From NCBI GenBank assembly GCA_963768765.1, contig CAVYJK010000028.1, forward strand, positions 48,576-112,575: 64,000 bases of DNA, given 5' to 3'. Position numbers and translations under genes: made by a program. Below the pieces are notes generated by a model. That model searched no databases. It was not told the DNA's origin and was given only the letters and a program-made list of their open reading frames with translations. Each line of letters begins with the position of its first letter. Position 1 is the stretch's first letter. This document shows positions 1-64,000 of the stretch, one piece after another. Source of the stretch: an uncultured delta proteobacterium. Its GTDB lineage: Bacteria; Desulfobacterota; Desulfobaccia; Desulfobaccales; 0-14-0-80-60-11.

Positions 1-353
1 TTGGCCCGGGTCAGCGGGTGGCACAGGGATTTTCTCAGATAGCCTTCCCCGTAGCCCTGGCGCACCCCTTCCTGGATGGCATTCTCCAGGTTGCCGCCCA
101 CCAGGTGCACGTCCTGGCCCAACTCCACGAAGACCACGGCCAGGCCGCAGTCCTGGCACATGGGGATGCGCTCTTCCCCGGCGATGCGGGCGTTTTCCAG
201 CAGTTGGCGAAAGATCTCCCGGCCGCTTTCCGACTCTTCTTCCTCGGCCCCCCGGGCCAGGGCCCGCAGGAGGTCCTCTTCCGGTTCATAATTGGCGGCA
301 ATGGCCGCCTCCTTCACGGCCCGGGTGACTCGGGCCACCTCGATTTCTCGCAT
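1..353 (-). CDS. Fe-S hydro-lyase, class I fumarate hydratase / tartrate dehydratase alpha-type subunit, N-terminal part (3' end lies beyond the left window edge)
   Basis: Missing from the ORF track because it is open at the window edge. Manual minus-strand translation from ATG at 353-351 gives MREIEVARVTRAVKEAAIAANYEPEEDLLRALARGAEEEESESGREIFRQLLENARIAGEERIPMCQDCGLAVVFVELGQDVHLVGGNLENAIQEGVRQGYGEGYLRKS. This matches the conserved N-terminus of FumA/TtdA-type hydro-lyases (CQD.G..V.F.E.GQDVH, GYLRKS). Confidence 0.7.
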   Translation of the reverse strand, partial: MREIEVARVTRAVKEAAIAANYEPEEDLLRALARGAEEEESESGREIFRQLLENARIAGEERIPMCQDCGLAVVFVELGQDVHLVGGNLENAIQEGVRQGYGEGYLRKSLCHPLTRA

Positions 354-367
354 GGATGCTCCTATTG

Positions 368-508
368 CAGTTTTCGGTTTTCAGTTTTCGGTTTCCGGTT
401 AAAAAAATGGGCGTTAGGCTGTTGCGGGTCCGGTCTCCCCTCCTTGAAAGGAGTATGCAAAAATCAAGAAAAATCCCGATTAATCTTTTTACCGAAAACC
501 GAAAACCG
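368..508. repeat. Inverted pair of GTTTTCG-type tandem heptamer blocks (368-400 and 491-508) flanking ~90 bp
   Basis: 368-400 reads cagttttcggttttcagttttcggtttccggtt. 491-508 reads accgaaaaccgaaaaccg, which is the reverse complement motif. The pair lies between the PBP1A stop and the hydro-lyase start. Confidence 0.8.
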
Positions 509-511
509 TCC

Positions 512-2874
512 TTATTCGTCCAGGTCGCTCTTGAAGAACTGCTGACTGGATGCCTGGGGAGCCTGGGTCTTTTCCTGAGTTGCTTCGTCCTCAGGATAGA
601 AGTCCTCCGTTGCCGCGGCCGCTTCTTCGTCCCGGGCCGTGCCATCCGCGCCCCGGGCCAGGATCGTGGACGGGAGTTCCGGGAATTGTTCCACCGGCTG
701 CCCCTTCAGGGCTTCCTTCATGTAGGCGATGAAGATGGGGGCCGCGGCCTGGGAGCCGGTCTCTTTGGGCCCCAGGCTGCGCTCGTCGTCCATGCCCACC
801 CAGGTCGCCGGTGATGAGGGAGGGGGTAAAGCCGATGAACCAGGCGTCCCGGGTGCGGTTGGTGGTGCCGGTCTTGCCGCCCATGGGCCGGCCCAGGACT
901 TTAACCCGGGTGGCCGTGCCCCGCTCCACCACCCCCATCAGGAGCTGGGTCATGGTCTGGGCCGTGTGCGGATTGAGCACCTGGTGCTTCTGGGGGTGGT
1001 TCTCCGCCAGCACCCGCCCGTCCCGGTCCTCGATGCGCTCGATGAAGATGGGCTCCACCAGGTCGCCCTGGTTGGGGAAGACCGAGTAGGCCCGGGTGAG
1101 CTCCATGAGGGTGACTTCCGAAGCCCCCAGGGCCGAGGCGTAGTTGGGGAAGATGGGGGTGGTGAGCCCCAGGGTCTGGGCCATCTTCACCGTGGCCGGG
1201 ATGCCGATGGACATCATCAGCCGCACGGTGGGCACGTTGCGGGACCGGGCCAGGGCAGTGGCCAGGGGGATGGGGCCGTCGAAGTGGTGGTCGTAGTTCT
1301 GGGGCGCCCAGACCTGGCCCCGGCGCCCCCCGGGCAGCGAGATGGGCGCGTCCAGCAGCATGGAGTCGGGACGGTAACCCCTATCCACCGCGGCGGCATA
1401 GATGATGGGTTTAAAGGCGCTGCCGGGCTGGCGGTGGGCCTGGATGGCCCGGTTAAAGGTGCTGTCGGCGAAATCCTTGCCGCCCATGAGGACCCGGACC
1501 TTACCCGTCTTGAGCTCCATGGAGACCACCGCCGCCTGCACCATGGGAGCGGGGACGAGCTCCGCCACCCACCGGTTCTGGCGCCGGTCCTTATCCAGCA
1601 GCCGCACCTGCACCACGTCCCCGGGCTTCAGGGACGGCCAGCAGGCTGGCGGCCCGGGTCTGGCCCTTGGTGGGCTCTTGCAGGATCCCAGCATATTCCC
1701 CCAGGCGGATGGTCACCACCTGGCGCCGCCGGTCAAATTGGGTCACCACCGCGGTCACCGACAGGCCCCGGCGGGGGGGATATTTGCGATAATACTTGTT
1801 CTGCCGGTCCAGGTAGGCGGTCAACTCTTTGCCCTTCAGGTGCCGGAGAGGGCCCTTGTAGCCGTTGCGCTGGATCAGGCCGTCGATGCCCTGCTTGATG
1901 GCTTCCTGGGCGTCTTTGTGGAGGTCCACGTCCGCGGTGGTGTAGACCTTTAGCCCCAGGCTATAGACCGACTCCTTGCCGAAGCGGTCTTCCAGCAGAG
2001 TCCGCACCTGCTCGTTGAAGTAGCCGCACTCCTTGATCCAGTCGGGCCGGAAGGGCTTCAATCTAATGGACTGGTTCAAGGCCGCGGCCTCTTCCGCCTT
2101 GCTGATGAACCCCACTTCGGCCATGCGCCGCAAGACGTAGGTCTGGCGCTCCTTGGCCCGCTGGGGGTTAAGATAGGGATCGTAACGGCTGGGGGCCTTG
2201 GGGATACCCGCCAGGATGGCCGACTCCGCCAGGGTCAGGTCTTCCACGTGCTTGGAAAAATACTCCTGGGCCGCGGCCTCCACCCCGTAGGCCCCGTGGC
2301 CCAGAAAGATGTGGTTCAGATAGAGATTGAGAATCTCTTCCTTGGTCAGGTAATTGTCGATGCGGTAGGCCAGCACCGCCTCCCGGATCTTGCGGGCCAG
2401 GCTCTTCTCCGAAGTCAAGAGGATCCGCTTCACCACCTGCTGGGTGATGGTGCTGCCGCCCTGGACCACTTCGCCGGCCTCCAGGTTACGGAAAAAGGCC
2501 CGGACGATGCCGGTGACGTCCACCCCGGGGTGCTCGAAGAAGCGGGCGTCCTCCGCGGCCACAAAGGCCAGGACGAGGTGCCGGGGCAGCCGGCTGTAAG
2601 GCACCTCGATGCGGCGCTCCGAGTAGAACTCCCCGATGCGGCGGCCGTCCCGGGCGAAGATGGTGGTCACCACCGAGGGCCGGAACTCTTTGATGGAGGT
2701 GAAATCCGGCAGATCGCTCAAAAAGTGATAGTAGATGTAACCCGCCGCCCCCGCCCCGGCCAGCAGCCCGGTGAAGACCAGGCCGTACAGCACCCAGCTC
2801 AGCCGCCGGGCCCAGCGCCGCCGCTGATGGTATTTCTCCAACCGGTCGGGGTTGGGTCCTTTGAAGATCCTCAT
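512..2874 (-). CDS. mrcA: Penicillin-binding protein 1A (GT51 transglycosylase + transpeptidase); reading frame broken twice (approx 1630-1660 and approx 808)
   Basis: Three consecutive minus-strand ORFs read as one protein. 1591..2874 is the TM helix plus GT51 domain (EDARFFEHPG, GGSTITQQ, RKIRE). 591..1694 is the transpeptidase (SAFKP, SRN, KTGTT). 512..799 is the C-terminal tail (GMDDERSLGPKETGSQAAAPIF). Conservation continues across both frame switches. Confidence 0.9.
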
Positions 2875-2978
2875 TTCCTTCCGCTTACCCTAATTTATGG
2901 CTAATTTTGCTCCGGCATCCTAAGGGGAGCTAACTTGCCGGCTCCCTGCCGGCGCCCTATGATCCTTGCCAGGCTCAA

Positions 2979-3054
2979 TAATCCCCCCCTGCCCCCCTTT
3001 ATGAAAGGGGGGTGAAAGTCCCCCTTTTTTAAAGGGGGATTTAGGGGGATTTTC
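2979..3054. repeat. Family A MITE-like palindromic element (AATCCCCC...GGGGGATT termini, internal CCCCCTTT/AAAGGGGG hairpins)
   Basis: Sequence is aataatccccccctgccccccttt atg aaaggggggtgaaagtccccctttttt aaagggggatttagggggatttt. The same architecture recurs at 30778-30890 and 42555-42642. Confidence 0.8.
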
Positions 3055-3152
3055 CTCCCCGGCATCTCCCCCGGGCGCCCAGATGAGCCGCAGGGGCGCT
3101 GGCGTCCCCGCCGGTGGATTCCCACTTCCCGCCAATGATTAATTATACCCGA

Positions 3153-3407
3153 TTATTCGCCTTCTTTAAAGTTCTCCAAAAATTGCCGGACCTGCACCCC
3201 CAGGCTGACGCAGACGTGCCCGTCCATGCACCGGTCGGCATCCGCTTTGTCAATGTAGGTAGATAATTCGTGGGGGCCTTTGGTTAACTTGAAGACGTAG
3301 GTGTTTTTCTCGTCGTCGAAGGTCAGGCTGGGGATTACCCCATACTTGCCGATCTCCGGGTACATATCCAGAATCTTGGTCTTCAAACCCACAACAGTAT
3401 AACCCAT
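3153..3407 (-). CDS. Small hypothetical protein (84 aa)
   Basis: ATG-initiated ORF with GGAGAGA upstream. It has balanced, non-repetitive composition and lower GC than the flanks. I recognise no family. Confidence 0.5.
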   Translation of the reverse strand: MGYTVVGLKTKILDMYPEIGKYGVIPSLTFDDEKNTYVFKLTKGPHELSTYIDKADADRCMDGHVCVSLGVQVRQFLENFKEGE

Positions 3408-3482
3408 GGTTGTCTCTCCTTGTCCATAAATTTAGGGCGGTTGTGACCAAAGCACCGCGCCGCCGAACCCGTCAATGGCCTG

Positions 3483-3508
3483 ATTTAAAAATAGGGCCAA
3501 CATGGCCC
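3483..3508 (-). terminator. Weak intrinsic terminator candidate (GGGCCA-UGU-UGGCCC followed by UAUUUUUAAAU on the minus strand)
   Basis: The 6-bp stem spans 3494-3508 and the U-rich tail is the complement of 3483-3493. It closes the ~450-nt non-coding stretch downstream of comM. Confidence 0.3.
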
Positions 3509-3940
3509 CGGGGCAAGGAGAGGAGAAATTTTCCCTCAAAAGTCTAGGACTTAACTTCAGGTGGCCCTCCCAGTAAGATTCCGAGTCTCATAACATCGGG
3601 CAGGGGCATAGATTATGGCATCTAAGAGCGCCTGGCGGATAAGTCGCCATGAGGATACTTTGCGCCTTCGCCGGTGCCGGACCGGTACCGCAGGGTCAGC
3701 TTCCGGTCCGGCGCGGTCGTGGGCCGGGGCCAGGTTCGCCTCCCCTTCCCTCCTTCTGGGTTTTGTGCCTGGGGGGATTTTACCGGAAAATCAAGGGTAA
3801 AGGATAGCGTTTCCCAAGAGGGGGTGGCCCTGCAGCAGGGATTCGATGCCGGTACCTGGAGACGGGGGGAGAAAGGCAAGAACCGGCCTCCGCCGCGCTT
3901 CCGGGAGAAACTACCGGCAATTTTCAAGGATATGCCACGG

Positions 3941-5518
3941 TTAAATTAAATATTGCTGCGTTACCTCCTTAAGAAACATAACGCCTTTTTGACTGCTAAA
4001 CTGACGATCCAGGGTGCGGTACTGGATAGCTTCGGCCACGTGGGCGAGAGCAAGATCAATTTCACCTTCCAGGTCGGCGATGGTGCGGGCGATCTTCAGG
4101 ATACGGGTGTAGGCCCGGGCGGAGAGGCCCAGGCGTTCCACGGCAGCCTCCAACAGACGCCGGGGTTCCGACCCCAGGGCACAATATTCTTTGATCATGC
4201 GGGGGGTCATATGGTTGTTGGCAAAGATCCGAGTTCTGGCAAAACGTTTTCCTTGCCTACCCCTGGCTGCCAGAACTTGCGCTCTCATTTCTTTAGAACC
4301 CTCACCACCCGAATCGTCCGCCAGGTCTTGGAAGGGTACTGCAAATACTTGTATCTGAATATCTATGCGGTCCAGCAAGGGGCCCGAAATTCTCGAGCGG
4401 TAATGCTTGATCTGCTGAGGGGTGCAGGAACACACCCGACGCGGGTCTCCATATAGGCCGCAAAAACAGGGATTCATGGCAGCCACCAGCATAAATCGGG
4501 CCGGGTAGGTAGTGGTGGCGGCGGCCCGAGAGATGGTCACCACCCCATCTTCCAAAGGCTGCCGCAGCACCTCCAGGGTGGAGCGCTTGAACTCCGGCAA
4601 TTCATCCAAGAAAAGAACGCCGTGGTGGGCCAGGCTAACCTCACCCGGCCTGGGAATATTTCCACCCCCGACGAGACCGGCATCGGATATGGTGTGATGG
4701 GGAGAACGGAAGGGCCGCTGATTGAGCAGCCCTTGACCTGGCTTAAGAAGACCCATCACACTATAAATCTTGGAGGCTTCCAGAGCCTCTTCAAAATTCA
4801 AGGGTGGGAGAATGCTGGGAAGGCGCTGGGCCAGCATGGTCTTCCCCGAACCCGGCGGACCAATCATCAGGACATTGTGACCGCCAGCCGCGGCCAGAAG
4901 CAAGGCTCGTTTTACCGGCTCCTGGCCTTTGACTTCCCCGAAATCCAGCTCGTACTCTGATTCCAGGTTTACCGCCTCCACCGGTACCGGCGGCAATGGG
5001 GCCAGGTGCTCCCGCCCTGCCAGGAACTCCACCAATTGTGCCAGACTATCGACGGGATAAATCTCGATATCCTGAACCACCCCAGCCTCTTGGGCATTCT
5101 GGCGGGGAATCACCAGGGCCAGACCTGCCTGGCGAGTGGCCAGGGCCATGGACAGCACCCCCCGGGTGGGTTTCAGCCGGCCATCCAGGGACAACTCCCC
5201 GAATATCAAAAACTTTTCCAAGGGGTCCTGGGGCACGATGCCCTGGGCGGTGAGGATGCCGACGGCCACCGGCAAGTCAAAACCGGTACCCTCTTTACGC
5301 ACATCCGCCGGGGCGAGATTGATGGTGATACGATTGCTGGGGTATTGATAACCGGAATTCTTTAACGCGGCTCGTACCCGATCCTTGCTCTCTTTGACGG
5401 CAGCCTCGGGCAACCCTACGGTGGTAAAGGCCGGGAGACCGGGGGCCAGATCAACCTCCACCTCCACCAAGAAGGCGTCCACCCCACGAAGGGCGCCGCT
5501 TTTCACCCGAGCAAGCAT
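3941..5518 (-). CDS. comM: YifB/ComM family Mg-chelatase-like ATPase
   Basis: 525 aa. It has an N-terminal Lon-protease-like domain, Walker A GPPGSGKTMLAQRL, LFLDELPEF and a C-terminal AEAIQYRTLDR. This is the typical ComM/YifB architecture. Confidence 0.9.
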   Translation of the reverse strand: MLARVKSGALRGVDAFLVEVEVDLAPGLPAFTTVGLPEAAVKESKDRVRAALKNSGYQYPSNRITINLAPADVRKEGTGFDLPVAVGILTAQGIVPQDPLEKFLIFGELSLDGRLKPTRGVLSMALATRQAGLALVIPRQNAQEAGVVQDIEIYPVDSLAQLVEFLAGREHLAPLPPVPVEAVNLESEYELDFGEVKGQEPVKRALLLAAAGGHNVLMIGPPGSGKTMLAQRLPSILPPLNFEEALEASKIYSVMGLLKPGQGLLNQRPFRSPHHTISDAGLVGGGNIPRPGEVSLAHHGVLFLDELPEFKRSTLEVLRQPLEDGVVTISRAAATTTYPARFMLVAAMNPCFCGLYGDPRRVCSCTPQQIKHYRSRISGPLLDRIDIQIQVFAVPFQDLADDSGGEGSKEMRAQVLAARGRQGKRFARTRIFANNHMTPRMIKEYCALGSEPRRLLEAAVERLGLSARAYTRILKIARTIADLEGEIDLALAHVAEAIQYRTLDRQFSSQKGVMFLKEVTQQYLI

Positions 5519-5695
5519 GATGGTTCTTCTTAAACAGGGGCAAGTCTTTCCCAGGCTCGCCCAGATTCCTCGAAACTGTCTCTACAAAGTTGCCGGGATT
5601 ATTTCACCAGAGGTAACACGGTCCCTTCGATTACCGCCCAGACCAACAGTAATATCAACAAGACCAAGATCAGGCTCTCTTTGTTAAATTTCGAT

Positions 5696-6292
5696 TTATT
5701 GACCTTTTATCCTGATATCGGCATAGGGCCAGACCTTCCGGGTGTCATAAAGTACTAAAAACCCCCATAATGCAAGTAATGCTATCTTATCGAGATAATA
5801 TGCCACCTCTCTCCCGCGGATAGAGATTATAATATTGCTGATTAATAGTAATGTTATGGCAAATATGACGAACTTTTCCATGATAATTAACGGCCAATAC
5901 CAGGCTGATTTATTCTTCAGGAATTTGGTAATCTTGATATATTTGTCATACACCCAGACCGGGTCGATGCCTTCAACGCTCAACTGGATGGAATATTTGC
6001 TAAAATCCAGTAAAACCACTTTATCGAACCGGGTCTTTTGGTCCCAGCCTTCGATCCAGAATGACAGGTCCGTAATTTGGTCCGGGAAGTCCTTCTGGTT
6101 GAAAAAGTCTTCCACCGAATTGGCAAACACCCGGGTGTTGCCCAGGTTGCTGGAGACTCGGAAGTATCTGTCGATCTCCGGCTTCGTGAAAGTCTCCTGA
6201 ATTATGGCCGCCAGGTTCTGCAGATCATTCTTATCCAGAGAGCATGGCCTGATGCTTCCTCTCCTTTCGTACCGTTTTTCGATATTTGCCAT
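5696..6292 (-). CDS. Orphan hypothetical membrane protein in an AT-rich islet (likely start ATG 6292; track ORF extends to 6340)
   Basis: A soluble N-terminal ~130 aa is followed by two hydrophobic helices (WYWPLIIMEKFVIFAITLLLISNIIISI and IALLALWGFLVLY). It is markedly AT-rich compared with neighbours. I recognise no family. Confidence 0.55.
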   Translation of the reverse strand: MANIEKRYERRGSIRPCSLDKNDLQNLAAIIQETFTKPEIDRYFRVSSNLGNTRVFANSVEDFFNQKDFPDQITDLSFWIEGWDQKTRFDKVVLLDFSKYSIQLSVEGIDPVWVYDKYIKITKFLKNKSAWYWPLIIMEKFVIFAITLLLISNIIISIRGREVAYYLDKIALLALWGFLVLYDTRKVWPYADIRIKGQ

Positions 6293-6604
6293 TCCCTGCC
6301 CTCTGGTCCGGACTCTGGCCCACCATAATCCATTAAGCATATATTTTCAATGATAAATCTCTGCCCGGATTGAACCCGTGCCGGCAGGACTGACCTCCTT
6401 TTTCCCTAGGCGGAAGGATGAAGAACTAGCCGTGCCATGAGGGCCGCGGTAGGGCAAATAGCGGGGCGGAATCTGAAGTTACGCCCGGATGGCGGCGGAG
6501 TCGCCGCCCGGGAGGCTGGTGGTTTGGAAGGTTTAGGGGTTGAGGCGGGCGGGGGAAAACGTCCGGCCTTAGGAGGGCGGAGCCTGGCCGGTTTTGAAGA
6601 TTGC

Positions 6605-6967
6605 CTAACGGAGCTTCCCTTCCTCCAATAATTCCTCCAGGGATTTCCCGGAATAACCATAACACATGACCGGCTTCACCACCTGCTGCTGCTTGACCTT
6701 CCTGGCCCCGGTCAGTTGTTTCATGGGTTTGGGCGGCTCGATTTCCGTAACTATGGGAGACTTGGTTTTGATGAAACCGGCCCGCAGTCCATAGATATCA
6801 AAGATGGTGCCGTTAGCAAACCAGCCCAGCTGTTTCCCGTTCCAGCCGTAAATCCGGTCTCCGTCCAGATAAGCCGCGGGGATTCCATCCCACAGGTAAA
6901 CGGTTTCGCGGTCATCGGCGAAATAGGCCACCGGTTTGCCCTTCTTATTAAAGAGTCCAACCTCCAT
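6605..6967 (-). CDS. 4-fold beta-flower-like small protein (120 aa)
   Basis: It carries the repeated hairpin pattern KGKPVAYFADDRETVYLWDGIPAAYLDGDRIYGWNGKQLGWFANGTIFD, then a K/P-rich tail. This matches my recollection of the family annotated as 4-fold beta flower protein. Function is unknown. Confidence 0.55.
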   Translation of the reverse strand: MEVGLFNKKGKPVAYFADDRETVYLWDGIPAAYLDGDRIYGWNGKQLGWFANGTIFDIYGLRAGFIKTKSPIVTEIEPPKPMKQLTGARKVKQQQVVKPVMCYGYSGKSLEELLEEGKLR

Positions 6968-7021
6968 CTTGAGCCACTCCCTTAAATTTGCCGGGTGATT
7001 AGACGGTTTGCAACCCGGCCC

Positions 7022-7447
7022 TCAGTTCTCCAGGCGCTGCGCCAGTTCGATCTTCATGCAGTGATCCATAACCACTTCCAGACCGGCTTCCCTGGCTTTG
7101 CGGGCCGAGGTGGGGTCAACCAGACCCAACTGCATCCACACCACTTTGGCGCCTACTGCTATGGCCTCGGCCACAACTGCCGGAATGGCCTCCGCTTTCC
7201 GGAAGATATCCACCACCTCCACCGGGAAGGGAATCTCCTTGAGGCTGGGGTAGCACTTCTCTCCTAAAATCTCGGCGCAGCCCGGATTCACCGGGATAAT
7301 GCAGTAACCGTGCTGCTTAAGGTACTGGGCCACCTGATAGCTGGGCCGACCGGGATCGGCGGACAGTCCCACCACCGCCACGGTGCGGTAGTTCTGCAGG
7401 ATTGCCCCGATCTCCTCGGGGCCGGCACTGAGTTGGCTATCGTTCAC
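7022..7447 (-). CDS. CoA-binding domain protein (YccU/YneT type)
   Basis: 141 aa, with YRTVAVVGLSADPGRPSYQVAQYLKQHGYCIIPVNP and a Rossmann-like CoA-binding signature. Confidence 0.8.
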   Translation of the reverse strand: MNDSQLSAGPEEIGAILQNYRTVAVVGLSADPGRPSYQVAQYLKQHGYCIIPVNPGCAEILGEKCYPSLKEIPFPVEVVDIFRKAEAIPAVVAEAIAVGAKVVWMQLGLVDPTSARKAREAGLEVVMDHCMKIELAQRLEN

Positions 7448-7521
7448 ACCGCCTCCCTCCCCGGAGCAATCGCCGGGGGCGAGGGGAGAGGGAACTACGG
7501 CCGCGCCTCTCCCATTGATTC

Positions 7522-8313
7522 TTAGGGGTTCGTGGGACTTCCCTGACTGACCGCCTCCGGCTTCGCTTCCAGGCCTTTGCCGATCTTCAGGGCCGTTTTG
7601 ATAAACTGGTAGCCGAATTTCAGGAGTTCGACGTCGTCTTCCCGGAGGCGCTGCTGCAGGTCGTCCTCCACCTGGAAGACTTGCAGAAAGCGGCTTTCAA
7701 AGACGAAGCGGCGAAACTGGTCCAGGTCGTACATCACCAGGTAAAACAGATTGTTGCCGCGCTCGTCGGTGACCGCGTCTCCCTGGGGGCCCCGGCGCAG
7801 CATCATGGTCTTCCACTCCAGGTTCATTTCGTCGTATTTGTCCACTCCCTGGTCTTCCCGCCAGGAGGCCACGGTCCATTCGGCCTCCTCCTCGTAGCCC
7901 TTGCAGTGCTCTTCCCGCACGTAGAAGAAAAATTCCTCCGGACCTTTTTCGGTAATCAGGGTGCCCTGGCCGATGGGGTAGTAGCGGCAGCTGGCCGGCC
8001 GGTCGCTGTAGACCGTGCAGCCGGTGACGGGCTTGACGAAAGGACATTTGCCTGCAAACCTGGGCATATCCAGGATGACCACGGGCAGGCCCGATTTGTC
8101 GTGGGCCTCCCGGCGGGTATACTTGGCGAGGAAGTCTCCGGATTTGATCCCCAGGCGTTCTTTCAGACGCAGGATGTCGTAAGGAGTGAGGATAATGGTG
8201 GTTTTGCCGCAGCATTCGGTAAAGCAAGGCACTCCCGGGTGGCAGCGAAATTTGAACCGACTGTGCAGCGACAGCTGAGTGGGCTGCACCACCCGCATGT
8301 TCAAGTCAACCAT
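7522..8313 (-). CDS. YkgJ-family cysteine-cluster protein (UPF0153)
   Basis: N-terminal CHPGVPCFTECCG (C..C..CC type), with further Cys at CPFVKPVTGCTVY and CRYYP. Confidence 0.7.
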   Translation of the reverse strand: MVDLNMRVVQPTQLSLHSRFKFRCHPGVPCFTECCGKTTIILTPYDILRLKERLGIKSGDFLAKYTRREAHDKSGLPVVILDMPRFAGKCPFVKPVTGCTVYSDRPASCRYYPIGQGTLITEKGPEEFFFYVREEHCKGYEEEAEWTVASWREDQGVDKYDEMNLEWKTMMLRRGPQGDAVTDERGNNLFYLVMYDLDQFRRFVFESRFLQVFQVEDDLQQRLREDDVELLKFGYQFIKTALKIGKGLEAKPEAVSQGSPTNP

Positions 8314-8566
8314 AAAGATGCTCCTTGAGATTTTTCCTTGTTAAGCGAATATTTTATCAGAAATTTCATCCAAACAAAAACCCTTTATGGACGGGGTCCG
8401 GCCGCCGCCGCCGGTTGTGGAGGAGGCCAGGGGCAGCAAGCCCCTGCCCCAACCCCGTAAGCAAGGGCGGGTTTAAACCCGTCCTTGCATCACCGGCTAG
8501 ACGCCGGCGCCTGAACCGCCGGGGCGGCTGTTCCACCCAAGAACTTTGCGGAACCGGTCTTAACTT

Positions 8567-9118
8567 CTAATCATCCATCACCAGTTCGAGCCGGCGAGAC
8601 ACTTCATCCTGGACGTCGAAGCTTGAATCCGGGTCACCTTCATATCTGTATTGTAACTCATAGGCATCCATTTCCAGGGGGATGGCTGCGTAATTAAAGC
8701 CCTGATTGACCCAGCCGACGATGAATAACTCTATAAACTTGTCCAATCCCACAATGTCATATTGAACCACATGAACCAATTCGTGAAAGATTAGGGAGTT
8801 GAGATTGTTCCTAATAGCATCTTCTACTATCAAGACGGTGTCGACAAAGGTAATCCCCAACATGCGGCTGAAGTCCAACACCGGGGCGCTGGACTGGGCG
8901 AAAATGGGGCGATATTGCTCCAGGAAGGCGGGATTCTCAAGGGCCGGAACCGTAACGATCCTGACTTTAGTCAGCAGGTTGCGGTCGAAGTACCTGGCAA
9001 ATTCGGATAGCTGGTTATCGGACAGCGCCTGTCCCAGGGGCCTGAAAGCCGTTCTCTGGTCCGCCACCCATTGCCGGCCCAGGTCAATCAGTTGAGCGAT
9101 GAGCTGGTTCATAGTCAT
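8567..9118 (-). CDS. Hypothetical protein with HExxH zinc-metallopeptidase motif (DUF4157-like)
   Basis: 183 aa with no signal peptide. The motif LIFHELVHVVQY is preceded by GITFVDTVLIV, resembling the HEL.HV.Q core of DUF4157. GC is lower than the qmo genes. Confidence 0.45.
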   Translation of the reverse strand: MTMNQLIAQLIDLGRQWVADQRTAFRPLGQALSDNQLSEFARYFDRNLLTKVRIVTVPALENPAFLEQYRPIFAQSSAPVLDFSRMLGITFVDTVLIVEDAIRNNLNSLIFHELVHVVQYDIVGLDKFIELFIVGWVNQGFNYAAIPLEMDAYELQYRYEGDPDSSFDVQDEVSRRLELVMDD

Positions 9119-9189
9119 AGGATTTCCCTCACAGTATTGCAGGCTGACCCATCTTATTAAATAATTTCCCGGTTTTCAAAGCCTATCGC

Positions 9190-9222
9190 AAAAAAAAACC
9201 GGCCCCCTGCCAAGGGGGCCGG
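9190..9222 (-). terminator. Rho-independent terminator after qmoC
   Basis: Minus strand reads CCGGCCCCCU-UGGC-AGGGGGCCGG (10-bp perfect stem, 9199-9222) followed by U9 (complement of A9 at 9190-9198). It lies 27 nt downstream of the qmoC stop. Confidence 0.9.
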
Positions 9223-9248
9223 TTTGCTTTGCCTGGCGGACCGGCCTA

Positions 9249-10364
9249 CTAGAATCCCCGGCCCGACATGCGGGCCCAGAGCATGGCCACCGTGCGATAG
9301 ACCATGTGGGCCATCTTGGTGTACGGGGCATAGAAGAACAGGCAGAACACCGCGGTGAGATGCAGGAAATAGGTGGGATAGGCCAGGAGCTTGATGCCCA
9401 CCAGCCGGAAGAGCCAGGCCAGGAGTCCGGTGGCGCCTACGACAAAGATCACATAGATCAAGAACCAGTCATAGTAGGAGCCGTAGCCGGCCTTCTCCGC
9501 ATTGGCCTGGCGTTCCTTGATGATATTGAAGATCCCATAGAGCAGAGCCGCGGTACCCACCATGGCCAGCAATTTTATGGGCGACAATAGAAAGTACGGG
9601 GATTCGTGATGCAACACCCACTCATTGAGGAACCCCCAGGAAGTGACCACCGCTAAAAAGATAAACCCGAACAGCAAGAACAGATGGTTCGTGGACCGGT
9701 TATAGGTGGTTTCGCACAGCCGGAACCGGTTGTGCATCAGGATATCTTTCAGGGTGGCGATGAGATTGCCCACCAGGTTGCCTTCCACCTTGACCCGCCA
9801 GGGATTGGTACTGTTGATGTCCTTCCAGAAGCACAGCACCCCCTTGGCCAGCACCGCCACCGCAAAGAAAAAGGCGGGGACGAAGATGGCGTCTATCAGC
9901 AGGGTGGGGAAGAAGTGGGAGTAGACAATGGGCCCTTCCGGAATGCCCCAATGACCGGTGATCTTCAGGGCCAGGGCCAGCAGCACCACCGGAAAGGCGA
10001 TGAGCAGGGGGAGGAACTTGGAGTCCCCCACCAGCCGGGCCAGCAAGGGCGGCGTGGCATAGGTCTCGATGCACATCTTCCGGAGCACGTTCATCACTTC
10101 GCCGGGTTTGGCCCCCCGGGGACAATAGACGGTGCAATCGCTGCAGTGATGGCACAGCCAGATGTCGGGGTCCTTGACCACGTCCTTCAAGCCCCACTGG
10201 GCCTGAAGCATCTCTTTCCGGGGGAAGGGCTTGCTATCGGGAGTGGGATTGCAGACCACCGAGCAGGTGTCGCACTGGTAGCATTTCTTTACCGTGTCCC
10301 CCCCGGCGGCCATGACCCGGTTGATGAATTGCAGGTCCGGCTTGATCAAAGTTTCGCCTGCCAT
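9249..10364 (-). CDS. qmoC: Quinone-interacting membrane-bound oxidoreductase subunit C (HdrC-like 4Fe-4S domain + HdrE/NarI-like membrane heme b domain)
   Basis: N-terminal CYQCDTCSVVCNP and CHHCSDCTVYCPRG ferredoxin motifs, followed by about 6 TM helices. It is located directly after qmoB. Confidence 0.9.
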   Translation of the reverse strand: MAGETLIKPDLQFINRVMAAGGDTVKKCYQCDTCSVVCNPTPDSKPFPRKEMLQAQWGLKDVVKDPDIWLCHHCSDCTVYCPRGAKPGEVMNVLRKMCIETYATPPLLARLVGDSKFLPLLIAFPVVLLALALKITGHWGIPEGPIVYSHFFPTLLIDAIFVPAFFFAVAVLAKGVLCFWKDINSTNPWRVKVEGNLVGNLIATLKDILMHNRFRLCETTYNRSTNHLFLLFGFIFLAVVTSWGFLNEWVLHHESPYFLLSPIKLLAMVGTAALLYGIFNIIKERQANAEKAGYGSYYDWFLIYVIFVVGATGLLAWLFRLVGIKLLAYPTYFLHLTAVFCLFFYAPYTKMAHMVYRTVAMLWARMSGRGF

Positions 10365-10376
10365 GGATCATACCTC

Positions 10377-12545
10377 CTAGAATTCCTTGAAGGGGTTGGG
10401 ACCGATCTCTTTCACCCGGGCCACAAATTCGTTGATGATCTGCGGCAGGCGGTCGAAGTCGGAGTGGGCTATCTGGTACATTTGCACCCGGTCGGCTTCC
10501 AGGCCCAGTTTGTCCAGGGTTTCGGAGAGCTTGCCCAAGCGATATTCGCACAATTCACTGCCCTTGGCGAAGTGGCACTGGTAGTCGTCGCCGGATTTGC
10601 AGCCCAGGAGAATGATGCCGTCAATTCCCCGGGACAGGACGTCGGATACCCATACCATGTTGAAGGAGCCCAGGCAGCGCAGGGGGAGGAAGCGGACCCT
10701 GGGGTCGAAGCGCAGCTTGTGGAGTCCGGCCGCGTCCAGGGCCGGCATGGCGTCGTTTTCACACACCATGCCGATAATGCGAAAAGGCGCATCTTCCGCA
10801 TCTTCATCCTCAAGTTCCGGTACGTCCAGCGACTTGAGCATGGAGCCGACGATGTCGACGCTGTAGTCCTTGAAGGAGACGATGCGCTCGGGGCAGGACC
10901 CCATGCAGGTGGCGCAACGGCGACAGCGGTTGATCTTGAAGAAGGGAGTGCCCTTTTCGTCTTCTTCGATGGCGCCGAAGGGACATTCCTCGGTGCAGCG
11001 CTTACAGGAGGTGCAGCGCTGCATGAAGGGGTCCGGGAAGGTTTCGTCCCAGGCCCGGGGATGCACCGCCATGCCCTCGGCCACGTGCTCCACCGCCTGA
11101 ATCGCCTTCATGGCGGCGCCGGCGCCGTCCTCCATGGCCATGGGAATGGTCATGGCCTGGCGCACCGTGCCCGCGGCATAGACCGCGGTCCGCCGGGTTT
11201 CATACGGGAAGCAGATGAAGTTGGAATCGGCAAAGCCGTTATAAACCTCGGTTTCCGGCAGGCCCGGACCCTGGCGGTAATCCAGGTTGAGAACCGGCTC
11301 GTCCAGGGTGACCGGGACCAAGCCGGTGGCCAGGACCACCAGGTCGGCCTCGAAGGCCACGTTGTCGCCAAACAGGGTGTCGCTGGCGGTAATCTTCAGT
11401 TTGCCGTTGTCTCCCAGGCTGACCTCGCTGATCTCCGCCTTGGTGAGCATCACCCCGGGGTCCGACTGCACCTGCTTGTAGAACAGCTCGCTCTGCCCCG
11501 GGGTGCGGATGTCCTTATAGAGGATCATGGCCATGCCGTTGGGGTTCTGCTGGCGCACATAGAGGGCCTGCTTCAAAGAAGCCAGGCAGCAGAAGTCGGA
11601 GCAATATGGCAGGTGCTCCGGGTCCCGGGAGCCGGCGCACTGGATGAAGGCCACGGTTTCGGGGACCTTGCCGTCGGAGGGCCGGGCGATTGTGCCCTTC
11701 TTGGCCATCTCCTCCATCTCGAGGTTGGTGATCACGTCCGGGGACAGACCGTAGCCCAGCTTGGTGAGCTTGGTGGCGTCGTAAGGCCGCCAACCGGCCG
11801 CCAGGACGACGGCCCCTACCCGCAGGGTTTCCAGGTTGCCGCCCGCCTTGATGTGGGCATCCAGCAGGCCGGGCTGGCCCTCGATTTTCTCGATCTCAGC
11901 CGAGGTGAAGACCCGGATGGCGGGATGGCCCTGGACTTCCTGGACCTTCTTGAAGATCACGGGCTCCTGGAGGGCGGCATAGGGATAGCTGGAAGGGGTC
12001 TGGCGGTGCATCTTGGCGGCATAGCCGCCCAGTTCCGCCTCTTTTTCCACCAGGACCACCTGGTAGCCGTCGTTGGCCGCTTCCAGGGCAGCGCTCAAGC
12101 CCGCGGCGCCGCCGCCGATGACCAGGATGGTTTTGTCGCATTCGGTCTGGTACGGCTCGGGCAGCTCGGATTTCTTCACCCGGGCGCAGTACATGCGCAG
12201 ATAGTCTTCCGCCAGGGCCTGGGTGTGCTCATTCTGGGGTTCCTGGGTCCAGGCCACCAGTTCCCGGATATTGCAGCGCTCCACCAGGACCCCGGGGAAA
12301 TCCAGCTCCTCGTACTTCACCCGGGGGGAGCAGGCGGCGATGACCAGGGCGTTGATGCCCTCGCCTTCCGGTTTGATATCTTCCAAGATCATGGCCCGGG
12401 CCTCGGGGCTGCACATGATGTCGTGCTCTTTGATGTGCTGAATCTTGCCTTCTTTTTTGATCACCTTGGTAAGGCTCTCAAAATCTATGGCATCGCCGAT
12501 GCCACAGCCCTTGCACAAGTAGACTCCGAATTTCTTTTCCATCAC
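10377..12545 (-). CDS. qmoB: Quinone-interacting membrane-bound oxidoreductase subunit B (HdrA-like flavoprotein with 4Fe-4S and MvhD-like C-terminus)
   Basis: 722 aa. It has the FAD fold VIGGGAAGLSAALEAA, CTSCKRCTEECPFGAI and CRRCATCMGSCP. Its start overlaps the qmoA stop by 4 nt. Confidence 0.9.
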   Translation of the reverse strand: MMEKKFGVYLCKGCGIGDAIDFESLTKVIKKEGKIQHIKEHDIMCSPEARAMILEDIKPEGEGINALVIAACSPRVKYEELDFPGVLVERCNIRELVAWTQEPQNEHTQALAEDYLRMYCARVKKSELPEPYQTECDKTILVIGGGAAGLSAALEAANDGYQVVLVEKEAELGGYAAKMHRQTPSSYPYAALQEPVIFKKVQEVQGHPAIRVFTSAEIEKIEGQPGLLDAHIKAGGNLETLRVGAVVLAAGWRPYDATKLTKLGYGLSPDVITNLEMEEMAKKGTIARPSDGKVPETVAFIQCAGSRDPEHLPYCSDFCCLASLKQALYVRQQNPNGMAMILYKDIRTPGQSELFYKQVQSDPGVMLTKAEISEVSLGDNGKLKITASDTLFGDNVAFEADLVVLATGLVPVTLDEPVLNLDYRQGPGLPETEVYNGFADSNFICFPYETRRTAVYAAGTVRQAMTIPMAMEDGAGAAMKAIQAVEHVAEGMAVHPRAWDETFPDPFMQRCTSCKRCTEECPFGAIEEDEKGTPFFKINRCRRCATCMGSCPERIVSFKDYSVDIVGSMLKSLDVPELEDEDAEDAPFRIIGMVCENDAMPALDAAGLHKLRFDPRVRFLPLRCLGSFNMVWVSDVLSRGIDGIILLGCKSGDDYQCHFAKGSELCEYRLGKLSETLDKLGLEADRVQMYQIAHSDFDRLPQIINEFVARVKEIGPNPFKEF

Positions 12546-13804
12546 GACCTCCTGCCCGCGGCGCTGAGACTTTTAAGGGCGGCCCCGGTGGCATCTTCAT
12601 TGGATTTCATCACATCCAGAGGGCCCTTCAAAGTACCCACGGCGCAGATTCCCGGCGGCAGCAGTTCCTGAATAATGAAGCCATCCGGGGTGTAAGACAG
12701 CGGCAGGGGGAAGGGGGAGGCCTTGGTGGAGGGCACCATGCCCGCGGCCAGGACCACCATATCGAAGGTCATGGACTGCTTGTCGCCCACCGCGGTGTCT
12801 TCGGCCACCACCACGACGTTGTCGGTTCCGGGCTCTTGGTTGATCTTGGCCACCTTGCCCCTGATGAGGTGGACCTTTTCATCGTCCCGCACCTTCCAGA
12901 GAAACTGCTCGTAGCGGCCCGGGGCCCTGAGGTCGATGTAGAAGATGTAGACCTCGGTCTCCGGGTCCTTCTCCCGGAGATAAGTCGCCTGCTTCAGGGA
13001 CGCCATGCAGCAGATATAAGAGCAGTACGGCAAGTGGTTCTCATCCCGGGAGCCGGCGCACTGGACGAAGGCCACCTTTTTGGGGGGCTGCTGGTCCGAG
13101 GGGCGCAGAATCTGGCCGCCGGTGGGGCCGTTGGACGCCGCCAGGCGCTCCATCTGCATGTTGGTGATGACGTTGGCCACGACGCCGAACCCCAGGTTGT
13201 CCGCTTTGGAAATATCATAGAGTTCCCAGCCGCTGGCCATGATAATGGCACCCACGTTGAAATTCAGGGTCTGGGGCTTTTCGTGCAGGTCGATGGCGTC
13301 GTACTTGCATGCCTCCAGGCACTTCTGGGCGCAATCGCCGTTGCAGACGGTTTTGTCGATGACATACTTTTGCGGAAAGGCATAATCAAAGGGGATGTAA
13401 GCGGCTTTGGTCTTGTCCAGACCGAAGTTAAAATCGTTAACCCGCCAGGCGGTGCAGGCTTGGGCACAGGCATCGCAAGCCACGCACCGGTCGTTGACGT
13501 AGCGTGGATGCACCTTGACGGTGACGTCGAAGTTGCCGGCCCCACCGCTGATCTGGGTAACCTCCGCCATGGTATAGAAGCTGATGTTGGGGTTTTCCTT
13601 GATCCGGCGGAATTGGATCTCCAGGCCGCAGGTGGGCGGGCAGAGCTTGGGAAAATATCGGTGGAGCTGGGCTACCCGGCCGCCCAGGTAGGGGCCCTTC
13701 TCGGTGAGAATTACCTGAGCCCCGGCTTCCGCCGCCTCCACGGCCGCGGTGAGGCCGCTTATGCCTCCCCCGATGACCAGAATTTTGCGGTTATCGGCTT
13801 TCAC
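12542..13804 (-). CDS. qmoA: Quinone-interacting membrane-bound oxidoreductase subunit A (HdrA-like flavoprotein)
   Basis: 420 aa with ILVIGGGISGLTAAVEAAEAG and HdrA-type Cys motifs. It is the first gene of qmoABC, downstream of aprA. Confidence 0.9.
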   Translation of the reverse strand: MKADNRKILVIGGGISGLTAAVEAAEAGAQVILTEKGPYLGGRVAQLHRYFPKLCPPTCGLEIQFRRIKENPNISFYTMAEVTQISGGAGNFDVTVKVHPRYVNDRCVACDACAQACTAWRVNDFNFGLDKTKAAYIPFDYAFPQKYVIDKTVCNGDCAQKCLEACKYDAIDLHEKPQTLNFNVGAIIMASGWELYDISKADNLGFGVVANVITNMQMERLAASNGPTGGQILRPSDQQPPKKVAFVQCAGSRDENHLPYCSYICCMASLKQATYLREKDPETEVYIFYIDLRAPGRYEQFLWKVRDDEKVHLIRGKVAKINQEPGTDNVVVVAEDTAVGDKQSMTFDMVVLAAGMVPSTKASPFPLPLSYTPDGFIIQELLPPGICAVGTLKGPLDVMKSNEDATGAALKSLSAAGRRS

Positions 13805-14014
13805 ACAGGTCCTCCTTCAGGACGTTCTGCAAGTCAGGGCATGAGGCCGGCAGCGAGGCCGACCAGGCCCTAAGACTCACTTTGCGCTTATTACTATAAC
13901 ATTGTGAATAGAGGTGCAAGGGAAAAAATCCCGCTCTGGTGGGGAGTTGAGTCGCGCCCCTAAAAAAATGGCCGTGGCTGGCCGGGGGGCCTGGTACCAC
14001 GGCCAAAAGACATC

Positions 14015-14044
14015 CCGGGGCTTCGGGATCCCCCGAAGCCCCGG
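14015..14044 (-). terminator. Perfect 13-bp stem-loop between aprA and qmoA (partial terminator, attenuator or mRNA-stabilising hairpin)
   Basis: The arm ccggggcttcggg (14015-14027) pairs with cccgaagccccgg (14032-14044) around a 4-nt loop. On the minus strand it is followed by GAUGUCUUUUGG and begins 14 nt after the corrected aprA stop. Confidence 0.5.
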
Positions 14045-14057
14045 AACCTAGCCGTTG

Positions 14058-16024
14058 TTACTTGACGAGCTGTTTGTAAGGCTCGGTCTCGAACTTCCAC
14101 TCGTTGGTCTTGGCTTGTCGTACGGCGAGATGGTGAAGACCTTCCACTTGTTGTCGTCGATCTTCAGGAAGTCTGTGCGGTAGTAGTAGCCGGGATAGCG
14201 GCTCTCTTCCCGGAACAGGATGTGGCGCAGGTGGGCCTCACCGGCCAGGATGCGGTGGTAGTTTTCCCAGGCCCGCATCAGCTCGTGCAGGTCGGCCGCC
14301 GCCATGTGCTGGGCGTCTTCCTTGAGCATGGTAAGCCGCTCCAGGCCGATCCCCAGCATGATCTTGTTGGTGGCGTAATTGCTAGCGCAGCCGGCGCAGT
14401 ACTCATCCATCAGCTTCTGCAGCCGGGCCTGGACCTGCTTGGGCCGCAGGTAGTTGGGGTTGATGTCCGGAGCGGTGGTGTAGTCTTTGTACTTCTCGAA
14501 GATCTCAAAGGGCAGGTAGATCTCGGCGATGACCTCGTCGATGTCCTGCGCGGCCTCGAGCTTGTCGTTCTTGTGGTCCAGGATGAAGGCGATGGCGCCC
14601 TTGGCGGCCATGCGGCCCTCAGCGTGGGAGCCGGAGGAGAACTTGTGCCCGGAGGCGCCGACGCCGTCACCGGCGGTGAACAGGCCGGTCACGGTGGTCA
14701 TGCGGTCATAGCCCCAGAACCAGTCGTCGGGGGCGCCGATGTAGCCCTTGGAGGGGCCGGAGACCCACAGACCGGCGCAACCGGCGTGAGAACCCAGCAG
14801 GTAAGGCTCCGAGGGCATGATCTCCGAGGGCTTCTTGTCAGGCTCGATGTTCAAGGAGGCCCACAGGCAGGCGGCGGAGATGGACATATCCAGGAAGTCT
14901 TCCCAGGCTTCCGCTTCCAGGTGCTTGAGCTCTTTTTTGCTGAGGACCTTGGCCAACTCGGCCATGGCCTTGTCGGTGTGCATCAGGATGGGGCCGCGGC
15001 CTTCCTTTATTTCAATCATCTGCACATGGTTGCGCAGGCAGGTGCCGGGGTTATCGGCATAGCCGGGATAATCAGCCTTAAGCTGCGCCAGGTTCCGGAC
15101 CATGGCGTCTTCGCCGTAGGCGTTGGTGGCCTGGGCCTTGAAGAACAGGAACCAGGCGCCCACCGGGCCGTAGCCGTCCTTGAACCGGGTCGGCACGAAA
15201 CGGTTCTCCATGAGGACCATCTTGGCGCCGATTTCGGCGGGCATGGCGTAGGTGGAGCCGGCGTTCCACACCGGGTACCAGGCGCGGCCCTGACCTTCCT
15301 GCACCGACCGGGGCCGGAAGACGTTGACCACGCCGCCGCAGGCGATGATCATGGCCTTGCACTTGAAGACGTAGGTCTTGTGCTCGCGCACGCTGAAGCC
15401 CACCGCGCCGCAGACGCGGTTGGGGTCTTTCTTGTCGGTCAACAGCTTCACGATAAAAACGCGCTCATAGATGTTGTCCATGCCCAGGGCGTTCTTCGCC
15501 GCTTCCGCCACGATCACCTTGTAGGACTCACCGTTGATCATGCACTGCCAGCGGCCGGAACGGACGCATTTGCCGCCGTCTTTCAAGAGCGGAATGCCCT
15601 CGTCCTTGGCCACCTGGCCGTCCACGGTGTGGCCTTCGGCGTCTTTCTTCCAGATGGGCAGGCCCCACTCTTCGAAGTCCATGACGGTCTGGTCCACGTG
15701 GCAGCCCAGGGAGTGGATCAGGTCTTCCCGGACGATGCCCATGAGGTCGGTGCGCACGTATTTGACGTAGTCATCCACCTTGTTTTCCGGGCCGACGAAG
15801 GTGTTGATGGCCGAGAGACCCATGGCCACCGCGCCGGAACGGTCCATGGCGGCCTTGTCCACCAGGGTGACCTTCAGACCGGCGGCTTTGGCCCAGGCCG
15901 CAGCTTCAACCGCGGCGCCGGTGCAGGCCATGCCGCCACCCACCAGCAGCAGGTCGGTCTCGATGGTTTCTACCGGCGGTTTCGCACAAAAAGACCATTT
16001 ACAAAATTCTCTTTCCAGAGCCAT
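14058..16024 (-). CDS. aprA: Adenylylsulfate (APS) reductase alpha subunit; one frame disruption near 14112 close to the 3' end
   Basis: The FAD site TDLLLVGGGMACTGAAVEAA and homology throughout identify it. The track ORF ends in a nonsense tail (RPTSGSSRPSLTNSSSSNNG). Shifting one frame at about 14112 (apparent GG to G) gives AKTNEWKFETEPYKQLVK followed by a stop at 14058-14060, a typical AprA C-terminus. Confidence 0.95.
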
Positions 16025-16063
16025 ATCTCATTGACCTCCTTGAATTTTCGCTGCTGCGATGGG

Positions 16064-16489
16064 TTACTCGGTCCGGGCCGCGCCGGTGAAGAAACCGGGT
16101 TTCTTCAGGCCGGCCATGTCGCTGGGCATGGTTTTGCCCTTGAAACAATCGATGGAACCTTCCGTCGTGGTCCGGATGGGGAACTTGAACCGCTTGATGG
16201 TCTTCTGATCCCGGAACTTGATGGTCCACATGATGTTGTCCGTGCCCCGCAGGGGGAAGGTGCTGGAGCCCAGGGGCATGATATCCGCATAGTGGCGGAC
16301 TTCGATGGCCTGCTGGGGGCAGATCTTCACGCAGTTGAAGCATTCCCAGCACTGATCCGGCTCCTGGTTGATGGCCTTTTTGCTCTCGGCGTTCAGGACC
16401 ATCAGGTCATTGGGGCAAATGTACTGGCAAGCGGTCTTGTCCAGGGCTTTGCAGCCGTCACATTTTTCCACGATTACGAAACTCGGCAT
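16064..16489 (-). CDS. aprB: Adenylylsulfate (APS) reductase beta subunit (2x[4Fe-4S])
   Basis: 141 aa beginning MPSFVIVEKCDGCKALDKTACQYICPNDLM, with CWECFNCVKICPQQAI. It lies immediately upstream of aprA. Confidence 0.95.
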   Translation of the reverse strand: MPSFVIVEKCDGCKALDKTACQYICPNDLMVLNAESKKAINQEPDQCWECFNCVKICPQQAIEVRHYADIMPLGSSTFPLRGTDNIMWTIKFRDQKTIKRFKFPIRTTTEGSIDCFKGKTMPSDMAGLKKPGFFTGAARTE

Positions 16490-16588
16490 AACGTAAAACC
16501 TCCTCTTAGGATTAAGCGGTTATCTTTTATAACCTCATGGTGTGCCGGGCGGAAGGCCGCCTGCCGTCCGGCTCCCAACTTTCCACAA

Positions 16589-17821
16589 CTACTTCTTGGC
16601 CGAGATTTCCCCGGTGGCAAAGCCGTGAACCTTAACTTCCACCTTCTCGGTCAGGCCCCGGTAGTACTTCCGCAGCACCGCCAGGACTTCGGGGCGGCTG
16701 AAGTGATCCGGCACTTCCATGTCTTCGGACAGCATCTTGCGCAGCATGGTGCCGGAGAGCATCAGACGGTCTTCCTTGCCGTGGCAGCAGGTGCGCATGG
16801 AAGCCATGCCGTCGCACTTGTGGCAGTAGAAGGTCCAGTCGATGGGCAGCGGTTTCAGCTCCAGAGCGTCCTTGGGAATCTGATGGAAGATCTTCTGGGC
16901 GTCGAAGGGGCCGTAGTACTCGCCCACGCCGGCGTGGTCCCGGCCGACGATGAGGTGGGAGCAGCCGAAATTCTGGCGGAACACCGCATGGAACAGGGCT
17001 TCCCGGGGGCCGGCGTAGCGCATATCCAGGGGATAACCGGACTGGATGACGGTGTCCTTCACGAAATAGTACTTGGTGAGGACATCGATGGCCTCGGTGC
17101 GCACCTCCGCCGGGATGTCGCCGGGTTTCAGTTTGCCCAGTAGCTGGTGGATCAGGACGCCGTCGCAGACCTCGATGGCGACCTTGGCCAGGTACTCGTG
17201 GGAGCGGTGCATGGGGTTCCGGAGCTGCAGGGCCGCAATGGTGTTCCAGCCTTTCTCTTCGAACATGCGCCGGGTTTCCCAGGGGCGCATATAGAGGCCG
17301 GGATACTGTTTCGGGAAGGGACCTTCGCTCCAGACCTTCACCGGGCCCGCCAGGTTCACGTCGGCCTGCCCCATGACCATGCGCACCCCGGGGTGCTCCA
17401 TGTCGTCGGTGGTGAAGACCTGCTTGCACTCAAACTTCTTGTCAATCTTGTACTTTTCGGTGACCTTCATGGTCCCCATCCGCTCTTCGGTCTCTTCATC
17501 CACCAGCAGCACTTCCTGGCCGATCTTGATGGAGTCGGCCTTGCCCTGGGTGGTGGACAGGGTGACGGGGATGGGCCAGAAAGTCCCGTCCGTCAGCTTC
17601 ATGGCATCGCTGCAGGAGCCTTTCCAGTCATCGTGGCCCATGAAGCCGTCCAGGGGGGTGAAGCCGCCGATCCCCATCATGATGAGGTCGGCCGTTTCCC
17701 GGGAGGTCATGGTGACTGCGGTCAGTTCCTTGATCCGTTTCTTTTCTTCGGCCACCTCGGCTGGTGAAAGCAGCAAGGGTTTTAATTTCTTCTCTTTACC
17801 GTGTGGATTTACCAAGGCCAT
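16589..17821 (-). CDS. sat: Sulfate adenylyltransferase (ATP sulfurylase)
   Basis: 410 aa with [14 protein letters not shown] and [10 protein letters not shown] motifs. A strong GGAGG RBS lies upstream. Confidence 0.95.
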
Positions 17822-17877
17822 CTAGTTCCCTCCTCGGGCTTAAATATTTTTTAGTCTCTGGCAGGTCTAAATAAAAA

Positions 17878-17893
17878 TGTGAAATATTTCACA
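17878..17893. promoter_or_regulatory. Rex-box-type operator (perfect palindrome TGTGAAATATTTCACA) in the sat leader
   Basis: This perfect 16-bp palindrome matches the Rex consensus TGTGAA-N4-TTCACA and also fits the CRP/FNR pattern TGTGA-N6-TCACA. It lies 57-72 nt upstream of the sat ATG and just downstream of the predicted -10 element. Confidence 0.6.
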
Positions 17894-17909
17894 TGCCATT
17901 CAGATTTTC

Positions 17910-17938
17910 ACATTAATCCATCTCTCAAGCCTTGTCAA
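17910..17938 (-). promoter_or_regulatory. Sigma-70-type promoter candidate for sat (TTGACA-N17-TAATGT)
   Basis: On the minus strand the -35 TTGACA is the complement of 17933-17938 and the -10 TAATGT is the complement of 17910-17915, with a 17-nt spacer. Confidence 0.45.
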
Positions 17939-18046
17939 TAATATTTTTCACGAAGTCATCTTTTTGCCGCCGCCGGCTCCTAACCCACGTAAAACCTACC
18001 TAGTGGACTGTATCGTAATTAACCCAACGCAAAAATCACCTTAATT

Positions 18047-18158
18047 CCCTCCCCCTTGAAGGGGGAGGGTCAGGGTCGGGGTGAAAATAGTCCAGTAATG
18101 GCGTTGAATTAATAAATTTTCCCCCCTCACCCTAACCCTCTCCCCCGAGGGGAGAGGG
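18047..18158. repeat. Family G MITE-like element: two inverted hairpin modules
   Basis: Hairpin 1 is CCCTCCCCC-ttgaa-GGGGGAGGG (18047-18069) followed by tcagggtcggggtga. Hairpin 2 is CCCTCTCCCC-cga-GGGGAGAGGG (18136-18158), preceded by the inverted flank cccccctcaccctaaccc. A related copy sits at about 35868-35905. Confidence 0.7.
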
Positions 18159-18232
18159 GATCTTTAAGGACATTTATCAGAATAGCTAATGGCGAAACAC
18201 ACCACTGGCAAGCTGTTGAACAACCCGTTTTC

Positions 18233-18305
18233 TGTCACCCTGAGCCGAAGGCGAATGGTCTAGTCCGTTGAAATTACTAGATTCTGCCCGGCGCTCAGAA
18301 TGACA
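18233..18305. repeat. Family F 73-bp MITE-like element with 13-bp terminal inverted repeats TGTCAYYCTGMGC
   Basis: The termini are tgtcaccctgagc and gctcagaatgaca. A second copy is at 35959-36030 (tgtcattctgcgc ... gttcaggatgaca). Confidence 0.75.
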
Positions 18306-18339
18306 GCTGGAAGTAATCGGCGGGTTTTCTGCAGCCTGC

Positions 18340-19215
18340 TTAGGGCAGCAACCGGTAGATGGCCGTGGCCTCTTTGCGGCCCCGCAACACCACCGCCTTC
18401 TCGGGAACCAGGTTGAACTTCTTGTCCAGTTCCCTATAGGTGGCCTCGCTGATGAGGGTGTCGGCCTCCAGCTCCTTGGCCAGCTCCTGGAGGCGGGCCG
18501 CCACGTTCACCACGTCGCCCACCACGGTGAAGTCCATGCGCCTGTCGGAGCCGATGTTGCCCACGATGGCCTCGCCGGTATTGATGCCGATGCGTGCTCC
18601 CTGGATGGGGGTGCGGCCTTGGGCCTGCATCTGGGCCAGGTGGCGCTGCATGGCCAGGGCGCACTCCACTGCCCGGGTGGCGGCATGGGGCAGGGGCACC
18701 GGCACCCCGAAGACCGCCATCAGGGCGTCGCCCACGAACTTGTCCAGGGTGCCCCGGTAACGGAAGACCAGTTCCACCATCTCGGTGAAGTAGTCGTTCA
18801 GCACTTCCACCACCGCCTCCGGGGCCATGGTCTCGGACATGGCGGTAAAGTTGCGGATGTCGGCGAAGAGCACCGTCACCGGTTGGCGCCGCCCGCCCAG
18901 CTGCAGCAAATCCGGATTTTTCAGGATCTCTTCGGCCACCTCCGGGCTCACGTACCGGGAGACCGTGTCCCGCAGCATGTGCTTTTCCTCATAGAGGCGC
19001 AGGCGGCTCCGCAGGGTGGCTTCGTGGTGGGCCTCCTCCTGGGCGATTTCCTTGAGCAGCCTTTTGAGCTCCAGGTCTTCCGCCTCCTGGGCCAGGGCCA
19101 GGTAACTCCTGCGGGCCTCCAGCTCGTGGGAGATGGCCAGCTCGATGGCCTTGAGGATGCTCAGTTCCGCCTTGACCTCAGGATCGGCTTGCGGTCCTGG
19201 TTTTTTCTTTTTCAT
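18340..19215 (-). CDS. Class III adenylate/guanylate cyclase with N-terminal ferritin/rubrerythrin-like helical domain
   Basis: The C-terminal half has VTVLFADIRNFTAMSE, GDALMAVFG, RIGINTGEAIVGNIGS and FTVVGDVVNVAARLQ, marking a CYCc catalytic domain. The N-terminal ~100 aa form two long helices with acidic/His motifs (AISHELEAR and IAQEEAHHEATL). Confidence 0.8.
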   Translation of the reverse strand: MKKKKPGPQADPEVKAELSILKAIELAISHELEARRSYLALAQEAEDLELKRLLKEIAQEEAHHEATLRSRLRLYEEKHMLRDTVSRYVSPEVAEEILKNPDLLQLGGRRQPVTVLFADIRNFTAMSETMAPEAVVEVLNDYFTEMVELVFRYRGTLDKFVGDALMAVFGVPVPLPHAATRAVECALAMQRHLAQMQAQGRTPIQGARIGINTGEAIVGNIGSDRRMDFTVVGDVVNVAARLQELAKELEADTLISEATYRELDKKFNLVPEKAVVLRGRKEATAIYRLLP

Positions 19216-19276
19216 AAGAAACCTCGATCAGGCTCAGAGTCTTGGTTTAACCAACCTCCCAAGCTCCGGCGGCCGG

Positions 19277-20347
19277 TTACTCAGGTAATTCGGCCACTCC
19301 CCGTGGTCGGAGCAGGCCGCGCTTCTCCAGGATTTTGGTAAAGTCAGCCGATAACAGGGTCTCCAGCAGCCCCTCCCGGGCCTCAATTTGCCGGGGGGTC
19401 CAATTCCCTTTAATGCGAACCACGTAACGGACCTGCACCCCGGTGCCCTTCAGGGGTTGGGGATCGGCCACGGTGCCGCCCAGCGGCACGAGGTCGAACC
19501 GGTCGGGAAAAGTCTGCTGTGTAAAGAGCCCCAGGTGGTAAAAAATCACCGCCGCGTCCGCCTTGCCGAAGGCGACGGACCAGGGCAAATCGCGATGATG
19601 AATGCGAGGGCCGGCCAGCCACTTATAAGGGTCCCGGCTGCCGCCGTTGAAGATCAGGGTCACCAACCGCGCCGCGCTCATCCCTTTGGGCGGCTGGGGA
19701 TCGCTGGCCGCAATATTAGCAATGGTGGCGGCATAGTTTTCAAAAGCGCCCGGCTCCAACACCGGGTTCGGCGTCACCAACCGCACCCCTGACCGTCCCA
19801 GGTCCCAAACGGAATGGATACCCTTGGGGTTGCCTTTCTTTACCAGGATCACTTCCCCCCGGTCCTGGAGAAGGGGATGGGCCGGACCTTCCGTATAGCC
19901 CGCTTTCATCAGCTTCTCGATGACTTTCCGGGAGGCAATGACCACCGATGGCCGGCAGGTGACGTAGAGATTGCCCACCTGCACCACTCCCTGGTGCAAC
20001 TGTTCATAAGAGATAGGGGGGCTGGTGGTATAAAGCCAGTTCCTTAGAGGTTGGTCTTTAAATCTTGCCAGGAACCGGGGCCAAATATCATGAAGCGCCG
20101 GATGAAAGTTGCCCTCGGTGGAAAGGGTCAGATCGCAGGAGGAGAGCTCAGCGTGGACATCGTTGAGGATGTTGGCCGTGGGATCATTCAGATTGGGAAG
20201 CCAGCGTGCCTTGATCCGCAGGCCAATCCAGCAGCGGGGGGGCGTCAATTACCGGTTTCCCCGTGATCTTTGGCACCTCCGCCCCGGCGGGCAGGTGCAC
20301 GATTCCGAGGATCGCGGCAACGAGGCTCATAAAGTAGAGAATTCTCA
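19277..20347 (-). CDS. Periplasmic ModA-like (molybdate/tungstate/sulfate-type) substrate-binding protein, orphan; frame disruption at a C/G homopolymer near 20240
   Basis: The body shows LVKKGNPKGIHSVWDLGRSGVRLVTPNP, a ModA-like fold pattern. The signal peptide MRILYFMSLVAAILGIVHLPAGAEVPKITGKPVID is encoded from ATG 20347 in another frame and joins the main ORF at the run gccccccc. Confidence 0.65.
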
Positions 20348-20415
20348 TGCGCGCCAGCCTTTCCCGGGGGCCAGGAGAGAAGTCGTTTCCAGCGAAACCC
20401 GAAAATTATAAGCCA

Positions 20416-21162
20416 TCAGTAAAGCACTTCCACCAGATAAAGTCCCTGGGGCGGGGCCGTGGGTCCCGCCAGGCGGCGCTCACCGCTCAGGAGCAGCTCT
20501 GTCAGCTTTTCCGGCGAATCCTTGCCCCTGCCGATCTCCACCATGGTGCCCACCAGGGACCGCACCATGCCCCGGAGAAACCCGGTGGCGGTGACGGTGA
20601 AGCGCAGCCAGCCTCCGGGGTGGGTTTGCCAGCGGGCCGCCAAAACCTGCCGCACCGGGTTCAGGTTGCCGCTGCCTGAGGCCCTAAAGGCGGAAAAATC
20701 GTGCTTGCCCGGCAGGGCCGCGGCCGCCCCGGCCATGGCCTTCAGGTCTAAGGGCGCCGCCAGCCACCAGCCGTAATGATGGTGCAGGGGCGAGCGCATG
20801 GGGCGGTTGAGGATGCGATATTCGTAGGTCTTGGCCCGGGCCGATTTCTGGGCGTGGAACTCCGGCGGCGCCGCTTCCGCCTCCAAGACCGCGATGTCCC
20901 AGGGGAGCAGGGAGTTCAAGCCTTCCCGGAAGGCCTTCAGGGGGAGGCGGCCGGCGGTGTGGAAGTTGGCCACCTGCCCCAGGGCGTGAACCCCGGCGTC
21001 GGTGCGGCCGGAGCCCGTGAGCCTGACCGCCTCGCCGGTGAGCCGCTTAAGGGACTCCTCCAGGACCTCCTGAACGGAGAGCTGGCCCCGCTGGCGCTGC
21101 CAGCCGTGGTAGCGGCTGCCGTCGTACTCCAGGAGCAGGCGGATGTTGCGGCCAGCGGGCAT
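20416..21162 (-). CDS. truA: tRNA pseudouridine(38-40) synthase
   Basis: It has IRLLLEYDGSRYHGWQRQ and GSGRTDAGVHALGQV. The likely start is ATG 21162; the track ORF extends to 21216 through repeat sequence. Confidence 0.9.
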   Translation of the reverse strand: MPAGRNIRLLLEYDGSRYHGWQRQRGQLSVQEVLEESLKRLTGEAVRLTGSGRTDAGVHALGQVANFHTAGRLPLKAFREGLNSLLPWDIAVLEAEAAPPEFHAQKSARAKTYEYRILNRPMRSPLHHHYGWWLAAPLDLKAMAGAAAALPGKHDFSAFRASGSGNLNPVRQVLAARWQTHPGGWLRFTVTATGFLRGMVRSLVGTMVEIGRGKDSPEKLTELLLSGERRLAGPTAPPQGLYLVEVLY

Positions 21163-21188
21163 ATGGAGGGCTTCTGACAAAAGATTAA

Positions 21189-21251
21189 CCACAGAGACAC
21201 AGAGGACACAGAGCAAAGACCCTCGTTCCCAGGCTGAGCCTGAGAACGAGG
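21189..21251. repeat. CACAGAG-type short tandem repeat plus family E hairpin (CCTCGTTCCCAGG...GAACGAGG)
   Basis: The sequence ccacagagacacagaggacacagagca is followed by cctcgttcccaggctgagcctgagaacgagg. Related TTCCCAGG/CCTGGGGAA hairpins occur at 42648-42676 and 42765-42796. Confidence 0.65.
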
Positions 21252-21356
21252 AAAGGATGCCGGGTGGGCACGGCCCACCATTTGTATACCTTTGAGTTTA
21301 TACCCCTATAAAGATAACGCTCCATTTCGAGCCCACCAGCCTTTGACCAGGGACAT

Positions 21357-22400
21357 TCAGGGAATCAGCGGCACCAGGTCCAGCCCCATGGTCTCGGGCA
21401 AGCCGGACATCAGGTTGAAGTTGTGCACCGCCTGGGAGGCCGCGCCCCGGGCCAGGTTGTCGATGGCGGAGACCACGATGACCCGGCCCCGGTCCGGGTC
21501 GACCCGGACCCCCAGGTCGCAGTAGTTGGAGCCCCGGACGTAAATGGTGTTGGGCAGCGAGCCCACCGGGTGCAGCCGGATAAAGGGCTGGTCCTCGTAA
21601 AAACTCTGGAAGAAGTTAAGCAATTCCACTTCGGTGTACGGCCGGACCAAGCGGGCGTACAGGGTGCCCAGAATTCCCCGGCTCATGGGCACCAGGTGGG
21701 GGGAAAAAGTCACCGACACCGGCTCTCCCGCCAACCGGGTAAGCTCCTGCTCCATCTCCGGGTTGTGGCGGTGCTCCGCCACCTTGTAGGCCCGGAAGCC
21801 TTCGTTAACCTCGCAGTACTGGGTAGTAAGCGACGTCTGGCGCCCGGCCCCGCTCACCCCGGACTTGCAGTCGGCAATAATTGAATCCGGATGAATCAGT
21901 TTATTATGGACCAGGGGGGCCAGCCCCAGAATGACGCAGGTGGGGTAGCAGCCGGGGTTGCCCACCAGCCGGGCCTGGCCGACGGCGTACCCGTGGAGCT
22001 CGGGAAGCCCGTAGACCGCCTCCTTAAGCAGCTCCGGGGCCGTGTGGGGCTGATACCACTTTTCATACAGCGCCGCGTCCCGGAAGCGGAAGTCGGCGCT
22101 CAGGTCCACCACCTTGGCGCCCCCGGCCAGCAGGTGGGGGACCATCTCCATGGCGGTCTTATGCGGCACGCTGGTGAAAACCACTTCGGCCGCCTCGGCG
22201 ATGGCCGCGGGATCAGGGGCAATGAAAGCCAGGTCGCAGATGCCGGCCAGGGCCGGGAACACCTGGCCGAAGGAACGTCCCTGCCACTCCCGGGAGGTGA
22301 CCGCCACCAGCTCGGCCCCGGGATGGCGCACCAGGAGCCGCACCAGCTCCAGGCCGGTATAGCCCGAAGCGCCGATGACCGCTACTTTGATCTTATTCAC
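21357..22400 (-). CDS. argC: N-acetyl-gamma-glutamyl-phosphate reductase
   Basis: 347 aa with VAVIGASGYTGLEL and the active-site region GNPGCYPT. Confidence 0.95.
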   Translation of the reverse strand: MNKIKVAVIGASGYTGLELVRLLVRHPGAELVAVTSREWQGRSFGQVFPALAGICDLAFIAPDPAAIAEAAEVVFTSVPHKTAMEMVPHLLAGGAKVVDLSADFRFRDAALYEKWYQPHTAPELLKEAVYGLPELHGYAVGQARLVGNPGCYPTCVILGLAPLVHNKLIHPDSIIADCKSGVSGAGRQTSLTTQYCEVNEGFRAYKVAEHRHNPEMEQELTRLAGEPVSVTFSPHLVPMSRGILGTLYARLVRPYTEVELLNFFQSFYEDQPFIRLHPVGSLPNTIYVRGSNYCDLGVRVDPDRGRVIVVSAIDNLARGAASQAVHNFNLMSGLPETMGLDLVPLIP

Positions 22401-22446
22401 AGCCCTGGAACTCCTCAGCCGATATGAACCGATATGGAAGGATTAA

Positions 22447-22469
22447 GGGGCGGTTCGCGGACCGCCCCC
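22447..22469. repeat. REP-type hairpin (GGGGCGG-ttcgcgg-ACCGCCCC) downstream of rpsI
   Basis: The sequence ggggcggttcgcggaccgccccc has the same GGGGCG/CGCCCC outer stem as the REP family listed in the findings. Confidence 0.7.
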
Positions 22470-22502
22470 GCAGGATAGGCAGTATTATGCGTAGGGAATG
22501 GA

Positions 22503-22901
22503 TTAGCGCTTGGAATACTGGCAGCCGCGGCGGGCGCCCCGGAGACCGTATTTCTTCCGCTCTTTGATGCGGGCGTCCCGGGTCAGGAACCCGGCCTTCT
22601 TCAAGATGGGACGCAACTCCGGGTTCATTTCCACCAGGGCCCGGCTCAGGGCGTGCTTGACGGCTCCCGCCTGACCTTCCGGGCCGCCGCCCCGAACATT
22701 CACCAGGATATCCATCTCAGGACCCACGTTCACCAACTGCAAGGGCTTGCGCACCAGGTTGCGGGTGGTCTCCATGGGAAAGTATTCTTCGAAGTTCCGC
22801 TGGTTCACCATAATCCGGCCGTTGCCGGGCTTGAGGTAGACCCGGGCGATTGCGGACTTGCGTTTACCGGTGGCGTGGATGGTTCCTTGCTCCGCCATCA
22901 A
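22503..22901 (-). CDS. rpsI: 30S ribosomal protein S9
   Basis: 132 aa with [10 protein letters not shown] and a C-terminal [14 protein letters not shown]. Confidence 0.95.
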
Positions 22902-23332
22902 TCCTCCCAGGGAAGGGGCACCGGTTGCTGGGCCTGGTGGGGGTGTTCCCCGCCGGCGTAGACCTTCAGCTTTTTCAGCAGGTGCCTTCCCAAACTATTT
23001 TTCGGCAGCATGCCCCGCACCGCATGGCGCAGCACCTCTTCCGGTTTCTTGGCCAGGAGATGCCGGGCCGAGATTTCCTTCAGCCCGCCGGGGTAACCGG
23101 AATGCCGGTAATAGAATTTGTGGTCCAACTTCCGGCCGGTGAGTTGGACCTGGCCGGCGTTGACCACTACCACGAAATCCCCGGTGTCCATATGGGGCGT
23201 GAAGGCCGCCTTGGTCTTGCCGCGCAATACCATGGCGATGCGGCTGGCCAGGCGGCCCAGGACCTTGCCTTGGGCGTCCACCACGTACCACAGGCGGGGC
23301 ACTTCCCCTTTCCGGGCGGTATAAGTTTTCAT
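22898..23332 (-). CDS. rplM: 50S ribosomal protein L13
   Basis: 144 aa with [16 protein letters not shown] and [10 protein letters not shown]. Its stop overlaps the rpsI start by 4 nt. Confidence 0.95.
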
Positions 23333-23362
23333 AACGGGCGCTCCTGAATCATAACCAGGTAT

Positions 23363-23391
23363 TTATAACCGCCGCATCGGGGAGTTGTCAA
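23363..23391 (-). promoter_or_regulatory. Sigma-70-type promoter candidate for rplM-rpsI (TTGACA-N17-TTATAA)
   Basis: On the minus strand the -35 TTGACA is the complement of 23386-23391 and the -10 TTATAA is the complement of 23363-23368, with a 17-nt spacer. It lies about 30 nt upstream of the rplM ATG. Confidence 0.55.
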
Positions 23392-23589
23392 GAGGCTAAG
23401 CCGCTTTTAAAATAATTCTCCGAGCGGTGCCGTCACCCCCGGTTGGTACCGCGCCAGGCCGGGGCCAGGGACCGGGAGGAAAAAATTTTCCCCCGCGGTG
23501 GCTTCCGGCCAAGGCACCAAAATTCTAAATTACTTTTCTTTGGGTGGAGAATGTGGTAGACAATTCTAGGAAATTGCCGGTGGGAAACT

Positions 23590-24342
23590 ATGCCATATTG
23601 CAGTCAATGCCAACTAATCCACGGAGAAGAGCATCGGTTCTGTCAACGCTGCGGCCAGTTGCTGAAAGGCTACCAGAACGCGGCGGCCCGCCCCTGTGCC
23701 CGCTGCGGCACCCTGACCTTTCCGGGACAGAAATTTTGCACGGAGTGCGGCCTGCCTCTCAGGACGGCCCGCATCAGCCAGGAAGAAGAACCGGTGCCGG
23801 ATCGAACCCCGCTTTTTTATCCCCGGCGGCCTGAAGCCAAGCTGCGCCGCGGCTCCCGGCGCCCCCGCCGCATCCTTTCTTTCATCGGGGTAATCATCAT
23901 CGCCCTGGGGGCCTTCTACGTCTGGCGCCACCTGCCGGTGCGCGGGCCGGGCCAAGACCGGGTTGCTCCCATCTCCTCGCCCCAGGACGATCTGCGCCGG
24001 GAAGTGGAGAAGATCTCCGAAAAGATCCGGTCCGCCCATCTGAACAAAGACATCAACAAGTGGCTCAGCTGTTATAATTCCTCTTACCCCAACCTGGGGC
24101 GCCGGGAAAATCAGATGTTGGAGCTGTGGAAGAATTACGACATCAAGGAAGTCTCTTACCGCATCTCCAACGTTCAGAGCCAGGGCGACAACCAGGTCTC
24201 CGCGGACATTGTTTGGAACATCCAGGTTTATGATCATCGCACCCACGATTACACCCTGGTGAGGCAGAATTACAAAATCATCCTGGAGAGAGGCCCGGGC
24301 GGCTGGAAGATTCGGGACAGCAAGGAAGAGGGGACCTCGTAA
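23590..24342 (+). CDS. Double zinc-ribbon membrane protein with C-terminal NTF2/SnoaL-like domain
   Basis: CSQC..17..CQRC and CARC..13..CTEC zinc ribbons are followed by one TM helix (ILSFIGVIIIALGAFYVW) and a ~120 aa globular domain. An ATG start and an AT-rich promoter region lie upstream. Confidence 0.65.
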   Translation: MPYCSQCQLIHGEEHRFCQRCGQLLKGYQNAAARPCARCGTLTFPGQKFCTECGLPLRTARISQEEEPVPDRTPLFYPRRPEAKLRRGSRRPRRILSFIGVIIIALGAFYVWRHLPVRGPGQDRVAPISSPQDDLRREVEKISEKIRSAHLNKDINKWLSCYNSSYPNLGRRENQMLELWKNYDIKEVSYRISNVQSQGDNQVSADIVWNIQVYDHRTHDYTLVRQNYKIILERGPGGWKIRDSKEEGTS

Positions 24343-24343
24343 G

Positions 24344-25021
24344 GTGAAGTCGGCACTTACCGGAGGACGGTTTTGGCTTTGGCTCTGCAGCCTGGGTCTG
24401 GTTTTGTGCCTGGCGGGCTGCATGCCTTCCATGTACCCTCCTACCCCGCCGGCGCCGCCACCCCCGCCGCCGCCGGCGCCGCCGCCCCAGGTGAGCCGGC
24501 CCATTCTTTATGTGGCGGTGAACCACCTCAACCTGCGGGCCTGCCCCGGCATGGATTGCCCCAAGATCTCCCTCCTGGAAAAGAACGAGGAAGTGGAAAA
24601 AGTGGGGGAGGCGGAGGACTGGTCCCAGGTCCGGGTGAAACGGGACGGGCGCCTGGGCTGGGTGAACTCCCGTTATCTCTCCAAGGAACCGGCGCCCGCG
24701 GCTCCGGAGGTGGCGCCGGCCCCGGTGCCCACGCCCCCGGCCGTGGTGACGCCGCCGCCGCCGCTGCCCGAGAGACCGCCGGCGGTGGAAAAGCCCCAAC
24801 CCCCGGAGGCCCCGGCTGCCATCAAGAAGAAGCCGGAGGAGGCCAAGCCGGCCAAACCCGCCAAGCCCACCAAGCCGGGTGAAGCCGCCGAGCAGCCGCC
24901 ACGCCGCAAACCCGCGGAAGAGAAGCCGGCGCCACCTGCCGCCAAGCCCGTGCCGCCGGCTGAGAAGCCGGCGCCGCCGCCGGAGCCCGCGGAGCCCTCC
25001 GGGCGCATCCGGATTATGTAG
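24344..25021 (+). CDS. Lipoprotein with bacterial SH3 domain and long Pro/Ala/Lys-rich tail
   Basis: It has the lipobox LVLCLAGC and an SH3b-like core LNLRACPGMDCPKISLLEKNEEVEKVGEAEDWSQVRVKRDGRLGWVNSRYL, followed by PAPxx repeats. The GVG start lies 1 nt after the upstream stop, indicating translational coupling. Confidence 0.65.
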   Translation: MKSALTGGRFWLWLCSLGLVLCLAGCMPSMYPPTPPAPPPPPPPAPPPQVSRPILYVAVNHLNLRACPGMDCPKISLLEKNEEVEKVGEAEDWSQVRVKRDGRLGWVNSRYLSKEPAPAAPEVAPAPVPTPPAVVTPPPPLPERPPAVEKPQPPEAPAAIKKKPEEAKPAKPAKPTKPGEAAEQPPRRKPAEEKPAPPAAKPVPPAEKPAPPPEPAEPSGRIRIM

Positions 25022-25252
25022 CTGTCAGCTGTCAGCGGTCAGCTTAAAGCACGTAGGGGCGGTTCGTGAACCGCCCCTCATAGTTTTAAGGATTCATGGC
25101 GCCCCGAACCCCGCCAAAAAATAGGGGCGTGATAAATCACGCCCCTACATTTTATTGCTACTCTCGCTTCTCTTCCTTCAAGAAGCCGAAAATCCAAATT
25201 TCCGAGACTAACCGATTAATAACCTTAAACTGCTCACTGCTCACTGCTCACT
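25021..25252. repeat. Repeat cluster: heptamer tandems plus two REP hairpins
   Basis: Heptamer tandems are (CTGTCAG)x3-like at 25021-25043 and (CTGCTCA)x3 at 25230-25252. REP hairpins are TAGGGGCGGTTCGTGAACCGCCCCT at 25054-25079 and TAGGGGCGTGATAAATCACGCCCCTAC at 25121-25150. Confidence 0.8.
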
Positions 25253-25257
25253 AATTT

Positions 25258-26241
25258 TTACCACTCCAGGAGGGCCCCGCCCCAGGTGGCCCCGGCGCCG
25301 AAGCTCACCAGCAGCACCTTGTCCCCTTCCTTGATCTTGCCTTCCACAAGGGCTTCGTGCAGGGCGATGGGCACCGAGGCGGCGGAAGTGTTGCCGTACT
25401 TGTGGATGTTGACGAAGACCTTGTCCATGGGGACCCGGGCGAACCTGGCCCCGGCCTCCAGAATGCGGTAGTTGCCCTGGTGGATGATGAGGTAGTCGAT
25501 CTCCTCCTGCTCCATGCCGGCCATTTCCAGGATGCGGGGGATGGAGGTCTTCACCGCGTTGACCGCGAACTTGAAGATATCAGGCCCGTCCATCTGCAGG
25601 AAATGCCGCCGGGTGTGCGTCTGGGGCGGCCGGAAGGGGCTGACGTGCTCGTCGAACTCGGTTTCGCAGGAGAGCTTCATGTTGAGGTTGGAGGCGATGA
25701 ACGAGGCGACGATGCGGCCCCGGGAACTGGGCCCCGCCACCACGGCCCCGGCCCCGTCGCCGAACAGCAAACAGGTGGCCCGGTTGGTCCAGTCCGTGAA
25801 GCGGGAGTTGGTGTCAGAGCCGATGACCAGGGCGTACTTGCCTTCGGGGGCCACCAGGCGCTCCGCCACGTACAGGGCATAGTTGAAGCCGCAGCACCCG
25901 GCCTGGAGGTCAAAGGCCGCGGCCTTACCCCCCAGCCCCAGCTCTTCCTGGACCCGGATGGCCCCAGCCGGGAAAAAATAGGCGGGAGTGTTGGTCGCTA
26001 AAATGATATAACTTATTTGCTCGGGTGCGATTCCGGCGGCCTCCAGGGCCCGGCGGCCGGCGATGACGGCCATGGAGACGCTATCCTCCTCCGGGGCGGC
26101 GATCCTACGCTCCCGGATGCCGCTGCGCTCCACAATCCAGGCATCCGTGGTGTCCACTATCTTCTCCAGGTCCTGGTTGGTCAAGACCGCCTCCGGCAGG
26201 TAAACGCCGGTTCCCAGGATGCCGATCTGCTTCTTGGTCAA
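25258..26241 (-). CDS. fabH: 3-oxoacyl-ACP synthase III
   Basis: 327 aa with the active-site context AAFDLQAGCCGFNYAL, plus HQGNYRI and SFGAGATWG. Confidence 0.9.
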   Translation of the reverse strand: MTKKQIGILGTGVYLPEAVLTNQDLEKIVDTTDAWIVERSGIRERRIAAPEEDSVSMAVIAGRRALEAAGIAPEQISYIILATNTPAYFFPAGAIRVQEELGLGGKAAAFDLQAGCCGFNYALYVAERLVAPEGKYALVIGSDTNSRFTDWTNRATCLLFGDGAGAVVAGPSSRGRIVASFIASNLNMKLSCETEFDEHVSPFRPPQTHTRRHFLQMDGPDIFKFAVNAVKTSIPRILEMAGMEQEEIDYLIIHQGNYRILEAGARFARVPMDKVFVNIHKYGNTSAASVPIALHEALVEGKIKEGDKVLLVSFGAGATWGGALLEW

Positions 26242-26519
26242 TGCTGCCCCCTAGCCTCAAAGGTTATGCACGAAATTTATACCGCAGGAGGGGTAAAAAG
26301 GCAAATTAAATGGCCCCATGGGATCTCGGGGCCGGCGGTGATTGATGATTCATCCGGGAACCCGGTCAGAATTATGATAAAATTGAAATATGGTAAAAAT
26401 CTGCGAAAAAGCGAGATTCTATTAGGTTAGATATGGCTTAAGGTTCGAAAGGGTAGTCCTGAGGCAAGGATAAAGGCTGCCGGCCTTTGGGGAATTTCTC
26501 AAAACTTTCCTATCTAGGC

Positions 26520-26571
26520 TTGACTTCAATATATGGTATAGTAGTATACGAAAAACTACAATATCTTGCAA
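26520..26571 (+). promoter_or_regulatory. nrdJ promoter (TTGACT-N16-TAGTAT) overlapped by two NrdR-box-like sites
   Basis: Box 1 is cttCAATATATGGtat (26524-26539) and box 2 is ctaCAATATCTTGcaa (26556-26571). Both resemble the NrdR consensus acaCwAtATaTwGtgt. Their 32-bp start-to-start spacing equals three helical turns, as is typical of tandem NrdR boxes. Confidence 0.5.
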
Positions 26572-26611
26572 TAAGGCCTAATCCATAAGTCGTTTAAATT
26601 TGGAGGGAATA

Positions 26612-28824
26612 ATGTCGTCGCTGCCAGGGGAAGTCCAGGGAAATCGCGGGCGAGCTCCCGTTATCTCCCAACGCCGTAGTGGTCCTGAAAACGCCGCTAC
26701 CTCAAGAAGGACGATAAGGGCGAGGTGGCCGAAGCGGCTCCGGACATGTTCCGCCGGGTGGCCGAAACCATCGCCAGGAGATCGACCGCTCAGTACGACC
26801 CCCAGGCCGAAGTGGCCGCCACCACCCGCAAGTTCTACGAAATCATGTCCAGCCTCTCCTTCATGCCCAACTCCCCCACCTTGATGAACGCCGGCCGGGA
26901 GCTGGGCCAGCTCTCCGCCTGCTTCGTCCTGCCGGTGGACGACGACATCGAGTCCATCTTCGACGCGGTGAAGCAGACGGCCCTCATCCACAAGTCCGGC
27001 GGGGGCACCGGCTTTTCCTTCTCCCGCATCCGTCCCGCCAACGATCCGGTGCTCTCCACCAAGGGGGTGGCCTCGGGCCCCCTCTCCTTCATGAACATCT
27101 TCGACGTGGCCACCGAGACCATCAAGCAGGGCGGCACCCGCCGGGGCGCCAACATGGGCATCCTCAGGGTGGACCACCCGGACATCGAAAAGTTCGTCAC
27201 CTGTAAGAACGACACCAAGCGTCTAACCAACTTCAACATCTCCGTGGGGCTCACCGACGAGTTCATGGAGGCGGTGAAAGCGGGCGGAGACTTTCCCCTG
27301 GTCAACCCCCGGACCAAACAAGAAGTGAAGCGGGTCAGCGCCTCGGCCCTCTTCGACCTCATCGTCCAGAGCGCCTGGGGCACCGGCGAGCCCGGCATCA
27401 TCTTCCTGGACGCCCTGAACCGGGACAACCCGCTGCCCCACCTGGGGGAGATCGAAGCCACCAACCCCTGCGGCGAGCAGCCCCTGTTGCCCTATGAGTC
27501 CTGCAACCTGGGGTCCCTGAACCTGGCCCAGGTGGTCAAAGACAACCAGATCGACTACCCGGCCCTGGGAAGTCTGGTGCACACCGCGGTGCACTTCCTG
27601 GACAACGTCATCGACGCCAACCGCTTCCCCTTGGAGCTCATCAAGGAGCACACCCTGAAGACCCGGAAGATCGGCCTGGGGGTCATGGGGTTCGCCGATA
27701 TGCTGGTGAAAATGGGCATCCCTTACAACTCCGAGGAGGCGGTGGCCGTGGCCGAGCAGGTCATGGCCTTTATCCAGAAGGAGGCCAGGCGGGCCTCCGC
27801 CAACCTGGCCGACCGCCGGGGCAACTTCCCCTACTATGCCGGCAGTCGCTACGACGGCAACGGCCTGGGGCGCATGCGCAACGCCACCACCACCACCATC
27901 GCCCCCACCGGCACCATCAGCATCATCGCCAGCTGCTCGTCCGGCATCGAGCCCCTGTTTGCGGTCTCCTACGTGCGCCGGGTGCTGGAAGGCACCGAGC
28001 TCATCGAGGTCCACCCCTACTTTGAGGAGCTGGCCAAACAGCGGGGCTTTTATACCCCGGAGCTGATGAAGCGCATCGCCAGCACCGGCTCCATCCGGGA
28101 AATCAAGGAGATCCCCCAGGATATCCGCCGCCTCTTCGTCACCGCCCACGAAACCTCGCCCCAGTGGCACATCAAACTCCAGGCCGCCTTCCAGAAGTAC
28201 ACCGACAACGCGGTGTCCAAGACGGTGAACTTCCCCCAGCAGGCCACCGTCGACGACGTGCGCCAGGTCTACCTCATGGCCTACGACCTCGGCCTCAAGG
28301 GGGTCACCATCTACCGGGACGGCAGCCGGGAAGAGCAGGTCCTGAGCTTTGGGGCCTCCAAGGCCACCATGCAGTACATCACCCCCCGACCCCGGCCGGA
28401 GCGCACCACCGGAGTAACGGAGCTGATCCAGACGGGCTGCGGCAGGCTCTACGTCACGGTGAACCAGGACCACCTGGGCTTCTGCGAGGTCTTCGCCCAG
28501 ATGGGCAAGACCGGGGGCTGCGCCAGCTCCCAGATCGAGTCCACCGGGCGCCTCATCTCGCTGGCCCTGCGCTCCGGGGTGAAGATCGACGCCATCATCA
28601 AACAGATCACCGGCATCCGCTGCCCCAGCCCCAACTGGCAGAACGGCTGCCAGGTGCTCTCCTGCCCCGACGCCATCGCCAAGGTGCTCGCCAGCGTGGC
28701 CCAGGTGGACCCGCCGGCGCCCACCCAGGCCACCATGGGGGCCTGCCCCGACTGCGGCGGCGCCATGGACCACGAAGGTGGCTGCCTGGTCTGCCGCAAC
28801 TGCGGCTTTTCGCGGTGTAGTTAA
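26612..28824 (+). CDS. nrdJ: Class II (adenosylcobalamin-dependent) ribonucleotide reductase; 5' end disrupted by one or two frame shifts (approx 26640 and 26686)
   Basis: The 699-aa track ORF shows NPCGEQPLLPYESCNLGS, TIAPTGTIS and a C-terminal Zn ribbon CPDCGG..CLVCRNCG. The conserved N-terminus LSPNAVVVLK|RRYLKKDDKGEVAEAAPDMFRRVA is split at an A-run (ctgaaaacgccgc). Confidence 0.9.
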
Positions 28825-28830
28825 TGAATT

Positions 28831-29295
28831 TTGGGGAAAGGGGCCAGGGACAAAAGCCCCTGCCCCCTTCCCCAAACCCCATCCCCCAACCCTATAAGTA
28901 GGGGCGACCCGTTGGGTCGCCCCAGAAAAATGTAGGGCGGGCACTGCCCGCCAGCAATAACCTCAAGAACAGGTGGGCCATGCCCACCCCACATGGTGGC
29001 ACAGGCTTTCCATCCTGTGCTTTTTTTTACACAGGCGAGACGCCTGTGCCACTGAGGCCGGTGCCACTGACGGCGGTGCCACTGGCCCCTGCCCTCCCCT
29101 ACATCCCATCCCCCAACCCCATAGAAAACTGTAGGGGCGGGTTTGAAACCCGCCCCTACAGTTTTTCCGCCCCTCCTTTTCACCTTTGCAAAACCCCCCT
29201 TTTTGCCGTATAGTGCCCTTTGATAAGGGAAACTGTAAGGGCGCGCCCAGGTGAGCGCCCTCAAGGGGCGGACACGCGGGTCCGCCCCTACAAAA
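28831..29295. repeat. Repeat cluster filling the nrdJ / AI-2E transporter intergenic region
   Basis: A family B G-rich hairpin sits at 28831-28893. REP hairpins are at 28901-28923 (GGGGCGACCCgttGGGTCGCCCC), 28935-28952 and 29129-29161 (CTGTAGGGGCGGGTTTGAAACCCGCCCCTACAG). A double REP is at 29233-29295. Confidence 0.8.
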
Positions 29296-29333
29296 ATTTG
29301 TAAAATTTGTAAAATAGAGAGACCCGCAAAGGC

Positions 29334-30608
29334 ATGACCGAACCCGAATCCCAGGAAGAGCGCCAGGCCCAGGAGACCAAGCCGTCGCCTGAGGCCGGTG
29401 CGGCCGCGGCCCCGCCGGCGGCGGCGGAGACTGCCCCCCCCGCCCTCCCCTGCGCCCCCTGCCCTCCTGCCGAGGAAAAGCCGGCCTTCCCCACCCACTT
29501 CGCCCGGCTGTTCTTCGGGGCCGTCACCCTGCTGGTGCTCTATTACTCCTACCTGGTCATCAAGCCTTATCTGTTGGACATCTTCATGGCCCTGGTGCTC
29601 TTTTTCACCGCCCGGCCCCTTTATCAGATTCTGTGCCGCCTGCTCTGGGGCATGAAAGGCCCTGGCGTCGGCGCTCACCTGCCTCATCCTGGCCCTGGTC
29701 ATCCTGATTCCCCTGTTCACCCTGATGAGCATCATCGCCAACCAGGCCCTGGAGTTCTCCAGCCAGGTGAGCCAGGGGATGCAAGGCGGCGAGCTCTGGC
29801 AGTGGATCGCGGCCAAGATCGACGTCCTCAAGGGTTACCTGGCCCATCTCAATCTGCCCCTTGCCGCCGGGGGAGATCAACTGGAGCAGATCGTCCAGAC
29901 GGTGGTGACCAATGCCAGCACCTTTATCTACACCAACGCCATCGGCCTCATCAAGGGCTTCACCTACTTTCTTCCTGGACCTGATGCTGGTGCTGTTCAT
30001 CGCCTTTTTCATGTTCTTGCAGGGCGACGCCTTTATTGACGAAATCAAGAAGCTCTCCCCCCTGGATGCAGCCCACAACGACGAAATCCTGCGGGAGACG
30101 GAAGTCACCATCAAGGCCACCCTCTGGGGCACGGTCATCGTGGCCTTCGTCCAGGGCTTCCTGGGGGGGCTGGGCTTCCTGATCTTCGGCCTATCCCAGC
30201 CTGCCTTCTGGGGCACGGTGATGATCCCCGCCGCGGTGATCCCGGTGGTGGGCAGCGCCATCATCTGGGGGCCGGCGGCCGTTTATCTCATCTTCACCGG
30301 ACACCTGGGCCCCGGCATCGGCCTCATCATCTGGGGCGGGGTAGTGGTGAGCGTCATCGACAACGTCTTAAAGCCCATCCTTGATGAAAGGGAGCGGCTC
30401 CACCCCCAGCATCTTCATCTTGTTCAGCATCCTGGGGGGTCTCACCTACTTCGGCATGATCGGCTTCATCCTGGGGCCCCTGATCCTGTCGTTTCTCCTG
30501 TCGCTGCTCCGGATTTACCAGAAAACCATCCTGGCCCAGCCGGCGCCGGCCGCGGCGGCGGTGGCGGAAAGCGCCAAACCCGGCCCCCCGCCGGGGAATA
30601 GCCCTTAA
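29334..30608 (+). CDS. AI-2E family (PerM/YdiK-like) transporter; frame broken three times (approx 29652, 29970, 30380)
   Basis: Four overlapping plus-strand ORFs (29334.., 29725.., 29912.., 30381..30608) join into one membrane protein. The joins read ..LYQILCRLL|KALASALTCLILALVILIPLF..FTYFL|LDLMLVLFIAFFMFLQGD..VIDNVLKPIL|MKGSGSTPSIFILFSILGG.. Confidence 0.8.
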
Positions 30609-30777
30609 ACCCGGCAAGTTTGAGGGCAGGGCCGGGGGAATGTGGCACAGGCGCCCTCGCCTGTGATCACCCCATCCTGGGCACGGCACGCCGTGCCCCT
30701 ACAGCTCCCATCCCAGCCCCCTTTATGAGAGCTCTGCAAAATTCTTCGATGACAGGTTCAGGATGGCAAAACCTTTT

Positions 30778-31097
30778 TAAATCCCCCTAAATCCCCCTTT
30801 TTCAAAGGGGGACTTTATATAGCCAAGTTATTGACAACGCACGTCTTTAGAAATTCCCCCCTTTAATAAAGGGGGGTTAGGGGGGATTTCTCTGTAGCCA
30901 TCTGAGGCATAATTCCCTTACCAAAGTCACTTTCTCAGAGGTCCCCTTTATGGGGTTTGGGGGTGGGATTCAGGGAGGACTGTAAGTGGGCCGTCGGCCC
31001 CTAGCCCCCTCCCTGAAAAAGTATTTTTCCCGAGGCTTTTTCAGGGAACAGCGCCACCCCTAAAAAAACAGGGGCGGGTTACAAACCCGCCCCTACG
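30778..31097. repeat. Repeat cluster: family A MITE-like element, family B2 G-rich element and REP hairpin
   Basis: The family A element (30778-30890) has the termini aatccccctaaatccccc and ggggggttaggggggatt. The B2 element (30951-31020) reads tggggtttgggggtgggattcagggaggactgtaagtgggccgtcggcccctagccccctccctgaaaaa. The REP hairpin is at 31068-31097. Confidence 0.8.
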
Positions 31098-31122
31098 TTT
31101 AACCGCCATAATTCTTCGCCTT

Positions 31123-31926
31123 TTAGCCCGCCAGAGCCAGCTCCTGTTTGATCTCGGAGAGGTCAAGCTCCCCCAGGTAGGCCGGGGCCCGGGACTCCAG
31201 CTGCTCGATCTCCTGCTGCACCAGTTCCTTTTCCAGGTGCCGGTCCTCGTGGATGAACTGGCAGTACTCCTCGAATAATTCCTTTTTCAAATCCGGGGAG
31301 AAGAGCAGTTCTTTCTGGAACTTTTCCTCCAGGCTCAGGATGCTGTCCAGCAGATAAAAATAGATGGAACGGGCTTCGGCCAGGCGGCCCGATTGGGCCA
31401 GACGGTCGGCCCGGGACTGGGCCCGGCGGAGCTTGTGCTCTGCGTCCACCAGGGCGCCGGCCTCATCGGAGATCTCCTCCACCACCCGGTCGATGGACTC
31501 CAGGATATCGTCCAGGCCCTGATCTTCCTCCTTCAGGACCCCCCGCACTCCCGGCACCCGGTCGGCCAGGTCCATGATGATGTCCACCAGTTCTTTTTTG
31601 GAGTACTTTTTCAACCGCTCCTTGAGCTCCCCCTGGTTGAGAAACTTACCCGGGTCCTGGGACCAGGCCCGGAGCAAGGCCAGGACATGGGAACAGAGTT
31701 CTCCGCCCTCCATCTGAGGGCAAGAGCAGATATAAGCCAGCTGGTCATTCTGGATCTTCACCTCCACCTGGAAGGGCGCCTCATCCACGACCACGCCCCG
31801 CAAGCGGTCGGGCAAGCGATAACCATGCCGGACCTGTTGGTTCTGGACAAAGGTCTGGGCCCGGGCATTATTTTCCGGGGTCCCGATCTGGTCCAGGGTC
31901 TTGGCATCCAAGTCTTCAAAACGCAT
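31123..31926 (-). CDS. SWIM zinc-finger domain protein
   Basis: 267 aa with the CxC..C.H SWIM signature YICSCPQMEGGELCSHVLALL, followed by a helical acidic region. Confidence 0.7.
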   Translation of the reverse strand: MRFEDLDAKTLDQIGTPENNARAQTFVQNQQVRHGYRLPDRLRGVVVDEAPFQVEVKIQNDQLAYICSCPQMEGGELCSHVLALLRAWSQDPGKFLNQGELKERLKKYSKKELVDIIMDLADRVPGVRGVLKEEDQGLDDILESIDRVVEEISDEAGALVDAEHKLRRAQSRADRLAQSGRLAEARSIYFYLLDSILSLEEKFQKELLFSPDLKKELFEEYCQFIHEDRHLEKELVQQEIEQLESRAPAYLGELDLSEIKQELALAG

Positions 31927-32008
31927 GTCAGTCCATCAATTCCTTAATTATTTTCTTTAAATTTAACACATTACCCGAACTTGGCAACCAATTAATGAGG
32001 GCTTTCAA

Positions 32009-32695
32009 TCAAATTTTTTGGGAATCAAAGTACGCCTGACTCTGGCGGGAAAGGTCGTTGAGGCGGGCTTCCAGGTCCCGGCGCCAGGGCTCCAGGGCGG
32101 GCCCCCGGGCGGCGGCCGGGACTGCAAGAGGTTCCCCCACCAGCACGGCGAGGCGGCTGAAAGGCAGGGGCAGCTCAAAGCGGTCCCAGGTTTTAAAGGT
32201 AATTTTACGGCTGGCGGCCACCGCCAGCGGCAAGATGGGGGCCTGGGTTTCCCGGGCCAGGTAGATGACGCCCTTCTGCGCCACCCGGGCCGGCCCCCGG
32301 GAGCCGTCGGCCACCAGGCCGCAGCTGTGTCCCCGGCGCACGTAGGCGGACATTTGCTGTAGGGCCTGGACCCCGCCCTTGCGCCGGGACCCGGGGACCA
32401 CCAGAAAGCCCAGGCCACGGGCCACTTCGGCGATGAACTCCCCGTCCCGGCTGGGGCTGGCCATGAGCACCAGGGGCGGCATTTCGGCATAATAATGGCC
32501 GGCGTAATAGAGCGGGCAGAGAAGATGGCAGTGCCAGGCAGTGAAGAGCACCGGGGCGCCGGAGAGAGCCAGGTCAATGCCTTCGGGACTTCCCACCACC
32601 CTGGCGGAACAGGTGCGCAGGTAGAGCCGCACCAGCTTGCCGGCCAGGACCGGGGCCCAGCGCTGCCAGAGGGGATGATCCAAACGGAGCTTCAT
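32009..32695 (-). CDS. DUF374 / lysophospholipid acyltransferase-like protein
   Basis: 228 aa with FTAWHCHLL, ASPSRDGEFIA and RGHSCGLVADGSRGPA, typical of the DUF374 family found in LPS/lipid A clusters. Confidence 0.65.
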   Translation of the reverse strand: MKLRLDHPLWQRWAPVLAGKLVRLYLRTCSARVVGSPEGIDLALSGAPVLFTAWHCHLLCPLYYAGHYYAEMPPLVLMASPSRDGEFIAEVARGLGFLVVPGSRRKGGVQALQQMSAYVRRGHSCGLVADGSRGPARVAQKGVIYLARETQAPILPLAVAASRKITFKTWDRFELPLPFSRLAVLVGEPLAVPAAARGPALEPWRRDLEARLNDLSRQSQAYFDSQKI

Positions 32696-32697
32696 GG

Positions 32698-32733
32698 GAG
32701 TTTCGAGTCTCGAGTTTTCAGTTTCGAGTTGAG
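32698..32733. repeat. AGTTTCG-type short tandem repeat
   Basis: The sequence gagtttcgagtctcgagttttcagtttcgagttgag lies immediately upstream of the DUF374 gene start. Confidence 0.7.
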
Positions 32734-32758
32734 GCGGCGACGGGGCATGGGCGACCGG

Positions 32759-33134
32759 TTATTTCCTCGATTCCAGACGCTCCAGGATCTTGGGGGTGTA
32801 GAGGTCGTGCTCCAGCACCTGGGCCGACACCGGGCGGATCATGCTCAGTTTCATCATCAGGAAGTTGAGGCGCCGCATCTGTTTCAACTTCTCGGCCTCA
32901 TCCTCCATGGAAGCCACCAGATCTTGCAGGGTCACCACCTCCTTGCGCAACTCCAACTCCGGCGGCAGGCAGTCGGCGTTTTTCAGGATCTTGTAGGCCA
33001 TGCGCAGCTCCGGCGGGATGTGGACTCTCGTCCTCCAGGTTCAGGGGTTGGCCCTGGCCTTGCAGGTTGTCGAACTCCCCGGCCTCGATGGCCTCCAGGA
33101 TGCGGTTTTCGGCGATTCTGGCAAAAAATTCCAT
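32759..33134 (-). CDS. DUF1992 (DnaJ-C28/YhdN-like) protein; one frame disruption near 33029
   Basis: The N-terminus IAENRILEAIEAGEFDNLQGQGQPLNLEDES (ORF 32898..33134) continues in another frame as HIPPELRMAYKILKNADCLPPELELRKE.. (ORF 32759..33001). Confidence 0.75.
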
Positions 33135-33153
33135 GCAGTATCCAATATTGGTT

Positions 33154-33216
33154 GATGGGGGGAGGGCCAGGGACCTGAGGCCCCTGCCCTCCCCCCATAC
33201 CCCCCTCCCAACCCGC
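33154..33216. repeat. Family B G-rich hairpin element
   Basis: The hairpin gatGGGGGGAGGGCCAGGGAcctgaggCCCCTGCCCTCCCCCC is followed by atacccccctcccaacccgc. It lies directly downstream of smpB. Confidence 0.8.
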
Positions 33217-33278
33217 AGAAGGGGCTGTCCAGGCGGGGCCTATGGCCCCCTCCCTCAAACTGATTTCCTCAGACGGCC

Positions 33279-33740
33279 TCACCGCCGTTTGCGGGCCCGC
33301 TCCATTTCCCGCTGTTGTTCCCGGCGGCGGATGGTCTCCCGTTTGTCGATCTTCTTTTTACCCCGGGCCAGGGCGATCTCCACCTTGGCGTGTTCGTCCT
33401 TGAAGTAAAGCTTCAGGGGGATCAGGGTAAAGCCCCGTTCCTGCACCTTGCCCAGGAGCCTCCTTATTTCATGGCGATGCAGCAGGAGCTTGCGGGGCCG
33501 CTCCGGCTCGTGGCCGTCCACCGTGGCGTGGGAGTAGGGGCTGATATGGGCGTTGTACAGGTAGATCTCCCCGTCCCGGAAGCGGGCATAGGCGTCGTCG
33601 ATGCTGGCCTTCCCCTGCCGCAATGATTTGACTTCCGTCCCTTTCAACACCAGGCCGGCCTCGAAGAGGTCGTCGATGCTGTATTCGAAATAGGCCTTGC
33701 GGTTGCGGCAAATAATTTTGATGTTGTCTTCCTTCATCAT
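33279..33740 (-). CDS. smpB: SsrA-binding protein
   Basis: 153 aa with NRKAYFEY, GTEVKSLR and LLLHRHEI. Confidence 0.95.
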   Translation of the reverse strand: MMKEDNIKIICRNRKAYFEYSIDDLFEAGLVLKGTEVKSLRQGKASIDDAYARFRDGEIYLYNAHISPYSHATVDGHEPERPRKLLLHRHEIRRLLGKVQERGFTLIPLKLYFKDEHAKVEIALARGKKKIDKRETIRRREQQREMERARKRR

Positions 33741-35518
33741 GCCAGATTGTTGGCCAGGGGGCGGCCGAAGCGAAAAATTTCCGGGAAGCGGTCATTCATC
33801 TTCCGGGTGACGTAGTCGTTGACTTCCTCTTCCGTGGACTTGGAAAGGGCCTGCCGGGCGAATTCCGTGGCTTCCTTCAGGGAAGTCAGGCGGATGACGC
33901 GTTTGACCACCGGGATGGCCATGGGGTTCATGGAGAGCTCTTCCACTCCCAGGCCCAGCAGGATGGGGATGTTCAGAGGGTCCCCGGCCATCTCGCCGCA
34001 GATGGCCACCGGAATTCCCGCCTGCCGGCCGGCCTGGACCACGTCCCGCACCATGCGCATAACCGCGGGGTGCAGGGGCTGGTACATGTCGGCCACGTGC
34101 TTATTAACCCGGTCGATGGCCAGGGCGTACTGGATCAGATCGTTGGTGCCGATGCTGAAGAAATCGGCACACCGGGCCAGCAATTCCGCCAGGGTCACAG
34201 CCGCGGGCACTTCGATCATGGCCCCCACCGGCAAGTCGGGGTCGAAGGGAACCTTCTCCTTCTTGAGCTCGTCTTTCACCGACTCCAGCAGCCGGCGGGC
34301 TTCCTGCATCTCCCGGGGACTGGTGATGAGGGGGAACATGACCCGCACCTTGCCGTAGGCCGAAGCCCGGAGGATGGCCTTGAGCTGGGTCCGAAAGATC
34401 TTCTGCTCCTTGAGGCAGAAGCGAATGGCCCTGAGACCCAGGGCCGGGTTCATTTCCGGGGCATACTCCAGGGGAGAGAGGAACTTGTCGCCCCCGATGT
34501 CCAGGGTGCGGATGGTCACCTCCCGGGGCGCCATGGCCGTCACCACCTGCTTGTATTCCCGGAAGAGCTCCTCCTCGGTGGGCAGCTGGCGCTGGCGCAG
34601 ATAGAGAAATTCGGTGCGCAAGAGCCCAATGCCGTCGGCCCCGTATTTGATGGCCAGCGAGACCTCTTCCGGCAACTCGATGTTGGCCAGCACCCGGTTG
34701 GGATGGCCGTCGCTGGTGACCGCGGGCAGGGAGCTGCCCAGGCTGACTTCCGCCTTGAAGATTTCGAATTCCTTCTTGGTGGTCCGGTAGGCCCAGATCA
34801 TGTCGTTATCCGGGTCCACAGTCACCCGGCCCGTCAGGCCGTTGAGGATGATCAGGTCTCCCGACTCGATTTCCAGAGTGGCGTTGTCCAGGCCCACCAC
34901 CGCCGGGATTTCCAGGGAGTGGGCGATGATGGCCGTGTGGGAGGTCTTGCCGCCCCTTTCGGTGATAAACCCCAGCACCTGGGATTTGGACATCTGGGAG
35001 GTTTCCGCGGGCGACAGGTCCCGGGCCACGAAGATCACCGGTTCAGAAGAGGGAAGGAGCCTGCTGCCGCTCCTGCCGGTGAGGTGCTCCAAGAGGCGGT
35101 AGTAGACCGCCTCCACGTCCTGGATGCGGCCCCGGATGTGTTTGTCCCCGATGCGCTGGAACAGTTCTTTAATCTTCAGAAAAGCCTGATGCAGAGCCCG
35201 CTCGGCATTGAAATTCTGCTCCTGGATGAGGCGCTGGGTCTCCTCTAAGAGCATGCGGTCCCGGAGGATCAACAGGTGCAACTCCAGGATGTGGGCGTGC
35301 TCCTGCAAATCCCCGGCGATTTCGTTCTTGAGGCGGGTCATCTCCCCTTCGGTCTGGTCCACGGCCCGGCGGAAGCGCTCCAGTTCTTCGGCCACCTCCT
35401 GGGGCGAATACAGAAGGCGGGTAGAAATCGGGGCCCCTTGGGTCAACACCTGGGCCGGGCCCATGACGATGCCGGGGGAGGCGGCAATGCCCTGGAGGGT
35501 TCGATTCTTCCGGGTCAT
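33737..35518 (-). CDS. ptsI: Phosphoenolpyruvate-protein phosphotransferase (PTS enzyme I)
   Basis: 593 aa with GGKTSHTAIIAHSLEIPAV (active-site His), LRTEFLY and FSIGTNDLIQY. It overlaps the ptsH stop. Confidence 0.9.
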   Translation of the reverse strand: MTRKNRTLQGIAASPGIVMGPAQVLTQGAPISTRLLYSPQEVAEELERFRRAVDQTEGEMTRLKNEIAGDLQEHAHILELHLLILRDRMLLEETQRLIQEQNFNAERALHQAFLKIKELFQRIGDKHIRGRIQDVEAVYYRLLEHLTGRSGSRLLPSSEPVIFVARDLSPAETSQMSKSQVLGFITERGGKTSHTAIIAHSLEIPAVVGLDNATLEIESGDLIILNGLTGRVTVDPDNDMIWAYRTTKKEFEIFKAEVSLGSSLPAVTSDGHPNRVLANIELPEEVSLAIKYGADGIGLLRTEFLYLRQRQLPTEEELFREYKQVVTAMAPREVTIRTLDIGGDKFLSPLEYAPEMNPALGLRAIRFCLKEQKIFRTQLKAILRASAYGKVRVMFPLITSPREMQEARRLLESVKDELKKEKVPFDPDLPVGAMIEVPAAVTLAELLARCADFFSIGTNDLIQYALAIDRVNKHVADMYQPLHPAVMRMVRDVVQAGRQAGIPVAICGEMAGDPLNIPILLGLGVEELSMNPMAIPVVKRVIRLTSLKEATEFARQALSKSTEEEVNDYVTRKMNDRFPEIFRFGRPLANNLA

Positions 35519-35784
35519 GGTTCTCCAAACTTACGGGCAAAGAGGGCGGCGATCTGGGAGGCCGCTTCCCGGGCCTGGGGCCCCGTTGCCCGCAGCACCA
35601 GCCGGGTTCCCTGGGGGCAATCCAGGGCCAGGACGGCCAGCAGGTCCCGGGCGTTAGCCACCAAACCGTCTTTCTCCAGGGTGATCTCGGCCTCGAATTG
35701 CTGGGCCGCGGTGGCGATTCTGGCTACCGGACGGGCATGCAGGCCCAGGCGGTTTTCCACCCAAAGCTCTTTTTCCACTTCCAT
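35515..35784 (-). CDS. ptsH: Phosphocarrier protein HPr
   Basis: 89 aa with the NRLGLHARPVA His-15 motif. Confidence 0.9.
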   Translation of the reverse strand: MEVEKELWVENRLGLHARPVARIATAAQQFEAEITLEKDGLVANARDLLAVLALDCPQGTRLVLRATGPQAREAASQIAALFARKFGEP

Positions 35785-35867
35785 AATGACGCTATCAGGT
35801 TCTGGCCCTATTATTTTATCATGAAAAACTCAGGCAGGTAAATTTTTTGCCCGGGAATCCCTGAGGC

Positions 35868-36030
35868 AAAGTCCCTCTCCCTGGCGGGAGGGATTAGGGA
35901 GAGCGGGTAATATCCAGGAATCACTACAATCCGTTTCAAAACCTGGCTTCGCAGTGAAATGTCATTCTGCGCGCAGCCAAGAATCTCGTATTTTCATAAT
36001 GTTGAGATCCTTCGGTTCGTTCAGGATGAC
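35868..36030. repeat. Family G-like element (35868-35905) and family F MITE-like element (35959-36030)
   Basis: The first element reads ccctctccctggcgggagggattagggagagcgggtaa. The second reads tgtcattctgcgcgcagccaagaatctc...gttcaggatgaca. Confidence 0.7.
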
Positions 36031-36083
36031 AGAAAAACAGTTTTGAAACAGCTTTTAATGATTTTCACCAGGCAGCGAATCAT

Positions 36084-36944
36084 TCAATCCAGGCGTCCCT
36101 GGTCCTTCAAGGCCAGGTAGGCCTGGTAGACCCGGCGCCGGGACAACTTCAGGTCTGCGGCCACCCGGTCCGCCAGCCGGCGCCCGCTAAGGTTGCTCTC
36201 CCGGGCCACCTGGAGGAGAGCGCCTTCCAGGTCCGCCTCCGGAGCAGCCCCTGCCTGGGGGCGGGAGAGCACCAGGGCGCATTCGCCCTTGAGCTGGGCG
36301 CCCTGAAGCTGCGCGGCCACTGCCGGCACCGGCCCCCGCCAGGTTTCTTCAAACTTTTTGGTAAGCTCCCGCACCACCAGGATCTGGCGGTCCGGCATGA
36401 ACCGGGCGATTTCCTCCAGGGTGCGCGGCAAACGCCGGGGGGACTCATAGATGATGATGACCCGGTTCTCGGCGGCCAGTTCCTGCAGCAGCCGGGCCCG
36501 CCGGCCTTCCCCCCGGGGCAAAAACCCCAGGAAAAGTATATCCCCTTTGAAGCCGGAAAGCGACAGCGCCGCCACCCCGGCGGCGGGGCCGGGGATGGGA
36601 ACCACTTTAATCCCCGCTTCCCAGGCCCGTCCCACCAGGTCGGCCCCGGGGTCTGAGAGCCCGGGAGTGCCGGCGTCGCTCACCAGGGCCACGTTCGCCC
36701 CTTCCTCCAGGCGCCGGATGAGCTCCAACCCGCGGGTCAATTGGTTGTGGGCGTGGTAGCTGGTAAGCGGGGTGCCGATGCCGTAGTGGCTCAGGAGTTT
36801 GCGGGTGTGGCGGGTGTCCTCCGCGGCGATGAGGTCCGCCTCTTTGAGCACCCGCAGGGCCCGGAGGGTGATGTCCTCCAGGTTGCCGATGGGGGTGGCG
36901 ACGATGTATAACATTCCACCGGATGATTTTTTTAACAAGGCCAT
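36084..36944 (-). CDS. rsmI: 16S rRNA (cytidine1402-2'-O)-methyltransferase
   Basis: 286 aa with LYIVATPIGNLEDITLRALRVLKEADLIAAEDTRHT. Confidence 0.9.
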   Translation of the reverse strand: MALLKKSSGGMLYIVATPIGNLEDITLRALRVLKEADLIAAEDTRHTRKLLSHYGIGTPLTSYHAHNQLTRGLELIRRLEEGANVALVSDAGTPGLSDPGADLVGRAWEAGIKVVPIPGPAAGVAALSLSGFKGDILFLGFLPRGEGRRARLLQELAAENRVIIIYESPRRLPRTLEEIARFMPDRQILVVRELTKKFEETWRGPVPAVAAQLQGAQLKGECALVLSRPQAGAAPEADLEGALLQVARESNLSGRRLADRVAADLKLSRRRVYQAYLALKDQGRLD

Positions 36945-37022
36945 ACGACAAAAGATCTTTTAATCCCTATCCTTCTGGGAATAGTATCTTCTTTGCAGTT
37001 TCACTTGCTATAACCCTACAGA

Positions 37023-37390
37023 TCAAAACGCGTCCTGGATAATCTCCACCTGGGGGCCGCCGTCGGCCAGGGTGATCGCCCACCACGTCGAAGCGCACCG
37101 GCGCAGAGTGCAGGCGTTTTTGCTTGAGGTAATAATCGGCCAACTTCCGGAGGCGGGCCTGTTTGGCGGCGGAAATCGCCTCCCGGGGGCCGCCGAACCG
37201 GTGGCTGGTCCTGGTTTTGACCTCCACGAAGACCACAAATTCGCGGTGCCGGGCGATGAGGTCGATTTCCCCCAGGGGGGTGACGTAGTTGCGCTCCAGG
37301 ATTTTATAGCCCTGCTTCTTCAAGGCCGCGGCGGCCAGGTCTTCGCCGGCGTCGCCTAACCCTCTAAGGGTTGAGGGCGCACACACGGGT
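37023..37390 (-). CDS. yraN: YraN-family (UPF0102) endonuclease; start obscured by upstream read-through, frame disruption near 37084
   Basis: The sequence GEDLAAAALKKQGYKILERNYVTPLGEIDLIARHREFVVFVEVKTR..VRFDVV continues in another frame as AITLADGGPQVEIIQDAF, ending at a stop at 37023. E. coli YraN likewise ends EWIKDAF. Confidence 0.75.
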
Positions 37391-37399
37391 GCGCCCCTA

Positions 37400-37998
37400 C
37401 GGGTTGACAATGCTGGTCTGGCTTTAAACGCAGCCAGCCAGTCATCAAATTCGTCTTTTCCTTTAGCCCGGGGATTTTCCCGGTCCAGCTCCCAGCGCTG
37501 GGGATTAGCCGCGATATATTCCCGAATGCGGTTCAAAGACTCGTCATTTCTAATCACATGTTCGTAAAAACTGCGCTGCCAGAGATTCCCCTTAAGCGGC
37601 TTCCAACTATGATTTTTCACCTCATGGATGTATTCATTCGTGGTCATGGTTTTAAACCATTGCACTATTTCCTGGAGTGGCGCATCTGCTTTTTGTAGGG
37701 GCGCACCCAGGTGTGCGCCCTTTGGCCCCTCGGTTAATTTTAAAACGATTCCATGAAAATGATTGGGCATGACAACATGAGAGGAGTCTATCTTGGTTGA
37801 GGGGAATTTACTCTCCAACTTTCGCCACCATTTCTCCACCATTTTGCCGGCATCATTTAATTGCAGAATCCCCTCAGCAACCTTCCCCAATAAACATTCT
37901 CGTTTCTGAATGCAAACTGTGACAAAATAGGCACCTTCCAGAGAATAGTCGTAGCCTGGCAAACGGGGAGACTTACGCTTCCATGGAAAAAGAAACAT
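37400..37998 (-). mobile_element. REP-associated tyrosine transposase (RAYT, IS200-like Y1 HUH transposase) gene; no stop codon before yraN
   Basis: The N-terminal ~195 aa of ORF 36967..37998 carry PRLPGYDYSLEGAYFVTVC, the HUH motif MPNHFHGIV and the Tyr motif QRSFYEHVIRNDESLNRIREYIAANP. REP hairpins lie inside it (37691-37723), at its 3' end (37373-37403) and just upstream (38048-38107). Its GC is lower than the flanks. Confidence 0.8.
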
Positions 37999-38047
37999 AG
38001 CTGTCAGCCTTTATAATAGCAGTTTCCAGCCAAAAGGCTTCTGTACC

Positions 38048-38107
38048 GGCGCCCATACCTGTGCACCCCACTGGGGCGGACACATGGGTCCGCCCCTACA
38101 AAAAAAT
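38048..38107. repeat. Double REP unit upstream of the RAYT gene
   Basis: The sequence is ggcgcccatacctgtgcacccc actGGGGCGGACACATGGGTCCGCCCCTACAaaaaaa. Confidence 0.8.
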
Positions 38108-38148
38108 CCCATTTGCATGTAACTTGCTAAAGATGCTGCATATGTAAA

Positions 38149-38703
38149 TCATTTTGGTTCCCCCAGCCACTCCTTCACCCCTTTGAAGGTGCGGCGGTGG
38201 AGGTCGCAGGGACCCCAGCAGCGCAACGCCTCCAGGTGCTCGGCGGTGGCGTACCCCTTGTGGCGGGCGAAATTGTACTGGGGATAGCGGCGGTGGCAGG
38301 CCTCCATCAGAGAGTCCCGATACACCTTGGCCAGGACGGAGGCCGCGGAAATAGAAGGACAGAGGTCGTCGCCCTTGACTACGGGTTGCTGGGGGTAGGC
38401 CAGGGGCAGGGGCTGGTGGCCGTCCACCAGGATCATCTCCGGAATTACCGGCAGGGCCCGGATGGCCAGGGCCATGGCCTTGAGGCAGGCGCCCAGGATC
38501 CCCAGGCGCTCGATCTGGCGGGGACCCAGCCCCCGAATGGCAAAGGCCAGGGCCTGGGACCGGATCTGCTCATCCAGGGAAGCGCGGGCCTCGGGGGTGA
38601 GGCGCTTGGAGTCCCGGAGCCCGGGAAATTGGGCGCCTACCGGGAGGATCACCGCCGCGGCCACCACCGGGCCGGCCAGGGGGCCACGGCCCACCTCGTC
38701 CAC
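38149..38703 (-). CDS. rnhB: Ribonuclease HII (true start probably upstream, near 38780)
   Basis: It has DEVGRGPLAGPVVAAAVIL, DSKRLTPE and SIAAASVLAKV. Conserved-looking residues ([19 protein letters not shown]) continue upstream of the track GTG start in the same frame, but with no obvious start codon. Confidence 0.85.
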   Translation of the reverse strand: MDEVGRGPLAGPVVAAAVILPVGAQFPGLRDSKRLTPEARASLDEQIRSQALAFAIRGLGPRQIERLGILGACLKAMALAIRALPVIPEMILVDGHQPLPLAYPQQPVVKGDDLCPSISAASVLAKVYRDSLMEACHRRYPQYNFARHKGYATAEHLEALRCWGPCDLHRRTFKGVKEWLGEPK

Positions 38704-38749
38704 CCCGGCGATGAGCTTTATTCCCTGAAAACGCCAGAAAGCCTCCGGG

Positions 38750-39139
38750 TCAGCAAAGACGTCGATGCTGCCCGGAGGACGGCGTCATACGGCTGGGGGT
38801 CCGCTTTTCCTTAATCCGGGCCGCCTTGCCGGAGCGCTGCCTGAGGTAGTAGAGGCGGCTGCGCCGCACCCGGCCCCGGGTGAGAATCACCACCCGCTCG
38901 ATGTTGGGGGAGTGCTGGGGAAAGATGCGCTCCACCCCCACGCCATACGAGACCTTGCGCACCGTGAAGGTGGCGCCGGTGAGGCCGCCCCGTCTCCGGA
39001 TGACCACCCCTTTGAACACCTGGATGCGTTCCTTGTCGCCTTCCACGATGCGTACGTAAACTTCCACGGTATCCCCGGGGCGAAAGTCGGGCAAATCCGC
39101 CCGCATCTGCTCCCGGGCCAGTTGATCTACGCGTTCCAT
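38750..39139 (-). CDS. rplS: 50S ribosomal protein L19 (C-terminal ~14 aa tail doubtful)
   Basis: It has [29 protein letters not shown] and [10 protein letters not shown]. The extra tail [16 protein letters not shown] beyond the usual L19 end may reflect an indel. Confidence 0.9.
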
Positions 39140-39145
39140 AATCCC

Positions 39146-39886
39146 TCACTTATCATCAGGCGGGGTCTCCGCCAGTGATCTCAAAAACTCCCGGTCCTCT
39201 TGGCTGAGGACCGTTTTGGCCAGCAGGTCGGGCCGGTGCTCCAAGGTCCGGCGTAAAGCCTCCTGCCGGCGCCACCGGGCGATGCGGCCATGGTCGCCCT
39301 CCAGCAGCACCGGCGGCACCTCATGGCCCTCGAAGACCCGGGGCCGGGTGTACTGGGGGTACTCCAGGAGCCCGGTCTGGAAAGACTCCTCCACGGTGGC
39401 CCCTTCGCCGCCCAGCACTCCGGGCAGCAGGCGGGTCACCGCGTCCGCCACCACCAGGGCGGGAATCTCCCCCCCGGTCAAGATATAATCGCCGATGGAG
39501 AGCATTCCGTCAATATAATATCGAATGCGGTCATCCACCCCTTCGTAATGGCCGCAGATCAGAAGCAGGTGCGACCGCTCAGCCAGCTCCCGGGCCCGGT
39601 CCTGGTCAAAGACCCGGCCGGCGGGGCTCAGCAGGATGACCCGGGTGGCCGGGTCCTCCAGGCGCACGGCCCGGATGGCCTTAACCAGGGGCTCGATTTT
39701 CATGACCATGCCGGGGCCGCCGCCGAAGGGGCGGTCATCGGCCACCAGGTGGCGGTCCTCGGCGTAGTCCCGGAGGTTCAGGACGCGGAAGCTCACCGCC
39801 CCCTGGTCCTGGGCCCGTTTTAGCATGCTCTGGCTTAAAGGCGACCCGAAGAACTCCGGAAAGAGCGTCAGGAAATCAATCTGCAT
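39146..39886 (-). CDS. trmD: tRNA (guanine37-N1)-methyltransferase
   Basis: It begins [13 protein letters not shown] and has DDRPFGGGPGMVM. The likely ATG is at 39886; the track ORF extends to 39925. Confidence 0.95.
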   Translation of the reverse strand: MQIDFLTLFPEFFGSPLSQSMLKRAQDQGAVSFRVLNLRDYAEDRHLVADDRPFGGGPGMVMKIEPLVKAIRAVRLEDPATRVILLSPAGRVFDQDRARELAERSHLLLICGHYEGVDDRIRYYIDGMLSIGDYILTGGEIPALVVADAVTRLLPGVLGGEGATVEESFQTGLLEYPQYTRPRVFEGHEVPPVLLEGDHGRIARWRRQEALRRTLEHRPDLLAKTVLSQEDREFLRSLAETPPDDK

Positions 39887-40418
39887 AGGTTTCCAGCAAG
39901 CCCTCGGGCGGGGAAACCCTGACAAAGCCCTCTTGAAGATTGATCTCCAGCACCACTTCTTCCACGGCGGGCAGCAATACCTCCCGCCGGTTAAGCCGCA
40001 CTACATAGACATCATGGGCCGGCGTGGGGATTACTTCTGCCAAATACCCCAGCAGGGCCCCGTCTGCGGCTTGATAAACCGGCAGGCCCAACACCTGGAA
40101 CCAGTAGTATTCTCCCGGCGGCAGCTGGGGGAAACGCCGGCGGTCCCCCTTAACCGCCTGCCCGGCCAGCTGCTCCGCCTGTTCCCGGGTGTCGATACCT
40201 TGGAGGTAGAGCAGGATCTGGTTCTTGAACTTCTCTGCCTTCAGCACCTGATAGTCTTGGCCGCCGATGGTGACCTCTCCCAAAGCGGCAAAGACCTCCG
40301 GGTCAGTGGTGGCGGCCTCGGCATCGGCGCGCACCTTCAGGGCGCCCCGGATACCGTGGGCGCCCGAAACCTGTCCCAGGCCAATCAAATGGGGTGGGGA
40401 TCCGTGCTCCCTACTCAA
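39876..40418 (-). CDS. rimM: 16S rRNA processing protein RimM
   Basis: 180 aa with [18 protein letters not shown] and a PRC-barrel C-terminus. It sits in the conserved position between the KH protein gene and trmD. Confidence 0.9.
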
Positions 40419-40650
40419 TGATCTCCAAAACCGCCCTTTTACGAATCTTGGTGGAGGCGGCGCTGAGAATGGTGCGCATGGCCCGGGCGGTACGCCCTTG
40501 CTTGCCGATCACCTTCCCCAGATCTTCTTTGGCCACCTTCAGTTCAATGACCGAGGTCTGCTCCCCTTCGATTTCGTTGACCTGCACCTGTTCAGGGTTA
40601 TCTACCAGTGCCTGCGCGATGAACTTCACCAATTCCTTCATTGTAGCCAC
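40411..40650 (-). CDS. KH-domain RNA-binding protein (YlqC/UPF0109)
   Basis: 79 aa with [24 protein letters not shown], located between rpsP and rimM. Confidence 0.85.
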
Positions 40651-40700
40651 CTCTGTCAGGGGATGGGGCGATCAACCTCCCCCTGGGCCGGTGCGCCTGG

Positions 40701-40958
40701 TTACTGGGCGGCCGCAGCTGTCGCGGCTTGCCGCTTCAGGAGACTGGCCACGGTGTCGGTGGGGGTGGCGCCGCGGCTCAGCCAGAGCGACAGCAGCTCC
40801 TCCTTCACCATAACCGCGGCCGGTTCCTGGCGCGGATCGTAGGTTCCGATGATTTCCAGGAATCTTCCGTCCCGGGGAGACTCACTGTTGCTCACCACGA
40901 TGCGATAAAACGGGCGCTTCTTGGCGCCATAACGGGCCAGCCGGATTCGTAAGGCCAT
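40701..40958 (-). CDS. rpsP: 30S ribosomal protein S16
   Basis: 85 aa beginning [22 protein letters not shown]. Confidence 0.95.
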
Positions 40959-40990
40959 GAGCGCTGCTTATTCCTCCTTAGGTTTGGTTT

Positions 40991-41178
40991 GTGGGGGGAG
41001 GGCCAGGGATTTCATCCCTGCCCTCCCCCCACGCCCCCCTCCCAACCCGCTTAACGGGGCTGGGAAGGCTGGGCCTGCGGCCCAGACTTCCCATGCCCTA
41101 AACCATAAGGGATTGGGGGTGGGGGTTTGGGGGAGGGATTGTAAGTGGCCGTGGGCCCTTAGCCCCCTCCTCCAAAAA
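40991..41178. repeat. Family B hairpin element (40991-41050) plus family B2 G-rich element (41110-41178)
   Basis: The first element is GTGGGGGGAGGGCCAGGGAtttcaTCCCTGCCCTCCCCCCAC followed by gcccccctcccaacccgc. The second is gggattgggggtgggggtttgggggagggattgtaagtggccgtgggcccttagccccctcctccaaaaa, near-identical in layout to 30951-31020. Confidence 0.8.
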
Positions 41179-41182
41179 TCTT

Positions 41183-42517
41183 TTAAAAAAACTTCATGGG
41201 GAACGCGCCTCTCCCCTTTTTGCCTCCCTGGGTCACCTGTTTGATCATCTTCTGGGTCATGGCGAAGTTCTTCAGCAGGCGGTTGACGTCCTGCACCGTG
41301 GTGCCGCTCCCTTGGGCGATGCGCCGCCGGCGGCTGCCATTGATGATCTGGTGCTCGGCCCGCTCCTCGGGGGTCATGGAATTGATGATGGCCTCCACCC
41401 TTTTGAGCTCCCGGTCATCCGGTTTCAAATCTTTCAAGGCCTTGGCCTGGCCCAACCCCGGAATCATGCTGAGCAACTGGTCCACGGAGCCCATCTTTTT
41501 AAGCTGGCGCAACTGGTCCCGGAAGTCGTTTAGGGTGAAGGCCTCCTGGCGCAGCTTCTTTTCCAGGGCCTGGACCTGCTCGGCGTCAAAGGCCTCCTGG
41601 GCCTTTTCGATGAGGGTGAGGACGTCCCCCATGCCCAGGATGCGGGAGGCCAGGCGGTCCGGGTGAAAGACTTCCAGGGCGTCCAGCTTTTCGCCCACCC
41701 CCAGGAACTTGATGGGCCGGCCGATGACTTCCCGCATGGAAAGGGCGGCGCCGCCCCGGGCGTCGCCTTCGATCTTGGTGAGGATCACCCCGGTGAGGGT
41801 CAGGAGGTCGTGGAACCTCTGGCCCACCTGCACCGCGTCCTGCCCGGTCATGGCGTCGGCCACCAGGAGGATTTCGCGGGGGGCGGTCTTCTCCCTGATG
41901 GCCTTGAGCTCCGCCATCAAGGGGGCGTCGATGTGCAGCCGCCCGGCGGTATCCAGGATCACCGTGTCGTAGCCCGCGGTGTAAGCCGCTTCCATGGCCG
42001 CGGCGGCGATGGCCACCGGGTTCTCTCCCGGCTCCGTGGGGTGGACGGCCACGCCGGTCTCGGCGCCCAGGCGTTTGAGCTGCTCGATGGCCGCCGGCCG
42101 CTGCACGTCGGCGGGCACCAGATACGGCTGGCGCCCCTGGCTCTTGAGGCGCCGGGCCAATTTCCCCGCGGTGGTGGTCTTACCGGAGCCCTGCAACCCA
42201 ACCAGCATGAGGGCCACCGGCGGGCGGCCCGCGAGGTCCAGGCGGGGCGACTCGCCGCCCAGGAGCCCGGTGAGCTCCTCGTGGACAATCTTCACCACCT
42301 GCTGGGCCGGGGTCAGGGACCGCATCACTTCTTCCCCCACCGCCCGTTCCCGGATGCGGTCGATGAAGGCCTTGGTGACCTTGTAGTTGACGTCGGCCTC
42401 CAGGAGGGCCAGGCGCACCTCGCGCAGGGCCTCGTTGACGTCGGCCTCGGTGAGTTTGCCCCGGCCCCTCAGCTTCTTGAAGACCGCGGCCAGCTTGTCG
42501 GATAAGCGATCAAACAT
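41183..42517 (-). CDS. ffh: Signal recognition particle protein Ffh (SRP54)
   Basis: 444 aa with GLQGSGKTTTAGKLA, DTAGRL and an M-domain with a Met-rich region. Confidence 0.95.
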   Translation of the reverse strand: MFDRLSDKLAAVFKKLRGRGKLTEADVNEALREVRLALLEADVNYKVTKAFIDRIRERAVGEEVMRSLTPAQQVVKIVHEELTGLLGGESPRLDLAGRPPVALMLVGLQGSGKTTTAGKLARRLKSQGRQPYLVPADVQRPAAIEQLKRLGAETGVAVHPTEPGENPVAIAAAAMEAAYTAGYDTVILDTAGRLHIDAPLMAELKAIREKTAPREILLVADAMTGQDAVQVGQRFHDLLTLTGVILTKIEGDARGGAALSMREVIGRPIKFLGVGEKLDALEVFHPDRLASRILGMGDVLTLIEKAQEAFDAEQVQALEKKLRQEAFTLNDFRDQLRQLKKMGSVDQLLSMIPGLGQAKALKDLKPDDRELKRVEAIINSMTPEERAEHQIINGSRRRRIAQGSGTTVQDVNRLLKNFAMTQKMIKQVTQGGKKGRGAFPMKFF

Positions 42518-42524
42518 TTAAATA

Positions 42525-42871
42525 CCGTTTTGGGTTTTTCGTTTTTGGTTTTTCTCCCCCCTTTTCTAAAGGGGGGTCGGGGGGGATTAAAATAAGCTAT
42601 CGATAATCCCCCTAAATCCCCCTTTAAAAAAGGGGGACTTTTCTTTTCTCGTTCCCAGGCTCCTGCCGGGGAACGGACACTTCCGGCGAACCTCCGGTTC
42701 GTCGTCCCAGATTAATAATATCGCGGATATCGCCATTCTTGCCAAGCGGAGCCTGGCTTCCAATCCCCGTTCCCCAGCAGGAGCCTGGGGACGATGTTAA
42801 AACCTACTATTGTAGGGGCGCACCTGCGTGTGCGCCCTCATCAGGGCGGACACATGGGTCCGCCCCTACGG
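42525..42871. repeat. Intergenic region composed almost entirely of stacked repeats from five families
   Basis: In order: a GTTTTTG/GTTTTCG tandem (42525-42554), a family A element (42555-42642), family E hairpins (42648-42676 and 42765-42796), and a double REP (42809-42871, TGTAGGGGCGCACCTGCGTGTGCGCCCTcatcaGGGCGGACACATGGGTCCGCCCCTAC). Confidence 0.85.
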
Positions 42872-42933
42872 AAAATACTTCTCGCCCCAACCTGATAAAT
42901 GGTCCATCATTCATTTTCTAAGGCCCACAAAAC

Positions 42934-44402
42934 CTATCCTTTAATCACGCCCAGGGGCTTCAACTTGGCCACCTTGCGGGCGATGCCGGCGCCGTGGACC
43001 ACGTCCACCACGTTGGCCACGTCCTTGTAAGCCTCGGAAATCTCTTCGTCAATGGTGGCCCGGCCGGCGCCCCGGACGATGATGCCTTGCGCCGCCAGCT
43101 CCTGGACGATGGACCGCCCCTTGGCCATCTTCAGGGCCGCGTGCCGGGACATCCTGCGCCCCGCCCCGTGGCAGGTGCTGCCGAAGGTTTCCGTAAGGGC
43201 CTTCTGGGTGCCCTACCAGGACGAAGGAATACCGGCCCATGTCCCCGGGGATGAGCACCGGCTGGCCCGTCTCCCGGTAGGCCTCCGGCACCTCGGGGTG
43301 ATGCGGCGGAAAGGCCCGGGTGGCCCCTTTGCGGTGGATGCAAACCTTCATTTTCTTGCCGTCCACCTCGTGGGTCTCGATCTTGGCGATGTTGTGGGCC
43401 ACGTCGTAAACCAGCTCCATCCCCAGGTCCCGGGGCCCCATCTGCAACACCTGTTCGAAGGACTCCCTTACCCAGTGGGTGATCATCTGCCGGTTGGCAA
43501 AGGCGAAGTTGGCCGCGCCCGACATGGCCGCCAGGTACTGCTTGCCCTCCGGTGAAGTCAGCGGAGCGCAGCACAGCTGCCGGTCCGGCAGCTCGATGCC
43601 GTATTTGGCGCTGGCCCTGAGCATCACCTTGATGTAGTCCTCGCATACCTGGTGGCCCAGCCCCCGGGAGCCGGTGTGGACGATAACCGTCGCCTGATCC
43701 TTAAAGAGCCCCAATTGCCGGGCCGTGGTCTCATCATAGATTTCCTGGACATAACCCACTTCCGTGAAGTGGTTGCCGGAGCCCAGGGTGCCCAGCTGGT
43801 CCTTGCCCCGGTCCAGGGCGAACTGCGACACCATGTCGGGGTCGGCGCCCTCGATGCGGCCCCCGGCCTCTATGTGGTCGAGATCCGCGGCTGGACCCAA
43901 AGCCTTCTTGCACCGCCCAGCGGCAGCCGTCCTTCAGGACCTTCTTCAGGTTGGCGGCCGTGAGCTTCAGGTCTTTGCGCCGGGAGCCCACCCCGGAGGG
44001 AATGTTGCTGAACAGGATGTTCACCAATTCTTCCATCCGGGGCTGCACCTGGTCCCGGTGCAACTTGGTGCGCAGCAAGCGCACCCCGCAATTGATGTCG
44101 TAGCCCACGCCGCCGGGAGAGATGATCCCTTCGTCCAGGTTGAAAGCCGCCACCCCGCCGATGGCGAAGCCGTAGCCCCAATGAATGTCGGGCATGGCCA
44201 GGGAGGGGCCCACGATGCCCGGCAGCATCGCCACGTTGGCCACCTGCTGCAGGCTCTGATCTTCCTGAATATCCGGGAGCAACTCCTGGGAGCAAAAGAT
44301 GAGGCCCCGGGTGCGCATCTTGCCCTCCCGGGGGATCTCCCAGCGGTACTCGTCGATCTGCCGCAGCTTTACCGGGCTTGCCATAATTTTGAGAGGAGCC
44401 AA
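42934..44402 (-). CDS. rtcB: RNA-splicing/repair ligase RtcB; frame broken twice (approx 43895 and 43215)
   Basis: Three overlapping minus-strand ORFs concatenate into one protein. The joins read ..MPDIHWGYGFAIGGV..GYDINCGVR..AVQEGFG|AADLDHIEAGG..GSGNHFTEV..HTGSRGLGHQV..RYSFVLVG|TQKALTETFGSTCHGAGRRMSR..PLGVIKG. Confidence 0.9.
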
Positions 44403-44487
44403 GCTTCGATATCTTCAGCTGACCCATTGCCCGAGGGGCGAACCGTCGTAGGGGTCTACTGTGCCCGGCTTTTTCTCCGAGTCATCC

Positions 44488-44934
44488 TTACAGATCCAAA
44501 ATCACCGTGGCCCGCCAGCCGCCACCTTCCCGGACGATCTGTAGCTGGTGATAAGTGGCTGCTTTTACGGCGGTTTTCTCCGGATGCCGGGTGGGGTCGA
44601 AGACTTCCCCCCGAACCCTGGCCCGAAGGCGCCGGTTGGTTAACAGTTCCACCCGGAATTGGCGCCCCAGAAAACCGTCCACATCAAAAAGATAAAGCAG
44701 GTGGTTGAGCCAGTCAACCAGCAGGGCCTCCCGGTCCACCGATTCCAGGGAAATTTCCCGGGTTTCGCTTAGCTTTAAACTGCGGCGGTCCGTCAGGGTG
44801 GAGACCAGGGCCGCAGCCGCATTTTCAAAGAGCTCCGGGAGGCTCTCCCCCCAGATGCGCCAGCCCAGGTCGGCGGTGTGCGGCAACTGCCGGTACTTGG
44901 GGCGCCGGCCCCGGGGGGGGACGTCCGGGTTCAT
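44488..44934 (-). CDS. Archease (RtcB activator)
   Basis: It has YRQLPHTADLGWRIWGESLPELFENAA and KAATYHQLQI. The likely ATG is at 44934, immediately upstream of rtcB. Confidence 0.85.
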   Translation of the reverse strand: MNPDVPPRGRRPKYRQLPHTADLGWRIWGESLPELFENAAAALVSTLTDRRSLKLSETREISLESVDREALLVDWLNHLLYLFDVDGFLGRQFRVELLTNRRLRARVRGEVFDPTRHPEKTAVKAATYHQLQIVREGGGWRATVILDL

Positions 44935-45036
44935 GCCGGAGGTTTCCTCAAAAAGTTTAATCTTACAGCTAGATTTATATCTTGCAAACAATACCTCTCC
45001 GGGGTTAGTCAATGGCCCCAGTCTTTGGCGCAGGCA

Positions 45037-45690
45037 CTATTGCCGCGCCGGTCGCCGCAGCCAGTTGCCGTCCTCCCGGGCCGCCTCCGCCCCCGCCTTA
45101 AAGGCCTGGAGGTTGGAGTCCAGGAACTTGGGGTTGGTGCGGGTGCGAACCACCTCCAGGATGGCTTCGGCCGCCAAGGGCAGGCAACCGGTGGCCGCCA
45201 AGGCGCCCAGGAGCACCATGTTCACCGCCAAAGGGCTCCCCGCCCGGCGGGCCAGGGCCCCGGCGTCAAAGGCCAGGAGGGCCCCCACCTGCCGGGCCAG
45301 CAGCTCCATCATCGGCGCCACCGGGGGGTACTGGGCCTTACCCGTGGCCACCGGGTAGGGCACGATGGCCGCAGTATTGGCGATGACCAGGGTCCCCCGG
45401 TGGCAGCGGTCCAGGGCCCGGAAGGCCTCCAGGGCCTCAAAGCCCAGGACCACGTCGGCCTGCCCCGGGGAGACGAGGGGGCTCACCAGGTCCCCCAGCA
45501 CCACGGTGGACACCACGATGCCGCCCCGCTGGGCCATGCCGTGGGTCTCGCTCACCAGGGGGGAGAAGCCCGCGGCCAGGGCCGCCTCCCCCAGCAGACG
45601 GGACGCCAGCAGCGTCCCCTGGCCGCCCACGCCGGTGAGAAAGATGCGGAGGTTTTGGGTTTTCGGTTTTCGGTTTTCGGTGGAGGTCAT
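45037..45690 (-). CDS. iorB: Indolepyruvate:ferredoxin oxidoreductase beta subunit
   Basis: It has IFLTGVGGQGTLLASRLLGEAA and ETHGMAQRGG. The likely start ATG 45690 places a GGTTTTC-type heptamer tandem (45651-45683) inside codons 3-13 (STENRKPKTQNL). Confidence 0.85.
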   Translation of the reverse strand: MTSTENRKPKTQNLRIFLTGVGGQGTLLASRLLGEAALAAGFSPLVSETHGMAQRGGIVVSTVVLGDLVSPLVSPGQADVVLGFEALEAFRALDRCHRGTLVIANTAAIVPYPVATGKAQYPPVAPMMELLARQVGALLAFDAGALARRAGSPLAVNMVLLGALAATGCLPLAAEAILEVVRTRTNPKFLDSNLQAFKAGAEAAREDGNWLRRPARQ

Positions 45691-45787
45691 CTCTTCACCT
45701 GGCCTCGGCACAGGCGAGACGCCTGTGCTACCATTCATCTCTGGTGGGGATGTCGGGTCCATGGCCCGCCATCCCCAGCCCTTATAC

Positions 45788-45852
45788 GGGTTGGGTGGGG
45801 GGTGTGGGGGGAGGGCAGGGCCGCCGGCCCTGGCCCTCCCCCCACATCTCTC
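45788..45852. repeat. Family B G-rich hairpin element (inverted orientation) between iorA and iorB
   Basis: The sequence is gggttgggtggggggtgtGGGGGGAGGGCAGGGccgccggCCCTGGCCCTCCCCCCacatctctc. Confidence 0.8.
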
Positions 45853-47724
45853 TCACCCCCCCGCCTTCACCGGGCGGATGCAGTCGCACCACTGCACGCA
45901 GAAGGCGCAGCCGGAGCAGAGGTCCTGGTCGATGAGCATCTGGCCCGGCTCCTCGGGTTTGACGTACATGGCGGGGCAGCCGAAGTAATCCAGGCAATGG
46001 CGGCAGTCCCCGCAGGCAGCCGCCACCTGGAAGCGGGCCTGGCGCTTCTTCCCCGTGACTCGCTGAGCGTAGAGGTGGCAGGGGGCCTGGGAAATGAGCA
46101 CCCGCAGCCCGGAAGCGCTCACCGCCTCTTTGGTGGCGGCCAGGGCCTCTTTGTATTTGAAAGGGTTGATCACCCAGAGCTGTTCCACCCCCAGGGCCTT
46201 CACCACCCGGGGAATGGGGACGTGTTCCCCGGGATACCCGGGGGGCACCAGGCTCACTCCGGGGTGGGGCTGATGGCCGGTCATGGCGGTGGTGCCGTTG
46301 TCCAGGATGACCAGCAGGAAGTCGTGCTTCTGGTGCACCGCGTTGGCCAGGGCCGGCAGCCCGGAGTGGAAAAAGGTGGAGTCCCCGATGAAGGCCACCA
46401 CCTTCTGGCCGGTGGACTTGGCGATGCCGGCGCCGGTGCTGACGCTTGATCCCATGCAGATGAGAAAGTCGGCCATGGACAGCGGCGGCAACAGCCCCAG
46501 GGTGTAGCAGCCGATGTCCGTGGGAAAGATGCCTTCCAGCCCCAGGTCCTTGAGGGCGATCTTGACGGAGTAGTACATGGCCCGGTGGGGGCAGCCGGGG
46601 CAGAGATTGGGGGGCCGGTCCGGCAAAGCCCGGCCCAGCACCTCTTCCGGGGCCGGGGGCGCCGGCGGCTCATAGGGCAGACCGAAGTACCGGGCGATTT
46701 TCTCTTTCACCAGGCCGGGGTGGTATTCATACAATCGGGAAAACAGGCCCTCGGCCTTGCCCCGGATAGGCAGGGTCAGCCCCCGGGCCTGGGCGATGCC
46801 CCGGATGCCTTCTTCCAGGAAGGGCTCCAGCTCCTCCACCACCAGCACCCGTTCCAGGGGGGCCAGAAATTTGGCGATCAGGTCCTCCGGCAGGGGATGG
46901 GTGAACCCCAACTTCAAGACCCGGACTCTGTCCGCCAAACCCAGCTCCTGGACGGCATCGGCCACGTAACAGCCGGCCACGCCGCTGGTCACGATGCCCC
47001 AGGCGCCCCGGCCGCTGACCTGATTGAAGACGGACCCTTCGGACTCCACCCGGGCCTGGGTCTCGGCCAGCAGGAGCCGCACGTGGGCCTGGCGGGCCAC
47101 CGCGGGGATCATCACTTTAGTGAAAGGATCCTTCTGGAAGAAGCCCGGGCCCGGCCGGGGGGCCAGCGGCCCCAGGGTCACGGGCCCCCGGGTGTGGTTC
47201 ACCCGGGTGGTGGTCCGCAGCAGCACCGGCAGCTTGAGCGCCTCGGAGAGGCTGAAGGCGGCCAAGGTCATCTCCTTGGCTTCCTGGGGATTGGCCGGCT
47301 CCAGCAGGGGCAGTCCCGCCATCTTGGCGTAGTAGCGATTGTCCTGCTCGTTCTGGCTGGAGAACATGGAGGGGTCGTCGGCGCTGACGATGACCAGGCC
47401 GCCCTGCACTCCCACGTAGGCCAGGGTCATGAGGGCGTCGGCGGCCACGTTCAGCCCCACGTGCTTCATGGCGCACAGGGAGCGCCAACCCGAAGCCGCG
47501 GCGCCCGCGGCCACCTCCAGGGCCACCTTTTCATTCACCGAGTATTCAAAATAGAGGTCGGTCTGCCGGGAGATTTCGTAACAGCGGTCGCCGATCTCCG
47601 AGGCCGGGGTCCCCGGGTAGGTGCTGACCAGGGCGACCCCGGCTTCCAGGGCCCCCCGCACGATGGCCTCGTTGCCCAGAAACAGGCGCCGCTCCCCCGG
47701 CTGTCCTTTAAGCAGTTCCGACAT
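45853..47724 (-). CDS. iorA: Indolepyruvate:ferredoxin oxidoreductase alpha subunit
   Basis: 623 aa. It has LGNEAIVRGALEAGVALVSTYPGTPASEI, the TPP-binding GDSTFFHSG and the C-terminal ferredoxin-like CGDCRHC..C..CSGCAFCVQWC. Confidence 0.9.
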   Translation of the reverse strand: MSELLKGQPGERRLFLGNEAIVRGALEAGVALVSTYPGTPASEIGDRCYEISRQTDLYFEYSVNEKVALEVAAGAAASGWRSLCAMKHVGLNVAADALMTLAYVGVQGGLVIVSADDPSMFSSQNEQDNRYYAKMAGLPLLEPANPQEAKEMTLAAFSLSEALKLPVLLRTTTRVNHTRGPVTLGPLAPRPGPGFFQKDPFTKVMIPAVARQAHVRLLLAETQARVESEGSVFNQVSGRGAWGIVTSGVAGCYVADAVQELGLADRVRVLKLGFTHPLPEDLIAKFLAPLERVLVVEELEPFLEEGIRGIAQARGLTLPIRGKAEGLFSRLYEYHPGLVKEKIARYFGLPYEPPAPPAPEEVLGRALPDRPPNLCPGCPHRAMYYSVKIALKDLGLEGIFPTDIGCYTLGLLPPLSMADFLICMGSSVSTGAGIAKSTGQKVVAFIGDSTFFHSGLPALANAVHQKHDFLLVILDNGTTAMTGHQPHPGVSLVPPGYPGEHVPIPRVVKALGVEQLWVINPFKYKEALAATKEAVSASGLRVLISQAPCHLYAQRVTGKKRQARFQVAAACGDCRHCLDYFGCPAMYVKPEEPGQMLIDQDLCSGCAFCVQWCDCIRPVKAGG

Positions 47725-48129
47725 GGAAAATTCCCGCTACAATAAATTCAATCAAAACGTTAATTTATAACATACGGAAAGAGATAGCACCAGGGAAAAC
47801 CCGCGACCACGCGCCTTTCCCCTTGATTTATCTCGGGAATATGTCTGGGTCCGTCCTCTTAAGAGCGCCAGGTTTGCCGCTATGGTCCCCAGCCCGTTAA
47901 AACCGGATTAACGGGGGTGGAAATGATACGGCAAGATAGGCTCGTTGCGGGATCACGTACCAGGGGCGCCGCTTCTTTGCATCTTCAGCGGATAAAGCCG
48001 GCGCATCTTATTTAACTTCCCCGGTCAAAAAAGGCAAATGCTCCTTATTACAAAATTGTAACCACAGGAAGAGGGGAAAGAAAAGGCGGCGGCGGATAGC
48101 GGCGCAGCAGCAGCTGATGAGGGCAGCAA

Positions 48130-48408
48130 CTATTCGTCTAACAGGGGCGATACGAAAGTCTTGCCGGCGCGGATGGCTTCGATGGCGGAATAGAGGGCCA
48201 GATCGGCGTCCTCTTTCAGCATGTAGCCGTCGACGCCGGTGGCCAGGGTCTGACGCAGGTATTCCTTGCTACGGTGCATGCTCAAGATCAGCAGCCGAAC
48301 CCGTTCATCCCAGGCCACGGGCGCGGGAGGCCTGGATGGCAGGCGAGACTGGTTACCTGCCCGGGGGAAATCAGGTGAGGGCAAGCCTCCATCCTTCTGC
48401 CAGGCCAA
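48130..48408 (-). pseudogene. Remnant of a response-regulator receiver domain (C-terminal part only)
   Basis: RVRLLILSMHRSKEYLRQTLATGVDGYMLKEDADLALYSAIEAIRAGKTFVSPLL corresponds to beta4-alpha5 of a NarL/FixJ-type receiver. The phospho-acceptor Asp region and the output domain are both absent. Confidence 0.45.
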
Positions 48409-48450
48409 CGGAGGGGGCTTGCCCGGCGAACTTTTGGGGCCCCGGCGCAG

Positions 48451-48852
48451 CTATCTTTTCTTGCGGCCCCCCATCCACCAGGGGATATCGGACGGCGTCT
48501 GGCTGGCGGCCCTGAACTGGGCCAACTCGGCCCTCAGGCCGGCCAGGTCGGAGGCCAGCCGGCTCAACTCGGCAGACAGCCGGGCCGTCTCGGACTTCAG
48601 CCGGGCTGTTTCGGCTTTGGCGTTGGCGGCTTCATCTTTCAGGGGCCCAATCCAGCCCCGCAACTGGGCCGCCTCGGCCACCGCGGCCCTCAGCCCGGAC
48701 TCCAGTTTATCCAGACGTTCCTTGACCTCCGGCGGGAGTTCCTGAGGGCGGCCGATCCTGGGGGCCGTGAGGTCGGGAACTATGACGTCCAGGGGGCTGT
48801 CCGGTCTCACCTCGTCCAGGGGGTTTTCTCCGATGGTGCTGCGCTTCGCCAT
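48451..48852 (-). CDS. Small coiled-coil partner protein of the ParA-like ATPase (133 aa)
   Basis: The ATG at 48852 lies 1 nt after the parA-like stop codon. The N-terminus MAKRSTIGENPLDEV is basic and disordered. The central heptad-like region reads AETARLKSETARLSAELSRLASDLAGLRAELAQ, and the C-terminus reads DIPWWMGGRKKR. In the ORF track it forms the 3' part of ORF 48451..49158. Confidence 0.65.
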   Translation of the reverse strand: MAKRSTIGENPLDEVRPDSPLDVIVPDLTAPRIGRPQELPPEVKERLDKLESGLRAAVAEAAQLRGWIGPLKDEAANAKAETARLKSETARLSAELSRLASDLAGLRAELAQFRAASQTPSDIPWWMGGRKKR

Positions 48853-48853
48853 G

Positions 48854-49615
48854 TCAGCGACTCCCTTCTTGGCTGATGATCTCGTCGGCCAGGGCCCGGT
48901 AATCAGAGGCTCCGGCGCTCTTGGGGTCGTACAGGGTGATGGGCTGGCCGAAGGACGGGCATTCCGCCAGGCGGATATTTTCCCGGATGACCGTCTTATA
49001 GACCAGGTCGCCGGACCGTTGCCGCAACTGCTCCACCACTTCCCGGGCATGGCGGGTGCGGGCGTCCACCCGGCAGGCCAGGACGCCGGAGACCCGGAGT
49101 TCCGGGTTGAGGCGGTCCTTGATGATCTCCACGGTCTTAAGCAGTTGGGCCAGACCACTCAAGGCCATGACGTGAGCCTCCACCGGCACCAGGAGCTCTT
49201 TGGCCGCGGCCAGGGCGTTGACCGTGAGGACCCCCAGGGTGGGCGGGCAGTCGATGAGAATGTAATCCCAGCGGGGAGGCAGGCGTTCCAGGTTGCGGCG
49301 CAGGATGGTTTCCGCCCCCACTTCGCCGGCCAGGATCTTCTCCACTCCCACCAGCCAGGCGGAGGAGGGCACCAGGTCGACTCCGGCCACCCCGGCATCC
49401 TGGACGAAATCCGCCATGTTGCCGTTGTCCGCAAAGACGCCCAGCACGCCCTTGCCGGCGTTTTTAACGCCAAACCACGCGGTGGCGGAGTGCTGCGGGT
49501 CCAGGTCGATGAGCAGGACCCGCCGGTTCTTTTCCCCCAGGGCCGCGGCCAGGTTCACGCTGGTGGTGGTCTTGCCGCTCCCGCCTTTCTGGTTGGCAAT
49601 GGCAAAGGTTCTCAT
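48854..49615 (-). CDS. ParA/Soj-family deviant Walker-A ATPase (orphan, no ParB)
   Basis: 253 aa with FAIANQKGGSGKTTTSVNLA (KGGxxK[ST]), LLIDLDPQ and ILIDCPP. No ParB/Spo0J gene is adjacent. Confidence 0.9.
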   Translation of the reverse strand: MRTFAIANQKGGSGKTTTSVNLAAALGEKNRRVLLIDLDPQHSATAWFGVKNAGKGVLGVFADNGNMADFVQDAGVAGVDLVPSSAWLVGVEKILAGEVGAETILRRNLERLPPRWDYILIDCPPTLGVLTVNALAAAKELLVPVEAHVMALSGLAQLLKTVEIIKDRLNPELRVSGVLACRVDARTRHAREVVEQLRQRSGDLVYKTVIRENIRLAECPSFGQPITLYDPKSAGASDYRALADEIISQEGSR

Positions 49616-50307
49616 GGGTATGGCCTTCCCCCCTTGATACTTTTCAGAAGTTAAACCAGGAACATCCGGTGGAGGCGGGATCTCGGCCCCCTTGAGGGCA
49701 AGGTCCGACTACTGCCAGGTCTTCCCCCAAAACAGCAAAGCCCGAGCGCTGCCAAAACCCCCGCCAGGGGCCCCCCGGCCCTCACGGACACCGGAACACT
49801 CGGGCTTTCGTTCTTTACAGGGATTGGCCTCAAGGGCGGCTCCCGCCTCGATTTTTTCCTCTCTTCACCATGCCACAAGGGAAAAGGGATGTCAATCTCG
49901 GGAAGAGGGGCCTCTCCCCCGAGGAACCGGCGGAACCTGGCTAATATCCTTTAACGAACGCTCCGGTAGTCCTAGGCGCTGCTAAGCTACCGGAGCCAGC
50001 CGCCGGGAGTTTTGCCAGTTGCTGCCGAATCGACCTCGGATCGTAGGCCCCGGACTTCAAAATCAACCCGCTTGTTGTTGGTTCCTTCCGGGAGCCGCTG
50101 ACGATGGGATAGATGCACCGGAGCGGTACAACTCCTCGCCGGCTCCTTTGGGAGGTCTGGGGTGGGGGTGAAGGTGGGTTGTTTGCTGGATCGAGGGATA
50201 TAAGACGACCTGGGCAGGAGGCTAAGGACCTGGGAGCGCTGCAAGATGCGCCCTGCCGGTCCCGGAGTTTAACCTTTTAATGCGGTTGCCCTTTGCCGCC
50301 GCGGCCC

Positions 50308-50808
50308 TCAGCCGTCCCCTGCCGCGACCTGCTGGCCGCTCTCACACGCTCTGACAAATTCACCCGGGTCTTGAGGGCTTATGAGTATTGTTTGATTCCG
50401 GGTTTTAACCAGAACCAGGTCTTGATACCTGGAACTCGTCAGGTAGGCCCGGAAGACGCCAAAGGTTTTGTTCCAGAAGATCCCGGTGCAGGCAAACAGC
50501 CCCCCGTTTCCCCAAAGGCGGAGGCCCCAGGGGAGTCGCTGCGCCACGGTCCCGCAGCCCACGACGGGACCGAACACCCTTTCTCCCAGACGACGCCGCA
50601 CCGTCAACCGCTGGTCTGAGATTTCATAAGCGGTGGGGGCAAATAGATAGCACATAACCACTACGCCTCCCAGCAACAGGCCCCCCGCCAGAAACGCCCC
50701 GGCCACCGCGGACGCCAGGAGGAACCCGGCGGTCATGGCCAGAACCAGCCCCGTAACCACCTTGATGGCTGGACTCATGGGTGCGGTTCCCTGTGTCATC
50801 GGCGTCAT
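50308..50808 (-). CDS. Membrane-anchored bacterial PH-domain (bPH_2/YdbS-like) protein
   Basis: Two TM helices (VVTGLVLAMTAGFLLASAVAGAFLAGGLLLGGVVVMCYLF) are followed by YEISDQRLTVRR..LVLVKTRNQTILISPQDP. The likely ATG is at 50808; the track ORF extends over the upstream gene. Confidence 0.5.
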   Translation of the reverse strand: MTPMTQGTAPMSPAIKVVTGLVLAMTAGFLLASAVAGAFLAGGLLLGGVVVMCYLFAPTAYEISDQRLTVRRRLGERVFGPVVGCGTVAQRLPWGLRLWGNGGLFACTGIFWNKTFGVFRAYLTSSRYQDLVLVKTRNQTILISPQDPGEFVRACESGQQVAAGDG

Positions 50809-50911
50809 CTCTTTAGCGGCCAGGCCCTCACCGCCGGCGTTTTGGTGGTCGCCTCCCCCCGACCCTGAAGGGGCAGTTCCAGCCTCGGGTGGGGCTGGGA
50901 TTATCCCGCGG

Positions 50912-51952
50912 TCAATCTTCCTGGTCCCCCTGGCCCTCCAGCCGATGTTGCTCATACAGGGCCAGGTGTTTCCGCAGGATTTCCGGGATGGGGAGATTAT
51001 AGGGGCAGCGCTCGGCGCACTCCCCGCAATCTTCACAGAGGCGCACCGACTCCATGGTCTTGGTGGAAAATCCCGCCGCCTTGGCCGCCCCCATGCGGTG
51101 GGCCACGATGCCGTAAAGCATGGCCGGGGTGATCATCACCCCTTGGGGGCAGGGCTGGCAATACTCGCAACGCCGGCAGAAAGTATCTCCCAACTCCTCC
51201 CGGTAGCGCGCCATTTCCGCCAGGTCCGCGGCGGTGACTTCGTTGGCCGCCTCGAAGAAGTCCACCACCTCGTCCACCCGGGCCACCGAGTCCCAGCCGG
51301 GAAGGGCAATGACGTCGGGGAACTGCCGCAGGAACTTGAAGGCTACTCGGGCGTTGTCCACCAGCCCCCCACAGAAGGGCTTCATGGCCAGGAGGCCCAG
51401 TTTCCGTTCCCGGGCCAGGGGGTGCAGCTCTTGGGCCGCCCCTTCTTCGATAAAGTTGAAGGGAAACTGGATGACGCTGAACAGCCCGGTCTTAACCAGG
51501 CGCACGGCCATCTCCAGGCTGTGGGACGTGACCCCCAGGTGGCGGATCTTGCCGGCCTCTTGGGCCCGCCTGGCCCCTTCCAGGGCCCCGTCCGGGCCAG
51601 TTATGGTCTGGTAATCCGTCTCCTGGGACACCTGGTGAAACTGGAACAGGTCCAGGTAATCGGTGCGGAGCTGCTTAAGGCTCTGCTCGATGTCCGATTC
51701 CACCCCGAGCCGGTCCCGTTTGATGCTCTTGGTGGCCAGCACCACCTGGTGGCGCCGGCCCTCAAGAGCCCGTCCCATTTTGTCCTCGCTGTCCAGATAG
51801 AGGTTGGCGGTGTCGTAGAAGGTGATCCCCCGGTCGAAGGCCCGCCGCAGCACCTTCACCGCCTCCCGCCTGGACAGGCGGATGATGGGGATGCCCCCGA
51901 ACCCCACCTCCGAGACTACCAGCCCCGTCTTACCCAACTTCAGATAGCGCAT
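50912..51952 (-). CDS. Aldo/keto reductase with C-terminal Fe-S cluster-binding Cys motifs
   Basis: 346 aa. The AKR core shows GITFYDTANLY and HLGVTSH. The C-terminal part has CRRCEYCQPCPQG and CEDCGECAERCPYNLP. Confidence 0.8.
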   Translation of the reverse strand: MRYLKLGKTGLVVSEVGFGGIPIIRLSRREAVKVLRRAFDRGITFYDTANLYLDSEDKMGRALEGRRHQVVLATKSIKRDRLGVESDIEQSLKQLRTDYLDLFQFHQVSQETDYQTITGPDGALEGARRAQEAGKIRHLGVTSHSLEMAVRLVKTGLFSVIQFPFNFIEEGAAQELHPLARERKLGLLAMKPFCGGLVDNARVAFKFLRQFPDVIALPGWDSVARVDEVVDFFEAANEVTAADLAEMARYREELGDTFCRRCEYCQPCPQGVMITPAMLYGIVAHRMGAAKAAGFSTKTMESVRLCEDCGECAERCPYNLPIPEILRKHLALYEQHRLEGQGDQED

Positions 51953-52105
51953 AGCTAAGTCCTTTCGCCCGCCCCCTGGTGGATTCCACTTCTGTCGCCC
52001 AATCCACTACATAATTATAGGATAAGCCATACCAAAATCAAAATGTGCATTCCCCTAAAGATCTTCGCTTTGGTGGCCCGGCCCGGCCCCCGCCCGGCGC
52101 CGCGG

Positions 52106-52142
52106 AAAAAATTTGGGGCCAGGGGGTTGCCCCCCTGGCCCC
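52106..52142 (-). terminator. Intrinsic terminator downstream of the collagen-like gene
   Basis: A 12-bp perfect stem ggggccaggggg (52115-52126) / ccccctggcccc (52131-52142) encloses a 4-nt loop. It is followed on the minus strand by AAAUUUUUU. Confidence 0.6.
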
Positions 52143-52214
52143 AGTTGCTTGGCCAGGTAAACCTGGTCCAGCGCCCCGGGTTGCGGTCAATCCCCGGGGC
52201 GCCCGGTCAACCGA

Positions 52215-54507
52215 CTAGCGTCTGGACAGCAAATTGCCATTAGCCACCCACACCTTGATGCCGTCAAAGGCCAGGCCGGTGGGCGCCCCCGGCGTGCTGA
52301 ACGTGCCCAGATTGAAGGCGTCGGCGGCCCGGAACTTGGTGACATTGGTGCTGCCCTGGTTGGCCACCCAGATGTTACTGCCGTCAAAGGCCAGGGCCAC
52401 AGGGTTAGTGCCCGCCGTTATGGGTCCTGTGGGAGTCCCACCGGACGTGATGTAGTAGACGCCGTCGCTGCTGGCCACCCAGATTTTGGTGCCGTCGAAG
52501 GCCACCGCCTTGGGGTTCGTGCCCGCGGCAATGGGCCCGAGGTTGGGGGAGGTTGCGTTGGGCAGCATCCGGTAGACGCCGCCGCCGCTGGCGGCCATCC
52601 AGAGGTAGGTGCCGTCAAAGGCCAGGGCCTGGGGAGTAAAAGCTCAATGCCACGGAGGTCGGCGTTCCGGTAGCGGCATCGATTTTAGTAAGACCGTTCG
52701 TTCTGCCGACCCACATGTAAGTCCCGTCATAGGCCAGGGAAGTGGGGACGACGCCGGCGCCCAAGGAAACGGTGGAACCGGCTACCACGGGAATGCCGTC
52801 GTTGATGATGAGAGACAGTTTTCTCACGTCGTTGCTGGTGGAGCAGGCCAGCCATATGTAGACCCCGTCGAAGGCCAGGGCCGTGGGTTGGCTGCCGGTA
52901 AACGCAAAGGTCGCCTTCAGCGCCCCGTCCACGACCTGGTACTTGCCCAAAGAGTTATTGGACTCCCCCACCCACACATTGACGCCGTCAAAGGCCATGG
53001 GCGCCGGGTTGGCTGCCGCTTGGAAAAGGGTGATATCCGGATAAGCCTTCAGGTTCTGCGGGTACCAGCGGAGCACGGCCACCTGCAGGGGATTGTAGGC
53101 CCCTGGTCCCGCCGGACCTGCCGGACCCACCGCACCTGCCGTACCTGCCGGACCTGTTGCGCCTGCCGGCCCTGCTGGACCTGCCGGACCCACCGCACCT
53201 GCCGTACCTGCCGGGCCTGTTGCGCCTGTCGGCCCTGCTGGACCTACTGCGCCAACCGGACCTGCCGGGCCCGTGAGTCCGGTGGCGCCGGTTAAGCCGG
53301 TGTCACCCTTAGCGCCTGTCGGGCCTGCCGGGCCCGTGAGTCCGGTGGCGCCGGTCAAGCCGATGTCGCCTTTGGGACCTTGCGCCCCGGTGGCGCCGGT
53401 TAAGCCGGTATCGCCTTTGGGGCCTTGGGCGCCGGTCAAGCCGGTGTCACCCTTGGCACCTGCCGGCCCTGCCGGGCCCGTGAGTCCGGTAGCGCCGGTC
53501 AAGCCGATGTCGCCTTTGGGACCTTGCGCCCCGGTGGCGCCGGTTAAGCCGGTATCGCCTTTGGGGCCTTGGGCGCCGGTCAAGCCGGTGTCACCCTTAG
53601 CGCCTGTCGGGCCTGCCGGGCCAACCGCACCATCCGCACCTGCCGGGCCCGTGAGTCCGGTGGCGCCGGTCAAGCCGATGTCGCCTTTGGGACCTTGCGC
53701 CCCGGTGGCGCCGGTTAAGCCGGTGTCGCCTTTGGGACCTTGCGCCCCGGTGGCGCCGGTTAAGCCGGTATCGCCTTTGGGGCCTTGGGCGCCGGTCAAG
53801 CCGGTGTCACCCTTGGCGCCTGCCGGGCCTGCCGGGCCAACCGCACCATCCGCACCTGCCGGGCCCGTGAGTCCGGTGGCGCCGGTGGCGCCGGTGAGCC
53901 CAGTGGGACCAGTGAGCCCAGTGGGACCTTGGGCCCCGGTGGCGCCGGTTAAGCCGGTATCGCCTTTGGGGCCTTGGGCGCCGGTCAAGCCGGTGTCACC
54001 CTTAGCGCCTGCCGGGCCTGCCGGGCCAACCGCACCATCCGCACCTGCCGGGCCTGTGAGTCCGGTGGCGCCGGTGGCGCCGGTGAGCCCAGTGGGACCA
54101 GTGAGCCCAGTGGGGCCAGTGAGCCCAGTGGGACCTTGGGCCCCGGTGGCGCCGGTGGCCCCAGTGGCTCCGGTGTCACCCTTGACGCCCGGGATTCCCT
54201 GAGACCCGGTGGCACCGGTGGGACCCGCCGGTCCTGCCGGTCCCACCGGTCCCGCCGGACCCTGGGGTCCTGGCGTGCCATTGGCATAGAGGTATTCTAT
54301 GTACCATATTGTTGCATCCCACCCTGCCCCAGAAGGGAAAGTAGGCCCCCCCGGCGGCAGGCTGGCTGCCTTGATAGTAGTTGCCTTGGTAGTCGTGGTA
54401 GTGGTCTTGGCAGTAGTGGTCTTCGCACTTACATCCTTGACCAGCACCGGCAGGCAAAGGATGGCGGTGCTCAAGATGATAACGAATAATGATTTCCGCA
54501 TTATCAT
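52215..54507 (-). CDS. Secreted collagen-like triple-helix-repeat protein with C-terminal 7-bladed beta-propeller (NHL/YVTN-like repeats); one frame disruption near 52640
   Basis: The order is signal peptide [28 protein letters not shown], a Thr-rich linker, then roughly 130 uninterrupted G-X-Y triplets (about 53100-54280). Seven repeats follow with the motif [AS][LVM]A[FY]DG..[IVM]W[VLM]. The last four blades are in ORF 52215..52598, joined at a C4/C5 run. Confidence 0.85.
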
Positions 54508-55022
54508 GCTGGGATTCCTCCTGAGCCCCCTGCTCCTTGCATTTGGAAGAGGCAGCGATCGCCAGCCCCCCCGGACGATATAGCTTTTGCCGTCTGGTTG
54601 CAGGGTTGAATTGTTTATTGCCGCAATGGTTGGAGCCGCGCCTTGGTTAGAAGTGCCCTGTTAAACTGCAGAGAAACAATCAGGAGAATTTGTTACACCA
54701 TCCACGATGTAGAGGAGAATCATCGTTATGTAAACTTTAGCAAAGCCTATGATACGGATTTTGGAATAGATTTCAAGAAAAATTTTCACTAAATTGCAAT
54801 TAATTATAATTTTTTGGCATAATTCGTTTTAGTGGCTCATAAATAAGGCTGTAACTCCCGAAAAAATGGTGGGGCTGGCGGCCTCAGATTCGTCTGGAAA
54901 GACCTGTTCCGAAGCATTAGGTCGGACCGGATGGATTTAGCCACCCCCCGGCCCTGGCTCCGGTCCCCCATCTTGTGCTATCATCAGACAACACTCCCAT
55001 ATCATCCCCCCGAGGAGGCCTC

Positions 55023-57053
55023 ATGGAATCTGTAGCCAGCCTGAAAGCGGTTTTCCGTCCCCGGAGCGTTGCGGTCATCGGCGCCTCCACCGCCCCCGGC
55101 AAGCTGGGCCACGACATCCTGGCGAACCTGAAGGCCGGCGGCTTTCCCGGACCGCTCTATCCCATCAACCCCAAGGCCGAGGAGATCCTGGGCCTCAAGG
55201 TATATAAGTCGGTGACCGAGACCCCCGCCCCGCCGGAGCTGGCGGTGGTGGTGATTCCGGCCAGGATCGTGGCCGCGACCATAGAGCAGTGCGCCGCGGC
55301 CGGGGTCCAGGCGGCCATCGTCATCACCGGGGGCTTTGCCGAAGCCGGCCCCGAAGGCGAACGCCTCCAGGACGAGCTGGCCCAGGTGGTGCGCCGCACC
55401 GGCATCCGGGTGGTGGGCCCCAACTGCCAGGGGGTCAATATGCCCCACCAGCAGATGTGCGCCTCCTGGCCGCTTATCACCACCCAGGGGAAAATTGCCT
55501 TCGCCTCCCAATCCGGCACCGTGGGCGCCGCCTTCCTGGATATGGCGGCCGCCGAGCACCTGGGGGTGAGCGGCTTCGTGTCCCTGGGCAACCGGGTGGA
55601 CGTGGACGAAGCCGAGGTGCTCAGCTACTTTAACCAGGACCCCCATACCCAGGTCATCGCCCTGTATCTGGAAGGCGTGAAGCGGGCCTCTTATTTCCTC
55701 GACGCCCTTAGGTCCGCCCAAAAGCCCGTGGTCATTCTCAAGGCGGGCCGCACCACCCAGGGGAGCCGGGCGGCGGAGTCCCACACCAAGTCCATGGCCG
55801 GCACGGATGCCGTCTACGAGGCCCTGTTCCGCAAATACCGGGTGTACCGGGCCGACAACCTGGAGGAACTCTTCGATTTTGCCAAGGCCCTGGCTTATCT
55901 CCCCCAACCCACAGGCCCGCGGCTGATGATCACCACTTCCTCCGGCGGCGCCGCCATTCTGGCCATTGACGAGGCGGAAAAGTGCGGCCTTACGGTGCCG
56001 GAGCCCAACCCCATTCTCCAGGAAAGATTAAGGGAATTTTTGCCGTCCCACTGCGCCGTGGGCAACCCCGTGGATCTCACCGGCGACGCCATCAGCGCCC
56101 CGGACCTCTACCGCAAGGTGATGGACAAGACCCGGGACGACTACGACGCCCAGGTGGTGATCTTCGGTGACCCCATCCCCGGGGCCGCCGACCAGGTCAC
56201 CGCGGGCGCCCCGGAGCTGGTGATCTTCCTGGGGGGCGCCGAAGTGGAGCGGGAAGAGCGGCAAAAGTTATATGAGAAAGGCATCCCGGTCTTCCCCACC
56301 CCGGAGCGGGGCGTCAGGGCCCTGGCCCAGTTTTTCCGGTTTGCGCCGGCGACTCCTGCGCCCCCGGGACTTCCCAAGGTGGCCGTGGCCCAGCCCCTGA
56401 AGCTGCTCCCTGCGGGGGAAGCCGCGGCCATGATGGCCAAAGCCGGCATCCCCGCGGCCGCCGCCCCCCTGGCCCGGGACGCCGACGAGGCCGTCTCCCT
56501 GGCCCGGCAGTTCGGCTGCCCGGTGGCCTTGAAAATTTCCTCTCCCCAGATCGCCCACAAAACCGACATAGGCGGGGTGCTCTTGGGCCTGGAAAACGAC
56601 GAGGAAGTGCGCCAGGGCTTTCAGGACATCATGGACGCCACCACGCTCTTTGACACCGCCGTGCGGGTTGAAGGCGCCACCGTCTCTCCCCTGGCCAAGC
56701 CCGGGGGCCTGGAGGTCATCCTGGGCACCATCACCGACCCCCAGTACGGCCCCACCCTGATGTTCGGCCTGGGAGGCGTCAACACCGAGATCTATCAGGA
56801 CGTGGCCTTCTGTATCCTGCCAGCCGATGAGGCCGAATTGGCCGACCTGATGCAGCGCATCAAAGGCTATCCGCTGCTCACCGGCTACCGGGGCCAGCCC
56901 CCCCGGGACACCGAGGCCCTGCTGGCCGCCATGAAGGCCCTGGCCCGCTTCGCGGCAAAACACCCGGAACTGGACCAGATCGAACTGAACCCGCTGCTGC
57001 TTTATGAGAAGGGCTTGTTCGCGGTGGACGTGCGGATTTTTTCGAGGATTTAG
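55023..57053 (+). CDS. ADP-forming acetyl/acyl-CoA synthetase (fused alpha-beta; acetate--CoA ligase family)
   Basis: It has a CoA-binding N-terminus PRSVAVIGASTAPGKLGH, then GPNCQG, SQSGTV, and a C-terminal ATP-grasp domain (FGCPVALKISSPQIAHKTDIGGV). The likely ATG is at 55023. Confidence 0.85.
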   Translation: MESVASLKAVFRPRSVAVIGASTAPGKLGHDILANLKAGGFPGPLYPINPKAEEILGLKVYKSVTETPAPPELAVVVIPARIVAATIEQCAAAGVQAAIVITGGFAEAGPEGERLQDELAQVVRRTGIRVVGPNCQGVNMPHQQMCASWPLITTQGKIAFASQSGTVGAAFLDMAAAEHLGVSGFVSLGNRVDVDEAEVLSYFNQDPHTQVIALYLEGVKRASYFLDALRSAQKPVVILKAGRTTQGSRAAESHTKSMAGTDAVYEALFRKYRVYRADNLEELFDFAKALAYLPQPTGPRLMITTSSGGAAILAIDEAEKCGLTVPEPNPILQERLREFLPSHCAVGNPVDLTGDAISAPDLYRKVMDKTRDDYDAQVVIFGDPIPGAADQVTAGAPELVIFLGGAEVEREERQKLYEKGIPVFPTPERGVRALAQFFRFAPATPAPPGLPKVAVAQPLKLLPAGEAAAMMAKAGIPAAAAPLARDADEAVSLARQFGCPVALKISSPQIAHKTDIGGVLLGLENDEEVRQGFQDIMDATTLFDTAVRVEGATVSPLAKPGGLEVILGTITDPQYGPTLMFGLGGVNTEIYQDVAFCILPADEAELADLMQRIKGYPLLTGYRGQPPRDTEALLAAMKALARFAAKHPELDQIELNPLLLYEKGLFAVDVRIFSRI

Positions 57054-57130
57054 GGGAGGGGGAAAGAGAGATGTGGGGGGAGGGCCAGGAACTTCGTCCC
57101 TGCCCTCCCCCACACCCCTCCCCCAACCCG
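57052..57130. repeat. Family B G-rich hairpin element downstream of the acyl-CoA synthetase gene
   Basis: The sequence is aggggagggggaaagagagatGTGGGGGGAGGGCCAGGAacttcgTCCCTGCCCTCCCCCACacccctcccccaacccg. Confidence 0.8.
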
Positions 57131-57295
57131 TGTAAGAGGGAAGCCGGGGAAGCGGGGCCTGACGGCCCCACCTTCCCCGGCCCAGAAACCCTGGTGGCAC
57201 CGGCGTCCCGCCTGTGCTGGAGAAAGATGGTGGGCAAGGCCCAACCTGGCAGGTTTGAATCGGTGGCAATATGTCTCCCTTAGAATTCTTCCGCC

Positions 57296-58519
57296 TTGCA
57301 GACCCGGGAAGAAGTCCTGGCCCTGTACACTCGCTTTGCCGCGGTGGGGGTGGAGGAAGTGGAGCTGGCCGCGGCCGTGGGCCGGGTGCTGGCGCAGGCC
57401 ATCGCCGCGCCGGAGGACGTGCCGGCTTTCCTGCGGGCCTCCATGGACGGTTACGCAGTGGCGGCCCAGGACACCTTCGGGGCCAGCGTCGGCGCGCCCC
57501 AGTACCTGGAGATCAAGGGTGAGGTCCCCATGGGCCAGGCCCCGGATAGGGCCCTGGGCCCCGGCGAGGCCCTGCGGGTGCCCACCGGCGCCATGCTGCC
57601 CGCAGGGGCCGACGCGGTGGTGATGGTGGAGTACACCGCCGAGCATCCCGACGGCACTCTGGAGGTGCGCCGGCCCGTGGCCCCCGGGGAAAACGTCCTG
57701 GCGCCGGGAGAGGACGTGGGCCGGGGCCAGGCGCTGTTCCCGGCGGGGACCCGGCTGCGCCCCCAGGAGATCGGCCTGATAGCGGCTCTCGGCATAACTC
57801 GCCTGACGACTTACCGAAAACCCCGGGTGGCCATCCTCTCCACCGGGGACGAGATCATCCCCCTGAACCGGCAGCCCGCCCCCGGCCAGGTGCGGGATTC
57901 CAACGCCTATCTCGCCCTCGCCCAGGTGGCCGCCTGGGGCGGCGTCCCTTTACTGAGGGGAATCATCCCCGATGACTACCCCGCCTTGAAGGACGCCCTG
58001 GCGGCCGCCGCGGCCCATGCCGATCTGATCCTGGTGTCCGGCGGCTCCTCGGTGGGGGCCCGGGACCTGACCCTGGCCGCCATCCGGGACCTGCCGGGCG
58101 CCGCCATCCTGGTGCACGGGGTGGCCATCCGCCCCGGCAAGCCCACCATCCTGGCCTCCCTGGGAGAAGCCGCCCCCAAGCCCCTCCTGGGCCTGCCGGG
58201 GCACCCGGCCTCCGCCGCGGTGGTCATGGAGGTGCTGGGAAGGCCGCTTCTGGAGCAAGTGTCCGGCCTGCAGGCCAAAGCCTCATGGGGCAGTACGGTG
58301 ACGGCCCAACTCTCCCGCAACCTGGCCGGGGCCAGCGGCCGGGAGGACTACGTCCGGGTGCGCCTGCGCCTGGAGGCCGACACCCTGTGGGCCGACCCGG
58401 TGCTGGGGCCCTCGGGGCTCCTCTCCCCCCTGGTGAAGAGCGACGGCCTGGTCATGATCCCTTTAGGCGTGGAAGGACTGTTCAAAGAGGAGCCGGTGTC
58501 GGTGCGGTTGTTTGGGTGA
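57296..58519 (+). CDS. moeA: Molybdopterin molybdenumtransferase
   Basis: 407 aa with RASMDGYAV, PTGAMLP, STGDEI and SGGSSVG. The track start is TTG. An ATG at 57271 in another frame (MSPLEFFRL) suggests a possible further indel at the 5' end. Confidence 0.9.
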   Translation: MQTREEVLALYTRFAAVGVEEVELAAAVGRVLAQAIAAPEDVPAFLRASMDGYAVAAQDTFGASVGAPQYLEIKGEVPMGQAPDRALGPGEALRVPTGAMLPAGADAVVMVEYTAEHPDGTLEVRRPVAPGENVLAPGEDVGRGQALFPAGTRLRPQEIGLIAALGITRLTTYRKPRVAILSTGDEIIPLNRQPAPGQVRDSNAYLALAQVAAWGGVPLLRGIIPDDYPALKDALAAAAAHADLILVSGGSSVGARDLTLAAIRDLPGAAILVHGVAIRPGKPTILASLGEAAPKPLLGLPGHPASAAVVMEVLGRPLLEQVSGLQAKASWGSTVTAQLSRNLAGASGREDYVRVRLRLEADTLWADPVLGPSGLLSPLVKSDGLVMIPLGVEGLFKEEPVSVRLFG

Positions 58520-58525
58520 GGAATT

Positions 58526-58583
58526 GTGGGGGAGGGGGGATTGGGGGGAGGGCAGGGATGAAGTCCCTGGCCCTCCCCCCAAA
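58526..58583. repeat. Family B G-rich hairpin element between convergent moeA and the UPF0104 gene
   Basis: The sequence is gtgggggaggggggattGGGGGGAGGGCAGGGAtgaagTCCCTGGCCCTCCCCCCaaa. Confidence 0.8.
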
Positions 58584-58594
58584 TTTTTCCTGCC

Positions 58595-59555
58595 TCACTT
58601 CTCCCGCCACACCACCAGGAGGCCCAGGCTGAGCCAGAAGGCTTCCCGGATGCGTCTGAGGACGCTGAACGCGGCTCCCAGGGTGAAGCCCAGGTTGAAG
58701 CCCAGGGCCAGGAGGATGTTGCCCCCTTCCTGGACCCCCACGGCCGCGGGGATGAAGAATCCCATGGCGGTGAAGAGCATGGCCAGGGCGTCCAGGCAGA
58801 TGGCCAGGCCAAAGTCGATGGGGTGCCCCAGGAGCCAGAACATCAGGTAGACTTCCACGGCGTGGAGGATCCAACTCAGGAAAAACAGGGTAAAGGCCAG
58901 GGCGGCCCGGCCCGGATAGTGCCGGTAAAACCGGGACATGGATCTGTCCAGGTCGTTAAGGAACCCTTCTTTTTCCTTGAGCAAGGCGGGGCACCAGCCC
59001 AGTTTGGAAAAGAGGCGGACTACCTGGCCGCAGGGTCCCTGCCGCTGCACCGCCACGAAGGTGATGCCCGCGGCCGCCAGGACCAGGGCTGCCAGGCTCA
59101 AACCGGCGAAATGGTCCATGGCATCGGGCAGGAACACCGGGGCCAGGGCCAGGCCCAGAAAAATATAGAGGGACAGGCTCAGGACCAGGATGCCCTTGTG
59201 AATCACCACGGAGGCCGCTGGCCGTATCCAGGGGGACGCCGCCGGCCTGGAGGCGGGCGGCCTTGAAGGGCTCGCCCCCCATGGAGGCGGTGGGGGTCAG
59301 TTGGTTCAGGGATTCCCCCCCCAGGCGCAGCCAGAAGAGGCGGTTTAAGGAGATCCCCGGGGGCAGGTTCAGGATCAGGTATTTCCAGGAGATGGCTTCC
59401 AGGAAGTTGACCAGGCCGTAAGGCAGCAGCAGCACCGGCCAGTACCAGCCCACCCGCCACAGGTAGTCCCCCAGGGTATCCCAGCCCACCTCATTTAAAA
59501 TCCAGACAAAGAAAATGGAGGCGATGGCCAGAAGAATCAGATTGAGGCGGCGCAA
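58595..59555 (-). CDS. UPF0104 / lysylphosphatidylglycerol-synthase-TM-region-like (flippase-like) membrane protein; frame disruption near 59222
   Basis: ORF 58956..59624 (LNLILLAIASIFFVWILNEVGW..GGEPFKAARL) continues in ORF 58595..59209 (AASVVIHKGILVLSLSLYIF..FIPAAVGVQEGG). The likely TTG start at 59555 follows an AAGGA RBS. The extreme 5' part of the track ORF is REP sequence. Confidence 0.65.
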
Positions 59556-59596
59556 AGACTCATCCTTCCGTGAGGGGTATCTAAGGGCATTTCCCC

Positions 59597-59652
59597 GCAG
59601 GGGCGCACCTATGCGGGCGCCCACTCCGGGCGGACACGCAGGTCCGCCAATC
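59597..59652. repeat. Double REP unit downstream of emrB
   Basis: The sequence is cgcaGGGGCGCACCTATGCGGGCGCCCactccGGGCGGACACGCAGGTCCGCCaatc. Confidence 0.75.
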
Positions 59653-59723
59653 TTGAAAAAATTTGGTATAAGGCCCTGCTGCCGTCAAGGGGCCTGAATG
59701 CCATGATAACAAATGGGGCGGGA

Positions 59724-61310
59724 TCAGGGAAGAGCTTCAATGCCCGGCTCTTCTTCGTGCCTGGGGCTGCGGCGCATCAAAAAGACCAGGGGCAGCAGGA
59801 GCAGAAACACGATGGTGAAAAACCAGTAGTCGTCGCAAAAGGCCAGCATCTGGGCCTGTCTTCAGCACCTCCTGGTAGAGCCCGGCTACGGCCTGGGGGG
59901 CGTTCCACAGGTGCCAGTTGGACCCGAGGTCCGGGAAGATATCCGACATGCGCTGGCGCCATTCATTAAAGGGGAGGGAATACGGGGTCAGGTGCTCCAC
60001 CAGGCGGCTCTGGTGGAACTGGCCCCGCCGGGCCAGCAGCGTGGTGGCGGTGGCGATGCCGAAAGAGCCCCCCAGGTTGCGCATCAGGTTGAAGATGCCG
60101 GTGGCGTTGCCCATCTTTTCCTGGGAGATGCGGGACATGGTGAGGGTGGTGAGGGACACGAAGGTGGTGCCCAGGCCGAAACCCTGGATGAACCGGGGCC
60201 ACCAGGCCGTCACGTAGTCAATCTGGGGGGTGTACAGGTGCATGAGATAAACCGCGTAAGCATTGATGCACAGCCCCACGAAGACCAGGATGCGGCTGTC
60301 CAGGACGGTGGTGAGACGACCTACCACGGGCATGATCATCAGGGAGCCGATGCCGCCGTAGGCCAGGGCCCAACCCGCGGTGGTGGCGTCGTAGCCCATC
60401 AGGGTCTGGAGGAACAGGGGCAGGAGCATGATGCTGCCGTAAAGCACGAACCCGAAGAAGAACATGATGGTGGTCCCGGAGGCATAGTTGCGCTCTTTGA
60501 AGAGGCGCAAATCCACCACCGGTTCTTTGATCTTCAGCTCCCGGTAGATCAGCAGAATCAAGGCCACGGCGGAGACGATGGCCAACCGGGTGATGAAGCC
60601 TGAAGAGAACCAGTCCTCCCGCTCGCCTTTGTCCAGGACCACCTGGAGGGCCCCCAGGCCCACCACCAGGAGGCCCAAACCCCAGTAATCGATGCGCCCG
60701 GCCCGCTGGGCCCGGATGTAAGGCGGATCGAAGATGAACATCCTGGTGAGGATGAGGGAGAAAAACCCGATGGGCAGGTTGATGTAAAAGGCCCAGCGCC
60801 AGGTCAGGTTGTCGGTGACCCAACCGCCCATGACCGGGCCGACGATGGGGGCAATGATCACCCCGATGCCCCACAGGGCCATGGCCATGCCCCGCTCCTG
60901 CACCGGGAAGGTTTCCAGCAGGATGGCCTGGGAGATGGGCTGCAGGGCCCCGCCGCCGACTCCCTGGAAGATGCGGAAGACGATGAGCTCCCCAGGCTGG
61001 TGGCCATGCCGCACAGCATGGAGCTGACGGTAAACAGGACCAGGCAGATCATCAGAAAGCGCTTGCGGCCGAACAGGGCCGAGAGCCAGCCGGTGATGGG
61101 CAGGATGATGGCGTTGGAGACCAGGTAGGCGGTGAGGATCCAGGTGGTTTCATCCACCGAGGACGCCAGGGACCCGGCCACGTGGGGCAGCGCCACGTTG
61201 ACCACCGTGGTGTCCACGATCTCCATGAAGGTGCCGGCCATCACCGCAATGGTGATGAGCCATTTATTGACTTCCGCCGGCCCGGTGTCGTTGTTAGGAG
61301 TTATGGCCAT
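59724..61310 (-). CDS. emrB: DHA2-family MFS efflux permease (EmrB/QacA type, 14 TM); frame broken twice (approx 60991 and 59862)
   Basis: The N-terminal ORF 60858..61310 (MEIVDTTVVNVALPHVAGSL..LCGMATSLG) joins 59737..61014 (ELIVFRIFQGVGGGAL..) at a G4/G5 run. The C-terminus is recovered in another frame as QAQMLAFCDDYWFFTIVFLLLLPLVFLMRR, with a stop at 59724-59726. Confidence 0.85.
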
Positions 61311-61360
61311 AGTAAGGCTTGGTCATACTGAACCAGAGCTGCGACCGAATAAAACCCCCA

Positions 61361-62623
61361 TCAGGTTGGCATGGAGGTCTCCACGCTGATGAGCTTGGGG
61401 CCTTGCTTTATACGGAATTGACCCGCTTGGGTTTCCCAGATCCAGCCCGAGTAGCCGTAGCCCCCGGCGGGCTTCACCACCAGGGCCCCCCGCCAGGAGA
61501 TGGCCCGGGGTTCATTTACCGAAACGGTGCCAAATTTGCCGAAGGTGTATCCCGGCACCGGGTGGCAATAGTCCTCGCCCTTCAGGGCCGCAGCGGTGCT
61601 GAAAGCCGCCTCGCCGCCGAAAACCGCCGCCCGGAGACCATACTTGTGATTCCGGGCCCGGGCGATCACCTCTTCGGTGTCCGTGAAGCTGGCGGTAAAG
61701 GCCACCGGTCCGAAGGCCTCTTCCCGCAGTCCCAGCATATCGTCGGTGGCGTCCCGGATCACCGTGGGGTATATCAGGTTCCCCTCAATCTTCCCGCCGC
61801 ACAGGATTTTCGCCCCCTTTTGCACCGCATCGGACAGTTGCTCTCTGATGCGCGCTACCGCCAGGTCGCTGGCCACCGGCGAGATGTGGGTTTGGGGATC
61901 TTCCGGGTCCCCCGCCCTGAGGGTTTGCACGCCTTCCACCAGCCTGGACAGGAATTCCTCGTAAATAAGCCGGTGGATAAAAATCCTCTTGGGGGCGGTG
62001 CAGGTCTGCCCGGAGTAAGCGAACTTGGAGTTCATGAGGTCCGTCAGAGCCAGGTCAAGGTCGGCATCGGCAAAGACGATGAACGGGTCCACCCCGGGAC
62101 CTTCGAAAATTAGCTTCTTTCCTGCCTCCCGGAAAGCCTCTTCATAGGGCAAGATATTGGCGTCAAAGCCAAAAACCACCACCGCCGGGATGCCGGGGTC
62201 TTTTAAGACCTGGTCCATGAAACTCTTGCCGCTGCCCCGATAAAAGGAGATCTCTTCCCCGAAAATCGGGCGGTACATGGCCTCCGTCAGCGCCATGACG
62301 TCGGCGCCTTTGGAGGAGAATTTCACCCTGACCCGGTTGCCCACAATATAGGCAGAGGTGATGACGGTGTTTAACCAGGCGCTGCCGTTGTAGGAAAGCA
62401 TCACGGCTACGGTGGCGCCTTCTTGCAAGGGCCTTCTATTACTTAAGAAGCCTCTGGCCTGTTGGAACATCTGGAGCCGGTCGATGGTCAGATCCACCTC
62501 ATAGGCGGTGTCCCGGACGGTAAACTTGAGATCCTTGGCCGCCTGGGAAATCATCTGGCCTTTGTGCCGTTTTAAGGCTCTGGCTAAATTCAGGATCTTT
62601 TGGAATCTGGCATCGAAGTCCAT
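61361..62623 (-). CDS. Aldehyde dehydrogenase family protein (short, 420 aa)
   Basis: It has the catalytic Cys context FAYSGQTCTAPKRIFI, plus FEGPGVDPFIV and EEAFGPV. It lies between the HlyD-family and MFS genes. Confidence 0.75.
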   Translation of the reverse strand: MDFDARFQKILNLARALKRHKGQMISQAAKDLKFTVRDTAYEVDLTIDRLQMFQQARGFLSNRRPLQEGATVAVMLSYNGSAWLNTVITSAYIVGNRVRVKFSSKGADVMALTEAMYRPIFGEEISFYRGSGKSFMDQVLKDPGIPAVVVFGFDANILPYEEAFREAGKKLIFEGPGVDPFIVFADADLDLALTDLMNSKFAYSGQTCTAPKRIFIHRLIYEEFLSRLVEGVQTLRAGDPEDPQTHISPVASDLAVARIREQLSDAVQKGAKILCGGKIEGNLIYPTVIRDATDDMLGLREEAFGPVAFTASFTDTEEVIARARNHKYGLRAAVFGGEAAFSTAAALKGEDYCHPVPGYTFGKFGTVSVNEPRAISWRGALVVKPAGGYGYSGWIWETQAGQFRIKQGPKLISVETSMPT

Positions 62624-62695
62624 GGCGCACGCAAGATCAGGGATATTTAGAACCCGGGGCGTCCCAGGCAGGTCCCGGGCCCCCCGGATCCGTGA

Positions 62696-63742
62696 TCATT
62701 TCTGGCTCTGGGATAACAGGCGCTTGCCGGTGCGGCTGCGGGTATCGATGGTAATCTCCGAGGACATGCCCAGGCGCAGAGGCTGGTTTTCCGGGAAGGG
62801 CGGCAGCAGCTCGATCTTGACCGGAATGCGCTGCACCACCTTCACCCAGTTGCCGGTGGCGTTCTCCGGAGGCAGCAGGGAGAAGGCCGAACCGGTGCCG
62901 GCCATGATGGAGTCCACCCTCCCCTTGAATTTGACCCCCGGATAGGTGTCCACCAGGACCGTGGCGGGCTGGCCGATGTAGACGTTGGTGAGCTGGGTTT
63001 CCTTATAATTGGCTTGAATCCAGATCTGGGAAAAGTCCAGGGGGACCAGCATCATCAAAGGCTGGCCCGGCTGCACCCAGTTGCCCACCTCCACCTGCCT
63101 TTTGGTGATAAAGCCGTTGATCTTGGCGGTTATCCGGGTGTAGGCCAGGTTGAGGCGGGCCTGCTCCAGTTTCGCCTTGGCCTCCTTGATGGCCGGTTGG
63201 TCTTCCAGGGGGATGCCGGTGGAGCCGCCGATGGCGGCCAGGGCCTCCTGAAGCTCACGTTTGTATCTATTTACCAGGGCTTCGTTCACCCGGTAACGGG
63301 TGTCCACGTTGTCCAGGGTCTGCTTGGGGATGGTGCGGCGCTCGTAGAGTGCGGTATAGCGGGTCTTATCGGTGCTCGCGAGTTTAAAATTGGCCTCAGC
63401 TTGAGCCAATTTGGCCTTGGCCGTGGCCACCTTGACGTATTTTTCCTCCCACTCCTGGCGCAGGCGCCCCAGGTTGCCGGCCACCTGGGCCTCCGCCGCC
63501 TCGTAGTCCTGGGGCTCCAGGATGGCCAGGACCTGGCCGGTCCCGATCTGCTGGTTGTCGTCCACCAGGACCTGGGCCACCCTACCCGGCACCCGGGCCG
63601 AAATTACCCCCACATAGCCGTAGACGTAGGCGTCGTCGGTGCTGACGAAGATGTGAATGTAAGTCCAGTAGGCGACGCCGGCCCCGACGAGCAGCAGGAC
63701 CAGCAGGATCAAACCTAGGCGGACCGCGGTCTTACGGAACAT
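62696..63742 (-). CDS. emrA: HlyD-family membrane fusion protein (EmrA type)
   Basis: 348 aa with an N-terminal TM helix, a coiled-coil hairpin (AQAEANFKLA..LEQARLNLAYT) and a beta-barrel domain (GQPATVLVDTYPG). Confidence 0.85.
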   Translation of the reverse strand: MFRKTAVRLGLILLVLLLVGAGVAYWTYIHIFVSTDDAYVYGYVGVISARVPGRVAQVLVDDNQQIGTGQVLAILEPQDYEAAEAQVAGNLGRLRQEWEEKYVKVATAKAKLAQAEANFKLASTDKTRYTALYERRTIPKQTLDNVDTRYRVNEALVNRYKRELQEALAAIGGSTGIPLEDQPAIKEAKAKLEQARLNLAYTRITAKINGFITKRQVEVGNWVQPGQPLMMLVPLDFSQIWIQANYKETQLTNVYIGQPATVLVDTYPGVKFKGRVDSIMAGTGSAFSLLPPENATGNWVKVVQRIPVKIELLPPFPENQPLRLGMSSEITIDTRSRTGKRLLSQSQK

Positions 63743-64000
63743 GGTTGGGTTTTTCCTGGGGGAGAAGTTCGTTGATGCCCCCGATGGCCCACATCAACTC
63801 GGCCTTGGCCATCTGGTGGTCATAGAGGGCGGTGAAGTAGTTGACCCGGGTCCTGGTGAGCAGCGTATCGGCGTCGATGACGTCCGTGGCGGTGCCCACG
63901 TTTTCCTTGTAGCGCTCCTCATTGAGGCGCAGGTTTTCCTCCGCCTGGGTCACGGCCGTTTCCGTCGTCCGGATGCGGTCCGCGGTCTCCTTCACTTTCA
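63732..64000 (-). CDS. TolC-family outer membrane efflux protein, C-terminal part (gene continues beyond the right window edge)
   Basis: AEENLRLNEERYKENVGTATDVIDADTLLTRTRVNYFTALYDHQMAKAELMWAIG is the typical C-terminal repeat of OEP/TolC family proteins. It overlaps the emrA start. Confidence 0.8.
   Translation of the reverse strand, partial: KVKETADRIRTTETAVTQAEENLRLNEERYKENVGTATDVIDADTLLTRTRVNYFTALYDHQMAKAELMWAIGGINELLPQEKPNHVP

Follow-up and report, generated by a model that had tools for sequence, protein, structure and literature searches.

A RAYT/TnpAREP domain joined in frame to the YraN nuclease by a translated REP hairpin in the Desulfobaccales

The DNA analysed here, referred to below as the window, is a 64-kb stretch (64,000 nucleotides) from an uncultured delta proteobacterium of the Desulfobaccales. 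It carries a housekeeping operon in the order ffh-rpsP-KH-rimM-trmD-rplS-rnhB. The last of these genes, rnhB (RNase HII; 38149..38703, minus strand; PF01351, 3.5e-36), lies upstream of a single open reading frame of 343 amino acids on the same strand, 36967..37998(-). The first 199 codons (37402..37998) encode a RAYT/TnpAREP domain, the C-terminal part (37023..37368) encodes a YraN domain (UPF0102, PD-(D/E)xK), and not a single stop codon separates the two. The preliminary description of this DNA had placed a REP/RAYT system between rnhB and yraN, with the RAYT reading into yraN. Both the position of the RAYT and the uninterrupted order RAYT then YraN are borne out, the two domains being matched by NF047646 and PF01797 and by PF02021 and NF009154. 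The product of this frame, designated RAYT::YraN, is a fusion with RAYT/TnpAREP at its N-terminus and YraN at its C-terminus.

The RAYT assignment is based on profile matches and on catalytic residues. NF047646 (REP_Tyr_transpos) matches residues 21-169 with 60.9 bits, below its curated cutoff of 80, probably because a REP is inserted in this domain. PF01797 exceeds its cutoff narrowly (24.4 bits versus 23) and covers the C-terminal half only. The HUH motif, H80-F-H82, is encoded at 37753-37761(-), as had been proposed from the string HFHGIV; the catalytic tyrosine, however, is not the one in SFYEHVIRN, as had also been proposed, but Y161 in REYIAANP (37516-37518, minus strand), which pairs in alignment with Y115 of E. 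coli TnpAREP (4er8). H80, H82, Y161 and N165 do not vary among 25 fused homologues. An active IS200/IS605 element was considered and rejected: the match to NF033573 reaches 23, where the cutoff is 55, the tyrosine motif is Y-x3-N and not Y-x3-Q, tnpB is absent, and the position is orthologous in related genomes.

The YraN part is recognized at residues 214-307 by PF02021 (9.3e-30) and by NF009154 (116.4 bits, cutoff 109), as well as by PDB 3fov (3e-14). Its catalytic residues D246 (37261-37263), E259 (37222-37224) and K261 (37216-37218), all on the minus strand, are invariant in the homologue alignment. The two halves differ in composition. With 0.47, the RAYT part lies below the GC content of the 22 kb around it in the window (0.63), and in the host loci GC3 is 0.50-0.56 for the RAYT half and 0.69-0.81 for the YraN half, a low RAYT value that simple long-term vertical residence does not explain. 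AlphaFold2, run on an alignment of 25 sequences, gave pLDDT values of 84-88 for the YraN half and below 50 for the RAYT half, so that the packing of the domains cannot be read from the predicted model. The fusion matched no defence system in PADLOC and the window matched no Rfam family.

The 3' end of the window copy shows an irregularity that the preliminary description overlooked. A one-base insertion near 37077 shifts the frame of YraN, and the last 37 codons of the ORF are out of frame. The conserved C-terminus of YraN (its last 19 residues) is thus lost from the ORF, and it can be read in another frame ending at 37023; the two tblastn pieces of YraN join at 37078/37079. The C-terminal strand of the domain (...VVxIxxxxxxPQxEIIxxAF), out of frame in the window, is intact in the homologues. 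Once the frameshift is corrected, the fusion comprises 324 aa and ends in ...VVGITLADGGPQVEIIQDAF. The insertion reflects either a mistake in the assembly or a gene that has begun to decay.

Three REP hairpins accompany the fusion gene, and all REP copies in the window show the form GTAG-GGG...CCC. Hairpins upstream of the gene, within it and at the junction had been reported beforehand, and each was recovered as a perfect hairpin of 8-10 bp. The upstream copy, GTAGGGGCGGACccatgtGTCCGCCCC, occupies 38073-38099(-), with GTAG on the coding strand and its perfect hairpin at 38073-38096. Together with a degenerate inverted partner at 38043-38067 it forms a doublet (38043..38099) in the 150-nt spacer between rnhB and the RAYT, where a scan for promoters and terminators found no convincing one belonging to the gene itself. 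An equivalent of this REP is present in loci L001, L004, L005, L012 and L013 and missing from L003 and L008, two loci in which the fusion ORF directly adjoins rnhB; the stop codon of the L003 rnhB overlaps the start of that ORF.

The second hairpin lies within the RAYT coding region at 37695..37721 (perfect hairpin 37699-37720), with GTAG on the plus strand, antisense to the gene. It is read as KGAHLGAPLQ, straight after the HUH strand, and every fused locus has it at this position and in this frame, as do stand-alone homologues of many phyla. An in-frame REP after the HUH motif was found in 49 of the 87 loci fetched, again from many phyla and not counting the window. The covariation of REP stems that had been noted earlier was confirmed in 25 homologous in-ORF hairpins, where four of the eight pairs have changed on both sides; this set consists of perfect hairpins selected in advance, and its 100% stem pairing exists by construction.

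The third hairpin, GTAGGGGCGCACccgtgtGTGCGCCC, marks the junction itself (37374..37400, minus strand; perfect hairpin 37375-37396). Its translation, RRGAPVCAPS, is the linker that joins RAYT and YraN, and it contains an in-frame GTG. Across the fused homologues the linker is kept as RRG[A/G]PxC[A/P]PS, which is the translated REP, and its changes are coupled: A..A alternates with G..P, exactly as C:G to G:C swaps in the stem demand. Hairpins are found in the DNA of the junction, at +575..+623, in L001, L003, L004, L005, L008, L009, L010 and L014. L012 and L013 carry imperfect or decayed versions of the linker hairpin, and L012, where it has decayed, retains the fusion.

Besides those at the fusion gene, about 13 more REP copies are scattered over the 64 kb. 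Perfect hairpins were recovered among them at 22447, 25055, 25122, 28901, 29125, 29264, 31070, 42816 and 42844; those that the preliminary description gave as 28935, 29233 and 59597 proved to be degenerate copies or doublet partners. The first copy, 22447..22468, reads GGGGCGGTtcgcggACCGCCCC. An inverted pair of GTAG REPs (25053-25077 on the plus strand and 25124-25148 on the minus strand) sits in an intergenic gap, and an intergenic cluster at 28898..29291 combines a REP at 28898-28923, a doublet at 29236-29291, other hairpin types and a 'double-foot' palindrome at 29125-29165, GTAGGGGCGGGTTtgaAACCCGCCCCTAC. Two further REPs, 30678-30702(-) and 31071-31096(-), delimit the interval 30678..31096. 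Upstream of ffh, a REPIN-like doublet at 42812..42869 reads GTAGGGGCGCAC.. then ..GTCCGCCCCTAC; relatives have similar doublets, L014 at 5612-5659, immediately before ffh, and L001 at 8759-8810. A degenerate doublet is located at 59596..59649. The expected enrichment of these hairpins is real within the window: GGGGCG-N8-22-CGCCCC occurs 9 times versus 1.2 expected, a number reached in none of 100 shuffles, and GTAGGGGC occurs 16 times versus 3.1 expected (0/100 shuffles).

The fused architecture extends well beyond the window. Of the 120 homologues that match best (57-78% identity, 308-349 aa), 114 have the RAYT::YraN architecture with PF02021 present and six are unfused. The homologue alignments follow a single continuous frame across both domains, and assemblies of JGI, ENA, NCBI and Logan supply over 100 protein clusters that share the in-frame junction. 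The best locus in GTDB representatives has about 71% identity; the 343-aa ORF itself had no exact match among the public assemblies searched. The position ffh…rnhB–[RAYT::yraN]–rsmI is kept in 12 related Desulfobaccales loci. The full order ffh-rpsP-KH-rimM-trmD-rplS-rnhB-[RAYT::yraN]-rsmI-ptsH-ptsI-smpB is seen in L003, L004 and L008-L014, and L001, L002 and L005 show parts of it limited by their contigs; rnhB is also the neighbour in L003, L004, L005 and L008-L014. Values of dN/dS are 0.09-0.20 for the RAYT half and 0.19-0.28 for the YraN half: both halves are under purifying selection. The loci are ranked by RAYT identity to the window as they are by RsmI identity, which is consistent with vertical descent. 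The window contains one RAYT copy, and the 2.63-Mb contig CAWJCT010000001.1 contributes one RAYT locus among the 80 loci kept. Since many related Desulfobaccales carry the same fused gene, the fusion is not a recent accident. The notion of a RAYT that was recently or accidentally inserted and reads through into yraN has to be abandoned in view of these >100 clusters, the 12 syntenic loci and the purifying selection.

In one sub-lineage (L004/L005/L013), RAYT and yraN are two genes, and the REP supplies both the end of the first, by a TAA after the hairpin, and the beginning of the second, by a GTG in its 3' arm located 9 nt after AGGGG. The yraN of RAYT-less relatives begins with ATGAAA, at the very point that corresponds to the end of the REP in the fused forms. 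Very close relatives can differ in this respect: L001, which is fused, and L054, which has a stand-alone yraN, share 97.6% nucleotide identity over 6 kb but only 90% in yraN. REP footprints were also looked for where the RAYT is absent: none of the empty rnhB-yraN sites (L049, L069 and L085) has a canonical REP, and neither has the region upstream of yraN in L054, whose contig stops short of rnhB. The string ATAGGGG...GGCGGAC before the ATG of L054 was examined as a candidate footprint and discarded, its resemblance to a REP being weak and unconvincing. Independent fusions were sought as well: clustering at 50% left only one full-length fused representative, and none of about 65 stand-alone RAYT loci of other phyla has yraN within 10 kb. 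Judged from these comparisons, the fusion appears to be one narrow event and dispensable. The NJ trees hint at repeated losses or exchange of alleles, so a single ancient insertion is the most economical account but falls short of proof.

Part of this picture was already familiar. TnpAY1 subclass 2.4 (Quentin et al. 2018, PMC6006769), which is RAYT group 4 of Bertels et al. (2017, PMC5581495), has as its hallmark in-frame REPs between HUH and Y, which make up a variable insertion, and its REPs are long, with a GGG/CCC foot, a 5' GT[AG]G and 'double-foot' GTAG...CTAC forms (PMC6006769). The REP inside the RAYT ORF, earlier regarded as unusual, is thus a published trait of this subclass. By its sequence, the window RAYT would fit there: its in-frame REP insert likewise lies between the beta3 HUH strand and alphaC, its REPs are of the same long type with a GGG/CCC foot, 5' GTAG and a 'double-foot' example (29125-29165), and it shares a scatter over many phyla, usually with one gene per locus. 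Some cyanobacterial genes (L067, L068, L073) are among the homologues with 40-42% identity. Two differences stand out. Subclass 2.4 has a REP doublet, whereas the fused Desulfobaccales loci examined keep one internal, antisense REP; and, unlike its members, the fused protein ends in a complete YraN nuclease attached through a translated REP. Proteins longer than expected were set aside by Quentin et al., who took them for fused genes or misannotations (PMC6006769). A search of the literature for RAYT/TnpAREP together with YraN/UPF0102 found no paper on the fusion; the REP within the RAYT gene is already known, but for RAYT::YraN itself no describing paper was found.

Comparison with other known systems places each element of the locus. 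The E. coli TnpAREP/REPtron (PMC3333891, PMC3479197, 4er8) shares with it the HUH motif, a catalytic tyrosine with N at +4, the signature WQ..F.EH.IR, GTAG-tagged REP hairpins around the gene and a probably single-copy, domesticated character. The sequence similarity is nevertheless weak (E = 0.003 to 4er8), and the E. coli protein belongs to subclass 2.2, carries an auto-inhibitory C-terminal tail in place of the nuclease and has no REP in its gene. It binds GTAG-REP ssDNA specifically (Messing 2012, PMC3479197). YraN, whose role as an ssDNA endonuclease was recognized only recently, cleaves ssDNA with low specificity and works with ComM at transformation D-loops (bioRxiv 10.1101/2024.02.06.579203). 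The C-terminal 112 residues of the fusion are typical of YraN/UPF0102 (PF02021; 3fov), and the rnhB-yraN-rsmI neighbourhood is widespread; however, known YraN proteins are single-domain and of about 120 aa, whereas here YraN is a C-terminal domain without a conserved start of its own. GTAG REPs are tolerated in frame within genes, where they add peptides, and REP ends can give stops (Di Nocera et al. 2013, PMC3733652). In contrast to those intragenic REPs and their peptide inserts, the REP described here is a linker welding two genes, and in the sister lineage it gives both a stop and a GTG restart.

On the basis of these observations, the locus is best understood as a resident REPtron, that is, a domesticated Y1/HUH RAYT of the subclass with in-gene REPs together with its own GTAG-tagged REPs, a reading to which a probability of about 0.7 is assigned. 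The element would have come between rnhB and yraN in the ancestor of a Desulfobaccales clade, and its 3' REP would have replaced the yraN start (ATG AAA in the RAYT-less relatives). With the hairpin translated as a linker of 10 residues, the ffh...rnhB operon transcript would yield RAYT and YraN together in a single chain of about 320 aa. By analogy with E. coli TnpAREP, the RAYT domain may bind, cleave and rejoin GTAG-REP hairpins on ssDNA and thereby maintain the dispersed REP/REPIN population, and the YraN domain may stay the cell's ssDNA endonuclease for recombination D-loops. Because the fusion looks like a single and dispensable event, the two domains probably act independently. The fusion would then be a tolerated by-product of a REP abutting yraN, which might couple RAYT expression to the housekeeping operon and create no new activity. 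The persistence of the open frame in >100 clusters could, on the other hand, mean that the fusion itself is selected.

The rival that fares best is a functional chimera, which is nonetheless considered unlikely. Either the REP-binding RAYT would target the unspecific YraN to extruded REP hairpins, so that displaced strands or D-loops would be cut by preference at REPs, or the YraN-ComM partnership would bring the RAYT to recombination or transformation intermediates, where single-stranded REPs would be cut and pasted. Both partners are ssDNA enzymes, 114 of the 120 best homologues retain the open frame and every catalytic residue of the two domains (dN/dS below 0.3), and L012 is still fused after the decay of its linker hairpin. 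Against a chimera stand the single origin of the association in one narrow clade, the sub-lineage that lives with RAYT and yraN split, and the near-identical genomes that differ in the presence of the RAYT part. Its most explicit form, a two-nuclease machine in which HUH-bound REPs position YraN or recruit the ComM-YraN D-loop apparatus, is rated a shade less likely still.

The alternative that YraN is mostly translated alone, as in an ordinary operon, from a start in the junction REP, the long polypeptide being minor or irrelevant, is slightly more doubtful than either. The proposal of a GTG start at this place does hold in the split lineage, whose yraN starts at the REP GTG; in the window, the loop of the hairpin contains a GTG in frame, 7 nt after the AGGGG of GTAGGGG, and Val or Met stands at this place of the linker in roughly one half of the fused homologues. 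In the remaining half the residue is Ala, Thr or Arg, with no start codon, and no other conserved start codon precedes LGDxGE; moreover, the putative ribosome-binding site and start would be buried in a stable GC hairpin. If internal initiation alone produced YraN, one would expect many copies with a stop or frameshift behind the RAYT part, but no more than 6 of the 120 best homologues are unfused. Lastly, an artefact, in which a sequencing error hides a stop, or a recent active IS200/IS605 copy is rejected as very improbable, for although the indel near 37077 shows that the assembly or the gene is not perfect and the RAYT half is compositionally foreign (GC 0.47 versus 0.63), the same in-frame junction recurs in >100 independent clusters (JGI, ENA, NCBI, Logan), 12 related loci have the gene at the orthologous position, a single copy is present in the window, tnpB is missing and dN/dS is well below 1.

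RAYTs are not known to serve their hosts in any defined way. The locus shows how a REP hairpin can weld two genes as a translated linker and can later part them by a stop and a restart codon. If the domains of RAYT::YraN are independent, the fusion is a neat though minor oddity in the evolution of genomes. The clade-wide fusion is at the same time a 'Rosetta-stone' case for a link between REP processing and D-loop processing, with the split and RAYT-less alleles of very close relatives as natural controls. Should the two-nuclease reading be true, REPs would be programmed processing sites for recombination or transformation intermediates, and this would be the first physiological role for a domesticated RAYT and its REPs.

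The minus-strand ORF 36967..37998 encodes a protein of 343 aa in which a RAYT (TnpAREP) half is followed by YraN, as claimed in the preliminary description, and both domains are matched by profiles. The model of REP-associated tyrosine transposases, NF047646, aligns with aa 21-169 at 60.9 bits (curated cutoff 80) and Pfam Y1_Tnp matches the N-terminal part at 24.4 bits (cutoff 23). The YraN/UPF0102 domain is clear in the C-terminal part (PF02021, 9e-30; NF009154, 116 bits for a cutoff of 109). The catalytic tyrosine had been sought in SFYEHVIRN; alignment to E. coli TnpAREP (4er8) places it instead at Y161, in REYIAANP. H80, H82, Y161 and N165 of the RAYT, together with the PD-(D/E)xK residues D246, E259 and K261 of YraN, are invariant in the aligned homologues. 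The AlphaFold model is poor over the RAYT half.

This arrangement is not peculiar to the window. The RAYT part alone matched 4288 relatives in a protein search, and PF02021 is also present in 114 of the best 120 of them (57-78% identity, mostly 316-333 aa), whose named sources are MAGs called Desulfobaccales, Syntrophobacterales or Deltaproteobacteria. Alignments of the fused homologues show a single unbroken frame through both domains. The gene order ffh-rpsP-KH-rimM-trmD-rplS-rnhB-[RAYT::yraN]-rsmI-ptsH-ptsI-smpB is kept in twelve loci fetched from public assemblies, over the full neighbourhood or whatever part of it their contig covers. The RAYT half has a dN/dS ratio of 0.09-0.20 and the YraN half one of 0.19-0.28, and in rank order of divergence from the window the RAYT behaves like RsmI, as mainly vertical descent would predict. 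Both a sequencing artefact and a recent IS insertion are therefore ruled out. The initial identification of a REP/RAYT system was right; of the insertion supposed to read through into yraN, the in-frame continuation stands, and the object is really a conserved fusion gene with a REP-encoded linker.

The copy of the window carries a 1-base insertion at about 37077 (minus-strand context GTGGGC[G]ATCACC) which affects 36967-37079. The final 37 codons of the ORF are read out of frame and the frame of the last 19 YraN residues is shifted; the conserved C-terminus ...VVGITLADGGPQVEIIQDAF (with the stop, ...ITLADGGPQVEIIQDAF) can be read in the other frame, where it ends at 37023. Either the assembly is wrong here or the gene has begun to pseudogenise.

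When perfect hairpins were searched for de novo, GC-rich stem-loops turned up at the three places previously named in and near the RAYT gene (38073-38096, 37699-37720 and 37375-37396), as well as about ten more of the same REP family in intergenic gaps, in agreement with the scattered copies first noticed. The pattern GGGGCG-N8-22-CGCCCC occurs 9 times in the window for 1.2 expected, and GTAGGGGC 16 times for 3.1 expected; no shuffle reached either count. Inverted doublets at 29236-29291, 42812-42869 and 59596-59649, plus one upstream of the RAYT gene, constitute a REPIN/BIME-like arrangement, and a double-foot palindrome lies at 29125-29165. The canonical GTAGGGGCG REP was not found in the four RAYT-less loci, L049, L054, L069 and L085 (sampled over 7-20 kb), which weakly supports the idea that these REPs are tied to this RAYT.

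Other hairpin types occur as well. An unrelated second family, CCCCCTTTnnnAAAGGGGG, usually forms inverted pairs flanked by CCCTAA/TTAGGG (2992-3039, 30792-30876 and 42556-42637; 6 copies in the window for 0.01 expected) and also occurs in L001, L008, L010, L013, L049 and L054, RAYT-less relatives included. A third, GCACAGGCG-aga-CGCCTGTGC, occupies intergenic gaps (29030-29048, 30646-30665 and 45708-45728) and recurs in L003, L004, L008, L010, L013 and L014, and in degenerate form in L054 and L085. Another GTAG/GTGG-tagged hairpin, GT[AG]GGGTGGGCACnGCCCACC (28932-28953 and 28971-28992), is present in RAYT-less relatives too (L049 10345, L054 4761, L085 9168), hence it is probably either a relic or a hairpin served by a different enzyme. 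The pair CGTTCCCAAGCnnnnGCTTGGGAACG then GGCAAACCtccGGTTTGCC is abundant in L003 (for example 5517-5542, 18720-18773 and 19358-19383), L004, L008, L013 and L014, and has no match in the window with up to 2 mismatches allowed. The intergenic stretch of about 400 nt at 28880-29300, with at least six hairpins from three different families, may be a preferred site of repeat insertion.

Most fused loci contain one perfect hairpin at about +270..+320, oriented ...GCCC-CTAC and antisense to the gene, and a second, sense one (GTAG-GGGC...) at about +575..+623, which encodes the linker RRG[A/G]PxC[A/P]PS. The stems are either GGGCGCAC/GTGCGCCC or GGGCGGAC/GTCCGCCC, seen in the protein as coupled A..A or G..P; this coupling is accounted for by stem complementarity and has no obvious reason in the protein itself. 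The linker hairpin is decayed in L012 (SSDRAASEQAP), a locus that is nevertheless still fused. Stand-alone homologues from Nitrospirota, Chloroflexota, Bacteroidota, Planctomycetota, Geobacter, Legionella, cyanobacteria, Saccharibacteria and others have a GTAG-hairpin at the same internal site, some 240 nt from the start of the gene and immediately 3' of MPNHFHGI, usually with an inverted hairpin-CTAC 30-100 nt beyond it. The stems of these internal hairpins correspond to those of the species-specific REPs around each gene. A perfect 8-bp hairpin with CTAC is found at the internal site in 49 of the 87 fetched loci. The stem covariation proposed earlier is borne out by both-sided changes in 4 of the 8 pairs across 25 aligned internal hairpins; these were pre-selected as perfect, so that the covariation is informative and the pairing percentage is not. 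After the internal REP, the window and its closest homologue, P0001, have an extra 7-residue segment (37665-37697, aa 100-111, APLQKADAPLQE) which has the look of a partly duplicated REP 3' end (APLQ...APLQ).

The internal REP, first taken as unusual, is a known family trait: an in-frame REP after the HUH motif is published for TnpAY1 subclass 2.4 (Quentin et al. PMC6006769), which is RAYT group 4 of Bertels et al. 2017 (PMC5581495). REPs of this subclass are either long hairpins whose foot has three G-C pairs or 'double-foot' GT[AG]G...C[TC]AC forms (PMC6006769), and all these published traits are seen in the window. Quentin et al. dropped unexpectedly long proteins as gene fusions or annotation errors (PMC6006769). 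YraN, for its part, is said to have no other domain (bioRxiv 10.1101/2024.02.06.579203), unlike the fused proteins described here. A literature search found no relevant paper that brings RAYT/TnpAREP and YraN/UPF0102 together, and no prior description of the fusion.

The RAYT-less loci suggest how the junction may have formed. In L049, L069 and L085, yraN lies 170-190 nt after rnhB; the contig of L054 stops 530 nt upstream of yraN, short of rnhB. In all four, yraN has its own ATG (MKTASRQLGD, MISWFKRRELGD, MKDPRRQLGD, MKDVRRQLGD), and in the fused forms the REP ends at the exact place of that MK (...C[A/P]PS-D-x-RRQLGD). In one sub-lineage (L004, L005 and L013; proteins P0038 and P0068) the genes are split, the RAYT stopping at a TAA directly after the hairpin and yraN restarting at a GTG within the 3' arm of the REP. 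Among 1.8 billion proteins clustered at 50%, there is one full-length fused representative only, the other two-domain matches among those listed being fragments of it, and none of about 65 loci from other phyla has yraN within 10 kb of a stand-alone RAYT. These comparisons indicate that the fusion is a single event.

In trees of the flanking housekeeping proteins (about 950 columns), the RAYT-less L054 pairs closely with the fused L001 as its sister, and the RAYT-less L085 falls within a group of fused loci; the most divergent branch is that of the fused L012. L001 (1162-2453) and L054 (541-1021) are 97.6% identical over 6 kb of downstream DNA and 90% in the yraN segment; L001 has RAYT::yraN and an adjacent trypsin-like gene (PF13365), and L054 a stand-alone yraN without both. 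Such a pattern is typical of allelic replacement, in which recombination would have brought in a divergent allele. The trees, the split lineage and the L001/L054 polymorphism point to a fusion that is old, mostly vertically inherited and dispensable.

The RAYT half has a GC of 0.47-0.51 and a GC3 of 0.50-0.56 in every RAYT-bearing locus measured (window 37400-38000, L001, L003, L008, L009, L010, L013 and L014); in fused loci the YraN half of that ORF has a GC3 of 0.69-0.81, and the surrounding DNA has a GC of 0.59-0.63. Despite its long vertical residence, the RAYT half is not ameliorated. Stand-alone RAYT homologues in 46 other loci likewise have a lower GC than the DNA around them (by about 0.05 on average and by as much as 0.16).

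The TnpAREP of E. coli, a monomeric HUH enzyme, binds REP hairpins together with their 5' GTAG in ssDNA and catalyses both cleavage and rejoining of ssDNA (PMC3479197). YraN is a PD-(D/E)xK ssDNA endonuclease of little specificity which works with the ComM helicase to resolve transformation D-loops (bioRxiv 10.1101/2024.02.06.579203). Initiation of YraN at the GTG of the junction REP is possible in the window, but it cannot be general, since that codon specifies Ala, Thr or Arg in about half of the homologues. That the chimera acquired a new function, as a REP-directed protein with two nucleases tying REPs to D-loop processing, is improbable: the idea is weakened by the single origin of the fusion, by the split lineage and by the presence/absence polymorphism of the RAYT. 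On the best-supported reading, each domain would keep its own job, REP ssDNA processing for one and D-loop ssDNA cleavage for the other. The RAYT would be expressed from the housekeeping operon, as suggested by the lack of a convincing promoter in the rnhB-RAYT spacer of the window and by the overlap of the rnhB stop with the fusion start in L003, and the fusion itself would be the tolerated result of a 3' REP taking the place of the yraN start.
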